DNA from: Candidatus Rokuibacteriota bacterium
GTDB lineage: Bacteria > Methylomirabilota > Methylomirabilia > Rokubacteriales > CSP1-6
Direction of reading: 5' to 3'
DNA length: 64,000 nucleotides
Assembly: GCA_036802765.1 (NCBI GenBank)
Contig: DAIRVP010000001.1
Span: 2,153-66,152, forward strand
Below the pieces are notes generated by a model. The model searched no databases. It worked only from the letters and a program-made list of their open reading frames with translations, and had not been told where the DNA came from. How positions within the stretch are numbered: position 1 is the stretch's first letter; each line of letters begins with the position of its first letter. This document shows, piece after piece, positions 1 to 64,000 of the stretch. The position numbers and the translations under genes were made by a program.

Positions 1-329
1 CCGAGCGCTGTCTGGCCGCGGTCGTCGACGCGGTGTTCGACGGCCGGCGCCTCGGCGTGATCGTTCCGATCAAGGAGCAGCAGGCGTCGTCCGCCGAGCG
101 GTGGGCACGCGTCGATCCCGGCGTCGTCGTCACGGTCGCGTCGCCCTACGACGAGCCCGCGCGTCTCGTTGCCGCCGCAGAGGAGCTGCAGCGCGCGCGT
201 GTGAGCCTCGTGGTGCTGGAGTGCCAGGGATTCACCGGCGCGATGAAGAAGGTCGTGCGGGAGGTGACGAGCGCGCCGGCGCTGCTGCCGACGACGGTGC
301 TCGCCCACTTCCTCGCCGAGCTGACCTAG
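1..329 (+). CDS. 3' end of an AroM / Asp-Glu-hydantoin-racemase-like protein (5' end lies outside the window)
   Basis: ORF 33..329 stays open upstream to the window edge in the same frame. The motif ...SLVVLECQGFTGAMKK... resembles AroM-type proteins. Third-codon positions are G/C-rich. Confidence 0.4.
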   Translation, partial: ERCLAAVVDAVFDGRRLGVIVPIKEQQASSAERWARVDPGVVVTVASPYDEPARLVAAAEELQRARVSLVVLECQGFTGAMKKVVREVTSAPALLPTTVLAHFLAELT

Positions 330-346
330 CGGCCGCGGCAGCGGAC

Positions 347-1048
347 CTAGCGACCGCGCCGTCGCGGCGCCGACAATCCCGGCAGCCCGGCCGTCCAACG
401 CGGCATCGGCGGAAACTCTTCGGCCAGTCGCCCGTCGACATACGTCGCAACCGGCCGATACGGCGTGCTGACCATGCTGTTGTCGAAGAGAAACGCCTTG
501 TCGACGACCCCGACTGCGGCGGTCAGATTCTTCAGCGTCCGCGGAAATCGCGCGAACAGCTTGTCGTTCGGCACGTCGTGCCCGCCCCGCGCGACGCGCG
601 TGGCCACGCGAGCCACGGACAGCGCAGGGCTGGCGAGACCGATGAACACCAGCAGCACGACGAAGCCTGACCCCCGAGCGCGCTCGATGAAGTCGAGCTT
701 CGCTCCGGCCGGATCCGACAACACGGTCTCGGTGCAAAACCCGAAACGTAGGTCCAACAGGTCCGCGCGAAGCCGTTCGGCTTCCTCGAACGCGCGCCGC
801 TCGAGCTGCGCCGGCGGCAGGCGGGGGTCGGCGTCGCGCATCACACGCGCGATGTGGTCGGCGTTGACGAAGAGCAGTCCCAAGCCGTGCAGGTATTCAG
901 CGAAGAATGTCGACTTGCCGGCGCCGTTAGGGCCGGCGAGCACGATCAGAACCGGCCGCTCGTCAGCGGCGGCGGCGCGCAGCGATGCGGATGGGGGGAC
1001 GCTCAACGAACGTCCGTCCCTCGAAGTGGCCGAGCGTCCGGCGGCCAT
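347..1048 (-). CDS. Zeta-toxin-like P-loop kinase (toxin of a type II TA pair)
   Basis: Walker A motif LIVLAGPNGAGKST. It overlaps the 3' end of an upstream ParD-like antitoxin gene on the same strand. The true start may be downstream of the first ATG. Confidence 0.6.
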   Translation of the reverse strand: MAAGRSATSRDGRSLSVPPSASLRAAAADERPVLIVLAGPNGAGKSTFFAEYLHGLGLLFVNADHIARVMRDADPRLPPAQLERRAFEEAERLRADLLDLRFGFCTETVLSDPAGAKLDFIERARGSGFVVLLVFIGLASPALSVARVATRVARGGHDVPNDKLFARFPRTLKNLTAAVGVVDKAFLFDNSMVSTPYRPVATYVDGRLAEEFPPMPRWTAGLPGLSAPRRRGR

Positions 1049-1388
1049 CCGGCGCGATCTGGATCACGCTGTCGGGATCCTCGGGGTCCGCTTCGTAGAG
1101 CGGCCCGCCTCCGGCGCGGATCCTGGCCTTGACGGACTCACGGTCGGACTCGTGCGTGAGCTCCGTGAGCACGGCTTCGACGTCGTCGCGTCGCACCCAG
1201 GTGGGCATGGCGAGCCGCTCGCCGGCACGCTTGAGCATGAGCACTTCGCTGTGGCCGGCCATCACCTCGATGGCGCGGCCGAGGGTGGCCCAGTGCTCGA
1301 TCTGCGCGGTGACGGAGCGGTGGGTTTCCTTGGCTTCGGCTTTGGCCCGAGCAAGCAGCCGATCCGAGATCTTCACCGGTGCGGGCAT
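963..1388 (-). CDS. ParD-like antitoxin (partner of the zeta-like toxin)
   Basis: 141-aa protein MPAPVKISDRLLARAKAEA...IEHWATLGRAIEV, typical of ParD-like antitoxins found upstream of zeta/AAA toxins. Gene order is antitoxin then toxin, with an overlap. Confidence 0.55.
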   Translation of the reverse strand: MPAPVKISDRLLARAKAEAKETHRSVTAQIEHWATLGRAIEVMAGHSEVLMLKRAGERLAMPTWVRRDDVEAVLTELTHESDRESVKARIRAGGGPLYEADPEDPDSVIQIAPDGRRTLGHFEGRTFVERPPIRIAARRRR

Positions 1389-1435
1389 GGCCCCTCCCCG
1401 CCGGTAGCCTCAGGCTACCCGCTGGTAGTAGATTA

Positions 1436-1813
1436 CTACTTCAGGGCCACCTCGAGCCACACCCGCCGTTTGATACGGCCGCTGAGGCGCGAAAACAGGT
1501 CCAACAGCGTGACCTGCCAGCCGTACTTGGCGCGCAAGATCGCGTGGGCGTCGATGATCGCGCGCCGGTCCTGCGCGATCCGCGCAGTCCCCTCCTGCCA
1601 CGGTCCGTGCACGATGCCGCGGACGTCGCACGCCGCCACGCGGACGCGCGAATCGTGGCGTAGGCGCTTGACCTTGCCGGAGTCGCCACCGGTCATCATC
1701 CACAGCGCGTCGCCGGTGGTCGCGAACCAGATCGGCGTGCGGACTTCCGTCCCGTTGCGGCGAAACGTCGCGAGGCTCACGTAGCGCTCGCGCGCGAGGT
1801 CGGCGGCCGACAC
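1436..1813 (-). CDS. PPOX-class F420-dependent / pyridoxamine 5'-phosphate oxidase family protein
   Basis: The C-terminal 125 aa of the off-frame ORF 1436..2698 read ...YVSLATFRRNGTEVRTPIWFA...GDALWMMTGGDSGKVKRLRHDSRVRVAACD, a split-barrel signature. A GTG start is proposed at 1813. It overlaps the aminotransferase stop. Confidence 0.5.
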   Translation of the reverse strand: MSAADLARERYVSLATFRRNGTEVRTPIWFATTGDALWMMTGGDSGKVKRLRHDSRVRVAACDVRGIVHGPWQEGTARIAQDRRAIIDAHAILRAKYGWQVTLLDLFSRLSGRIKRRVWLEVALK

Positions 1814-1818
1814 CGCCG

Positions 1819-3165
1819 TCAGCGCGTCAGCTCGCGGTCGAGCTCCCCGATGCTGTCCGCGACGGCCTCCACGAGCCGATCGACCTCCGCCGCGCTGATG
1901 CACAGCGGGGGCGCCAGCCGCACGGTCTGGCCGCGGGCTGAGACGATGGCGCCGCGCTCCCAGGCCTTGCGGTCGAGCTTCACGACCTCCGCCGTCTCGA
2001 GCGGCTTGCCGGAGCCGTCGGGGGCCACCAGCTCGGCGCAGACCATCAGGCCGCGGCCGCGCACGTCGCCGACGATGCGCAGCTTGCCGACGGCATCCTG
2101 CAGCCCCGCGAGCAGGCGGCGACCCATGACCTCCGCGTTGGCGACCAGACCGTCCTTCTCCATGATCTGCAGATTCGCGAGCGCGGCTGCGCACGCAACC
2201 GGGTGCCCCGCGTAAGTGTTGGGGTGGACGACCTCCTGCGTGCCGTTGTCGGGAAACGCGTCGGTCAGCCGACTGCGCGCGATCGCGCCGGACAGCGGGA
2301 GGTAGCCCGACGTGATGCCCTTGGCCACCGTCATCAGATCTGGCACGACACCCTCGTGCTCGACGCCGAACCAGCGTCCCGTCCGGCCGAAGCCGGTGAT
2401 CACCTCGTCGGCGATCATCAACACGTCGAGCTCGTCGCAGATCGCACGCACGCCGCGCAGCCAGCCGATCGGCGGAATGATGAAGCCGCCCGACGACAGC
2501 ACGGGCTCCATGATCACCGCGGAGACCGTGTCGGCGCCCTCGCGGACGATCGCGTCGCGCAATTCCGCAGCGCGGCGCTGCACCAGCTGCGCGTCGGTGC
2601 CCGTGCCGCGATCGCGGAACGGGTACGGCGGCGCGACCTTCGTGAAGCCGGACGGCTGCAGCGCGGAGTAGGCGGCCGTCATGTGCGGCAGCCCGCACAC
2701 GGCGAAGGTCCCCACCGTGGCGCCGTGGTAACCGCCCTGCAGCGAGATCACCTTGTGCTTGCCGACCTTGCCGCGCGCGATCCAGTAGTGACGCGCGATC
2801 TGCATCGCGCGCTCGTTGGCCTCCGAGCCGCTCGTCGCGAACATCGTGTAGTCGAGATCACCGGGGGTCAGCGTGGCGAGCTTCGCCGCGAGCTCGGCGG
2901 CCGGTCGATTGGAGAACTGTCGCGTCGTCGGGTAATACGCCAGCCGCACGGTCTGCTCGGCGATGGCCTCGGCGATTTCGCGCCGGCCGTGGCCGACGTT
3001 GACGACCGCCAGGCCGGCGAAGCCGTCCATCAGCTTCTTGCCGCTCTCCGTCCACACCCACACGCCCTCGGCGCGGTCGATGACGAGCTCTCCGTCGGAG
3101 AGCCAGGGGTGGTCCTGCGTCTTGTGCGTCCACAGATGCTTGATCGCGGCGGCTGGGGTCGTCAT
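1819..3165 (-). CDS. Class III (omega) aminotransferase, PLP-dependent
   Basis: 448-aa ORF with the motifs GSEANE, DEVITGFGRTG and the TVAKG lysine motif. Confidence 0.85.
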   Translation of the reverse strand: MTTPAAAIKHLWTHKTQDHPWLSDGELVIDRAEGVWVWTESGKKLMDGFAGLAVVNVGHGRREIAEAIAEQTVRLAYYPTTRQFSNRPAAELAAKLATLTPGDLDYTMFATSGSEANERAMQIARHYWIARGKVGKHKVISLQGGYHGATVGTFAVCGLPHMTAAYSALQPSGFTKVAPPYPFRDRGTGTDAQLVQRRAAELRDAIVREGADTVSAVIMEPVLSSGGFIIPPIGWLRGVRAICDELDVLMIADEVITGFGRTGRWFGVEHEGVVPDLMTVAKGITSGYLPLSGAIARSRLTDAFPDNGTQEVVHPNTYAGHPVACAAALANLQIMEKDGLVANAEVMGRRLLAGLQDAVGKLRIVGDVRGRGLMVCAELVAPDGSGKPLETAEVVKLDRKAWERGAIVSARGQTVRLAPPLCISAAEVDRLVEAVADSIGELDRELTR

Positions 3166-3184
3166 GGTCGCACAGTATAGCGAC

Positions 3185-3820
3185 TCATCGCGAGCTCCAG
3201 AAGCGCCGATAGTGTTCGGCCAGCTGCGTGGCCGCGGACCGCACGTCGGGATGCCGCCGCGCCGTCACGTACGCCTCCCGCGTGGCCGCATCGTTGAGAT
3301 CGACCTCCCCCTCCGCGCAGCACATCAGCGAGCGTGGATCGCTCACGTGCGGCAGGCCGAGCGCGTGTCCGAGCTCGTGCGCGAGAACCTGATACAGGAC
3401 GATGTCGCGGCTGACCTGGCCGCGAGCGGCAGGCGCGGTGATCGCGATGCGCACCGGGACGCGGATGACGCCGTCATCGCTCTCGAGCTCGGTGACGCCC
3501 ATCCGTCGGGAGGCGTCCGGCGGCTCGGTACGTACCTGCACCTGCGCCTCGTCGGCGCGGGCGACGCGCGCGAAGACCGGCACGCCGAGGACGTCGCGCG
3601 CAAGCGCGTTCCAGTCGTCGACGGCCCGCGCGGCCGCCTCGTCGAGCTTCGCGTCAGCGAACGAGGGCAGGTAGAGCGGCAGCGGCAGCCGCGAGCGGGG
3701 ATGCCCATCGACGCCGGTGAGCGGGGTGTTCGACGCGGCGGCGACCGCGCTCCATAGCGCGATCACGGCCGCTGCCACGACACGAGTCACCCGTCGACGC
3801 TCACCGTGATCGCGACACAC
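3185..3820 (-). CDS. Secreted matrixin-like zinc metalloprotease (M10 family)
   Basis: HELGHALGLPH zinc-binding motif and an N-terminal signal peptide. Confidence 0.75.
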   Translation of the reverse strand: MCRDHGERRRVTRVVAAAVIALWSAVAAASNTPLTGVDGHPRSRLPLPLYLPSFADAKLDEAAARAVDDWNALARDVLGVPVFARVARADEAQVQVRTEPPDASRRMGVTELESDDGVIRVPVRIAITAPAARGQVSRDIVLYQVLAHELGHALGLPHVSDPRSLMCCAEGEVDLNDAATREAYVTARRHPDVRSAATQLAEHYRRFWSSR

Positions 3821-4110
3821 GCGATGATCGTGTCGCCGACGGGGACACGTAGCCCGCCCTCGACCGCTCGCACGGTGACCTCGCCATGCGGCAGGTCTCG
3901 CTTGACCGCGGCCACGTCGACGGCTTTCGGATCCGGCACGCCAACCGTGACGTCGACGAGCATGCGGCCGCCGCGCGCGCGGACGTCGGCGAAGAAGGGA
4001 AGGCTCGAATGGCGGATCGCGTCCGAGACGGCGCGGCGAGCCGCCGTCGTCGCATCAGCGCCGTGCACGTCCACACCCATCCCGAACTCGAGCACGTAGG
4101 GTTTGCTCAT
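3787..4110 (-). CDS. Lin0512-family conserved hypothetical protein
   Basis: 107-aa protein MSKPYVLEFGMGVDVHG..., a Lin0512-like N-terminus. Overlaps flanking genes, which suggests an operon. Confidence 0.5.
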   Translation of the reverse strand: MSKPYVLEFGMGVDVHGADATTAARRAVSDAIRHSSLPFFADVRARGGRMLVDVTVGVPDPKAVDVAAVKRDLPHGEVTVRAVEGGLRVPVGDTIIACVAITVSVDG

Positions 4111-4508
4111 GCCGGTACTGTACGCTCCAACACCATCTGGGTCTGGATGGTCACCGAGAGCAGCCGGCCGGACTCATCGGTCACGCGTGTCTGCCACACG
4201 TGTGTGCGGCGCCCGCGATGCAAAGGCGTCGTCTCCGCGCGCACGGTCCCGGATTTGCCGGCCGCAAAGAAGTTCGTCTTGGACTCGAGCGTCGTCGTGC
4301 CGGCGCCCGCGGGCAGGTTCAGAAACGTCGCGGCGGCGCCGACCGTGTCCGCCAGAGCCATCAGCGTCCCGCCGTGCAGCGCGCCGCCGACGGTGGTGAC
4401 CGCCGGACGGTGATCCAGCTCCGCCACCACGCGTTCGGGCGTGGCCTCCACGAAGCGGATGCCGAGATGTTCTGCGAGCGTCCCCTTGTGCACGTTTTGA
4501 AGATCCAC
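4107..4508 (-). CDS. PaaI-family hotdog-fold thioesterase
   Basis: 133 aa; ...GALHGGTLMALADTVGAAA... 4HBT/PaaI signature. Confidence 0.8.
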   Translation of the reverse strand: MDLQNVHKGTLAEHLGIRFVEATPERVVAELDHRPAVTTVGGALHGGTLMALADTVGAAATFLNLPAGAGTTTLESKTNFFAAGKSGTVRAETTPLHRGRRTHVWQTRVTDESGRLLSVTIQTQMVLERTVPA

Positions 4509-4606
4509 GAGTCCACCTCCGGGCGCAGCATCACTGGACCGCGCCGTGTGCTCAATTACCTCGGGGGTAATGTCCGGGCCGATGGCGGGATGCTAGCATC
4601 CGCGTC

Positions 4607-5440
4607 GTGGAGAAGACGATCCAGGAGGGCGGTTTCGGTCGGCTGCTGCGCGAGTGGCGGTCGCGCCGCGGCATGAGCCAGCTCGATCTTGCGGTCGAAG
4701 CCGGCGTATCGTCACGCCATCTGAGCTTCGTGGAGACCGGCCGCGCGTCGCCGAGTCGCGAGATGGTGGTGTTGCTCGCCCGGGCGCTGGACGTTCCGTT
4801 CCGCGACCGCAACGATCTCCTCACGGCGGCGGGGTATGCTGCAGTCTATCGCGCAACCAGCCTCGATGCGCCCGCGCTCGCCCAGGCGCGCCGGGCGCTC
4901 GACTACATCCTGCGTCAGCAGGAGCCGTACCCGGCGCTCGTGCTGGATCGCCACTGGAACGTGCTGAAGGTCAACGACGGCAGTGCGCGCGTGCAAGCCG
5001 TCTTTCTCGACGCCGCGAGCGTGTCCGCGCTGGGACCGCCCAACGCGATGCGCCTCATGTTCCATCCGAAGGCATTCCGCCCGTGGATCGTGAACTGGGA
5101 GCCGACGGCGGCGTCGCTCATCCAATGGCTGCACCGCGACGTGGCCACGGGCTTTGCGGACGACGAGACGCGCGCGTTGCTCGACGAGCTCCTGTCGTAT
5201 CCGGACACGCCGCGACAGTGGCGCGCGCTGGACCTCGACGCCTCGCCGGCGCCCTTCTTGCCCATCGAGTTTCGCAAGAACGATCTCGTGCTGCGATATT
5301 TCACGACGCTCACGATGCTCGGCACGCCCCACGACATCACGCTGCAGGAGGTGCGTGTCGAGAGCTTCTTTCCGGCGGACGAGGCGACGGAGAAGGCTAC
5401 GGCAGCCCTCTCCGCCCCCTCCGCCGAGCGACTACGCTGA
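4607..5440 (+). CDS. XRE-type HTH transcriptional regulator with an MmyB-like ligand-binding domain
   Basis: N-terminal LREWRSRRGMSQLDLAVEAGVSSRHLSFVETGRASPS is an HTH. The rest is an MmyB-like C-terminal domain. It is divergent from the thioesterase operon. Confidence 0.8.
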   Translation: MEKTIQEGGFGRLLREWRSRRGMSQLDLAVEAGVSSRHLSFVETGRASPSREMVVLLARALDVPFRDRNDLLTAAGYAAVYRATSLDAPALAQARRALDYILRQQEPYPALVLDRHWNVLKVNDGSARVQAVFLDAASVSALGPPNAMRLMFHPKAFRPWIVNWEPTAASLIQWLHRDVATGFADDETRALLDELLSYPDTPRQWRALDLDASPAPFLPIEFRKNDLVLRYFTTLTMLGTPHDITLQEVRVESFFPADEATEKATAALSAPSAERLR

Positions 5441-5893
5441 GCGCTTCGCCGAGCGGCGCGAGACTTCCTGCGCCGCTTCGAGCGCCTCGTCTTTTTCCGG
5501 CGCGCGGAACGCCAGCGAGCTGAGCGTCACCACGCCCACCAGCTGATCCTCGTCGTCCAGAACCGGCAGCCGACCGACCTGCGCTTGGGCCATCGTCTGC
5601 ATCGCTTGCTCGGTGTTCCACTCGGGATGCGCAACGATGGCGTTGATCGAAAGACAGTCACCGACGGCGGTGGACGCGGGATCCGCGTCACGCGCGACCG
5701 CGCGGACGACGATGTCGCGGTCGGTGATGACGCCGAGCACCTTGCCGTCCTGTACGACCGGCAGCATGCCGACGTTCGCCTCCTCCATCGCGCGCGCCGC
5801 GTCGGTGAGCGATGCAGCCGGCTCGATGCTGACGACGTCCTGAACCATGATGTCGCGCACTTTTCGCTCCGATCTTCTCTGGCGCTTGGTCAT
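5432..5893 (-). CDS. CBS-domain pair protein
   Basis: Tandem CBS motifs (DIMVQDVVSIEP...; GVITDRDIVVRAV...). ATG at 5893 is preceded by GGAGGA. The upstream part of the listed ORF is Arg-rich, off-bias extension. Confidence 0.75.
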   Translation of the reverse strand: MTKRQRRSERKVRDIMVQDVVSIEPAASLTDAARAMEEANVGMLPVVQDGKVLGVITDRDIVVRAVARDADPASTAVGDCLSINAIVAHPEWNTEQAMQTMAQAQVGRLPVLDDEDQLVGVVTLSSLAFRAPEKDEALEAAQEVSRRSAKRSA

Positions 5894-6298
5894 TGACGCG
5901 TCCTCCTTCCGCTCAGATGAGGGCTCGAGATCAGAGCCGCTTGTACGGAGCGAACGACATGCCACCGAGTGCGGCTGGCCGCCTCCTTGCACCTGTTGCA
6001 ATCCTTGCCGCACTGCTGCCGGTTGCGCGCGTCGGCGCCGCCGACCCGACACTGAGCGACATCGCGAGCTGTAACCAGGAGGCGGCGCGCCGGGCGCCGA
6101 CATCACGCAGCCCGGAAACACGGGGACCAGCACCGAGAAGACGGATCCCAGCGGGGCGGTGATCACGCAGTCGCCCGACCCGCTGCTGAGGGGCATGGAC
6201 GCGGAGAAGGCGAACGACACCGCGTATCGAACGGCCTATCGCGAGTGCATGCGCGCCAAGGGCGCGCGCTGAATGGAGCGGCGACTTATACTGCCCGC

Positions 6299-7534
6299 GT
6301 GCCTCGGATCAATGAACACTACCTGAACCTGCGCGCCGCCTACCTCTTCGCCGAGATCCGGCGACGGCAGGCGGCGTTCAGCGCCGCGCATCCCGCCGCG
6401 CACGTCATCGACCTGGGCGTCGGTGACGTGACGCGGCCGCTGCCGCCCGCGGTCGTCCGCGCGCTCCACGAGGCCGCCGACGACATGGCGCGGGTCGAGA
6501 CCTTCAAGGGCTACGGGCCATACGTCGGGTACGAGTGGCTGCGCGCCGAGGTCGCTGCGCAGGACTTCGGCCCGCGCGGCGTGACGCTGGCCCCCGACGA
6601 GATCTTCATCAGCGACGGCGGCAAAAGCGACAGCGCCAATCTTCAAGAGATTTTCGCCACCGAGTGCGTGGTCGGCGTGATGGATCCCGTCTATCCCGTG
6701 TATGCCGATGCCAACGTGGTCGCCGGGCGCTCCGGCGCGGCGGATGCGGCCGGCCGCTACGCCGGCATGGTCTACCTGCCGTGCGTCGCGGAAAACGACT
6801 TCCAGCCGGCGCTGCCCGATCGCCGCGTCGACCTCATCTATCTCTGCTATCCGAACAATCCGACGGGCGCCGTGGCGACACGCGAGGCGCTGGCGCGTTG
6901 GGTCGATTACGCGCGCGCGCACCAGGCCGTGATCTTCTACGACGCCGCGTATGAAGCGTACATCGCCGACGAGGCCGTGCCGCACTCGATCTACGAGATC
7001 CCGGGCGCGCGCGACGTCGCGCTCGAGTCCCGCTCGTTTTCGAAGAACGCGGGGTTCACCGGGATGCGTCTGGCCTATACGGTCGTGCCGAAGCAGGCGA
7101 TGGGCCGCAGCGCGGACGGCCGCACGCACAGCCTCAACGCGCTCTGGACCCGCCGGGTGAACATGAAGTCCAACGGGCAGCCCTACATCGTCCAGAAAGC
7201 CGCCGCGGCGATTTATACGCCCGACGGTCAAAAGCAAGTGCAGGCGCTGATCGACTTCTACATGGCGAACGCGCGTGTGATCCGCGACGGGCTGCTCGCG
7301 GCCGGCTTCACCGTGTATGGTGGTCGCAACGCGCCCTACATCTGGTTCCGCACGCCGTCGGGCGTGTCGTCGTGGGATTTCTTCGATCGGCTGCTGGCGG
7401 ATGTCCAGATCGTCGGCTCACCGGGCGCGGGCTTCGGTCCGAGCGGCGAAGGCTACTTCCGGCTCACCGCCTTCGGCTCACGCGAGCAGACCGAGGAGGC
7501 GGTGGAGCGCATTCGCAGGCGGCTTCATCCGTGA
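6299..7534 (+). CDS. dapL: LL-diaminopimelate aminotransferase
   Basis: N-terminus RINEHYLNLRAAYLFAEIRRR and the SFSKNAGFTG lysine motif. GTG start at 6299 was chosen by homology. The stop overlaps the next start (TGATG). Confidence 0.8.
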   Translation: MPRINEHYLNLRAAYLFAEIRRRQAAFSAAHPAAHVIDLGVGDVTRPLPPAVVRALHEAADDMARVETFKGYGPYVGYEWLRAEVAAQDFGPRGVTLAPDEIFISDGGKSDSANLQEIFATECVVGVMDPVYPVYADANVVAGRSGAADAAGRYAGMVYLPCVAENDFQPALPDRRVDLIYLCYPNNPTGAVATREALARWVDYARAHQAVIFYDAAYEAYIADEAVPHSIYEIPGARDVALESRSFSKNAGFTGMRLAYTVVPKQAMGRSADGRTHSLNALWTRRVNMKSNGQPYIVQKAAAAIYTPDGQKQVQALIDFYMANARVIRDGLLAAGFTVYGGRNAPYIWFRTPSGVSSWDFFDRLLADVQIVGSPGAGFGPSGEGYFRLTAFGSREQTEEAVERIRRRLHP

Positions 7535-8391
7535 TGCGCACGCTCACGTTCGGCCGTCTCACCGTCGATGTCGTCGTCGAGCGGTCGGGCCCGACGCGGC
7601 CGACGTGGCTGTTGCCCGATGCGACGCCGGACGCGGTCGAGCGTCATCGCCCGTGGCTCGCGCCGCACTTTCTCGACGACAAGGGTCGATTCCTCCAGTC
7701 GATCCACACGTTCGTGGTCCGCGCACCGGGACTGACCGTGCTCGTGGACACGTGCGTCGGCAACGACAAGGATCGCGGCGGGCGCGCGCCGTTCCACATG
7801 ATGCGCACGACGTTCCTGGACGACCTGCAGACCGCCGGAGTGGCGCCGGAATCCGTGGACGTGGTGATCTGCACTCACCTGCACGTCGACCACGTCGGCT
7901 GGAACACGCGGCTCGAGAACGGTCGTTGGGTGCCGACGTTCCCGCGTGCGCGCCATCTGTTCGCGAGGCGCGAGTGGGAACACTGGTCGAGCGAGCGTGA
8001 CGACGACACGCGCCGCATCATGGCCGACAGCGTGCAGCCCGTGCTCGACGCCGGTTTGGCCGATCTCGTCGAGATGGATCACCGGTTGTCCGCCGAGATC
8101 ACGCTGGAGCCGACGCCGGGACACACGCCGGGGCACACCAGCGTGCGGCTGCGGTCCGAGGGCGGCGACGCGGTGATCACCGGCGACCTCATGCACCACC
8201 CGATTCAGATGGCGGAACCGCAGTGGTGCAGTCATTTCGACGTCGATCCCGAAACGGCGCGCAAAACGCGCCGGGCGTTTTGCGAGCGCTATGCGGGCGG
8301 CGCCGTCGCCGTGCTCGGCACGCACTTCCATGACCCGACCGCCGGCAGGATCGTCCGTCACGGCGAGACGTGGCGTTTCGAGGTGCTCTGA
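7534..8391 (+). CDS. MBL-fold metallo-hydrolase (lactonase-like)
   Basis: HLHVDHVGW motif. ATG overlaps the dapL stop. Its own stop overlaps the EthD start. Confidence 0.8.
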   Translation: MRTLTFGRLTVDVVVERSGPTRPTWLLPDATPDAVERHRPWLAPHFLDDKGRFLQSIHTFVVRAPGLTVLVDTCVGNDKDRGGRAPFHMMRTTFLDDLQTAGVAPESVDVVICTHLHVDHVGWNTRLENGRWVPTFPRARHLFARREWEHWSSERDDDTRRIMADSVQPVLDAGLADLVEMDHRLSAEITLEPTPGHTPGHTSVRLRSEGGDAVITGDLMHHPIQMAEPQWCSHFDVDPETARKTRRAFCERYAGGAVAVLGTHFHDPTAGRIVRHGETWRFEVL

Positions 8392-8771
8392 TGGTGAAGC
8401 TCGTGTTCTCTCTTACGCGGCTGCCGCACCTTTCGCGCGACGAATTCCAGCGCTACTGGCGTGAGCGTCATGGGCCACTGGTGCGTGAGTCGGCCAAGGC
8501 GCTCGGGATCCGTCGATACGTTCAGGTGCACACGCTCGACACAGCGGTGAACGACGCGCTCCGGCGCGGGCGCGGCGGTCCCGAGCCGTACGACGGCGTG
8601 GCCGAGCTGTGGTTCGACAGCCTCGACGCGCTGGCGGCCGCCGGGGCCACACCGGAGGGCCGCGCCGCGGGCCGACGGCTGGTCGAAGACGAGCGCACGT
8701 TCATCGACCTTGCTCGCTCGCCCGTCATGCTGGCCGAGGAGCACGAGATCGTCGGCACCGCTTCGCGCTGA
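8391..8771 (+). CDS. EthD-domain protein
   Basis: MVKLVFSLTRLPHLSRDEFQRYWRERHGPLV... matches the EthD family. TGATG overlap with the upstream gene. Confidence 0.7.
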   Translation: MVKLVFSLTRLPHLSRDEFQRYWRERHGPLVRESAKALGIRRYVQVHTLDTAVNDALRRGRGGPEPYDGVAELWFDSLDALAAAGATPEGRAAGRRLVEDERTFIDLARSPVMLAEEHEIVGTASR

Positions 8772-8859
8772 CGACGACTTGCCGACGCGCGTGCGCGCCC
8801 GTACCCTGTCCGGCGCTTCGGCGTTCGTGAGGCGCATGAACATCCCATAGGAGGAACGC

Positions 8860-9363
8860 ATGGCGATCAAGGTCGGCGATCGGCTGCCCGAGGGCACCCT
8901 GACGGAGATGATCGACACGGAGCGTGAGGGCTGCACGCTCGGTCCCAATGCTTTCAATGTGAGCGACCTGGTCAAAGGCAAGAAGGTCGCGGTCTTCGCG
9001 GTGCCCGGCGCCTTCACGCCGACGTGCTCGGCCAAGCACGTGCCGAGCTACGTGCAAAACTTCGACAAGCTGCGCGCCAAGGGCGTGGACGAGATCTGGT
9101 GCATCGCGGTCAACGACGCGTTCGTCATGGGCGCCTGGGGGCGGGATCAGAAGGCCGGCGGCAAGGTCCGGATGCTGGCCGACGGCAGCGCGACCTACAC
9201 GAAGCAGCTCGGCCTCGACCTGGATCTCGTGGGCCGCGGCATGGGGGTGCGCTCGCAGCGCTATTCGATGCTGGTTGACGATGGCGTCGTCAAGGCGCTG
9301 CACGTCGAGGCCCCGGGCAAGTTCGAGGTCAGCGACGCTGAGACCATGCTGAAAGACCTGTGA
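8860..9363 (+). CDS. Peroxiredoxin, Prx5 type (Redoxin family)
   Basis: FTPTCS peroxidatic-Cys motif. RBS AGGAGGA upstream. Confidence 0.85.
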   Translation: MAIKVGDRLPEGTLTEMIDTEREGCTLGPNAFNVSDLVKGKKVAVFAVPGAFTPTCSAKHVPSYVQNFDKLRAKGVDEIWCIAVNDAFVMGAWGRDQKAGGKVRMLADGSATYTKQLGLDLDLVGRGMGVRSQRYSMLVDDGVVKALHVEAPGKFEVSDAETMLKDL

Positions 9364-9836
9364 TGGCCATCGTCGAGGGCAAGAAGGCGCCTGATTTCAC
9401 GCTCGCGGACGCGGCGGGCAAGAAGGTCTCGCTCGCCGACTTCAAAGGTAAGGACGTCGTCGTCTACTTCTATCCGAAGGACGACACGCCGGGCTGCACC
9501 AAGGAGGCCTGCGGGTTCCGCGATCTGAACAAAGAACTCCAGAATTCCGGCGTCATGGTGCTCGGTGTCTCGGCCGACTCGGGGGAATCACATACGAAGT
9601 TCGCGCAGAAATATCGGCTGCCCTTCACGCTGCTGTCGGATCCCGACCGGAAGGTCATGACCGCATGGGGGGCCTACGGCGACAAGATGATGTACGGCAA
9701 GAAGACGAAGGGCGTCATCCGCTCGACGGTGTGGATCGGCCCCGACGGCGTCGTTCGCAAGCACTGGAAGAAGGTGGCGGATGCCGCCAAGCATCCCGAG
9801 CAGGTGTGGGCCGCGGTCCGTGGAGATGGCGTATGA
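9363..9836 (+). CDS. bcp: Thioredoxin-dependent peroxiredoxin Bcp
   Basis: YFYPKDDTPGCTKEAC motif. The start overlaps the Prx5 stop. Confidence 0.85.
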   Translation: MAIVEGKKAPDFTLADAAGKKVSLADFKGKDVVVYFYPKDDTPGCTKEACGFRDLNKELQNSGVMVLGVSADSGESHTKFAQKYRLPFTLLSDPDRKVMTAWGAYGDKMMYGKKTKGVIRSTVWIGPDGVVRKHWKKVADAAKHPEQVWAAVRGDGV

Positions 9837-10543
9837 CGGACTACGCTGCGATCGAGCGACGCTTGCGCGCGCAGTTGGGTCTCACGCGCCGCCCGGTCGC
9901 CATCGCGTTCCGCGACACGCCGCCCGCTGGCGTGAAGCAATTCTCGGGCTCCGAGCCGTCGGGCTGCTCGTTCTGGCGGATCGCGATGGAAGGACGGACA
10001 TTTTTCACGGTGCCGGGCGATCACTACAACTGCCCTGTCGGCGCTCACACGCACAACATTCCACTTCCGAGCGAGCGCGCCGGCGAGCTGCCGCAAGTGT
10101 TGCAGATCATGACGGGCCTCGGCTACTTGAAGATGGAAGAAGTGCCCGGCATCCCGCGCCTTCCGAAGACGCCGGGCGCGGTCGTGTATGCGCCGCTCGG
10201 CGACACCCCCATGGATCCCGACGTCGTGCTCTTCATCGGCCCGCCGGGACGGCTGATGCTGCTGCAAGAGGCCGCGCTCCGCGCGGGCGTCACCCCTAAC
10301 GTCCCGTTGCTCGGCCGTCCGACCTGCATGGCGCTGCCCGCGGCGCTGGCCGGCGGCGCCGTCGCGAGCACGGGGTGCATCGGCAACCGGGTCTACACGG
10401 GAGCCGGCGAGGACGAGTTGTACGTCGCCGTGGCCGGGCGTGACATCGCGCGCGTTGCCGACGAGACGGAGACCATCGCGCGGGCCAACGCGGCGCTCGC
10501 CGACTATCATCGTGGCCGCCGCGCGACGTTGGCCACGGAGTAA
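9833..10543 (+). CDS. DUF169-family protein
   Basis: 236 aa. ATGA overlap with the bcp stop. Family assignment is recalled from memory. Confidence 0.6.
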   Translation: MTDYAAIERRLRAQLGLTRRPVAIAFRDTPPAGVKQFSGSEPSGCSFWRIAMEGRTFFTVPGDHYNCPVGAHTHNIPLPSERAGELPQVLQIMTGLGYLKMEEVPGIPRLPKTPGAVVYAPLGDTPMDPDVVLFIGPPGRLMLLQEAALRAGVTPNVPLLGRPTCMALPAALAGGAVASTGCIGNRVYTGAGEDELYVAVAGRDIARVADETETIARANAALADYHRGRRATLATE

Positions 10544-10552
10544 GGGGCGGCC

Positions 10553-10957
10553 ATGAAGCTGAAGAAGGGATTTCGCCAGCTCGTCGACGAGGCGAAGGCG
10601 CGCATCATGACGATCAGCCTGGACGACGCCAAGCGGCGTCACGGCCGCGACGACGTCGTGTTCGTGGATCTGCGCGACATCCGTGAGCTCGAGCGCGAAG
10701 GCATGATCCCCGGCGCGTTTCACTGCCCTCGCGGCATGCTCGAGTTCTGGATCGATCCCGACAGTCCCTACCACAAGGACGTGTTCGCGTCGGGCAAGGA
10801 GTTCGTCTTCTACTGCAACGGCGCCTGGCGGTCCGCGCTCGCGACCGACGTGGCGCAACAGATGGGCCTGCCGCGCGTGGTCGAGATGGACGGCGGCTTC
10901 ACCGCCTGGAAGAACGCCGGTCTGCCCGTCGCACAGCGCGAGAAGAAGAAGGTGTGA
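10553..10957 (+). CDS. Rhodanese-domain sulfurtransferase
   Basis: Active-site loop FYCNGAWRS. Confidence 0.8.
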   Translation: MKLKKGFRQLVDEAKARIMTISLDDAKRRHGRDDVVFVDLRDIRELEREGMIPGAFHCPRGMLEFWIDPDSPYHKDVFASGKEFVFYCNGAWRSALATDVAQQMGLPRVVEMDGGFTAWKNAGLPVAQREKKKV

Positions 10958-10967
10958 CCACCCGCTG

Positions 10968-12224
10968 CTACGGCCGGCGATAGTCTCCTGACACGACGCG
11001 CCGACCGATCTGTCGGAGCTGCGCGCGATCGTCGGCGGCCGTCGGCGCCACGGGAACGCGCAGCACCGTGTCCTGACACGAGGTCGTCACGATCTCGCCC
11101 GCCTTCAATCCCAATCCACGCGGCGCCTCGCCCGCCTGGACGGCGCGGATGCCATCGCGGAGGATCTTTCGAAACATGATCACGCCGCGGTCGGTCGACG
11201 CGAGGTGCTCGAGGTCGTGCACCGCAATCGTTCGCTGGCTCGACTGCGCGTCATAGTCGCCCGGATGGCGCTGCCGCTCCTCGTAGGGACGATCCGCCGA
11301 CTGGCCGAATCCCGGCTGCGCGATTTGCGCCGACGTCAGACCCCAGGCCGGGTCCACCTGCGCGAGCTCGAAGTTGAGCGTCTGCGTATCGTCGACGGGC
11401 ACCGCCCAGCGGATGACGACGGGGCGCGAGGCGATACGCTCCGACGCAGCCTCCTCGATCTCGCGCGTGAACTGGTGGATGTTTGGCGCCATGAAGTCGC
11501 AAATGCGCACCCACACGAAATCGCCGACCCGCCGCGTAGCGATATAGATCATCCCGGACGGCGTCTCCTGCCACTCGAGCTCCGCCAGCTCGCCGAAGGC
11601 CGGCGTGAAGTGATACCCGCTGCTGATGGCGTGGAGAAACGACGTGTGGACAGGGTCCATCGCGTTGTCCTTCACCTGAAGCCAATTGCACGGCATCGAG
11701 AATTGCGCGGCCGGGTGGAGCTGAAGTCCCGGCACGTCGAATGTGTCGTACATCGGAAACACGGGCTTCGAGTCCGGCGGCCCCATGTACGCAAAGACCA
11801 GTCCGCAGAACTCGAGCGCGGGGTACGCGCCCTGACACAGTCGATGCCGCAGTGTGCTGTCCGCCGGCTCGCCGGGCGTCTCGAGAATGCGACCGTCGAT
11901 GTCGAAGACCCAGCCGTGATAGCAGCAGCGTATGCCGCGCTCCTGAAGGATGCCGAATTCCAGCGACGTTCCGCGGTGCGTGCAGTGCAATTGTAGTAGA
12001 CCGATACGTCCGGAGCGATCGCGAAAGACCACGAGATCCTCGCCCATGACCCGGATCCTGCGGGGCACGTCCGTCAGGTCTCGCACAAACGCGACCGGCT
12101 GCCAGAACCGCCGCAGGTACTCGCCGCACGGGGTCCCGGGACCGACGCGGGTCAACAGCGGATCCGGCGCGGGGACGTTGCGCGCATGCCAGGCGCCGAA
12201 CGGCACGTTGAGGAAGTCGCGCAT
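10968..12224 (-). CDS. Rieske [2Fe-2S] ring-hydroxylating oxygenase alpha subunit
   Basis: CTHRGTSL...CCYHGW Rieske motif plus a catalytic mononuclear-iron domain. Start placed at ATG 12224; the longer listed ORF is an Arg-rich extension. Confidence 0.8.
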   Translation of the reverse strand: MRDFLNVPFGAWHARNVPAPDPLLTRVGPGTPCGEYLRRFWQPVAFVRDLTDVPRRIRVMGEDLVVFRDRSGRIGLLQLHCTHRGTSLEFGILQERGIRCCYHGWVFDIDGRILETPGEPADSTLRHRLCQGAYPALEFCGLVFAYMGPPDSKPVFPMYDTFDVPGLQLHPAAQFSMPCNWLQVKDNAMDPVHTSFLHAISSGYHFTPAFGELAELEWQETPSGMIYIATRRVGDFVWVRICDFMAPNIHQFTREIEEAASERIASRPVVIRWAVPVDDTQTLNFELAQVDPAWGLTSAQIAQPGFGQSADRPYEERQRHPGDYDAQSSQRTIAVHDLEHLASTDRGVIMFRKILRDGIRAVQAGEAPRGLGLKAGEIVTTSCQDTVLRVPVAPTAADDRAQLRQIGRRVVSGDYRRP

Positions 12225-12338
12225 GGCCGCCCATGGTACCGCACAGGCCGTCGGGCGCGGCGCCCCGCGCCCAAGGCGCTCGCGGGCGAATCGCCCGCGC
12301 GCTCGCGTAAATTTCCGCGAATGGCGCGGGTTTCGGTG

Positions 12339-12353
12339 TGGCACTCCACTTGC
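12339..12353 (+). promoter_or_regulatory. sigma54-type -24/-12 promoter (TGGCAC-N5-TTGC)
   Basis: tggcac tccac ttgc. Exact consensus spacing, 55 nt upstream of the ATG at 12409. Confidence 0.55.
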
Positions 12354-12408
12354 GCTTCGGACGCGGCGACAGGGACGTGGCAGGCAACGCGAGCAAGAGG
12401 AGGCGGCG

Positions 12409-12717
12409 ATGTTCAAGCGTTTGCTCTTCGGCGGTCTATTCGTCCTGTCGGCCACCACGGCGATCTCGGCGACCGTTGTCGCCGCAAGCAGCCTCACCGA
12501 GCGCCTCGATACCCAGCGCATGACCGTCCTCAAGACCGATCTGGCAAGCGGGCGGTTTTTGTGCGCCGAGCATCGGCACTGGACGCCCGTCGTGAAGTCC
12601 GATCTCCGGGGCCTGCAGGCCGGCGACATCGTGCGTGTGGACCCACAAGCCAACGGCCGCGCGCGCCTGGTGCTGCTGCGCACCGCAGCCGACGAGCTCG
12701 AGAGTCCCGAAAAGTAG
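12409..12717 (+). CDS. Small secreted protein, paralog A (102 aa, signal peptide, unknown family)
   Basis: RBS AGAGGAGG. Signal peptide MFKRLLFGGLFVLSATTAISA. About 60% identical to the ORF at 12918..13226. Confidence 0.6.
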   Translation: MFKRLLFGGLFVLSATTAISATVVAASSLTERLDTQRMTVLKTDLASGRFLCAEHRHWTPVVKSDLRGLQAGDIVRVDPQANGRARLVLLRTAADELESPEK

Positions 12718-12723
12718 CGCGCG

Positions 12724-12757
12724 GGCCAGCGCGCGCAAGATTACGCGCGCGCTGGCC
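12724..12757 (+). terminator. GC-rich perfect 13-bp stem-loop directly after paralog A
   Basis: ggccagcgcgcgc / aagattac / gcgcgcgctggcc. No U-tract. Confidence 0.45.
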
Positions 12758-12873
12758 ACCCCGTTCGGCGGACGAAACCTCGCCACTGGTTCGGGACTAG
12801 CCAGGCCCCAGAATCTCCGCACGAGTCGTCGGGCACACCGGCGGCCCGAGCCCCTACCTGTAGATGTCCGCCG

Positions 12874-12888
12874 TGGCATGCGCGTCGC
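12874..12888 (+). promoter_or_regulatory. sigma54-type -24/-12 promoter (TGGCAT-N5-TCGC)
   Basis: tggcat gcgcg tcgc. GG/GC spacing is correct. 30 nt upstream of the ATG at 12918, with GAGGAGGA in between. Confidence 0.45.
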
Positions 12889-12917
12889 AATAGCCTGCTC
12901 GTGAGGAGGAGACGACC

Positions 12918-13226
12918 ATGGTGAAACGAATGCTGTTCGGCGCTCTGTGTGTGATATCCGCCATCGCCGCGGTCTCGGCGACCGTGTTCGCCGCGAGCAC
13001 CCTTACCGAGCGCATCGAAGGCGGGCGCATGACGGTGCTCAAGACCGACGTCCCGACGGGCCGGTTCCTCTGCGTCGAGCATCACAGCTGGTATCCCGTC
13101 CTCAAGTCCGATCTTCGCGGCCTGCAGCCCGGTGACATCGTGCGCGTCGAGCCGCAGGCGAACGGCGACACGCGGCTGATCCGACTGCGCACGGCGGCGG
13201 ACGAGCTCGGCAGCACGGAGAAGTAA
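12918..13226 (+). CDS. Small secreted protein, paralog B (102 aa)
   Basis: Collinear with paralog A: MTVLKTD..GRFLC.EH..W.PV.KSDLRGLQ.GDIVRV.PQANG..RL..LRTAADEL. Confidence 0.6.
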   Translation: MVKRMLFGALCVISAIAAVSATVFAASTLTERIEGGRMTVLKTDVPTGRFLCVEHHSWYPVLKSDLRGLQPGDIVRVEPQANGDTRLIRLRTAADELGSTEK

Positions 13227-13238
13227 GCGGCGCACGAT

Positions 13239-13263
13239 CGCGCGCGGCTAATAGCCGCGCGCG
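13239..13263. terminator. Bidirectional GC hairpin between two convergent genes
   Basis: cgcgcgcggcta a tagccgcgcgcg, a near-perfect palindrome between the paralog B stop and the dehydrogenase stop. Confidence 0.4.
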
Positions 13264-14276
13264 CGATCCACGAGGTTGAGCAGCGGCGTCCCCGCCCGAA
13301 ATCGCCTGAGATTTTCCGCGAAGAGATCCGTGCAGCGGTCGTCGTACGAGGCGAGGAAGCCCGAGACGTGGGGCGAGACGATCACGTCCTCGATCGCATA
13401 AAGCGGATGACCAGCCGGTGGCGGCTCCTGGCTGAAGACGTCGACCGCCGCGCCGGCGAGCCTCCCCGCCTTCAGCGCCGCCGCAAGCGCGGCCTCATCC
13501 ACCGTCGCGCCGCGCCCCACGTTGACGAAGAATGCCGTCGGCTTCATGGCGGCGAGCTCGGCAGCGCCGATCATCGCGCGGGTGTCCGCCGTCAGCGGCG
13601 CGGACATCACCACGACGTCGGAGCGCGCCAGCAAGTCGTGCAGCCGCGACGGCGCGTACCACGCCTCCGGCAACGCGCCCTCTGGATCACCGGTGCCCGG
13701 TAAGCAATAGCCCTCGTCCGCGCGACGCGACGGATCGCGCTTGCCCGCGACGACCCGCATGCCGAGCGCGGTCGTCGCCATACGCGCGAGCTCGCGTCCG
13801 ATACTGCCGTAGCCGATCAGGCCGAGCGTGGCGCCGCGCAACTCCGTCGGCACGAACAGCGGCCAGCGCTGGGCGTCGGGCGGCCAGCCGCCCTTCATGC
13901 GCCAGTGCACCATCCGCGGGACGCGGTGAGCGAGCGCCAGAATCACTGTCAGCGCATACTCCGCGATCGTCGCCGCGTGCACGCCGCTGGTCGTCGTGAT
14001 GGCGATCGAGCTCTTGGTGTAGAGCGGATGGTCGTGCAACGCGTCGATGCCCGCCATGTGAACCTGCACCCACTTCAGACGAGGCGCGCGATCGAGCTCG
14101 CGCGGCGGCGCGCCGGCGTAGAGGACATCGACGTTCGCGTAGTCGGCGCGCGCCGGCTCGGCAGCCGACACGACGACGTCGGGTGAGACGGTGCGCAGCC
14201 GATCCAGTCGCGCTTCGCCGAACGGCATCGTGACGAGAACGTTCAGCACGGGGCGGATGGTATCATCCGCGCTCAT
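13248..14276 (-). CDS. D-isomer-specific 2-hydroxyacid dehydrogenase (NAD-binding)
   Basis: GLIGYGSIGRELA Rossmann motif and catalytic R/E/H residues. Start placed at ATG 14276; the listed ORF extends further upstream off-bias. Confidence 0.8.
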   Translation of the reverse strand: MSADDTIRPVLNVLVTMPFGEARLDRLRTVSPDVVVSAAEPARADYANVDVLYAGAPPRELDRAPRLKWVQVHMAGIDALHDHPLYTKSSIAITTTSGVHAATIAEYALTVILALAHRVPRMVHWRMKGGWPPDAQRWPLFVPTELRGATLGLIGYGSIGRELARMATTALGMRVVAGKRDPSRRADEGYCLPGTGDPEGALPEAWYAPSRLHDLLARSDVVVMSAPLTADTRAMIGAAELAAMKPTAFFVNVGRGATVDEAALAAALKAGRLAGAAVDVFSQEPPPAGHPLYAIEDVIVSPHVSGFLASYDDRCTDLFAENLRRFRAGTPLLNLVDRARGY

Positions 14277-14291
14277 CGAAGGAGGCCCGCC

Positions 14292-15305
14292 ATGTGCTTC
14301 GTCGACGACGTATCGCTCGCTATGCATCACGTTTCGCGCCGTCGTCTGCTCGGGGCGGGCCTTGCGGCCGGCGCGGCGCTCGTCGCCGGCGGTCGTTCGT
14401 TGCTGCTTCCGGGCGTGGCCGAGGGCGCGGAGACGGCGCCGGCCGGCGGCGGCCCCGGCAGCGCTGGCGTGAACTTCACGTGGTTCGGCACGAATGGATG
14501 GGAGATCAGCTTCGGGAGCAAGACCGTCCTGTTCGATCCGTGGTTCAACCGCTTCACGTCCGGGTTCCTGCAGAACAAGCTCGATCCCAACGCGGTCCTG
14601 CCGACGGACACGACGCTGATCGATGCGCATGTGACGAAGGCGGATCAGATCCTCATCGGTCACGGCCACTGGGATCACTTCGCAGACATCCCGTACATCG
14701 CGAAGAAGACGAACGCGATGGTCATCGGCTCCGAGACGCACGCCAATCTCCTGCGCGCCGCCGGCGTTACCGAGGGCAAGATCGTGCAGGTCAAGGGCGG
14801 CGAATACATGCAGTTCGACGGCTACACCATCGAGGTCTTCCCGAGCGTCCATTCGATGGGCGGTACCAAGAAATACGCGGTGCCTGGTCGCCTCATCGCA
14901 CCGCCGGCCTCGCCGCCGACGAAAGTCGGCGACCTGCCCGAAGGCGAGACGTTGATCTACGTCCTCACCATCGGCGGCAAGTGGAGCGTGTTCCTGATGA
15001 GCTCGGGCAACTACATCGAGCGCGCCATCGCCGGGCTCAAGCCCGACGTCGCGCTCGTCGCCCCGCTGTTCTCCAACAACACGCACGCGTTCACGCCGCG
15101 CCTCATGAAGGCACTCAACTATCCCCGAGTGGTGCTACCCACGCACTGGGACAACTTCGAGGCGCCGCTCGCCGAGCAACCTCAAGATTTGCGCGGCGTC
15201 TACGGCGACCCCGCGAATCTCGATCTCTGGGTCAAGGAGATGCGAACCGTCTCGCCGAAGACAAAGATCGTGACGCTGAAATATTTCGGCTCGTACGCGC
15301 CGTAA
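14292..15305 (+). CDS. Tat-exported MBL-fold metallo-hydrolase
   Basis: SRRRLLGAGLAAGAALVA twin-arginine signal and HGHWDH motif. An alternative start is at 14322. Confidence 0.75.
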   Translation: MCFVDDVSLAMHHVSRRRLLGAGLAAGAALVAGGRSLLLPGVAEGAETAPAGGGPGSAGVNFTWFGTNGWEISFGSKTVLFDPWFNRFTSGFLQNKLDPNAVLPTDTTLIDAHVTKADQILIGHGHWDHFADIPYIAKKTNAMVIGSETHANLLRAAGVTEGKIVQVKGGEYMQFDGYTIEVFPSVHSMGGTKKYAVPGRLIAPPASPPTKVGDLPEGETLIYVLTIGGKWSVFLMSSGNYIERAIAGLKPDVALVAPLFSNNTHAFTPRLMKALNYPRVVLPTHWDNFEAPLAEQPQDLRGVYGDPANLDLWVKEMRTVSPKTKIVTLKYFGSYAP

Positions 15306-15323
15306 GTCGGTCGTACGCGCCGT
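15291..15323. repeat. Short tandem duplication (tcgtacgcgccgt x2, 20-nt period) spanning the MBL stop
   Basis: tcgtacgcgccgtaagtcgg tcgtacgcgccgtcgg. Confidence 0.5.
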
Positions 15324-15339
15324 CGGAGGAGGATCGCTC

Positions 15340-16893
15340 ATGAGATTCGGCTGCCGCGCTCCGGTCATCGCCGCCCTCGTGGTTGTCGTCCTCGCTCTCA
15401 CTTCGGCCGCCTCCGCGCAGGAGACACCGCGCATGGGCGGCGTGCTGAAGGTTGCCTCGATCGGCGAGCCGCCGACGCTGGACATCCAGGCGACGACGAC
15501 CACGCTCACGTCCGAGATCATGTGGCACGTCTACGAGCCGTTGTTCACCCACGACCGCGCGTGGAACGTCATTCCGATGCTCGCCGAGGGCGACGTGGTG
15601 AGCGACCGCGGGCTACGCCACACGATCACGCTGCGGCGCGGCGTGAAATTCCACAACGGCAAGGAGATGACGGCCGCCGACGTCGTCGCCTCATTGAAAC
15701 GCTGGGGCCAGATTGCGACGCTTGGCAGGGTGATATGGCCCGGCGTGGAAAGCATCGAGGCGAAGGACCCCTACACCGTGGTAGTCGGCCTCAAGCAGCC
15801 GTCGGGGTCGCTGTTGTACGCCCTGTCGGAGCCGTCGGCGATGATCTACACCAAAGAGGTCGTGGACGCCGCGGGCACGAACCCGATCGCCGAGCACATC
15901 GGCACCGGCCCGTATCGGTTCGTCGAGCACAAGCCCGATCGCCACGTCAAGCTCGTGCGCTTCAAAGACTACTCGGCGCGGTCCGAGCCTCCGAACGGCT
16001 TCGGCGGCAAGCGGACGGCGTGGCTCGACGAGATCCTCTTCATCCCTGTGCCCGACACCGCCGTGCGCCAGGCCGGCGTGGAGACCGGCGAGTACCATCA
16101 CGCGATGTTCATGAAGCAGGACAACTGGGACCGGATCAAGGCGCTGCCGCAGCTCGAGTCTCGAGTCGTCAAGCCGCGCGGCTGGACGCTCGTCTCCATG
16201 AACCACAAGGCGGGGCTCATGACGAGCCGCGCGCTGCGCCAGGCGGTGCAGGCGGCGCTGGACATGGAGCCGATCATGATCGCGGCCTTCGGTCACAAGG
16301 ACTTCTATCGGCTGAGCCCGGCACTGTTCTTCCCCGAGCAGCCGGCATGGTATGTCACCGCGGGCGCGCCGCTCTACAACCAGCACGACCGCGAAAAGGC
16401 CAAACGCCTGATGAAGGAGGCCGGGTACGCCGGCCAGACCGTGCGCTGGATCAGCACGCGCGAATACGAGTTCATGTACAAGTCGTCGCTGGTGGCCAAG
16501 CAGCAGCTCGAGGCCGTCGGCTTCGTCATCGATCTTCAAGTCGTCGACTGGGCGACGCTGAATCAGCGCGTGCAGAAGCCCGAGCTGTGGGAGGCGTACG
16601 TAACAGGCTATCCGCTCAATCCGGACCCCGCGCTCCACGTCGCCTTCCGCTGCTCGTTCCAGGGCTGGTGGTGCAACGAGGAAAAGGAGCGCCTGGTCGC
16701 CGAGATGCGACAGGAGAGCGACGCGAAGAAGCGCAAGGCTCTTCTGGAACGCATCCAGGCGATTCATTACGAGGACGTTGGCCAGGTGAAGCTCGGCGAT
16801 TACAACACCCTGGACGTCGCCCGCAAGGAGCTGCGCGGCGACTTCCGCACGGCGCCGCGGCTGTACTTCTGGAACTCATGGCTGGCCAAATAA
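15340..16893 (+). CDS. ABC transporter substrate-binding protein, family 5 (peptide/nickel/opine type)
   Basis: Signal peptide. SBP_bac_5 architecture. Confidence 0.85.
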   Translation: MRFGCRAPVIAALVVVVLALTSAASAQETPRMGGVLKVASIGEPPTLDIQATTTTLTSEIMWHVYEPLFTHDRAWNVIPMLAEGDVVSDRGLRHTITLRRGVKFHNGKEMTAADVVASLKRWGQIATLGRVIWPGVESIEAKDPYTVVVGLKQPSGSLLYALSEPSAMIYTKEVVDAAGTNPIAEHIGTGPYRFVEHKPDRHVKLVRFKDYSARSEPPNGFGGKRTAWLDEILFIPVPDTAVRQAGVETGEYHHAMFMKQDNWDRIKALPQLESRVVKPRGWTLVSMNHKAGLMTSRALRQAVQAALDMEPIMIAAFGHKDFYRLSPALFFPEQPAWYVTAGAPLYNQHDREKAKRLMKEAGYAGQTVRWISTREYEFMYKSSLVAKQQLEAVGFVIDLQVVDWATLNQRVQKPELWEAYVTGYPLNPDPALHVAFRCSFQGWWCNEEKERLVAEMRQESDAKKRKALLERIQAIHYEDVGQVKLGDYNTLDVARKELRGDFRTAPRLYFWNSWLAK

Positions 16894-17993
16894 CTGGCGT
16901 CGAGGCAATCGCGCTCGACATCCCGCTGACGAAGGATTTCGGCGGCAGCACCTACCACGTGCTCAAGCGCAGCACGGTCATCACGCGCATGCGCACGCAC
17001 GACGGTCTGGTGAGCGAGGTGTACAACGGCGACAACCGGAGCCACGGCCGTGAGATCGTCCGCATCATTGCCGACGAGCTCGCGCCGCTCGTCCGCGGGG
17101 GCAGCATCTTCGAGGGTGAGCGCCTCTGGGAGGCGATGTTCGCGCTCAGTCACGCGCAGCGCGACCGCAAGACGCTGCTCGAAGCGATCGCTTGTGTCGA
17201 CTGCGCCATCTGGGATCTCGTCGGCAAAACCGTCGGCAAGAGCGTGCGCGCGCTGCTCGGCGGCTACCGCGCCGAGCTGCCGATCATCTCCATCGGCGGG
17301 TACTACATGGAGGGCAAGACTCTCGCAGACATCGGGCGCGAAATGGAAACCTACCGGGTCGCCGGCATGGCCGGCTGCAAGTTCAAAGTGGGCGGGCTCA
17401 CGCCCGAAGAGGACGCTCGGCGCGTGGAAGCGGCGCGCCGCGCGGCCGGCGCCGATTTCGTGCTGGCCGTCGACGCCAATCGCGGCTGGAGCGCGGCGGA
17501 CGCGATTCGGTTCGCCCATCTCGTCGAGTTACACGACATCCGCTGGTTCGAGGAGCCCTGCCACTGGTACGACGACGTCGCGATGATGGCGCGGGTGCGG
17601 CAGGCGAGCCGGATTCCCGTCACCGCCGGCCAGAGCGAGATCACGAGCCACGCGATTCGCCGCTTGATCGAGGCGCGCGCGGTCGACTTCGTGAACTACG
17701 ATGCGTCGGAAGGCGGCGGCGTCACGGACTGGCGCCGCGCGGCCGGACTCTGCCACGCGGCTGGCGTGCAGATGGCGCATCACGAGGAGCCGCAGATCGC
17801 GCAGCACCTGCTCGCCGGCGTGCCACACGGCACCTACGTCGAATGCTTTGCCGATCCGGCTCGCGATCCGATGTGGCAAGCCGTGTGGGCCAACCGCCCG
17901 CCCATCAAGAACGGCATCATGACTGTCTCCAACGAGCCCGGTTTCGGCATCGTGCTGGACGAGGCGCTGGTGAAACGGTATCGGGTCGCCTAG
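16878..17993 (+). CDS. Enolase-superfamily enzyme (mandelate racemase / muconate lactonizing / dipeptide epimerase-like)
   Basis: KFKVGG...DANRGW...FEEP motifs. ATG at 16878 overlaps the SBP5 3' end. Confidence 0.8.
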   Translation: MAGQITGVEAIALDIPLTKDFGGSTYHVLKRSTVITRMRTHDGLVSEVYNGDNRSHGREIVRIIADELAPLVRGGSIFEGERLWEAMFALSHAQRDRKTLLEAIACVDCAIWDLVGKTVGKSVRALLGGYRAELPIISIGGYYMEGKTLADIGREMETYRVAGMAGCKFKVGGLTPEEDARRVEAARRAAGADFVLAVDANRGWSAADAIRFAHLVELHDIRWFEEPCHWYDDVAMMARVRQASRIPVTAGQSEITSHAIRRLIEARAVDFVNYDASEGGGVTDWRRAAGLCHAAGVQMAHHEEPQIAQHLLAGVPHGTYVECFADPARDPMWQAVWANRPPIKNGIMTVSNEPGFGIVLDEALVKRYRVA

Positions 17994-18016
17994 ATTCGCC
18001 GCACTGGAGACCGCAC

Positions 18017-18724
18017 ATGGCTGACCTCGCAACGCTCGATCGGACGTACGACTTCATCATGCGGCGAATCATCGCGGACGGACGCGCGCCGCATTACACC
18101 GAGATCGCCTCGGAATTTCGCGTTGCACCCGACGTCGGACTCGGGCTGCTGCGTGATCTCATGGCCGTCGGCCTGCCGAACTGGCTTCATCCTCACACCG
18201 ACCTGATCGCGTCGTTCCCGCCGTTCAACAATCTGCCGACGCAGTACCGCCTCGGCGTCGGCGGCGAGTGGAAGTGGTTCGCGCAGTGCGGCCTCGAAGC
18301 GCTCGCCGCCTGCTGGGCGTTCCCTGGACGCGGCGTGGACATCGAAGCGCCGTGCCTCGACTGCGGCAAGTCCATCGAGGTCACCGTGCGCGATGGCCGG
18401 ATCGAGCGCGCGGTGCCGGCCACGATCCGCTTCTACGTCTCGGTGCCGGTGCGCGACTGGCGCGCGAACATCACCTATACCTGAAGCCACATGAACCTCT
18501 TCCGGTCGGAAGAGGATGCGCGTCGGTGGTCGGACTTCGTGCCTGGCAGCGACGCGGGCATTGTCACGCTCGAACAAGCGATGGCGATCATGAGCACCCC
18601 ACGCCACCGCAACCGATTCGACGGCCGCTACGTTTCGTCGTCGCCGAGCTACGGCGCGGCGTTCTTCGCGAAGCTGCGCGAGGTGACCGGCGGCAGCCCT
18701 TACTGGGAGCCGCCGGCCACCTGA
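18017..18724 (+). CDS. Alkylmercury-lyase (MerB) family protein interrupted by an in-frame TGA at 18482-18484 (candidate Sec codon or nonsense/pseudogene)
   Basis: ORFs 18017..18484 and 18491..18724 are in the same frame. Conserved MerB C-terminal motifs (FxxSVPxxDW; GIVTLEQAMA) lie on both sides of the TGA. Confidence 0.5.
18496..18515 (+). other. SECIS-like hairpin (8-bp perfect stem cctcttcc/ggaagagg, loop GGUC) starting 12 nt after the UGA
   Basis: Seen directly in the sequence. Confidence 0.45.
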
Positions 18725-18736
18725 TCGATCGCCGCG

Positions 18737-19354
18737 CTACTGCAGCGGCGAGAACGAGGACGGCAGGCAGATCTTCGTCTCCTGCGTGATCAGCCGATCG
18801 GCGCCGCCCGGCGGCGGCCACACGCCCTTCTTGCGGGCCTCGTCACGGATCTGCATGCGCTGATCCAGGCTCTGGTATGCCCAGATGTGCACGAAGCCGT
18901 TGGCGCGCCCGAACTCCACGCCGCCCGCAAACACCACCGGCGAGAGCTTGATGCGATCCGGCAGCTTCTCGCTCCAGCCCTTCGCGGTGGCCGGGAGCGA
19001 CCCTCCCTTGAGGGTGTAGTAGCGGATCTCGAAGATCGGGCCCATCCGGCCGGGCTGCGGCGTGGGCACGAAATCGAACGGCGAGATGATCTCCGAGCTC
19101 ATCGTACGGATGAACTCCTGGATCTTCGGCGGCCAGTTCGGGTCCTTGGAGGCCTCGGCGCGGATGCTCGCGCGCTCCGCGAGGTCCTTGTACCCCCAGA
19201 TGTGGATGATCTCGTTGAGCGGCCCGATCTCCGTGTGCAGGAAAGCCGTGAGCGGGGAGTACTTCTTGCGGTGCTCGTACGCCTCGCCGTACCGCTTCTC
19301 GACCTCAGCCAGGCTACCGGGCACGATACCGTAGGTGCGGATCTCGTAGATCAT
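18737..19354 (-). CDS. NIPSNAP-family protein (tandem NIPSNAP domains)
   Basis: MIYEIRTY...IWGYKDLAERASIRA, repeated twice. Confidence 0.75.
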   Translation of the reverse strand: MIYEIRTYGIVPGSLAEVEKRYGEAYEHRKKYSPLTAFLHTEIGPLNEIIHIWGYKDLAERASIRAEASKDPNWPPKIQEFIRTMSSEIISPFDFVPTPQPGRMGPIFEIRYYTLKGGSLPATAKGWSEKLPDRIKLSPVVFAGGVEFGRANGFVHIWAYQSLDQRMQIRDEARKKGVWPPPGGADRLITQETKICLPSSFSPLQ

Positions 19355-19536
19355 GCGCTCTCCTTTCAGACTCCGAACGGTTCAAGGCCGCCCATGCGGC
19401 GCCCAGCCTACGAGGGTGCCGGCCGGGCGTCAACCGGGATGCAGATTGTCTTCCTCGCCGAGCGGCGGTAGCATCCCCGCACTCGTCTCGCGTCGCACGA
19501 ACGTCCGCGCCCCGTGACATCACAGGAGGACTGCTC

Positions 19537-20202
19537 ATGACGACCCCGCGCTCGCGCATCATCGCGAGCAGTGACCTCGGCTGGCAGGAATTCCGGCCTG
19601 GCATCAGCTTCAAAATTTTGTGGGAAGACCCCGCCACGAAACGGCGGGCGCAGATGACGCGCTTCGCGCCGGGCGCCCGGCTGCCTCAGCATCGGCACCT
19701 CGGGGACGAGCTGATCTTCGTCATCGAGGGCGCGCTGACCGACGAGGCGGGAACGGTCACCGCCGGCAACGTCGTGTACCGGCCCAACGGGTGCATCCAC
19801 AACGTCTCGACGCAGAACGGCGCGACGGCCCTCGCCGTGCTCACCGGCGACATCGAGCCGACCGACGACGCGGCCGGCGCGGCGCGCTCGCAGATCGTCA
19901 CGCTGAGCGAGCGGCCGTGGGTCGACGCGCGCCCGGGCGTGCGCCAGAAGCGGATCTGGGAGGACAAATCCACCGAGCGCCGCGCGATTCTGGCGCGCTT
20001 CGAGCCGGGTGCGAAGCTCCCGCTGCATCGTCACGTCGGCGACGAGCTGATCTTTCTGCTCGAGGGCTCCAATGCGGACGAATCGGGCGTCGTGGCCACC
20101 GGCAACCTGAACTACCGCCCGAACGGCTGCGTCCACAGCGTGACGACCCAGAACGGCGCAACGGTATTCGCCGTCGTCTGGGGTCATACAGAACCGGTCT
20201 GA
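19537..20202 (+). CDS. Tandem-cupin protein (ChrR-like cupin domains)
   Basis: Two repeats of ...RF.PGA.LP.HRH.GDELIF..EG...DE.G....GN..YRPNGC.H. Confidence 0.7.
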   Translation: MTTPRSRIIASSDLGWQEFRPGISFKILWEDPATKRRAQMTRFAPGARLPQHRHLGDELIFVIEGALTDEAGTVTAGNVVYRPNGCIHNVSTQNGATALAVLTGDIEPTDDAAGAARSQIVTLSERPWVDARPGVRQKRIWEDKSTERRAILARFEPGAKLPLHRHVGDELIFLLEGSNADESGVVATGNLNYRPNGCVHSVTTQNGATVFAVVWGHTEPV

Positions 20203-20213
20203 GAGGAGTCGAC

Positions 20214-21281
20214 ATGGAGATTCCACGCACGATGAAGGCGACCGTCCTCGTCGCGCCGCACCGCTTCGAGCTGCAAGAGCGGCCCGTGCCGGTGCCCGGC
20301 GACGAAGACGTGCTCGTTCGCGTGCGCGCCTGCGGCGTCTGAGGCACAGATCTGAAAATCATCCACACCGGCATGCCCCAGATGCCGCCGTACGGCGAGT
20401 TCATCTTCGGGCACGAGTACGCGGGCGACGTCGTTGCCATCGGCCGGACCGTGGACGAGTTTCAGGTCGGCGACCGGGTGGTCGTCGAGGCGCACATGGG
20501 CTGCCGTCGCTGCGAGAACTGCATTCGTGGCCTGTACACCGCGTGTCTGAACTACGGCAACGCCAAGCGCGGACACCGCGCGAACGGCTTCACCACCAAC
20601 GGCGGGCTCGCGGAATACGCCGTGAACCACGTCAACACGCTCTATCGGATCCCCGAGGGCGTCTCGTACGAAGAAGCGACGGTCGTGATGACGTCCGGCA
20701 GCCCGCTGTTCGGTCTCGAGAACGCCGGCGGATACTTTGCCGGTGAGACCGTGGCTGTGCTCGGGCCCGGACCGATCGGGCTGATGGCGATCCAGCTGGT
20801 GAAGGCGCTCGGCGCGACGCGCGTGATCCTGACCGGCACGCGAGCCTCGCGGCTGGCCATGGGGCGTCAGCTCGGCGCCGATGTGATCGTGAACAGTCGC
20901 GAGCAAGATCCGATCGAGGCGGTGATGACGGCGACCGGTGGCAAGGGCGCCGACCTCGTCATCGACTGTGCGGGCGCCGACGAGACGTTCGATCAGTCGC
21001 TGAAGATGACGAAGTCGGGCGGCAAGGTGCTGCTCGTCGCGTTCTATCACGGCCCGGTGACCGCCGACGTCAGTCACGCTGTACGCCGCAACGTGACGAT
21101 CTACACCGAGCGCGGCGAGGGCGGCACCAGCGTGGGGCGCGCGCTCGCGCTGCTGGCGGCCGGTCGCCTCACCGCCAAGCCGCTGATCACGCACCAGTTC
21201 CCGCTCTCCCGCGTGCACGAGGCGTTCGACGTGCTCGAAAAACGGATCGGCGATCCTCTGAAAGTCGTTCTCAATCCGTGA
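20214..21281 (+). CDS. Zn-dependent alcohol dehydrogenase (MDR family) with an in-frame TGA at 20340-20342 replacing the catalytic Zn-ligand Cys (candidate Sec or nonsense)
   Basis: ORFs 20214..20342 and 20373..21281 share one frame. Read-through gives VRVRACGV-U-GTDLKIIHTG...GHEYAG...CRRCENC. RBS GAGGAG. Confidence 0.6.
20369..20387 (+). other. Weak hairpin (6-bp stem ccggca(u)/a(u)gccg... loop gccccag) 27 nt after the ADH UGA
   Basis: Seen in the sequence. There is no U in the loop. Less SECIS-like than the other two. Confidence 0.2.
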
Positions 21282-22222
21282 GGCGTGCGCTCGGGCTCGC
21301 CGCCCTCCTGCTGCTGGCAGCAGTCGCGCCGGCGACGGCGTTTCCCGACAAGCCGCTCGAGCTGACCGTGCTCTTCGGGGCCGGCAGCGCCGCGGACCTG
21401 CTCGCGCGCAAGCTCGCGGAGCTCGCTGGGCGCGACCTCGGCCAGCCCGTGGCGGTCGTGAATCGCACCGGCGCCGGCGGCGCGCTCGGGTACACCTACG
21501 TGAAGAGCCAGCCCGCCGACGGCCACGCGCTGGTGTGGAACAGCAACAGCGTCAGCACCGCCTATCACGCCGGCAACATGAAGCTCGACTACAACGCATT
21601 CGCCGGCGTGGCGACGTTGACGAGCGAGCCGGTGTCGCTGGCGGTCAAAGCGGATGCGCCGTGGAAGGCCATCCGCGAGCTGCTCGCGCATGCGAAGGCG
21701 CATCCGGGTCAGGTGCGCATCGGCAACTCGGGCCGCGGCAGCTTCACGCATCTCGTCGCCGTCGCGCTGGAGAACCGCGCCGGCGTCAAGCTGACTCATG
21801 TGCCGTTCGGCCGCGAGCTCGCGGTGACGACGGTGCTCGGCGACAAGATCGAGGCGAGCGTGCAGCTGCCCGCGGAGATCATGGCGCAGATCACCGGCCG
21901 ACAGGTCCGGGTCCTGGCGGTGAGCGGCAACAAGCGCCTCGCCTCCCTGCCCGACGTGCCGACGCTCAAAGAATCCGGCGTCGATCTCACGATGACGCTG
22001 TGGCGGGGCGTGGCGGTGCCGAAGGGCACGCCTCCGGCCGTGATCGTGCGGCTCGAGCGCGCGTTCACACAGGCAGCGCAGAGCGCCGAGTTCCGCGACT
22101 TCGCGACGCGCATGGGCGCCGTCGTCGACGTGCGCGGCGCGGCCGACTTCGATGCGTTCATCGCGCGCGACGACCGCGAGATCGCCGCGCTAATGGAGCA
22201 GATCGGGCTCAGGAAGCAGTAG
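21278..22222 (+). CDS. tctC: Tripartite tricarboxylate transporter substrate-binding protein TctC
   Basis: Bug/TctC family. GTG overlaps the ADH stop. Confidence 0.85.
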   Translation: MRRALGLAALLLLAAVAPATAFPDKPLELTVLFGAGSAADLLARKLAELAGRDLGQPVAVVNRTGAGGALGYTYVKSQPADGHALVWNSNSVSTAYHAGNMKLDYNAFAGVATLTSEPVSLAVKADAPWKAIRELLAHAKAHPGQVRIGNSGRGSFTHLVAVALENRAGVKLTHVPFGRELAVTTVLGDKIEASVQLPAEIMAQITGRQVRVLAVSGNKRLASLPDVPTLKESGVDLTMTLWRGVAVPKGTPPAVIVRLERAFTQAAQSAEFRDFATRMGAVVDVRGAADFDAFIARDDREIAALMEQIGLRKQ

Positions 22223-22224
22223 CG

Positions 22225-22692
22225 GTGGGCCGCGACCGCTGGAGCGCGGCCGGGCTCGCACTGCTGGCCATCATGTATCTCCTCGTCGCCCGGCGTTATC
22301 CCCTCGACACGCTCGCCACGCCAGGCCCGGGCGTCATCCCGCTGATCGCGGGAGTCGCGCTGCTCGCGACGGCGATCTGGCTGTTGATCGTCGCGAGAAC
22401 CGCGAGGCCGGCTCGTGATGTGGGCGGCCTGAGCGGGAGCGGCGCGGCTCCGACACGCCCGATCGAATCGGTGCCTGTTCTCAGGTCGCCGTTCGTGCTG
22501 ACCGCGGCGCTCATCCTCTACGCGGCGCTGCTTCCGCGACTCGGGTTCATCGCCTCCTCGTTCGCACTCGTCGTGCTCGCCTCGCGGCTCATGGGCGCGC
22601 GTGGCTGGTGGCGTCCCGTCGTGCTCGGGCTCGGCGTTGCCGCCACCGCTTACCTGCTCTTCGCGCGCTGGCTCGGCGTGCCGCTGCCGTGA
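22225..22692 (+). CDS. tctB: Tripartite tricarboxylate transporter TctB (small membrane subunit)
   Basis: 4-TM 155-aa protein between tctC and tctA. GTG start. Confidence 0.6.
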   Translation: MGRDRWSAAGLALLAIMYLLVARRYPLDTLATPGPGVIPLIAGVALLATAIWLLIVARTARPARDVGGLSGSGAAPTRPIESVPVLRSPFVLTAALILYAALLPRLGFIASSFALVVLASRLMGARGWWRPVVLGLGVAATAYLLFARWLGVPLP

Positions 22693-24167
22693 GCGAGCTC
22701 TTCGTCGCGCTGACACCGGCGAATCTGCTCGCGTGCTTCGTCGGCACGGTGCTCGGCACGATCGTCGGCGTGCTGCCCGGGCTCGGGCCCGCCGGCGCGA
22801 TGGCCCTGGTGCTGCCGCTCACGATCAAGCTAGGGCCGACGGCCGGTCTGATCATGCTCGCCGGCATCTATTACGGCGCGATGTACGGCGGCTCGACGAC
22901 GTCGATCCTCGTCAACGTGCCCGGCGAGGCGGCGAGCGTCGTGACCACGATCGACGGGTATCGCCTTGCGCGAAAAGGCCGCGCCGGTGCCGCGCTCGCC
23001 ATCGCTGCGATCGCGTCGTTCGTCGCGGGCACGATCAGCGTCGTCGCGCTGCAAGTCGCCGCGCCGTTCGTCGCTCGGGCGGCGCTCGCGTTCGGTCCCG
23101 CGGAATATTTCGCCTTCGCACTGCTCGGTCTCGTGCTGCTCGCGAATCTCACCGGCGGCTCGCGCGCGAAATCGCTCGCGATGGTGCTCACCGGTCTCAT
23201 GCTGTCCACGGTCGGCATGGACCCGCTGGGCGGCACGGTGCGGTTCACGTTCGATCTGGCCGGCGCGCAGGCCGGGCTCAGCTTCGTCGCCGTCACGACG
23301 GGACTCTTCGGTGTCGCCGAGGTGCTTGCGAGCATGGCCGAGCCGGCGGCAAGCAGCGCCGTCGCCCGCGTGCGCTTCCGCGATCTCTATCCGAACCGCG
23401 AGGAGCTGCGTCGCTCGGTGCCGCCGATGCTGCGCGGCACCGTGCTCGGCTTTCTCGTCGGCCTCGTACCGGGACCGGCCGCGACGATCGCGTCGTTCGT
23501 GTCGTACGGCATCGAAAAAAAGGTAAGCAGACATCGTCGCGAGCTCGGCACCGGCGCCATCGAAGGCGTCGCCGGCCCCGAGGCGGCGAACAACGCGGCC
23601 GCCGGTGGCGGGATGATTCCACTACTCTCGCTCGGGCTGCCGTTCACGCCGTCGACGGCGGTGCTGCTGAGCGGGATGCTGCTGATGAGCGTGACGCCGG
23701 GGCCCTTTTTGTTGCGCGACCATCCGAGCGTTTTCTGGGGCGTGATCGGATCCTTCTACGTCGGCAACGTGATGCTGCTCCTGCTCAACCTGCCGCTGGT
23801 CGGCGTCTTCGCGCGCGTCGCCACGATTCCGCCGAAGTATCTGATGCCCGGCGTGCTCGTGCTCTGCGCGGTGGCCGCGTACTCGGACAACAACAACATC
23901 TTCGACGTGTGGGTCATGGTCGTCGCGGGCATCGCCGGCTGGGCGATGCGCGCGCTCGATTTCTCTCCCGCGCCGCTGGTGCTCGGACTCGTGCTCGGCC
24001 CGGTGCTCGAGCGCTCACTGCTGCAGGCGCTGACGATCGCGCGCGGCGAGGTCCGCGGCCTGTGGGCATCGGGCCCCGCCGCGGTCATGCTGGCGGCCGC
24101 CGTGGTCGCCTTCGTCGCGCCGGGTCTCGTGGCGCTGGTCCGCCGAAGCGCCACGCGGACGACTTAG
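22689..24167 (+). CDS. tctA: Tripartite tricarboxylate transporter permease TctA
   Basis: Polytopic membrane protein. GTGA overlap with tctB. Confidence 0.85.
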   Translation: MSELFVALTPANLLACFVGTVLGTIVGVLPGLGPAGAMALVLPLTIKLGPTAGLIMLAGIYYGAMYGGSTTSILVNVPGEAASVVTTIDGYRLARKGRAGAALAIAAIASFVAGTISVVALQVAAPFVARAALAFGPAEYFAFALLGLVLLANLTGGSRAKSLAMVLTGLMLSTVGMDPLGGTVRFTFDLAGAQAGLSFVAVTTGLFGVAEVLASMAEPAASSAVARVRFRDLYPNREELRRSVPPMLRGTVLGFLVGLVPGPAATIASFVSYGIEKKVSRHRRELGTGAIEGVAGPEAANNAAAGGGMIPLLSLGLPFTPSTAVLLSGMLLMSVTPGPFLLRDHPSVFWGVIGSFYVGNVMLLLLNLPLVGVFARVATIPPKYLMPGVLVLCAVAAYSDNNNIFDVWVMVVAGIAGWAMRALDFSPAPLVLGLVLGPVLERSLLQALTIARGEVRGLWASGPAAVMLAAAVVAFVAPGLVALVRRSATRTT

Positions 24168-24185
24168 ACACGCGGACGACTTAGA
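24152..24185. repeat. Perfect 17-bp tandem duplication cacgcggacgacttaga x2 covering the tctA stop
   Basis: Seen directly. The second copy sits in the spacer before the RidA RBS. Confidence 0.6.
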
Positions 24186-24197
24186 AAGGAGGCAACC

Positions 24198-24593
24198 GTG
24201 AATCGTCGGCTCATCAGCTCAGGCTCGACATTCGAACGAGAGATCGGTTACTCGCGAGCGGTCGTCGATGGCGAATGGGTGTTCGTCTCGGGGACGACCG
24301 GCTACGACTACCAGGCGATGACGATTTCGGACAACCTGCTCGAGCAAACCGAGCAGTGCTTGCGCAACATCAAATCTGCGCTCGAGCAGGCCGGCGCCTC
24401 CTTTGCGGACGTCGTGCGCGTCACCTACATCCTCCCTCGGAGCGACGACTTCCCGGCGTGCTGGCCCGTCCTCCGGAAATATTTCGGTGACGTTCGACCG
24501 GCGGCGACGATGATTTCGGCGGGGCTGGCCGACCCCAGGATGCGGATCGAGATCGAAGTCACGGCGCGCCGTCGGGCGGCGGCGGTGGTATAA
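24198..24593 (+). CDS. ridA: RidA/YjgF-family reactive-intermediate deaminase
   Basis: 131 aa, GTG start, RBS AAGGAGG. Confidence 0.8.
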   Translation: MNRRLISSGSTFEREIGYSRAVVDGEWVFVSGTTGYDYQAMTISDNLLEQTEQCLRNIKSALEQAGASFADVVRVTYILPRSDDFPACWPVLRKYFGDVRPAATMISAGLADPRMRIEIEVTARRRAAAVV

Positions 24594-24602
24594 GTCGGGA
24601 CC

Positions 24603-26288
24603 ATGACAAGCGCAGAGCCCATGTACGACGTTGTCTGGCCGCTCGCCCCGTCCGCCGCACCGCCGGGATCACTCGCGGCGCGTTCCCAGGATCTTCGCGG
24701 CAAAACCGTCGGTGAGCTATGGGATTACCTGTTCAAGGGCGAGGAGATCTTTCCCCTCATCCGAACGGCGCTCGAGGCCCGCTATCCCGGTATCCGCTTC
24801 GTCGAGTTCGAGACCTTCGGCTCGACGCACGGCCGCGACGAGAAAGAGCTCGCAGCGACGCTGCCCGGACTGCTGCGCCAGCACGGCTGCGACGCGGTGA
24901 TCTCCGCCGTCGGCGCCTGAGGATCGTGCACGCCCGCCGTGTTGCGGGCCGCCGCGATCGCCGAGCGCGCCGGAGTGCCGAGCGTCTCTATCGTCACGAC
25001 ACCGTTCATGCAGCAGGCCGCGGTCGTGTCCAAGGGCGTCGGCCTGCCGTCGCTGCCGATCGCTGAGTACCCCGGCGTGCCGATGACCGACGGCTCGGAC
25101 GCCGTCGCACGAAAGATCGACGCGCTGTTGCCACAGATCGTGGCGGGCCTCGCCGGCGCCCGCGACGTCGTGCGCACCGCAGTCGCCGAGCCGGGGCCGC
25201 GCGACATCGTGGCGCGTGGCACGCTCGACGAGGTCCAGGAGCTCTATCACCGCAATCTTTGGAGCGACGGGCTGCCGGTGATTCCCCCGACGATCGACCG
25301 CGTCGAGCGCTTTCTCGCTCAAACGCGGCGCGCACCAGACGAAGTGATCGGACGGCTGCTGCCCGAGAACCGTGCGGCCACCGTCTGGAGCATCGCGGTC
25401 AACGGCGTCATGGCAGGCTGCCGGCCCGAATACATGCCGGTCCTCGTTGCTATCGTGGAAGCCATCGCGGAGCCGATCTTCCGCGTCGAGGACGCCGGCT
25501 CGACGCCGGGCTGGGAGCCGCTCGTGATCGTGAGCGGCCCCATCGCCAGGCGTCTCGACCTCAATCACGGTCAGGGCGTGATGCGTGTGGGGCGCCAGGC
25601 CAACACGAGTCTCGGTCGCTTCTTGCGGCTCTACCTTCGCAACGTCGCGGGGCTGCGAATTCCGCCCGGCGCGGGCGACAAGGGCGGCATCGCGGCCTCG
25701 TTCAACGTGGCGCTGGCCGAAGACGAAGACGCCGCTGCCGCGCTGGGATGGCCGACGTTCGGCGCGGACCAAGGCTTCACGCGCGACGACAGCGTGGTCA
25801 CCGTGCAGAGCGTGGTGAGCATCAGCCCGCCGATCTACTCCGCCGGCACGCGCGCGCTCGAGCATGCGCGCATCCTCGCCGAGGTGTTCGGCGGCGCGTG
25901 CAGCTACTGGTCGTCGATCGGCATGAAGTACGCGCGCTGGGAGCCGCTGCTCGTGCTGGGCCCGTCGATCGCGCGTGTGATCGCCGACGACGGCTGGTCG
26001 AAGGACGATCTGCGCCGTTACCTCCACGAGCACGTGACGATCACCGCACGCCAGGCCGAGACGTATGCGCTGCAGGTCGGCGCAACGTCGTTCACGCTCG
26101 ACGCCCACGTCAAGGCCGGCGTGCTGCCCGCCTCCTACGCGACGTCCAGCGATCCGGAACGCGCGGTGCCGGTGTTCGTGCAGCCGGAGAAGATCGGGAT
26201 TCTCGTCGCCGGCGATCCCGGCCGCAATCAGTCCAAAGGCTACGTCAACAACCACATTCAGGGTGGCCGCATCAGCAAGAGGGTTTGA
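24603..26288 (+). CDS. Candidate selenoprotein with a U-G-S-C motif (in-frame TGA 24918-24920) and a long C-terminal domain of unknown function
   Basis: ORFs 24603..24920 and 24939..26288 share one frame. GC3 bias is continuous through the whole 561 codons. Context reads ...HGCDAVISAVGA-U-GSCTPAVLRAAAIAERAGVPS... Confidence 0.55.
24932..24949 (+). other. SECIS-like hairpin (gcccgc / CGUGUU / gcgggc) starting 12 nt after the UGA
   Basis: Seen directly. GU in the apical loop. Confidence 0.45.
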
Positions 26289-26289
26289 T

Positions 26290-26796
26290 ATGGATGCCAA
26301 TGCGAAGAAAACCGCGCTGCGAATGATTCCGTACGGCCTCTACGTCCTCACCGCCGCAGACAAGAGCGGCGGCCGCGTGGCCGCCGGCACCGTGAACTGG
26401 GTGACGCAGGTCGCGTTCGAGCCGCCGCTGGTCGTCGTCGGCGTGAAGACGGACTCGCACGCGCATCCACTCATCAAGGAAACGAAGGCGTTCGCGCTGA
26501 ACGTGCTCGGCAAGGGTCAGCAGGCGATGGCATTCACATTCTTCAAACCGGCCGAGCTCGCCGGCGACACCGTCTCCGGTCAGCCATTTCGTCGCGGCAC
26601 GACGGGGGCGCCGATTCTGAGCAACGCGCCGGCCTTCGTCGAGTGCACGCTCGAGACGACCGTCGAACAAGGCGATCACTCGATCTTCGTCGGCCGCGTC
26701 GTCGAGGCCGGGGTGGCGAAGGCGCCGGACGGGCGACCCGATGACGCCACGCTGTGGCTGCGCGATCTCGGCGACAAGGTTTTCTACGGAGGCTAG
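26290..26796 (+). CDS. Flavin reductase-like (FMN-binding split-barrel) protein
   Basis: MDANAKKTALRMIPYGLYVLTA... Start overlaps the upstream stop. Confidence 0.8.
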   Translation: MDANAKKTALRMIPYGLYVLTAADKSGGRVAAGTVNWVTQVAFEPPLVVVGVKTDSHAHPLIKETKAFALNVLGKGQQAMAFTFFKPAELAGDTVSGQPFRRGTTGAPILSNAPAFVECTLETTVEQGDHSIFVGRVVEAGVAKAPDGRPDDATLWLRDLGDKVFYGG

Positions 26797-26800
26797 GCGC

Positions 26801-28327
26801 ATGAGGCACGTCATGAGAGTCCTGCTCGGTGCGGCGCTCGTCGTCGCGCTGGTGCCGGTGGTCGGCCTCGCCGCCGAAGGCGAGCTGCGTTATGGCCTGC
26901 ACGTCACCGTTCCCGCCAAGTGGCTGGACCCCGGGGAAACCGAGGCCTTCAGTACGCCGTACATGGTGCTTTACGCCGTTCACGACGCGCTGGTGAAGCC
27001 GATGCCGGCCGGCATGACCACGCCGAGCCTTGCGGAATCCTGGAATGAATCGAAAGACCATCTGACCTACACGTTCACGCTGCGCAAGAACGCCAAGTTC
27101 CACGACGGCTCGCCAGTGACCGCCGAGGACGCGAAGTTCTCGTTCGAGCGTTACAAGGGCGCCTCCGCCACGCTGCTGAAGGAAAAGGTCAAAGAGGTTC
27201 AGGTTGTCTCGCCGGGCCAGGTGCGAGTCGTCCTCAAAGAGCCGTGGCCCGACTTCATGCTCTTCTACGGCACCACCGCCTCCGGCGCCGGCTGGATCGT
27301 GCCGAAGCACTACGTCGAGAAGGTCGGCGACGACGGGTTCAAGCGCGCGCCGATCGGCGCCGGTCCGTACAAGGTCGTCTCGTTCTCGCCCGGCGTCGAG
27401 CTGGTCCTCGAGGCGTTCGACGGCTATTGGCGAAAGGCTCCGAGCATCAAGCGGCTCGTCATGCGCACAATGACGGAAGAGAGCACCCGTGCGGCCGCGG
27501 TCAAGCGCGGCGAGGTCGATCTCGCGTATCTCTTCGCCGGACCCGTGGCCGAAGAGCTGAAGCGCACGCCGGGCATCAAGCTGGAGGCGCCCCTGCTCAC
27601 CGGCGCCTTCTGGCTCGAGCTGCCGGAGCAGTGGGACCCGAAATCACCGTGGCACGACCGGCGCGTGCGGCTGGCCGCCAGCCACGCCATCGATCGCGCC
27701 GCCATCAATCAGGCCGAAACGCTGGGATACTCGAAGCTCAACGGCTCGATCGTGCCGCGCATCTTCCAGTTCGCGGTGCCGGTCGAGCCCCCGGCCTACG
27801 ACCCGGCCCGCGCGAAGAAGCTTCTGGCCGAAGCCGGATATCCCAACGGCTTCGACGCGGGAGACTTCTATCCGTTTCCCCCGTACAACTCGATGGCGGA
27901 GGCGATCCAGGGCTACCTGCAGGCGGTCGGGATCAGGAGTCGTCTGCGCGCGATGGAGCGCGCGGCGTACTTTGCCGCGTGGCGGGAGAAGAAGCTGCAC
28001 GGCATCATCCTCGTCATCACGTCGGTCATGGGGAACGCGGCCACGCGTCTGGAACCGTACGCGACCAAGCAGGGCGTCTACGCCTACGGTTCGCTGCCAG
28101 AGATCGACGATCTCTTCTACCGTCAGGCCAAGGAGGTGGACGTCAAGAAGCGCGAGGCGCTCGTGCAGCAAATGCAGAAAATCATGACCGAGCACGTCTT
28201 GAACGTTCCCATCTACGATCTCGCATTCATCTGGGCCGTCGGTCCGCGCGTCGAGGTCAGCGGCGCCAACGCGATTCCCGGCTTTCCGTACTCGGCGCCG
28301 TTCGAGGATCTGAAGCTGAAGAAATGA
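26801..28327 (+). CDS. ABC transporter substrate-binding protein, family 5
   Basis: Signal peptide. RBS GGAGG. Confidence 0.85.
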   Translation: MRHVMRVLLGAALVVALVPVVGLAAEGELRYGLHVTVPAKWLDPGETEAFSTPYMVLYAVHDALVKPMPAGMTTPSLAESWNESKDHLTYTFTLRKNAKFHDGSPVTAEDAKFSFERYKGASATLLKEKVKEVQVVSPGQVRVVLKEPWPDFMLFYGTTASGAGWIVPKHYVEKVGDDGFKRAPIGAGPYKVVSFSPGVELVLEAFDGYWRKAPSIKRLVMRTMTEESTRAAAVKRGEVDLAYLFAGPVAEELKRTPGIKLEAPLLTGAFWLELPEQWDPKSPWHDRRVRLAASHAIDRAAINQAETLGYSKLNGSIVPRIFQFAVPVEPPAYDPARAKKLLAEAGYPNGFDAGDFYPFPPYNSMAEAIQGYLQAVGIRSRLRAMERAAYFAAWREKKLHGIILVITSVMGNAATRLEPYATKQGVYAYGSLPEIDDLFYRQAKEVDVKKREALVQQMQKIMTEHVLNVPIYDLAFIWAVGPRVEVSGANAIPGFPYSAPFEDLKLKK

Positions 28328-30423
28328 GCTATTCGCTCGGCATCGACATCGGCGGCACGTTCACCGACATCGTCGTCTACGACCACGCGCGCGGCCGACA
28401 GTACAGCCGCAAGCTGCTGACCACGCACGACGACCCTGCGCGCGCCGTCGCCACCGGCGTCGACGGATTGCTGCGTCGCCATCGCCTGCCCGCTCGGGAC
28501 TTCACGCGCGTGGTGCACGCCACCACGCTGTTCACCAACGCGCTGATCGAGCGCCGTGGTGCCGTCACGGGACTCATCACCACCACGGGCTTTGCCGATG
28601 CGCTGGAAATCGGCCGCGAGCGGAAGTTCGAGCTCTACGACCTCAATATCGTGAAGCCCGAGCCGCTCGTGCCGCGAAATTTGCGAGCAGAGGTGCGCGA
28701 GCGCCTGAGAGCCGACGGATCGGTGGAGCGACGGCTCGACGCGCGGGAGGTGGCGGCCCGCGCGAAGTCGCTCGTCGCCGCGGGTGTGACGTCCATCGCC
28801 ATCGTGTTCCTGCATTCGTATGCGAACCCGCGTCACGAGGCCGAGGCGGCACGCGTCATCGCCCGCCGCCACCGCGGCGTGTCGGTCACCACATCGCACG
28901 AGGTCGCGCCGGAGATCCGCGAATACGAGCGGGCATCGACGACGGTCGCCAACGCGTACATCAAGCCGCTGGCCCGCCAGTATCTCGACGCGATGGCCCG
29001 ACGCGTGGCCGCGCTGGGCATCCCGGCGCCGCTGCTGCTGATGCTCTCGAGCGGTGGGCTGACGCACGTGGCCGAAGCCGAACGCACACCGGTGCAGATG
29101 CTCGAGTCCGGCCCGGCCGCCGGCGCGCTTGCCGCTGCGTTCTTCGGCCGCGAGGACAGCCGCGGCAACCTGCTCGCCTTCGACATGGGCGGGACGACGG
29201 CGAAGCTGTCACTCGTGGACGGCGGCGAGCCGCTGACCGCCTACGCCTTCGAGGCCGCGCGACAGAAACGGTTCATGGAAGGCAGCGGGCTGCCGATCCG
29301 GATCTCGACCATCGAGCTCATCGAGATCGGCGCCGGCGGCGGTTCCATCGCGTCCGTCGACGAGATCGGGCTGCTCAAGGTCGGCCCGCGCAGCGCCGGA
29401 TCACACCCGGGTCCGGCGTCCTACGGCCTCGGAGGCGCCGAGCCGACGGTGACCGACGCGGACTTCCTGCTCGGTTACCTCAATCCCGAGTACTTCGCGG
29501 GCGGCGAAGTGCGCGTCGACATCGACGCCGCGCGCCGAGCCATCGACCGGCTCGCCAAGCAGGTGGGTCTCCCGCAGACGGACGTCGCGTGGGGCATCCA
29601 CGACGTCGTCAACGAGAACATGGCCTCCGCCGCGCGCGTGCACGTCGCCGAGCGCGGCCGCGATCCGCGGGATTACGCCTTGCTCTGCACGGGCGGCGCC
29701 GGTCCGGTGCACGCGTGGGGCGTCGCGCGCAAGCTCGGCCTGCACCAGATTATCTGCCCGCCGGCCGCGGGCGTCGCGTCCGCCCTTGGTCTGCTCGTCG
29801 CGCCCGCGCGGGTCGATCGCATGGCCACGGTCGGCATCCGGCTCGACCGCGACAGTCCCGTGGCGCTGGAAGACGCGTTCCAGCGATTGGAAGAGGAGGC
29901 CCGCGCGGTGATGGCAGACACGGGACTGAAGCTCGAAACCGCGACCGTCACGCGCCTGGCCGACGGGCGGTTTCTCGGACAAGGCTTCGATCTCGTCGTC
30001 GATCTGCCGCCGGGCCCGTACATGGACAACACGGAGAGTCGGCGACGACTGGCCGACGCGTTCGAAGCGGCGTATCGCGACAAGTTCGCGCTCACACCGC
30101 CCGACGTGCCGATCGAGTTCATCAACATCCGCGTCGCCGTGCGAGCCCCGGTCGCGGGCGCCGACGTCACCGTCCATGGCGAGACGGCGGACGGCGGCCG
30201 CGCGGTGAAAGGCGCGCGCCCGGCGTACTTCGCCGAGCGCCGCGGCTTCGTCGACACCACGGTGTACGACCGTGGTCGCCTGGTGTCGGGCGACGAGGTG
30301 CGCGGGCCGGCGGTCGTCGAGGAAGAAGGCTCGACGCTGGTCATCGGGCCCGGCGGGGTCGCGCGCGTGGCGCCGAGCGGCAATCTCGTCGTGACGCTCC
30401 CCGACCCGGAGTCGCGACCATGA
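28324..30423 (+). CDS. hyuA: Hydantoinase/oxoprolinase A subunit (HyuA family)
   Basis: MSYSLGIDIGGTFTDIV... ATGA overlap. Confidence 0.85.
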   Translation: MSYSLGIDIGGTFTDIVVYDHARGRQYSRKLLTTHDDPARAVATGVDGLLRRHRLPARDFTRVVHATTLFTNALIERRGAVTGLITTTGFADALEIGRERKFELYDLNIVKPEPLVPRNLRAEVRERLRADGSVERRLDAREVAARAKSLVAAGVTSIAIVFLHSYANPRHEAEAARVIARRHRGVSVTTSHEVAPEIREYERASTTVANAYIKPLARQYLDAMARRVAALGIPAPLLLMLSSGGLTHVAEAERTPVQMLESGPAAGALAAAFFGREDSRGNLLAFDMGGTTAKLSLVDGGEPLTAYAFEAARQKRFMEGSGLPIRISTIELIEIGAGGGSIASVDEIGLLKVGPRSAGSHPGPASYGLGGAEPTVTDADFLLGYLNPEYFAGGEVRVDIDAARRAIDRLAKQVGLPQTDVAWGIHDVVNENMASAARVHVAERGRDPRDYALLCTGGAGPVHAWGVARKLGLHQIICPPAAGVASALGLLVAPARVDRMATVGIRLDRDSPVALEDAFQRLEEEARAVMADTGLKLETATVTRLADGRFLGQGFDLVVDLPPGPYMDNTESRRRLADAFEAAYRDKFALTPPDVPIEFINIRVAVRAPVAGADVTVHGETADGGRAVKGARPAYFAERRGFVDTTVYDRGRLVSGDEVRGPAVVEEEGSTLVIGPGGVARVAPSGNLVVTLPDPESRP

Positions 30424-32030
30424 GCGCGCGGCTGGATGCGGTCACGCTCGAAGTGTTGTGGACGCGCATCATCTCGGTCGTCGACGAGGCGGCCAAGGCG
30501 ATCGTGCGGACGTCATTCTCCACGCTGTCCAACGAGGCGAACGACTTCGCGTGCGTGCTGACCGACGCGCGGGGCCGCGCGCTCGCCCAGAACACCGGCT
30601 CCATCCCGTCGTTCATCGGCACGCTGCCGGCGACCGTGCGCCACTTCATCCGCGAGCTCGGCGTCGACTCGATGAAGCCGGGTGACGTGCTGATCACCAA
30701 CGACGCGTGGATGGGCACCGGCCATATGAGCGACGTCTCGGTGCTCAAACCCATCTTCCATCGCGACCGTCTCGTCGCCTTCTCGGCGACGACGTCGCAC
30801 ATGCCGGACATCGGCGGTCGCATCCGGGCCATCGAGGCGCGCGAGATCTTCGAGGAAGGTCTGCACATCCCGCTGGCGCGCCTGAGGCGCGATGGCCGCG
30901 TGGACGACACACTGGTCGCGCTGATTCGCGCCAACGTTCGCACGCCCGACCAGACGATGGGAGACATCTGGGCGCAGGTGAGCGCCAATGAGCTGATGGA
31001 GCGCCGCGTGCGGGCGCTGATGGACGATTACCATCTCGACACGCTGGAGACGCTCGGGGACGAGCTCTTCAGCCGCTCGGAGCGCGCGATGCGCGACGCG
31101 ATCCGCGCCGTGCCGGATGGCACGTATCGTTATGGCTTTCGCACCGACGGCACCGGCGCGCCCTTCGAGTTCAAGATCGCGCTCACGGTGAAGGGCGACG
31201 AGATCATTGCCGACTACACGGGCACCTCGCCGCAGCAGCCGCGCGCCATCAATTGCGTGATGGCCTACACGTACGCGATGACGGCGTACGCGGTGCGGTG
31301 CGTGCTGCTGCCGGGGCTGCCGAACAACGAGGGCATGTACCGGCCGATTACCGTCGAAGCGCCCGAAGGCTCCATCCTGAACCCGCGCTTCCCCGCCGCG
31401 GTGGTGAGCCGCGCCACCACGGGCCACTACGTGCCCGCGCTCGTGCTCGGCGCTCTGCATCGCGTGATCCCCGATCGCGTGATGGCGGGCGTCGGCTCGC
31501 CGCTGTGGGCGCTGAGCCTGTCCAGCACACGCGCCGACGGCAAGCCCTACACGACGGTGCTGTTCTTCAACGGCGGGATGGGCGCCACGCCGCTCAAGGA
31601 CGGCGAAAACGTGCTGTCGTGGCCCAGCAACATCTCGTCGACGCCGGTCGAGGTCGCCGAGCGCCAGAGCCCGCTCTTCTTCCACTACAAGCGGCTGCGC
31701 CCGAGCTCAGGCGGAGCCGGCCGCTTCCGCGGCGGCCTCGGTCAGGACATTTCGATCGAGAGCCGCTCGGCGCGGCCGATGGTGCTCAGTGTGATGGCCG
31801 AGCGCACGGCGTACCCGGCGCCTGGTCTCGCCGGCGGTGCCGCCGGCGGCTTGGGCGACGTGCAAATCAACGGTCGCCGCATCGACAACCGCAGGCAGCA
31901 CATTCTCGAGCGCGGCGATCGCGTGCTCGTGCGCACACCTGGCGGGGGCGGCTACGGCCCACGGCGGCAGCGCAGCAAAAATCTGATCGCGCGGGATCGT
32001 GCGCTGGGCTATGTGACCCGCGGCCGCTGA
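30420..32030 (+). CDS. hyuB: Hydantoinase/oxoprolinase B subunit (HyuB family)
   Basis: ATGA overlap with hyuA. HyuB signature regions. Confidence 0.85.
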   Translation: MSARLDAVTLEVLWTRIISVVDEAAKAIVRTSFSTLSNEANDFACVLTDARGRALAQNTGSIPSFIGTLPATVRHFIRELGVDSMKPGDVLITNDAWMGTGHMSDVSVLKPIFHRDRLVAFSATTSHMPDIGGRIRAIEAREIFEEGLHIPLARLRRDGRVDDTLVALIRANVRTPDQTMGDIWAQVSANELMERRVRALMDDYHLDTLETLGDELFSRSERAMRDAIRAVPDGTYRYGFRTDGTGAPFEFKIALTVKGDEIIADYTGTSPQQPRAINCVMAYTYAMTAYAVRCVLLPGLPNNEGMYRPITVEAPEGSILNPRFPAAVVSRATTGHYVPALVLGALHRVIPDRVMAGVGSPLWALSLSSTRADGKPYTTVLFFNGGMGATPLKDGENVLSWPSNISSTPVEVAERQSPLFFHYKRLRPSSGGAGRFRGGLGQDISIESRSARPMVLSVMAERTAYPAPGLAGGAAGGLGDVQINGRRIDNRRQHILERGDRVLVRTPGGGGYGPRRQRSKNLIARDRALGYVTRGR

Positions 32031-32168
32031 CTGGATCGAAGTCGGAGCGAGACCAGCCCTTCGTCGCATCCCGATCGTTGCCAATCGAGGACAACAAAGC
32101 GTTGCGCAGTCCGATGACGTCAGTGCTGCGTCGGCCCGCGCTGCGCCAACAACGGCGCGTGGCCGCGC

Positions 32169-33032
32169 GTGGCGAGCTTGTTGCTCTCACACACGCGCAT
32201 GCTCAATCTGAAATTCGTCATCGTCACCTCTGGTCGTCTCCCCGAAGCCTACTTCCTCGCATTCCACCTCGACTCGCGCAGGCAGCAATTCGCGATCGTC
32301 GACGTTGCTCGCCCTGCGGGCAGTTATCTGAACGTGCTGCGCCGGCTGCGTCGCTCGCGCGGCGCCCTGTATGTTGCCGATCTGCTGCTGGCGCGGCTGA
32401 CGGATCGGCTGCTGACCCCGATCGTGCGGCCCACGCTACCGCCGGGCTCCAGCGCCTTTCCCGAAGTCGACGCTGGGCGCATCGAACACATTCTCGCTCG
32501 GCACCCGCACATCGAGTGCACGGATCCTCACGCGCCCGAGGTGCTCGACTTCGTGCGCACGTTCGGCCCCGACTACATCCTGCTCGCCGGGTGCCCAATT
32601 CTGAAAGAGTGCTTCTACGGCCTTGCGCGCCGTGGCGCGCTGAACCGCCATCTGGGAATGCTGCCGGAGTTCCGGGGAGCGGACTGCCCATGGTGGGCCT
32701 TCGCGCTCGAGCAGCCCGACCGCGCCGGCTACTCGATCCACGTGGTCAGCGAGCGCGTGGACGCCGGCGACGTCGTGCTCCGGCGATGTGTGGCCGTTCA
32801 GGACGAGCCTTCGTTGCCTCGTTATCTGCGCCGACTCCGTCGCGAGGCGTCGCAAGCGTTCGTGGAGGTCGTCGATCAACTCCTTCACGGTGCGCCGCTG
32901 TCCAGCGAGCCGCAGAACGGCGCGGGACGCTACTATCCGCCCGCGGGACTCGTGACGCAGTTGCGTGCGTGCCGCAGCTACGCCCGCATCCTCCGCTCAG
33001 CGTCCCTGACGCTCACCCCAAAACGCGCGTGA
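32169..33032 (+). CDS. Formyltransferase-family protein (Formyl_trans_N-like)
   Basis: ...ILLAGCPILKE... and HPS-like motifs. The start may be at 32199. Confidence 0.55.
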   Translation: MASLLLSHTRMLNLKFVIVTSGRLPEAYFLAFHLDSRRQQFAIVDVARPAGSYLNVLRRLRRSRGALYVADLLLARLTDRLLTPIVRPTLPPGSSAFPEVDAGRIEHILARHPHIECTDPHAPEVLDFVRTFGPDYILLAGCPILKECFYGLARRGALNRHLGMLPEFRGADCPWWAFALEQPDRAGYSIHVVSERVDAGDVVLRRCVAVQDEPSLPRYLRRLRREASQAFVEVVDQLLHGAPLSSEPQNGAGRYYPPAGLVTQLRACRSYARILRSASLTLTPKRA

Positions 33033-34157
33033 TGCCAGCCGCGCCCCCTCGGCGAGGCTTCGCATCTTCGCCCACGCGACGCCGGGATCCACGGCGGCCT
33101 GACCGACCCACGTGCCGAAGCCACAGTCGGTGCTTCCGAGGACACGCTCGCGGCCGACGAGCGCGGCATAGCGGCCGATCCGCTGCGCCACCAGCTCGGG
33201 ATGCTCGATGTAATTCGTTTTCGACTCGATGACGCCGGGAATCAGGATCTTGTCGTCCGGCAGCTTCACGCGCTCGAACACCGTCCACTCGTGACCGTGC
33301 CGCGGATTGGCAGCCTCGAACGAGATGGCCGAGGGCCGCGCGGCGAAGACGATGTCGATGATGTCCGCTAACGCGACGTCGTAGTGATGCGGGCCCTCGT
33401 AGTTGCCCCAGCATACGTGCATGCGCAGCTGCTCGGGCGGGATGTTGGCGGTGGCGTGATTGAGCGCCTCGACGTGCAGCCGCGCCGCCCTGCGGAACTC
33501 CGCGAGACTCAGCTGCGCGTACTGGATGTGCCGGCCCATGGCCAGGTCGGGACAATCGATCTGTAAGATCAGGCCGGCGCGCGCGATGGTCTCGTACTCG
33601 TGGCGCATGGCATCGGCGATCGCGGCCAGGTACGCCTCGTGGCTCGCGTAGTGATCGTTGTGGAAGAAGAGCGAGATCACGCCGGGCGAGGCCGCCGAGA
33701 GAAATCCCTCGCCGGCCTTCGCGCGGGCCACCGCCGTCGTGACGACCTCGGCGTCGGTCTGCGCGGCGCGCGGATCGCGCACGCTGATCGGCCCCGTGCA
33801 CGCGGGGGTCCGCCGCCGTGAGCGGCCGGGATCGCCGAACACGCGCTGCGCGAGCTCGGGGAACTCCGCGAGATCCTGGTAGACGAGCGCGTGGCTTTCG
33901 CCGCCGAAGCCGTGCAGGCGATCCTTGATGTAGGTCGCGTAGCTCGGCTTGCTCAGCTCGCCGTCGTTGACGACGTCGAGCCCGCACTCGACCTGCATGC
34001 GCACCACGTCGTCGACGGCGGCGCGAATGCGGGCCGCCAGCGCCGTCGGATCGACCGGCACCCCTTCCTCGCGCGCGAACATCATGCGGATCAGATCCGG
34101 CGGTCGCGGCAGGCTTCCGGTGTGCGTCGTGAGGAATCGCTCCGTGCTGCGCTTCAC
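32997..34157 (-). CDS. MetE C-terminal-domain-like protein (cobalamin-independent methionine synthase family methyltransferase)
   Basis: Meth_synt_2-like 386-aa protein. Confidence 0.7.
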   Translation of the reverse strand: MKRSTERFLTTHTGSLPRPPDLIRMMFAREEGVPVDPTALAARIRAAVDDVVRMQVECGLDVVNDGELSKPSYATYIKDRLHGFGGESHALVYQDLAEFPELAQRVFGDPGRSRRRTPACTGPISVRDPRAAQTDAEVVTTAVARAKAGEGFLSAASPGVISLFFHNDHYASHEAYLAAIADAMRHEYETIARAGLILQIDCPDLAMGRHIQYAQLSLAEFRRAARLHVEALNHATANIPPEQLRMHVCWGNYEGPHHYDVALADIIDIVFAARPSAISFEAANPRHGHEWTVFERVKLPDDKILIPGVIESKTNYIEHPELVAQRIGRYAALVGRERVLGSTDCGFGTWVGQAAVDPGVAWAKMRSLAEGARLASRAFWGERQGR

Positions 34158-34372
34158 GAGTGCCCTCCCAGATCCGGAATGGACAGCACCAGATGCAGCG
34201 ACCCACCGAGCTCGTTCAGTCGTCGCGGGTTCCAGCGCACGAACGCGGCGCGCTCCTCGTCGGTCAGCTCGGCCGCGCTCAGCGCGTCGGCCGGATCGCG
34301 GCGGAAGCGCTCGCGAAAGGCGGCGTCCTTCTTGAGCCGGTACAGCAGCACGTTGACGTCGTAACGGCTCAT
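34154..34372 (-). CDS. LigA-like small subunit of a class III extradiol dioxygenase
   Basis: 72 aa MSRYDVNVLLYRLKKDAAFRERFRRDPADALSAAELTDEERAAF... Confidence 0.55.
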   Translation of the reverse strand: MSRYDVNVLLYRLKKDAAFRERFRRDPADALSAAELTDEERAAFVRWNPRRLNELGGSLHLVLSIPDLGGHS

Positions 34373-35211
34373 AGGATGCACTCCACCGCGGCGAGATCGA
34401 TGCGACCCATCTCGCCGAAAAACCGAACGCGCGCGCGGGCGGGGGCCACGGCGCCCAGCAGCACCATCCAGTTCAGCAGCTCGTGCGATCCCGTGGTGTG
34501 CAGCTCCTTGGACGTGAGCGCGGTGAGGCTCGCGTGATCGCCGCGCTCCATCAAGCCCACCACGCGGCGGTCGAACTCGGGATCGGACTCGCCGACCCGC
34601 GCCAGCGACAGCTCGGGAAAGTGCGAGAGGCCACCGGTGGCGATGATGCCGACGTTCCACGGGCTGTTCGCCACGACGCGCGCGATGTGCTGGCCCGCCG
34701 CGAAGCAGCGGCGCGCCGATGGCAGCGGCGAGACGAAGCAGTTGACCCAGAAGGGCACGAGCGGCGTCATCGGCCGCTCGCCGTGCAACACGCTCAGCGG
34801 TGAGAGGAAGGCGTGATCGAGCGGCGCCGACCACGAGGCGGCGAAATCGAAGCCGGCCTCGAGGCCGTCCTCGAGGATCCTGTTGGCGAGATCCTCGTGC
34901 AGCGGATAGCGGTCGGCCAGCCCGTCGAGCGCGCGATCGAATTCGATCGCGCCCTGCTGCGCCATCCGCGACACCGAGCGGCCAATGCGCACGCACATCG
35001 CCGGCACGGCATCGAACGAGAACACATTCAGGTGATCGTCGGCCACGACGACGAGCGCGTCGGGACGCCGCGCGGCGAGCTCGCGGCCCATCTCACCCAC
35101 GACGGCGATCAGCTCCTCCACCATCCGCTTGCCGTGTGGCCCGACGTTTTTCTCGTAGTACGGCGGATGCAGCACGTGCGACATCGCCGCCGCGTAGACG
35201 ATCCGGCCCAT
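34369..35211 (-). CDS. LigB-type class III extradiol ring-cleavage dioxygenase catalytic subunit
   Basis: 280 aa. His ligand motifs. Confidence 0.8.
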   Translation of the reverse strand: MGRIVYAAAMSHVLHPPYYEKNVGPHGKRMVEELIAVVGEMGRELAARRPDALVVVADDHLNVFSFDAVPAMCVRIGRSVSRMAQQGAIEFDRALDGLADRYPLHEDLANRILEDGLEAGFDFAASWSAPLDHAFLSPLSVLHGERPMTPLVPFWVNCFVSPLPSARRCFAAGQHIARVVANSPWNVGIIATGGLSHFPELSLARVGESDPEFDRRVVGLMERGDHASLTALTSKELHTTGSHELLNWMVLLGAVAPARARVRFFGEMGRIDLAAVECIL

Positions 35212-35344
35212 CTCAGAACGTGGGGGGCCCCGACATGGCCCCCCAAATTGACCGAGCGAAGGGGCTACGCCCCCTCGGCCTCCCCGGCCAGCGCTCGTCC
35301 CGGCCCGGCAAAGCCGTGCCGGGCCTCGATCCGCGCTGCATCAC

Positions 35345-36439
35345 TTAGAACACCACGACGCCGCGCGCGACCTGTCCCGAGCGAAGCGCCGCAAAACCCT
35401 CGTTGATTTCCTCGAGCCGGTACGTCCGGCTCACCAGCTCGTCGATCTTGAGCTGACCGGCGAGATACTGATCCACCAGCCACGGGAAATCGAGGTTCGG
35501 CCGCACCGACCCGTACATCGTCCCTTTGATGCACTTCTCCTGGAGCGCCATCATGTAGGGCGTGATCGGCGCGCGAACGTTCATCGCGGCCATGCCGACG
35601 ATGACGGCGGTGCCGCCGGGCCGGATCGCGTCGAGGATCTGCAGCGTGGTGGCCTCGCCGCCGATCGCGTCGAACGCATAGTCCACGCCGCGCCCGGCCG
35701 TCAGCGAGCGGACGAGCTCCACCGCGTTGGTCTTCGACGCGTTCACAGTGTGCGTGGCGCCGAACTTCTTGGCGAACTCGAGCTTGTTGTCGAGCAGGTC
35801 GACGGCCACGATGATGCCGGCGCCGGCGAGCCGCGCGCCCTGAACGACGTTCAATCCGACGCCGCCGCAGCCGACGATCATAACCGACGCGCCAGGCTCG
35901 ACCTCGGCGCAGCGCGTGACCGCGCCGACACCGGTCGGGACGCAGCAACCGAGCAACGCCGCCTGCGGCCACGGCATCTCCTTGCGGATCGGCACGAGCT
36001 GCTCGGCGGGGCAGACGACCTGCTCGGCGAACGTCCCGATGCGCGCCATCTGCTTGATCTCGTCGCCGTTGCGCTTCAGACGGTGCGTGCCGTCGAACAT
36101 CACCCAGCGCGGGCTGTCGTTGTGGCCGTCGCAGAGGATCGAGCGGCCGATCGAGCAGTAGAGGCAGCGACCGCAGTGCGGCCGAAACGAGAAGATGACG
36201 TGATCGCCAGGCTTGACGTTCGTCACGCCGGGCGCGACCTCTTCGACGATGCCCGCCGCCTCGTGGCCGAGCACCATCGGCAGCGGCAGTGGCCAGTCGC
36301 CGTTCATGATGTGCCAGTCGCTGTGACACACGCCCGCCGCCTTGACCTTCACGCGCGCTTCGCCGGCCTTCGGTCCCTGCTGCTCGACGTCTACGACCTC
36401 GAGCCCCATGTTCGCCTTGTAGAGCACCGCGGCTTTCAT
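35345..36439 (-). CDS. Zn-dependent alcohol dehydrogenase (class III-like)
   Basis: AGVCHSD with the Cys codon intact. Confidence 0.85.
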
Positions 36440-36551
36440 GCTTGGCCTCCTCGGCTTCCCAAACGTGCGACAACCCTACTCGGCCGGAGGGGCGGCGGTC
36501 AACGCCGCGCGTCGGCGCGGCGGCGGGACGCCGATTTGCCACGGGCGCCGC

Positions 36552-37454
36552 CTAGGCGCGACGCACGGCTCGCGCCATACCGACCGCGACGCCGGCGATG
36601 CCGACGAGCTGCACGACCGCGGGCACTTCGCCGAGCACGACCACGCCCAGCGACACAGCGAACACGGGAACGAGCGGCATGAAGAGCGAGGCGAGTCCGT
36701 CGCCGAGCACTCGGATCGCCCACGCGTACAGGGCGAGCGCGACGATCGCGACACCGAGTCCCTGAAACAGAGCCTGAAAGATGACCTCGCCGCGCGGCGC
36801 ATCGAGCACGCGGCGTCCTGCGACGACGGCGTAGAACGGAACGTATGGAAGCGCCAGCACCCACACCGCAGCCGTCGCGGGCAGCGGGTCGATCCGCCAT
36901 CGCCGCGCGGCAACGGTGAAGAGCGCCCACAGCACGGCGGCCACGGTGAACAGCGCGTCGCCGAGCCAGGCGGTGCCGCCGGCGGCGAGCGCGGGCCAGC
37001 CGACGAGCGTCAGTCCGATCACGATCAGCGCGAGGCCGAGCGCCTTCGACGACGACTGCCGCTCGCCGAGCCAGAGCCATGCGAGCACCGCGGCGAACAC
37101 CGGCATGGCGCCGGTGATGATGACAGCGCCGTGCGCCGCCGGGGCCTGCGTGAGTCCCGCATACATGATGAGCGTGTACGGCCCGCCGGCGCCGAGGGAC
37201 AGCACGGCGATTCGCCGCCATGCGCGCGTGCCGTCGGGCGGGCGTCGGATGACGATCGGCAGGCTGACGAGCCCGGCGACGGTGAAGCGCAGGGCCGCCA
37301 GATCCCAGAGCGGGATCGTGCGCTGCATGCTCCAGCGCGAGAACACGAACTGGCTGGCGTAGATCAACATCGCGAGCACCGCCGCGCCGACTGCCAGCGC
37401 GCGGCGCGCTCGCGAGGGCGCGACGCTCAGCTCGACGCTGGGGGCCGGCGCCAC
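36552..37454 (-). CDS. EamA/DMT-family transporter
   Basis: 10-TM profile. Confidence 0.75.
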   Translation of the reverse strand: MAPAPSVELSVAPSRARRALAVGAAVLAMLIYASQFVFSRWSMQRTIPLWDLAALRFTVAGLVSLPIVIRRPPDGTRAWRRIAVLSLGAGGPYTLIMYAGLTQAPAAHGAVIITGAMPVFAAVLAWLWLGERQSSSKALGLALIVIGLTLVGWPALAAGGTAWLGDALFTVAAVLWALFTVAARRWRIDPLPATAAVWVLALPYVPFYAVVAGRRVLDAPRGEVIFQALFQGLGVAIVALALYAWAIRVLGDGLASLFMPLVPVFAVSLGVVVLGEVPAVVQLVGIAGVAVGMARAVRRA

Positions 37455-38563
37455 CAGATCTCGCCCGCGCGGAGCGTGAGCGCCGGGGCAAAGCGGTGGC
37501 GGCCGGTGATGTGCTGGCCGTGCGCGTCCTCGTAATCGAACGCGCCCTCCTCGAGGTCGAAGACGGCGACGTCGGCGACCGCGCCCGGCTTCAGCGTCCC
37601 CAGCCGCCCGTCGCGGCCGATCGCCTTCGCGGGATTCGTCGTGACCGCGCGCACGACGTCCGGAAGCGGCATCCCGAGGCTGAGAAACTTGCCCATCGTG
37701 GTCGGCAGGTCTTTGACGCAGCCGGCGGCGCCGCCGCTGGTGAGATCCGACGAGATCGTGTCGGGATAGAACCCTTCGGCAAACGCCGCGCGCACCACGG
37801 GGAAGTTCACGTGCATGCGGCCATGGGCGACGTCGAAGACGATCCCGCGCTCGCGCGCGGCGCGAATGTCCTTCGATACCTTGCCCTGCGCGTCGAGGAT
37901 GCCGTGGCCGCGGCCGTGCAGGAAGTGGCTCACGATGTCGCCGGGCCGCATCAGCGCGAGCAGCTCCGCGAGCGGGCGCGGCGGGTTCGTGCAGTGCAGC
38001 ATCACGCGGCCGCCGATGGCGTCGGCCGCGCGGACCGCGCGCTTGAGCGGCTCGAGCCCCGCCTCGCCGACCACCTCGATCTGGTTGCGAACCTTGATCC
38101 CGAGGATCAAGTCGGCGTGATCACGCGCGGCGCCGACGGCCGCGTCGACGTCGGCATAGGCGAGATGGTTGAGCTCGCCGACCTTGAGATACGTGAGCCC
38201 GATCGCCGAGATGTTGAGGAAGGCGAACATGCGGACGCGCGAGCGCGACATCACCCACTCGCGCATGCCCTCGAAATTGCCGGCGCCCGTGCTGCCGCCG
38301 TCCACCCAGGTGGTGACGCCAGTCGCGCGCGCAACGTCGTCGGTGCGGGGGCCGAAGTCGGAGGCGCCGGCAAAGCAGTGAGCGTGCAGATCGATGAGCC
38401 CTGGCAGCACCAGTCTTCCGCTCACGTCGATGACGGTATCGCCATCGGGGGCGAGTCCCGCGCGCACGTCGGTGACGAGCCCGTCGCGCACGCGCACGTC
38501 GAGCGCGCCAGTCAACCCCCCGCTCGGATCCATCACCTGTCCGCCTCGCAGCAGCACGCCCAT
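37427..38563 (-). CDS. Amidohydrolase-family metallo-hydrolase
   Basis: DLHAHC... metal-binding motif. Start placed at ATG 38563. Confidence 0.75.
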   Translation of the reverse strand: MGVLLRGGQVMDPSGGLTGALDVRVRDGLVTDVRAGLAPDGDTVIDVSGRLVLPGLIDLHAHCFAGASDFGPRTDDVARATGVTTWVDGGSTGAGNFEGMREWVMSRSRVRMFAFLNISAIGLTYLKVGELNHLAYADVDAAVGAARDHADLILGIKVRNQIEVVGEAGLEPLKRAVRAADAIGGRVMLHCTNPPRPLAELLALMRPGDIVSHFLHGRGHGILDAQGKVSKDIRAARERGIVFDVAHGRMHVNFPVVRAAFAEGFYPDTISSDLTSGGAAGCVKDLPTTMGKFLSLGMPLPDVVRAVTTNPAKAIGRDGRLGTLKPGAVADVAVFDLEEGAFDYEDAHGQHITGRHRFAPALTLRAGEIWWRRPPASS

Positions 38564-38609
38564 GACTCGCCTCCGCCCGCATCGAGCACATCCCGTAAGA
38601 TCGGGCGCC

Positions 38610-39476
38610 GTGAGCTTACCCGAACGAATTCTATTGATCCAGGGTTCGCCGCTCCTCGCAGCGCTGCAACGACTCGCGCGCGACGCGCGGTGTGTGTTCT
38701 TCGCCGGCTTGCCAGGCACCGGCAAGAGCCTGCTGATCCACCAGCTCGCGCACCTGGCTGGCGCGAGCGGACGAGCCATGCATCTGCTGCAATGGGACGT
38801 CGCTCGCCCCGCCTTCGAGGCGAGCCCGGCCGGGCGCCGGTATCCCCAACACCACGGCGTCACGCACGCGATGATTCGCATCGCGGTCGGACGCTGGGCC
38901 CGTCCCGCGATCGCGCGGTGGGACGCCGTGCAGCCGTCGAGCGCCCTGCTCGTCGGCGAGACACCGTTCGTCGGCCATCGCTTCATCGACCTCGCCCGAT
39001 CGTTCGACGATGCGGCGGAGCGGGTCCTGAGCGCGCCTACGACGCGCTTCGTGATTCCCGTGCCCTCGGTCTCGCTCCGACGCCATCTCGAAGCCGAGCG
39101 CGTCCGCCGCGCCGCAGCACCCGTCCACGCCCGCGAGCGTGAGGACGCGCCGCCCGACGTGCTGCGCGCCGTGTGGCGCGAGCTCGTCGGCGCCGCCGCC
39201 GCGCTCGGCCTCGCGCGCATCGCCGACGACGCCGACTACGATCCCGAAGTCTATCGAGCGGTCTACGAACGGCTGCTGGCGCGTCGTCACGTCGAAGCGC
39301 TGATGCTCGACGAACGGCTGCCGACGAGCGGGATGTCGGCCTACGAGTTCGGGATCCCGGCCACGGATCTCGTGCCGAGCGAGCAGGAAACCACACGCTT
39401 CATCGCCGAAGCCGAGCGCGAGTACACTGACTCGGCGGCGCTCGAGCGCGCCATCGTCGGCTGGTTCGAGCCCTGA
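38610..39476 (+). CDS. P-loop NTPase of unknown function
   Basis: GLPGTGKS Walker A. GTG start proposed. Confidence 0.4.
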   Translation: MSLPERILLIQGSPLLAALQRLARDARCVFFAGLPGTGKSLLIHQLAHLAGASGRAMHLLQWDVARPAFEASPAGRRYPQHHGVTHAMIRIAVGRWARPAIARWDAVQPSSALLVGETPFVGHRFIDLARSFDDAAERVLSAPTTRFVIPVPSVSLRRHLEAERVRRAAAPVHAREREDAPPDVLRAVWRELVGAAAALGLARIADDADYDPEVYRAVYERLLARRHVEALMLDERLPTSGMSAYEFGIPATDLVPSEQETTRFIAEAEREYTDSAALERAIVGWFEP

Positions 39477-39500
39477 TACCCTGACCGCCGGAGGACGGCC

Positions 39501-40382
39501 ATGACCACGACGATCGCCCAGCGCTATCTCACCGAGGAGCAGATCGCGAGCTACCGCCGGGACGGCTACCTCGCCGTGCCCGGCGTCATCGACGCCGAGC
39601 GCGTGCAGGCACTCCGCCGCGTGACCGAGGCGTTCGTCGAGCGCGCGCGGGGCCTCGCGCGGAGCGATGCGGTGTTCGACCTCGATCCGCGTCATACGGC
39701 CGCGGCGCCGATCGTGAGGCGGATCAAGAATCCCGCCGATCACGATCCGCTCTACGCGTGGGTGTCGCTGGAGTCGCCGATCCTCGACATCGTCACCGAG
39801 CTGCTCGGGCCGTCGATCCGTTTTCATCACAGCAAGCTGAATCTCAAGGGCGGTCACGTCGGCGCGCCGGTCGAGGTGCATCAGGACGCGGCGTTCTACC
39901 CGCACTCGAACGACGACGTGCTCGCCGTCGGCCTGTTGCTGGACGACGCGACGGCGGAAAACGGCGCCATGTCCGTGCTGCCTGGCAGCCATCGCGGACC
40001 GATCTACACGCACTACGATGCGCAGGGGCGCTTCGTCGGCGGCCTGCGCGCCGAGGACATCTCGCGGCTCGATCGGAGCGGCGCCACGCTGCTCGCGCTG
40101 CCGGCTGGCAGCATCCACATCCATCACTACCGGCTCGTGCACTGGTCGGCCCCCAACACGTCGCCCGCGGATCGCCGGCTGCTCATCGACGCGTACTCCG
40201 CGGCCGATGCGATCCCGCTCGCGGCGGATCCGACGTGCTCACCGCGCTACGGACGGCTCGTGCGTGGCTCCTATCCGTCCGTCGCGCGCCGCACCGCCGG
40301 CGACATGCCGATGCCGCCCGACTTCAGTCGCGGTTACACGTCGATTTACGAGCTGCAGCAGAACGACGCCGTCAGCCCTTGA
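39501..40382 (+). CDS. Phytanoyl-CoA dioxygenase (PhyH) family Fe(II)/2OG oxygenase
   Basis: HQD...H facial-triad context. Confidence 0.8.
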   Translation: MTTTIAQRYLTEEQIASYRRDGYLAVPGVIDAERVQALRRVTEAFVERARGLARSDAVFDLDPRHTAAAPIVRRIKNPADHDPLYAWVSLESPILDIVTELLGPSIRFHHSKLNLKGGHVGAPVEVHQDAAFYPHSNDDVLAVGLLLDDATAENGAMSVLPGSHRGPIYTHYDAQGRFVGGLRAEDISRLDRSGATLLALPAGSIHIHHYRLVHWSAPNTSPADRRLLIDAYSAADAIPLAADPTCSPRYGRLVRGSYPSVARRTAGDMPMPPDFSRGYTSIYELQQNDAVSP

Positions 40383-41196
40383 CGGACCCGGCCGCCAGCC
40401 CTTCCACCATCCAGCGGTGGATGAACATGTAGAGCGCGACGACAGGGAGCGTCGTGATGACGGAGGCCGCCATCAGCTGGCCCCACGAGAACACGTCGCC
40501 GTAGATCAACAAGTTCAGTCCCACCGGCACGGTGATCGCCGTCTCGTCCTGGATGAACACCAGCGCGTACAGAAACTCGTTCCACGACAGCGTGAACGCG
40601 AAGATCGAGGACGCCACGAGGCCCGGCGCGGCCAGCGGCAGCAGCACACGCGTCAGCGCCGCCGCGCGCGTCGCGCCGTCCACGAATGCCGCTTCCTCGA
40701 GCTCGCGCGGCAGGGCCTTGAAGAAGCCGATCAGGAGCCACGTGCAGAACGGAACCGTGAACGTCGGATAGGACAGCACGAGCGCCATGAGGCTGTTCGT
40801 GGCGCCCAGCTCGGCCAGCACGCGATAGAGCGGGATGAAGAGCAACGCCGGCGGCACGAGGTAGAGGACCAGGATGAGCGTCGCGAAGGACTCGCGTCCA
40901 GGAAAGCGCAGCCGCGCGACCGCATAGCCGGCGAGGCTCGCCACGATCGTGGTCACGGCTGTCACGAGGACCGCGGTCACCAGGCTGTTGCGCAGCCACA
41001 GCGGAAAGCGCGTCGCCGTCAACAACAGCGTGTAGTTCTCCCACGTGAACGGGCGCGGCACGTAGATGCTGGTCGCGAACTGTACCTGCTCGTAGGTCTT
41101 GAACGACATGCTGGCGATCCACCAGAACGGCACGAGCACGATCAGCAGAAACGCAATGATGCCGGCGATGGTGATGACACGCGCCCGCGTGCTCAT
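40372..41196 (-). CDS. Carbohydrate ABC transporter permease (MalG-like)
   Basis: EAA loop. Start placed at ATG 41196. Confidence 0.8.
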   Translation of the reverse strand: MSTRARVITIAGIIAFLLIVLVPFWWIASMSFKTYEQVQFATSIYVPRPFTWENYTLLLTATRFPLWLRNSLVTAVLVTAVTTIVASLAGYAVARLRFPGRESFATLILVLYLVPPALLFIPLYRVLAELGATNSLMALVLSYPTFTVPFCTWLLIGFFKALPRELEEAAFVDGATRAAALTRVLLPLAAPGLVASSIFAFTLSWNEFLYALVFIQDETAITVPVGLNLLIYGDVFSWGQLMAASVITTLPVVALYMFIHRWMVEGLAAGSVKG

Positions 41197-42086
41197 TCCC
41201 GCTCTCTCAGCAGATACCGGCTCACGAGCGCGATGGCGACGATGAGCGCGGGCACGAGGAAGATCGAGATCGTCACCCCGCGCCCCCAGCGCAGCTGGTT
41301 GAAGGCCACCTCGTAGGAATACGTCGCGAACACCTGCGTGGCGGTGCCGGGCCCGCCACGCGTCATCACGTACACGATGTTGAAGTCGTTGATGGTGAGA
41401 ATGAACGACAGCACGATCGTCACGATGAGAACGTGCCGTAGCCCGGGCAGCGTGACGTGCCGAAACCGATGCCAGGCGCCGGCGCCGTCGACCGAGGCGG
41501 CGTCGTAGAGCTCGCGCGGGATAGCCTGCATCGCCGCCAGGTACGACACGCCGAAGAATGGAAACGCGCGCCACCAGTTCGCGACGATGACGGCCGCCAT
41601 GGCGCCGGCGGGCGTCGCCATGAACGCGATCGGCCGGCTCACCAGGCCGGCGTCGAGCAGCACGCTGTTGAAAAAGCCGCGGCCTGGAAATGCGTCGAAC
41701 ATCCAGCGCCACGTGAGCGCGATGATCACCGTCGACGTGATCCAAGGCAGCAGGAACAGCCCGCGGAAGAACGTGCGTCCGCGCCACACGGCGTTGAGCA
41801 CGAGCGCCATCGCCAGTCCGGTGAGCACCTTGAGCACGAGCGAGCCGGCGGTGAAGACGAGCGTGTTCCGGACGACCTCGTGAAACGTGTCGTCGTCCAG
41901 CAGGTAAGCGTAGTTGCGGAGGCCCACGAACCGCTCCGGGTAGCCGACGAGCTTGTCGGTCAGCGACAGCCAGATCGCGCGCGAGAACGGATACGCGATG
42001 AGACCGACCACGAGCAGTAGGAGCGGCGACAGAAACAGAAACGCGGCGCCGGTGTCGCGGGACCGTCTTCTATTGAATGATCTCAT
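41193..42086 (-). CDS. Carbohydrate ABC transporter permease (MalF-like)
   Basis: EAA loop ...AAMQAIPRELYDAASVDGAG... Confidence 0.8.
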   Translation of the reverse strand: MRSFNRRRSRDTGAAFLFLSPLLLLVVGLIAYPFSRAIWLSLTDKLVGYPERFVGLRNYAYLLDDDTFHEVVRNTLVFTAGSLVLKVLTGLAMALVLNAVWRGRTFFRGLFLLPWITSTVIIALTWRWMFDAFPGRGFFNSVLLDAGLVSRPIAFMATPAGAMAAVIVANWWRAFPFFGVSYLAAMQAIPRELYDAASVDGAGAWHRFRHVTLPGLRHVLIVTIVLSFILTINDFNIVYVMTRGGPGTATQVFATYSYEVAFNQLRWGRGVTISIFLVPALIVAIALVSRYLLRERE

Positions 42087-43047
42087 CCGCTCGCAGCAGC
42101 AGCGACTGCGGGATGGTCACGCCGAGGACCCTGGCCGTCTTGAGGTTGATGACCAGCTTGAACTTGGTCGGCTGCTCGAAGGGCAGGTCGGCCGGCTTCG
42201 CGCCTCTCAGGATCTTGTCGGTGAGGTCGGCCGCACGCCGCCAGAGCTCCTCTTCTTCCGCCCCGTAGCTCAGCAAGGCGCCGGCCGTCTCGGGATACGA
42301 GCGGTCGAGCATGCTCGGAATCCGCTTCTGCGTCGCGAACTCCACGATTTGTTCACCGTGCTGGAGCGTCAGACGATCGCCGATCAGGAGGACCGCGTCG
42401 GGGCGCTCTCGAGCCGTGTCATTCAGAACGCGCTCGAAATCCGACGGGCCGCGCACCTCGCGCGATTGCAGCGTGATGTGCAAGACGCGGGCGGCGTCCT
42501 GCACTTCCCTCCACGACCGCGCGTTCGCCGGGTTGGCGGCGTTCCACACGACGGCCACGGTGGCCACGTGCGGGATCGCTTGCGCCAGCAGCTGCAGTCG
42601 CTTGGCGAAGAGGTCGGGGGCCTGCTGCGTCGTGCCCGTGATGTTCCCGCCAGGCCGCGCGAGGCTCGCCACCAGCCCGACGCCCACGGGATCGATCGAG
42701 TTCGCCAGAACGACCGGTATCGTCTTCGTCACGTTCTTGACGGCCAGCGCGGCCGGGGTCGTCGTGGCGATGATCAGGTCGAGGTTGAGTCGGGCGAGCG
42801 CGGTCGCAAATTCCGGAAACCGCTCCGCGCGTCCGTCGGAGTATCGACGCTCCACGACGAGGTTCTGTCCCTCCACGTACCCGAGTTGGTTCAGATGCTG
42901 GAAGAAGACGTTCTCGATCCTCATGTACGCGACCGAGATGAAGCCGATGCGCCACACCTTGCCCGCCTGCTGCGCCTCGATGGCGAGCGGATGGATGGCG
43001 AGCGCGACGGCGAGTGCCGCTGCGAGCGCCGCGCGAAGGCGGGTCAT
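42070..43047 (-). CDS. ABC-type substrate-binding protein (ABC_sub_bind/BMP-like family)
   Basis: Signal peptide. It sits between the family-1 SBP and the two permeases. Confidence 0.65.
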   Translation of the reverse strand: MTRLRAALAAALAVALAIHPLAIEAQQAGKVWRIGFISVAYMRIENVFFQHLNQLGYVEGQNLVVERRYSDGRAERFPEFATALARLNLDLIIATTTPAALAVKNVTKTIPVVLANSIDPVGVGLVASLARPGGNITGTTQQAPDLFAKRLQLLAQAIPHVATVAVVWNAANPANARSWREVQDAARVLHITLQSREVRGPSDFERVLNDTARERPDAVLLIGDRLTLQHGEQIVEFATQKRIPSMLDRSYPETAGALLSYGAEEEELWRRAADLTDKILRGAKPADLPFEQPTKFKLVINLKTARVLGVTIPQSLLLRADEIIQ

Positions 43048-43075
43048 GCCGGGGCGGTGCCGAGCAACGTGGGTC

Positions 43076-44428
43076 TCACCCGCCGAGCGTGCCGTAAATC
43101 TCCTTGATCTTCTTGTCCTCCCACTCGATCGCCTGGTCGACCGACCATTTATCGACGATGACCTTGGCGGGCGCGTCGGTGAGAACGTTGCTCGCCTGCA
43201 CTTCGGCGGCGGCCGCTGTCACGGGTCCCGGCCAGCCGGTGGGCACGAACCACTCTGCCGCCTTGCCGAATGTTCGGTAGTTCTCGTTCTTGTTGAAGTA
43301 GTCCTTTGAGGCCGCACGCCCTTTGTCCAGCACAGGCGCGAACTGGCCGTACGAATCCTTCATCACACCCAGGGTCTCTTCGGGGGACAGCAGGTGTGCG
43401 ACCAGGCTCATAGCGGCCTCGGGATCCTTGCTGTTCTTGAAGATGCCGAAGCTCATCGCGATGGCCCACATCCGGCGGCCGTCGGGTCCGGCCGGGTGCG
43501 GGAGCGCGAGGTGATTCGCGAGCGCCTCTTCCTTCTTCTTGCGATCCGCCGCGTCGGTGGCCTTGGCCACCGCGTTCTCCATCGCGAACGTGATGCTCGG
43601 GCCATTGGACGTTTGCGCGATGTTCTTGGCGATGAAGTTCTCGTTGTTGCCCGAGCCCGTCCACGTCAGCGTGTCAGCGGGCTGGATGCCTTCCTTGTAG
43701 ATGTCCGTCGCCCAGCGCATCACCGTCTGCATCGCAGGCGTTTTGATCGAGCGATACTTGCCTTCTTTCGTCACCCAGCTCGCGCCATACGAGTACATCA
43801 GGCTCTGCATGACCCCGTAGCCGTCGGCGGTGCGGTTCCAGGATTGGCCGAGGCCGTAGAAGTTGTCCTTGGGGCGGTTCAGCGCCTGCGCGGCCTGCTT
43901 GGCTTCTTCGAACGTGGTCGGAAGCTTGACCTTCTTCTTCTCGAACTCGTCGCGCCAGACGTACCAGAACGGCGCCATGATGTACCACGGAATCGCCCAC
44001 GTCTTGCCGTCGACGATGTTGACGGGCGCGACGTTGGCCGGCGGCTTACCGACTTGCCCCTCGATCTGCTTGGCGAAGCCGGTGAGATCCAGCAGCTGGC
44101 CCATCCCCGCAAAGCGCGCGGGCGCGCTCGTCTCGAGCTGGCCGACGTCGGGCGTGTTCTTGTTCTCGATGGCCGCCACGTACTTCGTCTGCATGTCCTC
44201 GAAGGTGAAGTACTCGACGACGACGCTGCCGCCGTTCTTGGCCGCCCAGCGCTGCGCGCTGGCCTCGATGGCCTTATTCGTCGGCTCGACGTAGGTCTTG
44301 AGGATCCAGAGGCGGAGGTTGGCCGCCTTCTTCTGAGCGGGCGCCTCACGAGCGCCGAGCGCCAATGCCGCGCCCGCCGTCGTTGCGCCGATGAGGAAAT
44401 GCCGCCGACTCACGCGCCGGTGTGCCAT
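43076..44428 (-). CDS. Extracellular solute-binding protein family 1, Tat signal (sugar ABC SBP)
   Basis: SRRHFLIGATTAGAALALG. A sigma70-like TTGACA-N18-GATACT lies upstream. Confidence 0.8.
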   Translation of the reverse strand: MAHRRVSRRHFLIGATTAGAALALGAREAPAQKKAANLRLWILKTYVEPTNKAIEASAQRWAAKNGGSVVVEYFTFEDMQTKYVAAIENKNTPDVGQLETSAPARFAGMGQLLDLTGFAKQIEGQVGKPPANVAPVNIVDGKTWAIPWYIMAPFWYVWRDEFEKKKVKLPTTFEEAKQAAQALNRPKDNFYGLGQSWNRTADGYGVMQSLMYSYGASWVTKEGKYRSIKTPAMQTVMRWATDIYKEGIQPADTLTWTGSGNNENFIAKNIAQTSNGPSITFAMENAVAKATDAADRKKKEEALANHLALPHPAGPDGRRMWAIAMSFGIFKNSKDPEAAMSLVAHLLSPEETLGVMKDSYGQFAPVLDKGRAASKDYFNKNENYRTFGKAAEWFVPTGWPGPVTAAAAEVQASNVLTDAPAKVIVDKWSVDQAIEWEDKKIKEIYGTLGG

Positions 44429-44496
44429 GGGAGCCTCCCGTGTGCGCGCGAGTATCGGCGCCGCCCGCGGCCGGTGTCAACCCGGGCGGCGCCGCG

Positions 44497-44898
44497 TCAG
44501 ATCTCGGTCTTCGTCGTCGTCGTCTTCACACCCTGCTCGTCGTCGGGCGTGTCGCTCCCGTCGGTGCCCTGGTCGAGCGCCTCGAGCATCTGCTTTCCGG
44601 CCTCGTCGGCGAAGAGGACACCGACCAGCACCCGATCACCGACGATCCGCATGCCGGTCAACGCGACGACGGCGGGCTCGAACGCAATGGCCCCGTTCGC
44701 AGCATCCTCCACCGCATCCTGGAGCGCCCGCTCAAAATCGTGCGGCGATTTGATGTCGGCGATGTCGATCGCCGTCGTCACCTGCACCACGTGCGCAGAG
44801 ACAACGCTCGCAATGACGAGCGTCGCGAGCATGAACGCGAGCGCCACGGAGACGATCGGCAAACGGCGATGGTCCGTCGAGAGTCTGAGCCTGGTCAT
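44497..44898 (-). CDS. Small membrane-anchored/exported hypothetical protein
   Basis: N-terminal hydrophobic segment. RBS GGAGGG. Confidence 0.45.
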   Translation of the reverse strand: MTRLRLSTDHRRLPIVSVALAFMLATLVIASVVSAHVVQVTTAIDIADIKSPHDFERALQDAVEDAANGAIAFEPAVVALTGMRIVGDRVLVGVLFADEAGKQMLEALDQGTDGSDTPDDEQGVKTTTTKTEI

Positions 44899-44927
44899 AT
44901 TGGGCGCCCTCCGGCCGCACGTGTCTT

Positions 44928-44942
44928 GCAGGGTTCAGGCCA
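44928..44942 (-). promoter_or_regulatory. Possible sigma54-type promoter (TGGCCT-N5-CTGC) upstream of 44497..44898
   Basis: GG/GC spacing is correct. The -24 box is imperfect. Confidence 0.3.
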
Positions 44943-44974
44943 GCCAGTGCGCGCTCAGAGAGGCGGTGTAGGAC

Positions 44975-45472
44975 TTACTTGCGGGACGCGTCGGACGCGG
45001 GCGGCTCGCCGGCTACGAACTCGAGCGACGCGGAGTTCAGGCAGTAGCGACGGCCGGTTGGTGGGGGGCCGTCGGGAAAGACGTGGCCGAGATGACCGTC
45101 GCACCGTCGGCAACGGATCTCGACCCGTTCCATGCCGTACGACCGATCGCGCAGATACGTGATGTGGTCGGGATCGAAGGATTCATAGAACGACGGCCAA
45201 CCGGTCCCCGACTCGAACTTTGTCGCGGAGCGAAAGAGCGGAAGCCCGCAGAGCCGGCAGGTGTAGACTCCGGCCTCCTTGTTGTTCAACAGGCCACCGC
45301 AGAACGGCGGCTCGGTCCCGTGATCGAGCAGCACACGCCGCTCCTCGGCCGACAGTCGCCGCGCGAGGCCCTCGCGTTCCGTTGCCGCGAGCGGATCGAT
45401 CTCGTAACCGGACTTCGAGCGCGTGCTCATGGCCGTCATTATATGATCCTTGCCCGGAGGTGGCGCGGGCAT
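44975..45472 (-). CDS. msrB: Peptide-methionine (R)-S-oxide reductase MsrB
   Basis: CxxC...CxxC zinc motifs and RYCLNSAS catalytic Cys. The start is probably at an internal Met. Confidence 0.85.
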
Positions 45473-46460
45473 GGACTATCGCACGCTCGGACGGACGGGA
45501 CTCCGCGTTGGGGCGCTCGGCTTCGGCTGCGGCAACGTGGGCGGTCTGCTTATCCGCGGCACGCCCGCCGAGCGCGAGCGCGCCGTGGCGCGCGCGCTCG
45601 AGCTGGGTCTGAATTACTTCGACACCGCGCCGCTCTATGGCGACGGCCAGTCGGAGACGAACCTCGGCCAGGTGCTGCGCACGCTGAAGCCGCAGCTGTA
45701 CGTCGGCACGAAGTTCCGCGTCCCTGACGTGCCCGCGGCCGACTTGCCCGCCGCGGTGGTGAGCTCGCTCGAGGCCAGCCTCAGACGCCTCGGCCTCGAG
45801 CGCGTCGATCTGCTGCAGTGCCACAACCTCGTCACTCGAGAACGCAACGGGCGCAGCGTGGCCGTCAAAGACATGCGCGACGCGATCGTGCCCGCGCTGG
45901 TGCGTCTGGTCGAACAGGGCAAGATCAGTTTTTACGGTATGACTGCGCTCGGCGAGACCGGCGCGCTGCACGACGTGCTCGACAGCGCCATGGTGCAGAC
46001 GGCACAGGTGTGCTTCAACCTGCTCAATCCGAGCGCGGCGCGCGCGCTGCCGCCAGGCTTCCCCGCTCACGATTTCGGCAAGCTGCTCGACCACGCCGCG
46101 AAGAGCCGCGTCGGGGTGATCGTGATCCGGGTCCTCGCCGCCGGCGCGCTCAGCGGCACCGAGGCGCGCCATCCGATCGCGGTACCCACCGTCGATCCGA
46201 TCGGCTCGGCGCCGGACTACGCCGTCGACGTGCGGCGCGCGCGGCTGCTCGAGCCGCTCGTCAAGGAAGGCCACGCGGCGAGTCTCGTCGAGGCTTCGCT
46301 ACGGTTCGCGCTCACGAGCCCCGCCGTCTCGACCGTGCTGCTCGGCTATTCGAGCCTCGAGCATCTCGAATACGCCGCTGCGGCCGTCGCCAAGGGGCCG
46401 CTGTCGGATGCCGCGCTGACGCGACTGTCGCAGCTCTGGGCGCAGCTCGCTCAGCAGTGA
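45471..46460 (+). CDS. Aldo/keto reductase
   Basis: [19 protein letters not shown]... Confidence 0.85.
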
Positions 46461-46473
46461 TAGGCTCGGAGCC

Positions 46474-47355
46474 ATGACGCTGACGTTCAAGCAACTTCAT
46501 CCCGCTTTCGTCGGCGAAGCGAGTCCCTTCGAGCTGCGCCAGATCCACGACGACGCCACGCTCGCAGCCATCCGCGACGCGATGAACCGCTACGCCGTGC
46601 TGGTGTTTCACGATCAGCTCTTCACCGACGACGAGCATCTCGCGTTCGCTCAACGGCTCGACGGCGCGTTGCATACCAAGCTCGGCTCGGCGGCCATCCA
46701 GAAGAATCGCTTCGGCAACGAGGCGCTCGGCGACATCTCGAACATCGGCGCCGATGGCGAGATTCTCCAGCCCGGCGACCGACGGCGCGCGTATAGCCTC
46801 GGCAACCGTCTCTGGCACACCGACGCGTCATTTCAGGATCCGCCCGGCCGCTACTCGATGCTCCACGCCAAGGTGATCCCGCCGGTCGGCGCCGACACCG
46901 AATACGCCGACATGCGCGCCGCCTACGACGCGCTGCCGGCGGCGACGAAGGCGCAGCTCGAAGGGCTGCGCGTGCACCATTCGATCGCCTACTCGCGCCA
47001 GACGCTCGGCTTCGATTTCTCGAAGGACGAAGAGGAGATGCTCAAGGGCGCGGTGCACCCTCTCGTGAGGACGTTGCCGCGCTCCGGGCGCCGCGCGCTC
47101 TATCTGGCCTCGCACGCGTCACGGATCATCGACTGGCCCGTGCCCGAAGGCCGCCTGCTGCTCCGCGACCTGATCGAGCACGCCACACAGCGGCAGTTCG
47201 TGCACCGACACGCCTGGCGCGTCGGTGACCTCGTCATCTGGGACAACCGCTGCACGATGCACCGGGCGACCCCGTTCGAGGACGTCGAGCACCGCCGTGA
47301 GCTGCGGCGGGTGACGACGCTCGATCTGCCCGAGCCCGTCGCCGCGCGCGCCTAG
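46474..47355 (+). CDS. TauD/TfdA-family Fe(II)/2OG dioxygenase
   Basis: HTD...H motif. Confidence 0.8.
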   Translation: MTLTFKQLHPAFVGEASPFELRQIHDDATLAAIRDAMNRYAVLVFHDQLFTDDEHLAFAQRLDGALHTKLGSAAIQKNRFGNEALGDISNIGADGEILQPGDRRRAYSLGNRLWHTDASFQDPPGRYSMLHAKVIPPVGADTEYADMRAAYDALPAATKAQLEGLRVHHSIAYSRQTLGFDFSKDEEEMLKGAVHPLVRTLPRSGRRALYLASHASRIIDWPVPEGRLLLRDLIEHATQRQFVHRHAWRVGDLVIWDNRCTMHRATPFEDVEHRRELRRVTTLDLPEPVAARA

Positions 47356-47462
47356 CCCACCGCGCCGGACGCCTCCCGCCGCCTGCGCGCGGCCGTCGTG
47401 CCGCTCGGCGCCGTGGTCGTGCCGCTTGACAGCGGCGTGAAACACATGTTTCATTCAGCTTC

Positions 47463-48413
47463 GTGAGCCAGCAACAACTTCTGCTCCTGCTGGTCGGGGT
47501 GCCGCCGACGCCGTCGAGCCTGCGCGTGCGCGTGTGGCGGCGGCTTCGCTCCCTCGGGGCCGTGCCGCTCAAGCGCTCGGCCTATCTGCTCCCCGACACG
47601 CCCGACCGCTACGAAGACTTCCAGTGGCTCGCGCAGGAGATCGAGCGAGACGGCGGCGACGCCACCTTGGTGCGAGTCCAGCAGATCGAGAACGCGAGCC
47701 CGGCGGACGTGCTCGGGCTCTTCCACGAGCCGCGCGACCGCGACTACAAGCACCTCGCCGCGCGCTACAGGAAATTGCTTCAAAGCCTCGACCGGAAGAC
47801 GGCGGCGGCGAGCTCGCGCGTCCACGACGAGCTCGCGCGGCTTTCGAAGGAGCATCAACGGATCCGCGAGATCGACTTCTTCAGCGCCCCCGGTGGCGCC
47901 GAGGTGAGGCGGCTCGAGGAGGCGATCGCCATGCGTGTCAGACGTCCGGAATCTGCTCGTCCCGAACCCACCCCGACCCTCGACCTGACGAAGCTGCGCG
48001 GCCGCCGCTGGGTCACCCGGCCTCGGCCGCACGTCGATCGGGTCGCGTCCGCGTGGCTCATCAAGCGCTTCATCGATCCCGCGGCGGTGTTCGTCTTCGC
48101 GCCGCCCGCCGAGTTTCCGAAGGACGCGATCGCGTTCGACGCCCCCGGCGTGGAGCTCAGCCACCACGGCGAGGACTGCACGTTCGAGACGCTGGTCAAG
48201 CGCGCGCGCCTGCGCGACCGGCGCCTCACTCGCCTCGCCGAGGTCGTCCACGAGGCGGACTTGCGCGACGGCAAGTTTCCGCACGAAGAGGCGCGCGGGA
48301 TCGATGTCGCGATCCGCGCATTGCTCGCCGCGTCGCCGGACGACCAGCAGGTGCTGACGCAGGGCATGGCGATGTTCGAAGGGCTGTACGCGACGACGCC
48401 ACGGAGAGGCTGA
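47463..48413 (+). CDS. ChrB-domain (chromate-resistance regulator-like) protein
   Basis: Chrome_Resist-like. GTG start. TTGACA-N17-TTTCAT lies upstream. Confidence 0.7.
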   Translation: MSQQQLLLLLVGVPPTPSSLRVRVWRRLRSLGAVPLKRSAYLLPDTPDRYEDFQWLAQEIERDGGDATLVRVQQIENASPADVLGLFHEPRDRDYKHLAARYRKLLQSLDRKTAAASSRVHDELARLSKEHQRIREIDFFSAPGGAEVRRLEEAIAMRVRRPESARPEPTPTLDLTKLRGRRWVTRPRPHVDRVASAWLIKRFIDPAAVFVFAPPAEFPKDAIAFDAPGVELSHHGEDCTFETLVKRARLRDRRLTRLAEVVHEADLRDGKFPHEEARGIDVAIRALLAASPDDQQVLTQGMAMFEGLYATTPRRG

Positions 48414-48509
48414 GTTTTCTGCCCGGCAGTCGCCGCGCCGCCGTGTACCAGGACCGTCCGTGATTCGACGACCTCGTCGTCCGCGGCCAGAGTCTCTCGC
48501 GCTCGGCCT

Positions 48510-48920
48510 CTAGCAGCAGCCTCCCGACGGCGTCTTGCGCTCGACCAGCTCGAGACGCGTGTCGTCCGGGCCCTTGAGGAATGCGATGCGCGGGCCCTTG
48601 GGCACCTGCGTCGGGCCCTCGAGCAGCGTCGCCCCCAGACCTCTCAGGCGCGCGATGTCCGCTTCGATGTCCTGCGAGTCGAAGCCGAAGTGTTCCAGGC
48701 CGTGGTGCGGGTTGGCGTCGCCCGCGCCGAGCCGCTCGTTCGTGCGGGCGCCGGAGATGTTGACGGCGAAGCCGTCTTCACTCGTGCAGCGCACGAAGCG
48801 ATCGCCGAACACGCGCGTCTCGTCGCTGACGATCTTGAAGCCGAAGGCGCTGACGTACCACTCGGCCGTCTTCCGCGGATCCGGCGACTTCAGATGGATG
48901 TGGTTGATCCGATAGGGCAT
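48510..48920 (-). CDS. VOC/glyoxalase-family protein
   Basis: MPYRINHIHLKSPDPRKTAEWY... Confidence 0.7.
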   Translation of the reverse strand: MPYRINHIHLKSPDPRKTAEWYVSAFGFKIVSDETRVFGDRFVRCTSEDGFAVNISGARTNERLGAGDANPHHGLEHFGFDSQDIEADIARLRGLGATLLEGPTQVPKGPRIAFLKGPDDTRLELVERKTPSGGCC

Positions 48921-48956
48921 GAGGTCACCTCCGGCCGGGTATCGTACAATGCGCCG

Positions 48957-49775
48957 GTGCGACTCGGCCTGGCCCTGCCCACCACGACGTCGGACGGGCG
49001 TCCCCTCACCGGCGCCGCCCTGATCGCCGGCGCGCGCGCGATCGAGCGCGCGGGCTTCGACAGTCTCTGGTGCTTCGACTCGATCGGGCGCGGCTTCATG
49101 ATCCCGGATCCGCTCATCGCGGTGAGCGTGGCCGCGACGGCGACCGAGCGACTCACGCTGGGCACCGGCATTCTTCAAGTACCGCTGCGACGTCCGGTGG
49201 AGCTGGCGCACCGCATCCTCACCGCGCATCTGATCTGTGGCGACCGCCTGCTGCTCGGCGTCGGCGCGGGCTCGACCAAGGCGGATTTCGACGCGGTCGG
49301 CGTGGATTTCGAAACGCGCATGCGGCAGTTCGAAGACGCGCTGGCGCTGATGCGACGACTCTGGCAGGGCGAGAAGAGCGGCCCCGCGCAGCTGAACCCG
49401 TGGCCGGCGACCATCGGCGGGCCGAAGCTGCTCATCGGCTCGTGGGCGGGCAGCCGGTGGATTCCGCGCGCGGCGAAGGATTTCGACGGCTGGGTCGGAT
49501 CAGGCGCGCGCAGCAGCGTCGCGGCGCTGCGTGATGGCATCAAGCGCTTCCGGGAGGCCGGCGGGCGGCGCGCGATCGCCACCAACATTCCCGTGGATCT
49601 CGACTCGCCGACCGCGCCGATGCCCGACGAGGGGCAGTTCCACCTGCGCTGTGACGCGAAGACCGCCGCCGAGCGGCTCCGTATGCTCGCCGATCTCGGC
49701 TTCGACGACGCGGTGCTCGTGACGCGCCGTTACGGCGACGACGATCTGGCCGCGCTGCGCGCGCTTATCCGATAG
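48957..49775 (+). CDS. LLM-class (luciferase-like) flavin/F420-dependent oxidoreductase
   Basis: GTG start proposed. Confidence 0.7.
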   Translation: MRLGLALPTTTSDGRPLTGAALIAGARAIERAGFDSLWCFDSIGRGFMIPDPLIAVSVAATATERLTLGTGILQVPLRRPVELAHRILTAHLICGDRLLLGVGAGSTKADFDAVGVDFETRMRQFEDALALMRRLWQGEKSGPAQLNPWPATIGGPKLLIGSWAGSRWIPRAAKDFDGWVGSGARSSVAALRDGIKRFREAGGRRAIATNIPVDLDSPTAPMPDEGQFHLRCDAKTAAERLRMLADLGFDDAVLVTRRYGDDDLAALRALIR

Positions 49776-50649
49776 TTTTCGCGACCTCCTTGTCGGTCTT
49801 CCTGACGTCGTCGAGCACGTCGCCGATCCTCAGCCCGGCGCTCCGCGCAAACGCAGCCCAGCCCTGGCCCGCCTTGCGAGCGGCGAGAACACGGTCGAGG
49901 GCTTGCTGGCGCGTGCTCTTGTTGTGCTTCATGAGCTGCTGCGAGAACGCGAGCGACGCGCTGATTTCGCCATACCCGAGCTTCCGATCACGCAGGTCGG
50001 TGATCAGCTTTTCCTGAACGCTGTACTGCTTCGCGAGCAGCGTCGTCATGCGTGCGCGTCCGTCCGGCTTGGCGGTCAGTTTCGTGGTGTCGGTGTCGAG
50101 CCGCTTCTGCTCCGCCCACAGCTCTTCGGACAGCTTGCGCTCGGCATCGGTGAGCGTCACCGCGGCCGGCACCGCTTTCGGCTCGGGCTGCGCCTTCGGC
50201 GCCGTCTGCACGCTCGCCACCGTCCGTGGCTGTGAGGCCGCCTCGGTGCGCGGCGCCTCGGTGCGCGGCGCCTCGGCGCGCGGCTGTGCCGGCGACGCGT
50301 TCTTCTGTTGCTGTGCCGCGGTCATGGTCCACGCAGGTGGTGTTCCAGGCCGCGACTGTGGCGCCGCCGCGGTCCGCGATGGTGTCGCGGTCTTGGTCGT
50401 CTTGGTCGGCTTTTGCATCTGGACCATCACGACGACCGACACGATGCCAGCAACCATGGCCGCCGCGCCGACCGCGCCGGCCCAGTAGCGAACCGAATCT
50501 CGTGCCGCTCCCGTGCGTGCCTCCCGCGCCGCCATGCGAGCCTCCCCGCGCCGATACTGCGCTGCGGGCCCTGCGCGGACACTCCGCCCCGGGCCCGGCG
50601 CGAGGCTCCCGTGCACCGCACGTGCCACATTGCGAGCGCGGAAAATCAT
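49765..50649 (-). CDS. Membrane-anchored hypothetical protein with a low-complexity Ala/Pro/Thr-rich region and EAPRT repeats
   Basis: The start may be the internal Met at 50535. Confidence 0.4.
   Translation of the reverse strand: MIFRARNVARAVHGSLAPGPGRSVRAGPAAQYRRGEARMAAREARTGAARDSVRYWAGAVGAAAMVAGIVSVVVMVQMQKPTKTTKTATPSRTAAAPQSRPGTPPAWTMTAAQQQKNASPAQPRAEAPRTEAPRTEAASQPRTVASVQTAPKAQPEPKAVPAAVTLTDAERKLSEELWAEQKRLDTDTTKLTAKPDGRARMTTLLAKQYSVQEKLITDLRDRKLGYGEISASLAFSQQLMKHNKSTRQQALDRVLAARKAGQGWAAFARSAGLRIGDVLDDVRKTDKEVAKTIG
50241..50285. repeat. 15-bp tandem repeat x3 (cctcggtgcgcggcg) inside the hypothetical gene
   Basis: Encodes EAPRTEAPRTEA. Confidence 0.55.
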
Positions 50650-50817
50650 CGACCGCTATGGTTCTCGAGCGTGGGCAACGCTAGCGGTGCGCGGGACGTG
50701 ACGATTCGACGCGGAGCCACGCGTCATGCTGACACGTGTGCCGGCGCGGATCCGCCGGTGGCGACGCCGTTCCCCAACCCTTTGAGTTGCCCACGCGTTT
50801 GTTGTCAGGGGACGGCG

Positions 50818-50832
50818 TGGCACTCTTTCTGC
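50818..50832 (+). promoter_or_regulatory. sigma54-type -24/-12 promoter (TGGCAC-N5-CTGCA)
   Basis: 30 nt upstream of the ATG at 50862. RBS GGGAGGA lies between them. Confidence 0.5.
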
Positions 50833-50861
50833 ACGATGCCGCGACCCGGGAGGAACGATCG

Positions 50862-51308
50862 ATGACCCGCACGTGGCCGCTCCTCACTGTTGCGCTCGTT
50901 GTTGTCGAGCTGCTCGCCGCCGTCGCGGCGGCTGGTGACGTGAACATGAACATCGATCTCGGCTGGCCGCCGCCGCTGATCGTCGAGAAACCGCGCGTGA
51001 TCGCGGTGCCGGACACCCGCGTCTATCGCGCGCCGAATCTCGAGTTCAACGTCTTCATGTTCGGCGGCAAGTACTACAGCCAGCACAACGATCAGTGGTT
51101 CATGACGGTGAAGGTCGGCGCGCCGTGGACGCCGGTCGTCTATGAGCACGTGCCCGTCGAGGTGCGCGCGGTGCCGGTGAAGTACTACAAGATCCCGCCC
51201 GGCCACGCCAAGAAGATGCGGGACCGGAATGACGACGACGACCAGGGCCGTGGCAAAGAACACGGCAAGGGCTGCCCCCCGGGTCTGGCGAAGCAAGGCC
51301 GCTGCTAG
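50862..51308 (+). CDS. Small secreted hypothetical protein (148 aa, signal peptide, C-terminal Lys/Asp-rich tail)
   Basis: MTRTWPLLTVALVVVELLAAVAAAGD... Confidence 0.5.
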   Translation: MTRTWPLLTVALVVVELLAAVAAAGDVNMNIDLGWPPPLIVEKPRVIAVPDTRVYRAPNLEFNVFMFGGKYYSQHNDQWFMTVKVGAPWTPVVYEHVPVEVRAVPVKYYKIPPGHAKKMRDRNDDDDQGRGKEHGKGCPPGLAKQGRC

Positions 51309-52372
51309 ATCGCGTCCGCGATCGCTTTCCCCAGATCCGTCGTCTTGTCCTTGCCACCGAGGTCGGGCGTCCGCGGGGCGCCCGACCTCGGCTCCAACAG
51401 GGTCTCGATCGCGCGCACGATCGCCGCACCCGCCTCCGGATGTCCGAGGTGCTCGAGCATCATGGCCGCCGCCCAGATCTGACCGATCGGATTCGCGATG
51501 CCCTTGCCGTAGATGTCCGGCGCCGAGCCGTGCACCGGCTCGAACAGCGACGGAAATGCGCGCTCGGGGTTGATGTTGCCCGACGGCGCGATCGCAATCG
51601 TGCCCGTGCACGCTGGACCGAGGTCCGACAGGATGTCGCCGAAGAGATTCGACGCGACGACGACGTCGAACCAGTCGGGATGCTGCACGAAGTGCGCGCT
51701 GAGGATGTCGATGTGGAACTTGTCCCACTTCACGTCGGGATACGTCTTCGCCATCGCCTCCACGCGCTCGTCCCAATACGGCATGGTGATCGAAATGCCG
51801 TTGGACTTCGTGGCCGACGTCAGGTGCTTCTTCGGTCGTTTCTTCGCGAGCTCGAACGCGAACTTCAGAATCCGATCGACGCCCTTGCGTGAGAACACCG
51901 ATTGCTGGAACACGATCTCGCGCTCGGTGCCCTCGTACATCCGCCCGCCCACGCTCGAGTACTCGCCCTCGGTGTTCTCGCGCACCACGAAGAAGTCGAT
52001 GTCGCCCGGCTTGCGGTCCGCCAGCGGCGTCCGCATGCCCGGCATGAGGCGACAGGGACGAAGATTCACGTACTGATCGAAATCCCGGCGGAACTTGATC
52101 AGCGAGCCCCACAGAGAGACGTGATCCGGCACCTTCGCGGGCCAGCCGACGGCGCCGAAGAAGATCGCATCGTGGCGGCCGATCTGTTCCTTCCAGTTCT
52201 CCGGCATCATCGTGCCGTGCTGCAGGTAGTAGTCGCACGACCAGTCGAAGTGATCGAGCTGCAGCTCGACCTTGAACTTTCGCGCCGCCGCGTCCAGGAC
52301 GCGCAGGCCCTCGGGCACGACTTCCTTGCCGATGCCGTCGCCCGGAATCACCGCGATCTTATGCTTCGCCAA
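51305..52372 (-). CDS. Tartrate/D-malate dehydrogenase-like (isocitrate/isopropylmalate dehydrogenase family)
   Basis: IAVIPGDGIGKEV... TTG start proposed with GGGGAGGG. A possible longer form starts at 52444. Confidence 0.75.
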   Translation of the reverse strand: MAKHKIAVIPGDGIGKEVVPEGLRVLDAAARKFKVELQLDHFDWSCDYYLQHGTMMPENWKEQIGRHDAIFFGAVGWPAKVPDHVSLWGSLIKFRRDFDQYVNLRPCRLMPGMRTPLADRKPGDIDFFVVRENTEGEYSSVGGRMYEGTEREIVFQQSVFSRKGVDRILKFAFELAKKRPKKHLTSATKSNGISITMPYWDERVEAMAKTYPDVKWDKFHIDILSAHFVQHPDWFDVVVASNLFGDILSDLGPACTGTIAIAPSGNINPERAFPSLFEPVHGSAPDIYGKGIANPIGQIWAAAMMLEHLGHPEAGAAIVRAIETLLEPRSGAPRTPDLGGKDKTTDLGKAIADAI

Positions 52373-52989
52373 CTCACCCTCCCCGACGGCGTCTCGACGT
52401 GCGTCGAGCCGTCGCCCTGATAGACGTAGCGGAACGTCAGACATCCGGGTCGCGCGCCCGGACAGTAGTATCCGATGATTTGCATCTTGGCGTAACGGCC
52501 GTCCGCCGTCCGCACCGCCCACACGTGCGGCTTCGGACTCAGCACGTGCGTGAAGAAGCCGTAGTGATACCACGATGCGATGGCGGGATTGCGCGGCTCA
52601 CCGCGGCTGTCGTTGGCGAGGTAGCCATCTGCGGGCACGTCGCGGACGTCGTCGAAGCGTGTGTCGCCCAGATCGCGGATCCCCGCACCGACACCGGCGA
52701 CGATCGAGTAGCGGCGAAAGCCGAGATCACCGGTCCCATCGACGACGGAGCCGAGCCGGAACGAAAATGCGCGCCACGCGTCAGGCGCGGTGGCGTCGAC
52801 GGTGTAGACGACCGGCCCGACGAGCGCAGCGCCGACATCGTGTGGCGCGGGCGCCGTCGGTGACCAGGTCGGCACCATCGGCTGACGCAGCGTCAGCGCC
52901 ACCAGGATCACGGCGCCGAAGATCAGACCCGCGACGGCCAGCGCCGGCACGAAGCGCCCCATGCGCGAGATGCTAGCATCGGGGTTCAT
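52348..52989 (-). CDS. Membrane-anchored hypothetical protein
   Basis: One N-terminal TM segment, then a 180-aa domain. Confidence 0.4.
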   Translation of the reverse strand: MNPDASISRMGRFVPALAVAGLIFGAVILVALTLRQPMVPTWSPTAPAPHDVGAALVGPVVYTVDATAPDAWRAFSFRLGSVVDGTGDLGFRRYSIVAGVGAGIRDLGDTRFDDVRDVPADGYLANDSRGEPRNPAIASWYHYGFFTHVLSPKPHVWAVRTADGRYAKMQIIGYYCPGARPGCLTFRYVYQGDGSTHVETPSGRVSWRSIRSR

Positions 52990-53818
52990 GACCTCAGGAC
53001 AGCCCGCGCCGCTTCGCCACGAGACCTACACGCACGGCCACGCGCCCGCAGTGGTGCGCCAGCACGCGCAGCGCACCGCCGACGAGGCCGCGGCATTCCT
53101 GCTGCCGTCGTTGCGGCCGGGCATGCGCCTGCTCGACGTGGGCTGCGGTCCCGGTAGCATCACGCGCGGCCTGGCCGAGCGCGTGGCGCCCGGTGAGGCG
53201 ATCGGTCTCGATCTGTCGAAGGACACGCTGGAGGACGCGCGCCGCGACGCCGCCGCGCGCGGGCTGACGAATCTGAAGTTCCAGGAGGGCAGCGTCTATG
53301 CGCTGCCCTTCGGCGACGCCGCGTTCGACGTCGTCTACGCGCACCAGGTCTTCCAGCACCTGCGCGAGCGCGACGCGGCGCTGCGCGAGATGCTGCGCGT
53401 GCTGCGCCCTGGCGGGCTCGCCGCGGTGCGTGACGTCGACTGGGGAACCGCCGCCTACTGGCCGCGCGATCCCCGGCTCGATCGGTGGATCGAGCTGCAC
53501 CGCGACGCGTGGTATCGCAACGGCGGCGAGCCGCTCATGGGCCGTCAGCTTCGTGCGCTGTTCAACGCCGTCGGCGTCGACGATCTGGAGGTCACCGCCG
53601 CGGTCTGGTGCTACACCACACCGGACGACACGATCGCGTGGGGCGATGCGTACGCCGACCGCCTGCTCACGTCGCCGATGGGCGGCCGGCTGGTCGAGTA
53701 CGGCATGGTGACGCGCGCGGAGCTCGAGGGCATGGCCGAGGCGTTCCGGGCGTGGGCGCGCCACCCAGACGCGCTCTGGTCATTCATTCACGTCGCCGCA
53801 TTGGGTCGCAAGCGCTAG
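52961..53818 (+). CDS. Class I SAM-dependent methyltransferase
   Basis: LLDVGCGPGSIT motif I. Confidence 0.8.
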   Translation: MREMLASGFMTSGQPAPLRHETYTHGHAPAVVRQHAQRTADEAAAFLLPSLRPGMRLLDVGCGPGSITRGLAERVAPGEAIGLDLSKDTLEDARRDAAARGLTNLKFQEGSVYALPFGDAAFDVVYAHQVFQHLRERDAALREMLRVLRPGGLAAVRDVDWGTAAYWPRDPRLDRWIELHRDAWYRNGGEPLMGRQLRALFNAVGVDDLEVTAAVWCYTTPDDTIAWGDAYADRLLTSPMGGRLVEYGMVTRAELEGMAEAFRAWARHPDALWSFIHVAALGRKR

Positions 53819-53864
53819 CTCAGGCCGCAGGCGCTAGCAGCGACGGCCGGCGTCTCGCGCTATC

Positions 53865-54362
53865 ATGCGCGCCATGCCGAACGATCTCTCGATCGCCGGC
53901 GCGCTCGGCGCGCTGCTCAAAGACCGCAAGCAGACCGTCGCCGTCGCGGAGTCGTCCGCCGGCGGCCTCATCTCGGCTGCGCTGCTCGCCGTGCCCGGCG
54001 CCTCGGCGTACTTCCTCGGCGGCAGCGTCATCTATACCCAGCCGGCGCGACGCGCACTGCTGCGCATCGGCGACGATGCCGTGAAAGGCATCCGCTCGAG
54101 CACGGAAGCCTACGCGCAGCTCAAAGCCAGAACCGTGCGCGAGCTGCTCGGCGCCACGTGGGGCCTGGCCGAGACGGGCGCGAGCGGACCGACGGGCAAT
54201 CGTTACGGCGATGCCGCCGGCCACGCCTGCATCGCGGTCGCCGGCCCGGTCGAGCGCGTGATGACGTTGGAGACGGGCGTCGTGGATCGCGAGAGCAACA
54301 TGTGGGCGTTCACGCGTGCCGCGCTGAAGCTGCTGGAGGACGCGATGCGCGCAGCCGGCTAG
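53865..54362 (+). CDS. CinA C-terminal-domain / PncC-like nicotinamide-nucleotide amidohydrolase
   Basis: ...TVAVAESSAGGLIS... Confidence 0.75.
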   Translation: MRAMPNDLSIAGALGALLKDRKQTVAVAESSAGGLISAALLAVPGASAYFLGGSVIYTQPARRALLRIGDDAVKGIRSSTEAYAQLKARTVRELLGATWGLAETGASGPTGNRYGDAAGHACIAVAGPVERVMTLETGVVDRESNMWAFTRAALKLLEDAMRAAG

Positions 54363-55864
54363 GCGGGCGGGCGCCGAACGTCTACGCGGAGCAGCGTGAC
54401 CGAGTGCGAGGGCGCCGTGAGCGACAGCGCCGTGCCACGCGCCTCCAGCTTTCGCTCGCGCACGTCCACCGCGCGCGGCGTCTCGAACGAGTTCGTCGCG
54501 CCGACGTCGGGTCCGTTCACTTCCCACGCGCTCGCCGCGCCAGCGAACTCGGCGCCGGCGAGCTCGAGCGTGACCGGCAGATCGCGGTCCCGATCGCGGT
54601 TGACCAGCGCTACTGATAGCGCGCGACCCGGCTCGTCGCACGTGGCGCTGGCATCGACCAGCGTGAAGGGACCGAGGTCGGCGACGTGATGCACGCGGCC
54701 GTCGGGCGATTCCTGCTCGGCCCGCAGATCGCACGTCTCGCCGTCGACGTGGACGTCGAGGGCGACGTCCTGCGTGTGCTCGGCGTAGAGCCGCAGCGGG
54801 TGATAGATGGTTTGTAAGAAGAGTCCCTTGGGATTCGTGAAGATCGGGGCGATCGCGTTGACGAGCTGCGCGAAGTTCGCGATCCGTACCGCGCGGCACT
54901 GGCGAATGAATCCGTTCAGGTAGGCTGCGACAGCGAGCGCGTCGGATAGCGTGTAACGCTCCTCGACGCCGCCCACGCGATCCTCGTGGCTGCGCGTGCG
55001 CCACCAGACGTTCCACTCGTCGAACGCGATGTGGATGGGGTGCGCGATCCGCTGCGTGTAGCGGACGCGCTCGATGAGCGCCGCGCAGATGCGGATGGCG
55101 CGCTCGGCCTGGTGCGACTGGAACACCGTCGCGTAATGATCGGGGCCGCCGGTGTAGAGATGAATCGAATGGAAGTCGATGAACGGCGCCAGTCCGTTCA
55201 GCGTGATCTCGTCCCAGTCGCTCCAGCCGTCGCGTCCGCAGCCGATGAGCTGGATCGACGGATCGGTGCGCTTCATGACCATCGCGAAGGCGCGCGCCTT
55301 CTTGACGTAATCGTGGGCGTTCATGTTGCCGATCTGCCAGGCGCCGTACATCTCGTTGCCGAGCCCCCAGTAGCGCACGCGATAAGGCTCGGGATGACCG
55401 TGCTGTCGACGGAGATTCGCCCAGGACGTGTTGCCGGTGCCGTTGCAGTACTCGACCCACGCCTGCGCCTCGTCCATCGTGCCGGAGCCCATGTTCACGC
55501 AGATGAACGGCTCGGCACCGAGCACGCGACAGTACTCGATGAACTCGTCGGTGCCGAACCGATTGGACTCCTCCGCGTACCACGCCAGCTCGCTGCGCCG
55601 CGGCCGCTTGTCCTTCGGACCTACGCCGTCGAGCCAGTGATAGCCGCTCACAAAGTTGCCGCCTGGCCAGCGCAAGATCGGAATACGCAGGGGCCGCGCG
55701 GCGTCCAGCACGTCGCGCCGAAAGCCGCGCGCATCGGCGAGCGGCGAGCCCTCGTCGTAGATACCGCCGTAGATGCAGCGGCCGAGATGCTCGATGAACT
55801 GCCCGAAGATGCGACGATCCACGACGCCGAGCCGCCGCGCGAGATCGATGCCGACGCGAGTCAT
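54359..55864 (-). CDS. abfA: alpha-L-arabinofuranosidase, GH51
   Basis: RWPGGNFVSGYHW...GLGNEMYG motifs. Confidence 0.85.
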   Translation of the reverse strand: MTRVGIDLARRLGVVDRRIFGQFIEHLGRCIYGGIYDEGSPLADARGFRRDVLDAARPLRIPILRWPGGNFVSGYHWLDGVGPKDKRPRRSELAWYAEESNRFGTDEFIEYCRVLGAEPFICVNMGSGTMDEAQAWVEYCNGTGNTSWANLRRQHGHPEPYRVRYWGLGNEMYGAWQIGNMNAHDYVKKARAFAMVMKRTDPSIQLIGCGRDGWSDWDEITLNGLAPFIDFHSIHLYTGGPDHYATVFQSHQAERAIRICAALIERVRYTQRIAHPIHIAFDEWNVWWRTRSHEDRVGGVEERYTLSDALAVAAYLNGFIRQCRAVRIANFAQLVNAIAPIFTNPKGLFLQTIYHPLRLYAEHTQDVALDVHVDGETCDLRAEQESPDGRVHHVADLGPFTLVDASATCDEPGRALSVALVNRDRDRDLPVTLELAGAEFAGAASAWEVNGPDVGATNSFETPRAVDVRERKLEARGTALSLTAPSHSVTLLRVDVRRPPA

Positions 55865-55890
55865 GCGCGGAGTCTACAATACCGGCCGCC

Positions 55891-56403
55891 ATGCTGGTGC
55901 GCGTCCTCGGCCCAACAGATGCCGCGGCATTTCGCACGCTGCGAATCCGCGCACTGCGCGAGCATCCCGAGGCGTTCGGGCGCACGCCGGAAGAAGTCGA
56001 CTCGGTCGAGGTGTGGACGGAGCGGCTCCGTGTCGACACTGGCTCGGATCTCGACTTCGTGCTCGGCGCGTTCGAGGCCGACATGCTCGTCGGCACCGCG
56101 GGGTGTCATCGCGATCACGGCGCCAAGCAGCGCCACATCGTCTATGTCTGGGGAATGTATGTCGTCCCCGACCAGCGCGGCAAAGGCCTCGGGCGTCGGC
56201 TTCTGCTCGCCGCGCTCGAGCGCGCTCGCGCGTGGCCCGAGGTCGAGCAGGTCTGGCTCGACGTGACGACCGGCAACATCGCCGCCCGTGCGCTCTACGT
56301 CGCGTGCGGATTCACGTCGATCGCCATCAAGCCGCGTGTGCTCAAGGTCGGCGACCACTATCACGACGAGGAGCTGATGGCGCTTGCGCTGAAACCGTCG
56401 TAG
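55891..56403 (+). CDS. GNAT-family N-acetyltransferase
   Basis: ...VPDQRGKGLGRRLL... acetyl-CoA-binding motif. Confidence 0.75.
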   Translation: MLVRVLGPTDAAAFRTLRIRALREHPEAFGRTPEEVDSVEVWTERLRVDTGSDLDFVLGAFEADMLVGTAGCHRDHGAKQRHIVYVWGMYVVPDQRGKGLGRRLLLAALERARAWPEVEQVWLDVTTGNIAARALYVACGFTSIAIKPRVLKVGDHYHDEELMALALKPS

Positions 56404-56438
56404 AGTCGCGCCGATCGCGTTTTCACCGAGGAGGACTC

Positions 56439-57680
56439 ATGAACCGTCGTGCGTTTCTGGCCGGCGCCGCGGCGGCCACGGCGGCGTGGCCGCCTCGCGG
56501 CGCCGCGCAGCCCAAACCGAGCATCACCTACTGGAACGGCCTCACCGGCGCCGACGGCAAGGTGATGGACGAGCTCATCGAGCGGTTCACGCGCGAGACG
56601 GGTATCCGCATCGAGCAGCAGCGGCTGCCGTGGGCTGAGCTGTACCCGAAGCTGCAGGTCTCTGTGCCCGCCGGCGAGGGGCCCGACCTCGCGCTGATCC
56701 ACACGGTGGAGGTGCCGCACTTCGCCAACGATGGCGTGCTCGAGACGATCGACGACGCAACCGCCGCGGCGAAAGGCTTTCGCGGCGACGACTATCTGCC
56801 GGCGACGTGGCAGGGCGGAACGTTCCAGGGCAAGCGTTACTCGCTGCCGCTCGACGTCCCGCAGCACGTGCTCTATCTGAACGTCAAGGTCATGAAGGAT
56901 GCCGGCCTCACCGGCGCCGACGGCAAGCCGAAAGTGCCGGCCAGTCGCGACGAGCTCGTGAGCATGGCCAAGAAGATGACCAAAGCGGACTCATTCGGCT
57001 TCGCGATCGGCACGAGCAACCCCGGCCGCTACACGTGGGGCTTCCACAATCTGCTCTGGCAGAACGGCGCCAACATCTACACGGCCGATCTCAAGCGCGC
57101 CGGCGTGGGCGACCCGGCGGCGCTGGAGGCCGCGGAGTTCTGGGCGGGGCTCGCGGGCGGTCTGGGCATCGCGCCACCGGCCAACGCCAACTGCCGCGAT
57201 GCGTTCATCGCCAACCGGCTCGGCATGTGGATCGCCGGCTCGTGGAACTTCACCGGCCTGCGCGAGGCCAAGATCGATTTCACCGCCGCGCCGGTGCCGA
57301 AGCTCTTCAAGCAGCCCGTGGTCTGGTCCATGCCGCACCAGTACGCGTTTCCGAAGCCGAAGAGCGTCGACCGCGCCAAGCGCGACGCGGCGTGGACGCA
57401 CATCCGTTGGATGACGGACCACGTGGCGGAGTGGACGCTCAAGGCGGGTCAGGTCTCGGCCAGCCGTAAGGCTCACACCGATCCGCGAATCACCGGCGAT
57501 CCAGTCCTCAAGACGCTGCTCGGTCAGGCGCCGAACTGGCAGGTCGGCCAGCCCACACCGAAGTGGGTCGCGGCGGAGAACCTCACCCGCCCGGTGATCG
57601 AGAGTGTCTACACGGGTCAGAAGCCGGCGAAGGCGGCAATGGAGGACCTGGCCCGCCAGATCAACGCGCTGCCGGACTGA
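56439..57680 (+). CDS. Extracellular solute-binding protein family 1 (sugar ABC SBP), Tat signal
   Basis: MNRRAFLAGAAAATAAW... RBS GAGGAGGA. Confidence 0.8.
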   Translation: MNRRAFLAGAAAATAAWPPRGAAQPKPSITYWNGLTGADGKVMDELIERFTRETGIRIEQQRLPWAELYPKLQVSVPAGEGPDLALIHTVEVPHFANDGVLETIDDATAAAKGFRGDDYLPATWQGGTFQGKRYSLPLDVPQHVLYLNVKVMKDAGLTGADGKPKVPASRDELVSMAKKMTKADSFGFAIGTSNPGRYTWGFHNLLWQNGANIYTADLKRAGVGDPAALEAAEFWAGLAGGLGIAPPANANCRDAFIANRLGMWIAGSWNFTGLREAKIDFTAAPVPKLFKQPVVWSMPHQYAFPKPKSVDRAKRDAAWTHIRWMTDHVAEWTLKAGQVSASRKAHTDPRITGDPVLKTLLGQAPNWQVGQPTPKWVAAENLTRPVIESVYTGQKPAKAAMEDLARQINALPD

Positions 57681-57682
57681 GC

Positions 57683-58561
57683 GTGAGGCGCCGCCGTCGC
57701 CGGCAGACGGGGACGGCCTACTTGTTTCTGCTCCCTGGCCTGCTGCTGTTCGTGGTGTTTCGTCTCTACCCGTTGCTGGAAGGCCTGCGCATGTCGTTCA
57801 CCAACGCGCGACTCGGGCGCGCGACGTATCAGTACGTCGGGCTCGCCAACTACACGCGGCTCGCCGAGGACACGCGCTTCGGCGTGAGCCTCTGGAATAC
57901 GGCGTTCTACACGGTGGCGAGCACGCTCCCTATTCTGGCGGTGCCGCTCGGGCTCGCGCTGGCGCTCAACCGCGGCGCGCTTCGCAACGTGCTGCGCGGC
58001 GTCTTCTTCTTTCCGTTCACGCTGTCGGTGGTGACGGTCGGGCTCGCGTGGCTCTGGCTGCTCGATCCCGTCGTCGGACCGTTCAACTATTATCTGCGCG
58101 CGCTCGGCGTGCCGGCGCGCTCGTGGCTGGCCGATCCCGCGACCGCGATGTGGGCCATCATCGGCACGACCGTGTGGTGGGTGACCGGCTACTACCTCGT
58201 CGTCTATCTCGCCGGGCTCCAGGACATCCCGCGCGAGCTCTATGAGGCCGCCGCGCTCGACGGCGCCGGCGGCTGGCGCACGTTCTGGACGATCACGCTG
58301 CCGCTGCTGCGTCCCGTGCTGCTCTTCGTCGTGGTCACCCACGTCATCGGCTCGTTCCAGATCTTCGGTCAGGTCTTCGTGCTCACCATGGGCGGCCCGG
58401 GCGATGCCACGCGCACGGTCGTGCAGCACCTCTACGAGACGGCGTTTCAAAACTTCTTTCAGTTCGGCGCCGCCTCGGCGATGGCGTGGGTCCTGTTCGC
58501 GATCATCATGGTGTTCTCGATCTTACAGTTCCGGCTGCTGCGCGGGCACACGGAGTACTGA
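57683..58561 (+). CDS. Sugar ABC transporter permease (MalF-like)
   Basis: GTG start. EAA loop. Confidence 0.75.
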   Translation: MRRRRRRQTGTAYLFLLPGLLLFVVFRLYPLLEGLRMSFTNARLGRATYQYVGLANYTRLAEDTRFGVSLWNTAFYTVASTLPILAVPLGLALALNRGALRNVLRGVFFFPFTLSVVTVGLAWLWLLDPVVGPFNYYLRALGVPARSWLADPATAMWAIIGTTVWWVTGYYLVVYLAGLQDIPRELYEAAALDGAGGWRTFWTITLPLLRPVLLFVVVTHVIGSFQIFGQVFVLTMGGPGDATRTVVQHLYETAFQNFFQFGAASAMAWVLFAIIMVFSILQFRLLRGHTEY

Positions 58562-58563
58562 CG

Positions 58564-59409
58564 GTGCGCCGGTCGCGGGTGCAGACGCTCGTGCTCACGC
58601 TCGCGCTCGGCGCGCTCGCCATCCTGTGGCTGGCGCCGATCGTCTGGGTGATGGTCACCTCGCTCAAGGTCACCGCCGACATCGTGCGGCTGCCGCCGGA
58701 ATGGATCCCGTGGCCGATGACCGCCGAGCACTACCGGGAGGTGCTCTTCAGCAGCTCGCGGACGGCGCGCATCGGGCGGGCGTTCGCCAACAGCCTCGTG
58801 ATCGCGCTCGGCGCCGTCGTCATCGTCGTCCTCACCGCGGCCATGGCGGCCTACCCGCTGGCCCGGATGCGCTTTGCCGGCCGCGACGTCGTGTTCACCC
58901 TCGTCGTGGGCAGCTTGATGATTCCGAACGCGGTGGTTCTGGTTCCTCAGTACGTGCTCGTCCAGCGGCTCGGCTGGCTGAGCACCTATCAGGGGCTGAT
59001 CGTGCCGGAGGCGGCGATGACGTTCGCGTTCGGCGTGTTCCTGCTGCGGCAGTTCTTCCTCACGATGCCCGGCGACCTGGAGGAGGCGGCGCGCATCGAC
59101 GGGGCGAATGCGTGGCAGATCTTCACGCGCATCGTGCTGCCGCTGTCCCAGCCCGTGCTCGCGGCGCTCGCGATCTTCGCGTTCCGCTCGGCGTGGAACG
59201 ATTTTCTCTGGCCGCTGATCGCGGTCAACAAGCCGGAGATGTTTCCACTGCCCGTCGCGCTGGCGCTGCTGCGCAGCGCGTACAGCTCGGAGTCCTACGG
59301 ACCGATCATGGCCGGCGCCGCGCTCAGCGCGCTGCCGCTGCTGGTCGTCTTCATCGTCGCCAACCAGCGCATCGTCGAGGGCGTTCGGGTCAGCGGGCTG
59401 AAGGGCTGA
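58564..59409 (+). CDS. Sugar ABC transporter permease (MalG-like)
   Basis: GTG start. EAA loop ...EAARIDGANAWQIF... Confidence 0.75.
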   Translation: MRRSRVQTLVLTLALGALAILWLAPIVWVMVTSLKVTADIVRLPPEWIPWPMTAEHYREVLFSSSRTARIGRAFANSLVIALGAVVIVVLTAAMAAYPLARMRFAGRDVVFTLVVGSLMIPNAVVLVPQYVLVQRLGWLSTYQGLIVPEAAMTFAFGVFLLRQFFLTMPGDLEEAARIDGANAWQIFTRIVLPLSQPVLAALAIFAFRSAWNDFLWPLIAVNKPEMFPLPVALALLRSAYSSESYGPIMAGAALSALPLLVVFIVANQRIVEGVRVSGLKG

Positions 59410-59450
59410 CGACGGCCGCGCATTCCGCGGCCTAGTCCCTTTAGGGGCCG

Positions 59451-60461
59451 TTACCTCGTCGCGACGATCTTGTCCCAGAGCTCGGCGTACTGCTGCCGGT
59501 AAGGCGGCCAGATCTTCTCCTCGGCGATCTTGCGGAACGACGCGACGTCCGCGGCGTTGACCTTCATCCCGCGCGCCTCGAGGATCTCTTTGGCCTTGGC
59601 GAAGTTGTCGACGCTCTCCGTGACCTCGCGCACCTTCTTCTGAGCCTCGCGCCCGACCTCCATCACCAGCTTCTGCTGCTCCGGCGTCAGCCCTTTCCAG
59701 GCATCGAGGTTCATCACGAGCAGCGTCGGGCCGTAGTTGTGGAACGTCATCGAGACGTACTTGCTGACCTCGTAGACCTTGAGCGCGTTGATGTTGTAGA
59801 TCGGCAGGTCGGCGCCGTCGATCACGCCCTGCTGCGCGGCGGCGATGACCTCGCCCCACGGCATCGGCACCGCGCTGGCGCCGAGGCCATTGACGGTGTC
59901 GGCGAAGACCCGGCCCTGCTGCACGCGCAGCTTGAGGCCCTTGAGATCGGCCGGGGTGTTGATCGGCTTGCGGCTGTTCCAGAAGTGGCGGAAGCCGTAG
60001 TCGTAGAAGTAAATGATCTTGACCTTGTACTTCTTCTGGAACGTCTCGTCGAGCTGGCGCCCGATCTCGCCGTTGAACATCGCGTAGGCGTGGTTGTAGT
60101 CCCGCACGAGATACGGCGTGAGGAAGACGCACATCTCCGGAAACACCGTGCACGCCGCGCCCACCGGCGTGCCGAACGCGATGTTGCCCGACTTGACCGC
60201 GTCCATGATCTCCAGCTCTTTGCCGAGCAGCGTGCCGCCGTGGAAGACGACGTTGAGCTGGCCGTTCGAGCGCTTCGTGACTTCGTCGGCGAAATACTTG
60301 TAGCCGATCGCGCCCGACTCCGGCGGCGGCATGATGTGCGCGAGGTCGAGCTTCTTCCCGGCCGCCTGCGCCGGCCGCGCGGCCGGCATCAAGCTCCCCA
60401 GCCCGATCATCACCGCCATCACCACCGCGACACACGCGACGCTGCGCTGCGCTCGGCTCAT
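59451..60461 (-). CDS. dctP: TRAP transporter substrate-binding protein DctP
   Basis: DctP family. Signal peptide. Confidence 0.85.
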   Translation of the reverse strand: MSRAQRSVACVAVVMAVMIGLGSLMPAARPAQAAGKKLDLAHIMPPPESGAIGYKYFADEVTKRSNGQLNVVFHGGTLLGKELEIMDAVKSGNIAFGTPVGAACTVFPEMCVFLTPYLVRDYNHAYAMFNGEIGRQLDETFQKKYKVKIIYFYDYGFRHFWNSRKPINTPADLKGLKLRVQQGRVFADTVNGLGASAVPMPWGEVIAAAQQGVIDGADLPIYNINALKVYEVSKYVSMTFHNYGPTLLVMNLDAWKGLTPEQQKLVMEVGREAQKKVREVTESVDNFAKAKEILEARGMKVNAADVASFRKIAEEKIWPPYRQQYAELWDKIVATR

Positions 60462-60555
60462 GGAAGCCTCCTGTCGGCGTGCGACCTTCGCGCGTCGTCG
60501 GGGTGGTTGTCAAGCTTGACGCGCGCGGCCGGCTACCCGTACGATCCGCGCCGTC

Positions 60556-61053
60556 GTGATCCCGCTCCTGCGCGTCATCCGGTGGCTGCCGCACGTCGTG
60601 ATGACGGCGCTGATGATCGTCGCCATGGTCGACATGCTCGTCGGCGTCTTCCTGCGCTACGTCATGACATGGGTCTCGGCGACGTTCGACCTGCCGTCCG
60701 TCCGGTTCTTCTGGGTCGAGGAGATCGGCGAATACTCGCTCGCGTGGCTGACGTTCATCGGCGCGGCCATCGGCATCCGCCGCGGCACACACTTCGCGGT
60801 GCACATTCTCACTGATCGGTTTCCGCCGGCCGTTCGGCGCGGCGTGAAGGTCGGTCACTACGTGCTGCTGATCGGCTTCGGCCTGCTGCTCACCGTGTAC
60901 GGCTGGCAGGTCAGCGAGCTGAACTCGCAGTCCTACTCGCCGGCTCTCGATCTGAATCTGCGCTGGCTCTATCTCTCGTCGGTGGTCGGCGGCGTTCTGA
61001 CGATGATCTACAGCGCCGCCGGCGCGCTCGACGCCTGGCGCGCGCCCGCCTGA
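60556..61053 (+). CDS. dctQ: TRAP transporter small permease DctQ
   Basis: 4-TM. Divergent from dctP. Confidence 0.8.
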   Translation: MIPLLRVIRWLPHVVMTALMIVAMVDMLVGVFLRYVMTWVSATFDLPSVRFFWVEEIGEYSLAWLTFIGAAIGIRRGTHFAVHILTDRFPPAVRRGVKVGHYVLLIGFGLLLTVYGWQVSELNSQSYSPALDLNLRWLYLSSVVGGVLTMIYSAAGALDAWRAPA

Positions 61054-62336
61054 TGCTGTTCAGCGCCGTCGCGGTGACGTTCCTGGCGCTGACGATCGTC
61101 TCGCTGCCCATCGTGTTCTCGCTCGGCATCGCCGGCTTCGTCGGGCTCGTCGTCGGCAACTTCTCGCTCGGCAAGCTGCCCTCGAGCCTGGTGGCCGGCT
61201 CGCAGAGCTGGGTGCTGCTCGCGATTCCGACGTTCATTTTCGCGGGCAACCTGATGGAGCGGTGCGGGATGTCCTACGCGCTCGTCGATCTCGCGCGCGC
61301 GCTCATCGGCTGGGTGCGCGGCGGGCTCGGCATGTCCGTGGTGCTCGCGGAGTATTTCTTCTCCGGTATCTCGGGCTCGACGATCGCCGACGTCTCGGCG
61401 ATCGGGGCGATGCTCACACCACCGATGCTGCGCGCGGGCTACAAACCGGAGCACGCCGCGTCGCTCGTGGCCTCCGCCACCGCTATGGGAATCCTCGTGC
61501 CGCCGGCGATCTTCATGATCGTGCTTGGTCAGGTGACCGACACGTCCGTCGTCGGCATCTTCCTCGGCGGCTTCCTGCCCGCCGCCGTCACCGCGGTCTG
61601 TCTCATGGTGGTCATCTTCGGGCAGGCGCATCGGCTGAACTGGCCGAAGGACCGTCGCCCGACGCGTGCGGAGTTCGGTGTGGCCGCACGCGCCTCGCTG
61701 GTGCCGATGGTGGTGCCGATCGTCATCGTCCTGGGGTTTTACTTCGGCGTGTTCACCGCCACGGAGGCGGGCGCGCTCGTCGCCGCCTACGCCGTCGGCG
61801 CCGCGCTGCTCTACTACCGCAACGTCTCGCCGCGCGAAATGCTGGTGTTGATCCACGAGAGCGCGCTGCTCACCGCGGCGGTGGTGTTTCTGCTCGCGGT
61901 GGCGAGCGTCTACCAGTTCTTGATGGGGATGCTCGGCGTCCCGGCGATGCTGGGCGCACTGCTGCAGCCGCTGCACGCGACACCGTGGCTCTTCCTGCTT
62001 GCGGTGTCGGTCATCGTCATTCTGTTCGGTATGGTGCTCGAAGGCCTGCCGGCGGCGGTCGTGCTGGTGCCCGTCGTCTTTCCGATCGCCAAGCAGATCG
62101 GTATCCACCCAATCCACTTCAACATCGTGCTCACGGCGGCTGTCGGCATCGGGCTTTTCCTGCCGCCGATCGGGGTGGGGCTGCTCATGGCGCTGCGCTT
62201 CGCGAACATCTCGGTCGGCCAGCACTTCCGCTCGTACTGGCCGTATCTCGCCTCGCTCGTGGTCGGGCTGATGATCCTGATCCTGTTTCCGGAGATCACG
62301 CTGTTTCTACCCCGGCGCGCGGGGCTGGTGCGCTGA
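61053..62336 (+). CDS. dctM: TRAP transporter large permease DctM
   Basis: TGATG overlap with dctQ. Confidence 0.85.
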   Translation: MLFSAVAVTFLALTIVSLPIVFSLGIAGFVGLVVGNFSLGKLPSSLVAGSQSWVLLAIPTFIFAGNLMERCGMSYALVDLARALIGWVRGGLGMSVVLAEYFFSGISGSTIADVSAIGAMLTPPMLRAGYKPEHAASLVASATAMGILVPPAIFMIVLGQVTDTSVVGIFLGGFLPAAVTAVCLMVVIFGQAHRLNWPKDRRPTRAEFGVAARASLVPMVVPIVIVLGFYFGVFTATEAGALVAAYAVGAALLYYRNVSPREMLVLIHESALLTAAVVFLLAVASVYQFLMGMLGVPAMLGALLQPLHATPWLFLLAVSVIVILFGMVLEGLPAAVVLVPVVFPIAKQIGIHPIHFNIVLTAAVGIGLFLPPIGVGLLMALRFANISVGQHFRSYWPYLASLVVGLMILILFPEITLFLPRRAGLVR

Positions 62337-62339
62337 GCG

Positions 62340-63140
62340 CTAGCGCGAATCCCGCTCCGGCGCGGTGATCGTCGTGCCGCCGTCGACGACCAGCGTGTGG
62401 CCCGTAATGTAGCGCGCGTAGTCGGATAACAGAAACCGCACGGCGTGGCCGATGTCCCAGCCGGTGCCCTCCTGCTTCAGCACCGACGCGTTCTTGCGCA
62501 GCTCGCGCGCGGCGGGCGTCATGCCGCCGGCGTACACCATCGGCGTGTACACTGGGCCGGGCGCGACGCAGTTGACGCGAATGCCGTCGCGGCCGTGATC
62601 GACCGCCATCGCGCGCGTGAGCGCGATGACCGCCCCCTTCGACGCCGTGTAGGCGGTGAGCCCGCGCGGCCGCAGTGCCGAGATCGACGACACGTTCACG
62701 ATGGCGCCACCACCCGCGCGCTTCATGGCGGGGATCGCGTGCTTGGCCACCAGGAACATCGTCTCGACGTTCACCTGCATCACGCGGCGCCACTCGTCCT
62801 CGGCGAGATCGACGACTGACCCTCGGCTGCCGATGCCGACATTGTTGTCGAGCAGATCGAGGCGGCCATACCGCTCGACGGCCGTTTTCACCAGCGCCGC
62901 GCAGTCCGGAGAGCGCGTGACGTCGACCTCGATCGCGGTCGCCTGGCCGCCGGCGGACTCGATCATCTCGACAGTGCGACGCGCGAGCTTCAGATCTCGG
63001 TCGGCGACCACGACGCGCGCGCCGGCCTTTGCCAGCAAGATCGCCGCCGCACGACCGTTGCCGATGCCGTCGCCCGCGGCGCCGCCGCCCGTCACGAGCG
63101 CCACCTTGCCCTCGAGTCCCCAGCCATCCGGAATGTCCAT
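62340..63140 (-). CDS. SDR-family oxidoreductase
   Basis: TGGGAAGDGIG and YTASK motifs. Confidence 0.85.
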   Translation of the reverse strand: MDIPDGWGLEGKVALVTGGGAAGDGIGNGRAAAILLAKAGARVVVADRDLKLARRTVEMIESAGGQATAIEVDVTRSPDCAALVKTAVERYGRLDLLDNNVGIGSRGSVVDLAEDEWRRVMQVNVETMFLVAKHAIPAMKRAGGGAIVNVSSISALRPRGLTAYTASKGAVIALTRAMAVDHGRDGIRVNCVAPGPVYTPMVYAGGMTPAARELRKNASVLKQEGTGWDIGHAVRFLLSDYARYITGHTLVVDGGTTITAPERDSR

Positions 63141-63205
63141 CGCGCCCTCCTTGTCGTGAGCGGCGAGTCTTGTCGTCGGCGGCGAGTACGGTACACTCCC
63201 CCACC

Positions 63206-63970
63206 ATGAGATTCCAGGGAGGGATCGCGCTCATCACCGCCGGCGGCCGCGGCATCGGTCGCGCGACCGCAGAGATCATCGGTCGCGAGGGCGGCACGGT
63301 CGTGCTCGTCGACAACGACAAAGCGGCGCTCGATGAGGCGGCGGGCGCAGTGCGTGCGAGCAGCGGCACGGCCGACACGATCCTCGCCGACGCGCTCGAC
63401 GCCGCGCAGGTCGAAAGCGTCGTGCAGCGTGTCGTGCAGTCGCACCGACGTATCGACATTCTCGTCAATGCCGTCGGCGGCAGCACGATCATCGGCAAGC
63501 CCGCGGCGCCCATCGACGAGCTGGCATTCGAGGACTGGCAGCGGCTGCTGCACTTCAATCTGACGGGGACGTTCCTCTTCTGCCACGCGGTTGTCCCGAT
63601 CATGAAGCGCCAGGCCGCGGGCAAGATCGTCAACATCTCGTCGATCGCCGGTCGTGGCATCAGCGCCAGCAGCAGCGCCGCGTATGCCACCGCCAAGGGC
63701 GGCATCATCGCGCTCACGCGCAAGCTGTCGCTCGAGCTCGGACCGTTCGGCATCAACGTCAACGCCATCGCGCCGAGCCTGACGCTGTCGCCGCGACTGC
63801 GCCCTCGCTGGGACGGCATGTCGCCGATCGAGCAGAAGGCGGAGGTCGAGCGCGTGCCGCTGCGCCGCGTCGCCGAGCCAGAGGATCAGGCGCGCGTGAT
63901 CTGCTTCCTCGCCTCGCGCGACGCCGATTTCGTCACGGGCCTGACGATCGACGTGACCGGCGGCCAGTAG
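63206..63970 (+). CDS. SDR-family oxidoreductase
   Basis: ITAGGRGIG and YATAK motifs. Confidence 0.85.
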   Translation: MRFQGGIALITAGGRGIGRATAEIIGREGGTVVLVDNDKAALDEAAGAVRASSGTADTILADALDAAQVESVVQRVVQSHRRIDILVNAVGGSTIIGKPAAPIDELAFEDWQRLLHFNLTGTFLFCHAVVPIMKRQAAGKIVNISSIAGRGISASSSAAYATAKGGIIALTRKLSLELGPFGINVNAIAPSLTLSPRLRPRWDGMSPIEQKAEVERVPLRRVAEPEDQARVICFLASRDADFVTGLTIDVTGGQ

Positions 63971-64000
63971 CGTCTCCTGAAAGGAGCCTCATGTTCACCG

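What the first reader, a model, noticed from the sequence alone, without database searches (positions are those of the whole stretch)
32169..35211. LigB-LigA extradiol dioxygenase co-operonic with a MetE-C-domain-like methyltransferase, convergent with a formyltransferase-fold protein
ligB (34369..35211), ligA (34154..34372) and the MetE-like gene (32997..34157) overlap by 4 nt each (ATGA-type). Standalone MetE C-domain homologs are mostly uncharacterised. Linkage to a protocatechuate/gallate-type ring-cleavage enzyme and a folate-binding-fold protein suggests an O-demethylation or methyl-transfer step for methoxylated lignin-derived aromatics. This would be distinct from the known THF-dependent LigM/DesA type.
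Basis: inference. Interest (0 to 1): 0.5.

Follow-up and report, generated by a model that had tools for sequence, protein, structure and literature searches.

The report
Ring-cleavage dioxygenase beside orphan MetE-like enzyme
A two-subunit aromatic ring-opening dioxygenase is followed, with overlapping stop and start codons, by a zinc-type methionine-synthase-like gene, but the pairing occurs only in a narrow group of soil Rokubacteria and is broken in close relatives, so it is weak evidence for a new lignin-demethylation pathway.

Summary
On the minus strand, LigB (34369..35211), a 72-aa LigA-like subunit (34154..34372) and a 386-aa MetE-C-domain protein (32997..34157) follow each other with ATGA and GTGA overlaps. 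A formyltransferase-fold gene converges on them. The MetE-like protein keeps all four Zn ligands and the three homocysteine-binding residues of MetE. It lacks the folate-binding domain.

- Of 80 species-level genomes carrying the MetE-like ortholog (51-87% identity, many phyla), only one close Rokubacteria relative has LigB-LigA beside it.
- Of 80 metagenome loci with the LigB ortholog, LigA directly follows LigB in 78; the other two contigs end first.
- MetE-like is directly adjacent in 12 of those loci, split off by 2.3-5.4 kb of kinase or ABC-transporter genes in 6, and absent in all 25 informative loci of the 78-82% LigB clade.

The formyltransferase gene belongs to the opposing hydantoinase-type operon.

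One signal keeps the idea alive. The most frequent nearest neighbour of the MetE-like family elsewhere is a VOC/glyoxalase protein (8 of 123 neighbours, against at most 2 of 148 control ORFs). Some of these resemble type I extradiol dioxygenases.

Best reading: two independent modules, recently juxtaposed. Interest is modest.

The parts
34369..35211 (-). LigB-type catalytic subunit of a class III extradiol dioxygenase (280 aa)
   Evidence: PF02900, 1.9e-29. Closest solved structures by sequence are MhpB 8k04 (6e-21), LigB 1b4u_B (2e-16) and DesB 3wku (8e-13). H60, the GGLSH motif and the ELLNW Glu align with LigB His61, His195 and Glu242. His12 sits in AAAMSH. All NCBIfam equivalog scores are far below their cut-offs.
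34154..34372 (-). LigA-like small subunit (72 aa), start overlapping the LigB stop (ATGA)
   Evidence: PF07746, 31.3 bits against a cut-off of 25.3. It also matches NCBIfam NF038399 'NHLP clan', 45 bits against 40. It directly follows LigB in 78 of 80 related loci and has the same 4-nt overlap in 75 of 77 measured. The whole length is conserved up to a fixed C-terminus SIPDLGxH. There is a weak match to the LigA-like C-terminal domain of gallate dioxygenase DesB.
32997..34157 (-). Stand-alone MetE C-domain ('core MetE') protein, 386 aa, GTG start overlapping the LigA stop (GTGA)
   Evidence: PF01717, 3e-12. Zn ligands H247/C249/E281/C345 and homocysteine-binding S15/E67/D201 align with E. coli MetE. 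The AlphaFold model (pLDDT 78.6) best matches the T. maritima MetE C-domain, with TM-score 0.76. There is no folate-binding domain. It scores below the cut-off of every NCBIfam methionine-synthase model.
35212..35344 (-). Structured 133-nt spacer between the ADH and LigB genes (three GC-rich hairpins; REP-like)
   Evidence: Minimum free energy -82.6 kcal/mol, z = -2.75. The spacer is present at the same site in L094, L096, L099, L100 and L156 and absent in other relatives. Its first hairpin recurs at other intergenic sites. No T-tract terminator was found here.
35345..36439 (-). Zn-dependent alcohol dehydrogenase (364 aa), upstream partner of LigB-LigA in the close clade
   Evidence: PF08240 and PF00107. 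Nearest NCBIfam model is TIGR03989, NDMA-dependent ADH-like, 393 bits against 440. ADH-LigB-LigA is syntenic wherever sequence upstream of LigB is available in loci with LigB at or above 83% identity, and absent in the 78-82% clade.
36552..37454 (-). EamA-family transporter (300 aa)
   Evidence: PF00892, 2.6e-34. Syntenic in close relatives.
37427..38563 (-). Amidohydrolase/deacetylase-family metallohydrolase (about 378 aa; the start is approximate)
   Evidence: NF006689, 378 bits against a cut-off of 371, on residues 222-590 of the long ORF. Called as 378 aa in L081.
32169..33032 (+). Formyltransferase-fold protein, last gene of the convergent plus-strand operon. The likely start is ATG 32199, which gives 277 aa.
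   Evidence: PF00551, 4.9e-15, matching only model positions 56-181. The motifs LNRHLGMLP and VDAGDV resemble the Asn/His/Asp catalytic motifs of PurN; this comparison is by eye and from memory. The ortholog in L081 is 277 aa.
28330..32030 (+). Hydantoinase/oxoprolinase A and B subunit genes (about 28330..30423 and 30423..32030), upstream of the formyltransferase gene
   Evidence: PF05378, PF01968, PF19278 and PF02538. They resemble caprolactamase but score below the cut-off. The formyltransferase/HyuB side stays next to the MetE-like gene in every close relative that has it and has enough downstream sequence.

Best explanation
Two separate functional units lie side by side.

(1) LigB plus the 72-aa LigA-like protein form a two-subunit, Fe(II)-dependent class III extradiol dioxygenase. 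It opens a catechol-type ring of unknown identity. In Rokubacteria this bicistronic pair is a self-contained unit. In the window's clade it is preceded by a Zn-alcohol dehydrogenase, an EamA transporter and an amidohydrolase.

(2) The 386-aa protein belongs to a large, uncharacterised clade of stand-alone 'core MetE' enzymes. A His/Cys/Glu/Cys zinc site would activate the thiol of homocysteine, or of a very similar amino-acid thiol, to accept a methyl group. The donor is not methyl-folate, because the folate-binding domain and the folate-contact loop are missing.

The translationally coupled junction in this window is a recent, lineage-restricted arrangement. It lies at a boundary where sister genomes carry 0, 2.3, 3.1 or 5.3 kb of unrelated genes. 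The two genes are probably co-transcribed here (inferred from the GTGA overlap), but that does not show a shared pathway.

Shown here: gene identities, catalytic residues, overlaps, and the distribution of the linkage. Inferred: enzymatic activities, substrates, and independence of function.
For: - Domain identities.
- Overlaps read in the sequence.
- LigB metal and catalytic residues aligned to 1b4u_B.
- LigA directly follows LigB in 78 of 80 loci, with the 4-nt overlap in 75 of 77 measured.
- MetE-like Zn and homocysteine residues are identical in the window protein and 11 orthologs. The meaning of these residues comes from PMC7857596.
- Fold: TM-score 0.76 to the T. maritima MetE C-domain and 0.70 to MesD 3rpd.
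- The MetE-like family is large: at least 594 stretches in species-representative genomes, and 1,243 cluster representatives at 50% identity with E <= 1e-30.
- Only 1 of 80 ortholog loci has LigB-LigA adjacent. No orthologous neighbour is shared by more than 9 of 80 loci.
- Seen from the LigB side: 12 adjacent, 6 separated by 2.3-5.4 kb, 9 with none in the sequence seen, and 0 of 25 in the 78-82% clade.
- The inserts are a hybrid histidine kinase and/or a sugar-type ABC transporter. Elsewhere LigA is followed by LeuA and PRPP synthetase genes.
- LigB-LigA at about 80% identity sits in unrelated contexts: ABM/glyoxalase, aldo-keto reductase, MacB efflux, Ldh_2, Mo-hydroxylase.
- In a sample of 44 proteins at 77-100% identity, most of whose gene contexts were not examined, the active-site columns of the MetE-like protein are invariant. 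Nothing in it points to neofunctionalisation.
Against: - The GTGA overlap implies co-translation with LigA in this genome. Twelve other loci keep the two genes within 30 nt of each other.
- Where genes are inserted, they lie on the same strand, so one long transcript is not excluded.
- The MetE-like family has VOC/glyoxalase neighbours more often than controls: 8 of 123 against at most 2 of 148, Fisher p about 0.03. These include two-domain proteins that match HpaD, catechol 2,3-dioxygenase and BphC over their full length. This could mean a real functional tie to ring-cleaving enzymes.
- No riboswitch of the kind that often controls methionine genes was found upstream of 24 orthologs.
- No activity was measured.
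Confidence: 0.55

Rival explanations
1. The MetE-like enzyme is a cobalamin- and folate-independent methyltransferase. It removes the methyl group of a methoxylated aromatic compound onto homocysteine, giving methionine. This produces the catechol or gallate-type substrate that the co-translated LigB-LigA enzyme then cleaves.
For: - 4-nt overlap with LigA, and adjacency in 12 further loci.
- Intact Zn and homocysteine sites.
- The folate-contact loop is replaced by family-specific inserts next to the active site: low-confidence segments 87-96, 109-114 and 252-259.
- Independent adjacency of orthologs to extradiol-like VOC proteins in Rokubacteria L003, Acetobacteraceae L006, Bryobacteraceae L076 and metagenome locus L084, and to about 180-aa VOC proteins in L039, L055, L065 and L068.
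- L039 also has a shikimate/quinate dehydrogenase gene next to it. L084 has a P450 gene.
Against: - About 90% of ortholog loci have no dioxygenase nearby.
- LigB-LigA orthologs outside one shallow clade never carry the gene.
- The junction is interrupted in sister genomes.
- The enrichment statistic is modest, p about 0.03, and VOC proteins have many functions other than ring cleavage.
- My literature searches found no precedent for aryl-ether demethylation by a MetE-type zinc enzyme.
Confidence: 0.13
2. The MetE-like protein is a housekeeping methionine synthase of a fifth 'core' family. It draws methyl groups from an unidentified cellular donor, and its position next to LigB-LigA has no meaning.
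For: - All seven functional residues shared by MetE and MesD are present.
- Sequence conservation is very high across phyla, 70-78% between Rokubacteria and Proteobacteria.
- In Xanthobacteraceae it sits in a stable core-genome context with a tRNA gene and the mmgR sRNA.
- Sources annotate it as methionine synthase.
Against: - No SAM or cobalamin riboswitch in 24 loci or in the window.
- Neither DUF1852 (MesX) nor a B12-binding family is among the 25 most frequent Pfam families of its nearest neighbours.
- Tandem or nearby paralogs occur in several genomes: L004, L034, L045, L055, L076, L080.
- It scores far below all NCBIfam methionine-synthase cut-offs.
Confidence: 0.2
3. The MetE-like protein is a zinc-thiolate alkyltransferase that is not a methyltransferase. 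It would resemble epoxyalkane:coenzyme M transferase. It would work with VOC-type or dioxygenase partners to add a thiol to an electrophile such as an epoxide, a quinone or a ring-fission product.
For: - The PF01717 fold with a Zn site.
- The about 180-aa VOC neighbours weakly resemble glyoxalase I and the FosA/FosB thiol transferases.
Against: [quoted passage not shown] This argues for an amino-acid thiol and a MetE-like reaction.
- No epoxide-forming monooxygenase is nearby.
Confidence: 0.07
4. The 72-aa ORF is a RiPP precursor of the NHLP/LigA-domain type, and LigB and the MetE-like protein are its tailoring enzymes.
For: - NCBIfam NF038399 'Os1348 family NHLP clan' scores 45.3 bits against a cut-off of 40.
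- Weak PDB matches to the LigA-domain RiPP precursor SonA.
- There is a Gly-Gly near the C-terminus.
Against: - Only two residues follow the Gly-Gly.
- The whole 71-72 aa, including the C-terminus, is conserved in 62 distinct sequences, with no variable core peptide.
- It is always coupled to LigB, and it passes the Pfam LigA threshold.
- No maturation enzymes or peptidase/exporter genes are nearby.
Confidence: 0.03

Closest known systems
Protocatechuate 4,5-dioxygenase LigAB (Sphingobium sp. SYK-6) and gallate dioxygenases DesB/GalA
   Same: Same PF02900 catalytic fold. The residues aligned to the His61, His195 and Glu242 positions are conserved. A LigA-type helical partner is present. The gene order LigB then LigA mirrors the N-to-C domain order of the fused DesB enzyme, and the small protein's best PDB match is DesB residues 319-357.
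   Different: The small subunit is only 72 aa and lies downstream rather than upstream. Scores are 54-94 bits against equivalog cut-offs of 286-837, so this is not a member of the protocatechuate, gallate or MhpB equivalog families. The substrate is unknown. Within about 10 kb on either side of the gene string I found no homologs of the downstream protocatechuate 4,5-cleavage pathway genes.
Cobalamin-independent methionine synthase MetE (E. coli, T. maritima 1XPG)
   Same: The catalytic C-domain fold, with TM-score 0.76. The Zn ligands and the homocysteine-binding Ser/Glu/Asp are identical.
   Different: There is no N-terminal folate-binding domain. The 'NGWVQSYGSR' region is replaced by a different, longer segment, and there is an extra segment after the HxC motif. 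TIGR01371 scores 29 bits against a cut-off of 930.
Core methionine synthases MesA-MesD (Price et al. 2021, PMC7857596) and the YxjG-type protein 1YPX
   Same: A single-domain MetE C-domain protein of 340-386 aa with conserved Zn and homocysteine residues. It resembles MesD 3RPD structurally, with TM-score 0.70.
   Different: Only 18-19% identity to 3RPD and 1YPX. It scores below the cut-offs of all the short methionine-synthase NCBIfam models: 84 vs 406, 54 vs 576, 40 vs 392 and 40 vs 258. Neither DUF1852 (MesX) nor a B12-binding family is among the 25 most frequent neighbour families.
THF-dependent aryl O-demethylases LigM/DesA and corrinoid O-demethylases of anaerobes
   Same: Only the proposed role, which is removal of an aryl methyl group ahead of ring cleavage.
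   Different: LigM and DesA belong to the aminomethyltransferase (GcvT) family by established knowledge. The window protein matches only PF01717. No corrinoid protein is nearby. The role itself is untested here.

Membership tests
Class III (LigB-type) extradiol dioxygenase | PF02900 catalytic domain above the gathering score | tested here: met
   103 bits against 26.3, covering residues 7-257.
Class III (LigB-type) extradiol dioxygenase | Fe(II) ligands His12, His61 and Glu242, and the catalytic His195 (LigB numbering, from established knowledge) | tested here: met
   H60, the His of GGLSH, and the Glu of ELLNW align with 1b4u_B His61, GGMSH and ELVMW. His12 lies in AAAMSH and was identified by position only.
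Class III (LigB-type) extradiol dioxygenase | LigA-type small subunit encoded next to LigB | tested here: met
   PF07746, 31.3 bits against 25.3. It directly follows LigB in 78 of 80 loci, with a 4-nt overlap in 75 of 77 measured.
Protocatechuate 4,5-dioxygenase, gallate dioxygenase or MhpB (equivalog level) | Score at or above the NCBIfam equivalog cut-off | tested here: not met
   Best scores are 94 against 286 (MhpB subfamily), 93.5 against 412 (gallate) and 60 against 837 (protocatechuate 4,5-).
Class III (LigB-type) extradiol dioxygenase | O2-dependent ring cleavage of a catecholic substrate | not testable with these tools
   This needs an enzyme assay.
MetE (EC 2.1.1.14) | C-terminal catalytic domain with the His-x-Cys...Glu...Cys zinc site | tested here: met
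   PF01717, 46.9 bits against 21. H247/C249/E281/C345 correspond to E. coli H641/C643/E665/C726.
MetE (EC 2.1.1.14) | Homocysteine-binding Ser433, Glu484 and Asp599 | tested here: met
   S15/E67/D201 are identical in all 12 family sequences aligned. The residue roles come from PMC7857596.
MetE (EC 2.1.1.14) | N-terminal folate-binding domain (Meth_synt_1) and a full length of about 750 aa | tested here: not met
   The protein is 386 aa and matches only PF01717. TIGR01371 scores 29 bits against 930.
Core methionine synthases MesA-D and the YxjG type | Family-level HMM score, or 55% or more identity to a characterised member | tested here: not met
   PRK04326 84 against 406, PRK06233 54 against 576, PRK09121 40 against 392, PRK00957 40 against 258. 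Identity to MesD 3RPD is 18-19%.
Core methionine synthases MesA-D | Linked partner that supplies methyl groups (a corrinoid protein, or MesX/DUF1852) | tested here: not met
   Neither DUF1852 nor a B12-binding family is among the 25 most frequent Pfam families of the 123 nearest neighbours. None was found among the genes annotated within about 10 kb either side of the gene string. Whole genomes were not examined.
Methionine synthase (any family) | Forms methionine from homocysteine | not testable with these tools
   This needs complementation or an enzyme assay.
NHLP/LigA-domain RiPP precursor | Leader domain followed by a variable core peptide after a Gly-Gly site | tested here: not met
   The leader-like domain matches NF038399, 45 bits against 40. 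Only 1-2 residues follow the GG or GA site, and the C-terminus is conserved in 62 distinct sequences.
Formyltransferase (PurN/Fmt fold) | PF00551 domain with the Asn/His/Asp catalytic motif | tested here: inconclusive
   56.2 bits against 26.1, but only model positions 56-181 match. The motifs LNRH and VDAGD were identified by eye and compared with PurN from memory. All equivalog scores are far below their cut-offs.

The most novel reading that the evidence does not exclude
This widespread stand-alone MetE-like family is a new kind of methionine-forming methyltransferase that needs neither folate nor cobalamin. It would take methyl groups from methoxylated aromatic compounds, or from a product of an O2-dependent dioxygenase partner, much as MesD depends on MesX. 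On this reading, its occasional pairing with extradiol dioxygenases of two unrelated folds, LigB-LigA here and VOC type in other phyla, reflects a shared pathway that couples demethylation to ring cleavage.
Probability: 0.12. Interest if true: 0.75.

Novelty: new variant of a known kind. Interest (0 to 1): 0.3.

Why it matters
If the two units are independent, as I think most likely, the locus is an ordinary piece of a Rokubacteria genome. Its main value is to flag two uncharacterised enzyme families:
- a compact LigB plus 71-aa LigA dioxygenase;
- a very large, highly conserved core-MetE clade, with at least 1,243 cluster representatives at 50% identity, that fits none of the four described folate-independent methionine synthase families.

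Identifying the methyl donor of this clade would extend the open question raised by MesD/MesX: how do aerobic bacteria make methionine without methyl-folate or B12? If the minority reading is right, it would be the first zinc-dependent, cofactor-free aryl O-demethylase. That would matter for lignin-derived carbon turnover in soil and for engineering lignin valorisation.

Tried and rejected
- Orthologous-neighbour clustering around the 80 MetE-like loci found nothing shared by more than 9 loci. The shared neighbours were an SDR, a Bug/TctC protein and Liv-type ABC components.
- Looking up source names for NCBI-derived homologs returned only 'methionine synthase' labels.
- Literature searches for a characterised member, or for any MetE-type O-demethylase, found nothing relevant.
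- The RiPP-precursor reading of the small ORF was rejected, because its C-terminus is conserved and it is constantly coupled to LigB.
- I checked whether the ABC transporter and kinase genes inserted in sister genomes have moved elsewhere in this window. They have not; only distant paralogs are present.
- A riboswitch test of a methionine-biosynthetic role found none in the window or in 24 ortholog loci. This is absence of evidence only.
- The promoter and terminator scan gave nothing usable in this 68% G+C DNA.
- I tried to match the genome loci to protein ids so that pre-annotated contexts could be fetched. There was no exact match.


Full report
**1. What is in the sequence**

The window has about 68% G+C. 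The codon-position G+C pattern picks out the real reading frames. On the minus strand there is one gene string:
- an amidohydrolase, about 37427..38563;
- an EamA transporter, 36552..37454;
- a Zn-alcohol dehydrogenase, 35345..36439;
- a 133-nt structured spacer;
- LigB, 34369..35211;
- a 72-aa LigA-like ORF, 34154..34372;
- a 386-aa Meth_synt_2 protein, 32997..34157.

All of these score above their Pfam gathering thresholds.

The sequence shows '...tcctATGAgcc' at the LigB/LigA junction and '...actcGTGAagc' at the LigA/MetE-like junction. Both 4-nt overlaps are therefore real, and the second uses a GTG start. No other start is possible for the MetE-like gene without losing its conserved N-terminal motif.

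A formyltransferase-fold gene (32169..33032, plus strand) converges on the MetE-like gene and overlaps its 3' end by 36 nt. It is the last gene of a plus-strand string made of a TctA transporter, a UGSC protein, an SBP_bac_5 binding protein, and hydantoinase A and B subunits.

**2. The dioxygenase**

The LigB protein aligns with the solved structures MhpB, LigB and DesB. It keeps the residues that align with LigB His61, the GGMSH histidine and Glu242, and it has a histidine at position 12. It falls far below every NCBIfam equivalog cut-off, so its substrate cannot be read from homology.

The small ORF passes the Pfam LigA threshold. It also passes an NCBIfam model for NHLP-clan peptides, and it weakly matches both the LigA-like C-terminal domain of gallate dioxygenase DesB and LigA-domain RiPP precursors in the PDB.

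A scan of metagenome contigs with LigB returned 80 loci. In 78 of them the small ORF directly follows LigB; in the other two the contig ends first. The 4-nt overlap is the same in 75 of 77 loci measured. The 62 distinct sequences are conserved along their whole length, up to a fixed C-terminus with no room for a core peptide. It is a subunit, not a precursor peptide. The order LigB then LigA is the split form of the fused DesB/GalA architecture.

**3. The MetE-like protein**

I aligned it with E. coli MetE, taken from the K-12 genome, and with 11 orthologs of 51-78% identity.
- H247/C249/E281/C345 fall on the zinc ligands H641/C643/E665/C726.
- S15/E67/D201 fall on the homocysteine-binding Ser433/Glu484/Asp599.
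- All seven residues are identical in the 12 family sequences aligned. The residue roles are as given in PMC7857596.

There is no folate-binding domain. The 'NGWVQSYGSR' region is replaced by a longer, unrelated segment, and a further segment follows the HxC motif.

An AlphaFold model (pLDDT 78.6, pTM 0.83) is least confident in exactly these segments. Its best structural matches are the T. maritima MetE C-domain (TM-score 0.76), MesD 3RPD (0.70) and 1YPX. Uroporphyrinogen decarboxylase is much further away.

The protein scores far below the cut-offs of all NCBIfam methionine-synthase models. The protein is a core-MetE-type enzyme of a clade that none of the described families covers.

The clade is large:
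- more than 8,000 database proteins, a capped count;
- at least 594 stretches in species-representative genomes;
- 1,243 cluster representatives at 50% identity with E <= 1e-30.

**4. Is the linkage conserved?**

Seen from the MetE-like side, 80 genome loci were recovered. They come from Rokubacteria/Methylomirabilota, Alpha-, Beta- and Gammaproteobacteria, Chloroflexota, Acidobacteriota, Actinomycetota and others. A tblastn search with the window's proteins found ADH-LigB-LigA next to the ortholog only in L001, a Rokubacteria contig at 87% identity. One further locus, L055, has a distant LigB 5 kb away on the other strand. No orthologous neighbour is shared by more than 9 of the 80 loci.

Close metagenome relatives behave as follows:
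- An 86% relative keeps ADH-LigB-LigA-MetE-like.
- A 91% relative has a 768-aa hybrid histidine kinase gene between LigA and the MetE-like gene.
- An 85% relative has no LigB-LigA at all.

Seen from the LigB side:
- In the clade with LigB at 83% identity or above, the MetE-like gene is within 30 nt of LigA in 12 loci.
- It is 2.3-5.4 kb away in 6 loci.
- It is not seen in the 1.5 kb or more of available downstream sequence in 9 loci.
- In the 78-82% clade it is absent in all 25 informative loci.

The inserted DNA encodes the kinase, a sugar-type ABC transporter, or both. In other members LigA is followed by 2-isopropylmalate synthase and PRPP synthetase genes.

The MetE-like gene always stays next to the convergent formyltransferase/HyuB side, while ADH-LigB-LigA stays with the amidohydrolase and EamA genes. 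The LigA/MetE-like junction is therefore a boundary between two blocks.

LigB-LigA at about 80% identity lies in unrelated contexts: ABM/glyoxalase/Lin0512, aldo-keto reductases, MacB efflux pumps, Ldh_2 and Mo-hydroxylases.

**5. A residual signal**

I took a census of Pfam families among the 123 nearest-neighbour ORFs of the 80 ortholog loci. The most frequent family was VOC/glyoxalase, PF00903, with 8 members.

As a control I scanned 148 ORFs lying 2-6 kb away in the same loci. PF00903 was not among the families with more than two members, so it has at most 2. Fisher's exact test gives p of about 0.03.

The neighbours are of two kinds.
- Two-domain proteins of about 305-320 aa. These match HpaD, catechol 2,3-dioxygenase and BphC over their full length but weakly, at 68-71 bits against cut-offs of about 320. 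They occur in L003, L006 and L084. A more distant member occurs in L076.
- Proteins of about 180 aa, in L039, L055, L065 (on both sides of the gene), L068 and L084.

L039 also carries a shikimate/quinate dehydrogenase gene. L084 carries a P450 gene.

This is a weak association at the family level with ring-cleavage-type enzymes of a different fold. It concerns about 10% of loci, and VOC proteins have many other functions.

**6. Tests of a housekeeping role**

No Rfam family reached its threshold in the window. No riboswitch lies upstream of the ortholog in 24 loci. In Xanthobacteraceae the gene sits by a tRNA gene and the mmgR sRNA. Neither DUF1852 (MesX) nor a B12-binding family is among the 25 most frequent families in the neighbour census.

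**7. Verdict**

The most likely reading, at about 0.55, is two independent modules that became adjacent recently:
- a self-contained two-subunit class III extradiol dioxygenase of unknown substrate;
- a stand-alone zinc-dependent homocysteine-type methyltransferase of an uncharacterised, widespread core-MetE clade.

In this genome the two are translationally coupled.

The O-demethylase reading has a probability of about 0.12-0.13. It would be of high interest if true, because my literature searches found no MetE-type aryl demethylase.

The formyltransferase-fold gene is part of the opposing operon, and nothing ties it to methyl transfer here. Overall interest is modest, at 0.3.

Noticed in passing
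window 24603..26288 (+), in-frame TGA at 24918..24920: A UGSC-family (PF24696) gene is split by an in-frame TGA that sits exactly at the family's 'U-G-S-C' motif. The translation reads AVGA*GSC. A GC-rich hairpin, GCCCGC-CGTGTT-GCGGGC, starts 13 nt downstream of the TGA. This is probably a selenocysteine codon with its SECIS element. The ORF lists and the gene calls in L081 show two separate genes.
   Followed up: partly
window 35212..35344: The 133-nt spacer between the ADH and LigB genes folds into three strong hairpins (z = -2.75). It is present at the same site in some relatives (L094, L096, L099, L100, L156), while in others the two genes nearly abut. Its first hairpin recurs at other intergenic sites of related contigs. 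It looks like a REP-type mobile palindromic element.
   Followed up: partly
window 34154..34372: The LigA-like subunit scores above the NCBIfam cut-off for 'Os1348 family NHLP clan protein' (a RiPP-precursor model). LigA-domain proteins in the PDB include RiPP precursors such as SonA. Small LigA subunits encoded next to LigB genes may therefore be mislabelled as RiPP peptides by automatic annotation.
   Followed up: yes
L003:11434-12345, L006:5019-5936, L076:6114-7079, L084:5966-6913, and about 180-aa VOC genes in L039, L055, L065, L068, L084: VOC/glyoxalase-family proteins, some resembling type I extradiol dioxygenases, are the commonest nearest neighbours of the MetE-like family in unrelated phyla. 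L003 and L006 share the gene set Liv-type ABC transporter, two-domain VOC protein and MetE-like gene, in different arrangements.
   Followed up: partly
L004:8889-9875, L034:2001-3062, L045:2070-3023, L055:13047-14201, L076:4169-5314, L080:7287-8279: Several genomes carry a second, divergent PF01717 paralog (23-41% identity) in tandem with, or near, the conserved MetE-like gene. In L076 the two paralogs flank a VOC gene and a DUF6152 gene.
   Followed up: no
L002, L005, L007, L038, L070 (Xanthobacteraceae-type loci): Here the MetE-like ortholog lies in a conserved core-genome context: a TPR protein upstream, then downstream a tRNA gene and the mmgR (suhB-class) sRNA.
   Followed up: no
P0036 (616 aa, from a 2.3-Mb contig): One homolog at 79% identity is called as a 616-aa protein, about 230 residues longer than the rest of the family. 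This is either a fusion or a mis-called start in high-G+C DNA.
   Followed up: no
window 32997..33032: The convergent formyltransferase-fold gene and the MetE-like gene overlap by 36 nt at their 3' ends. This leaves no room for separate terminators between the two operons.
   Followed up: no
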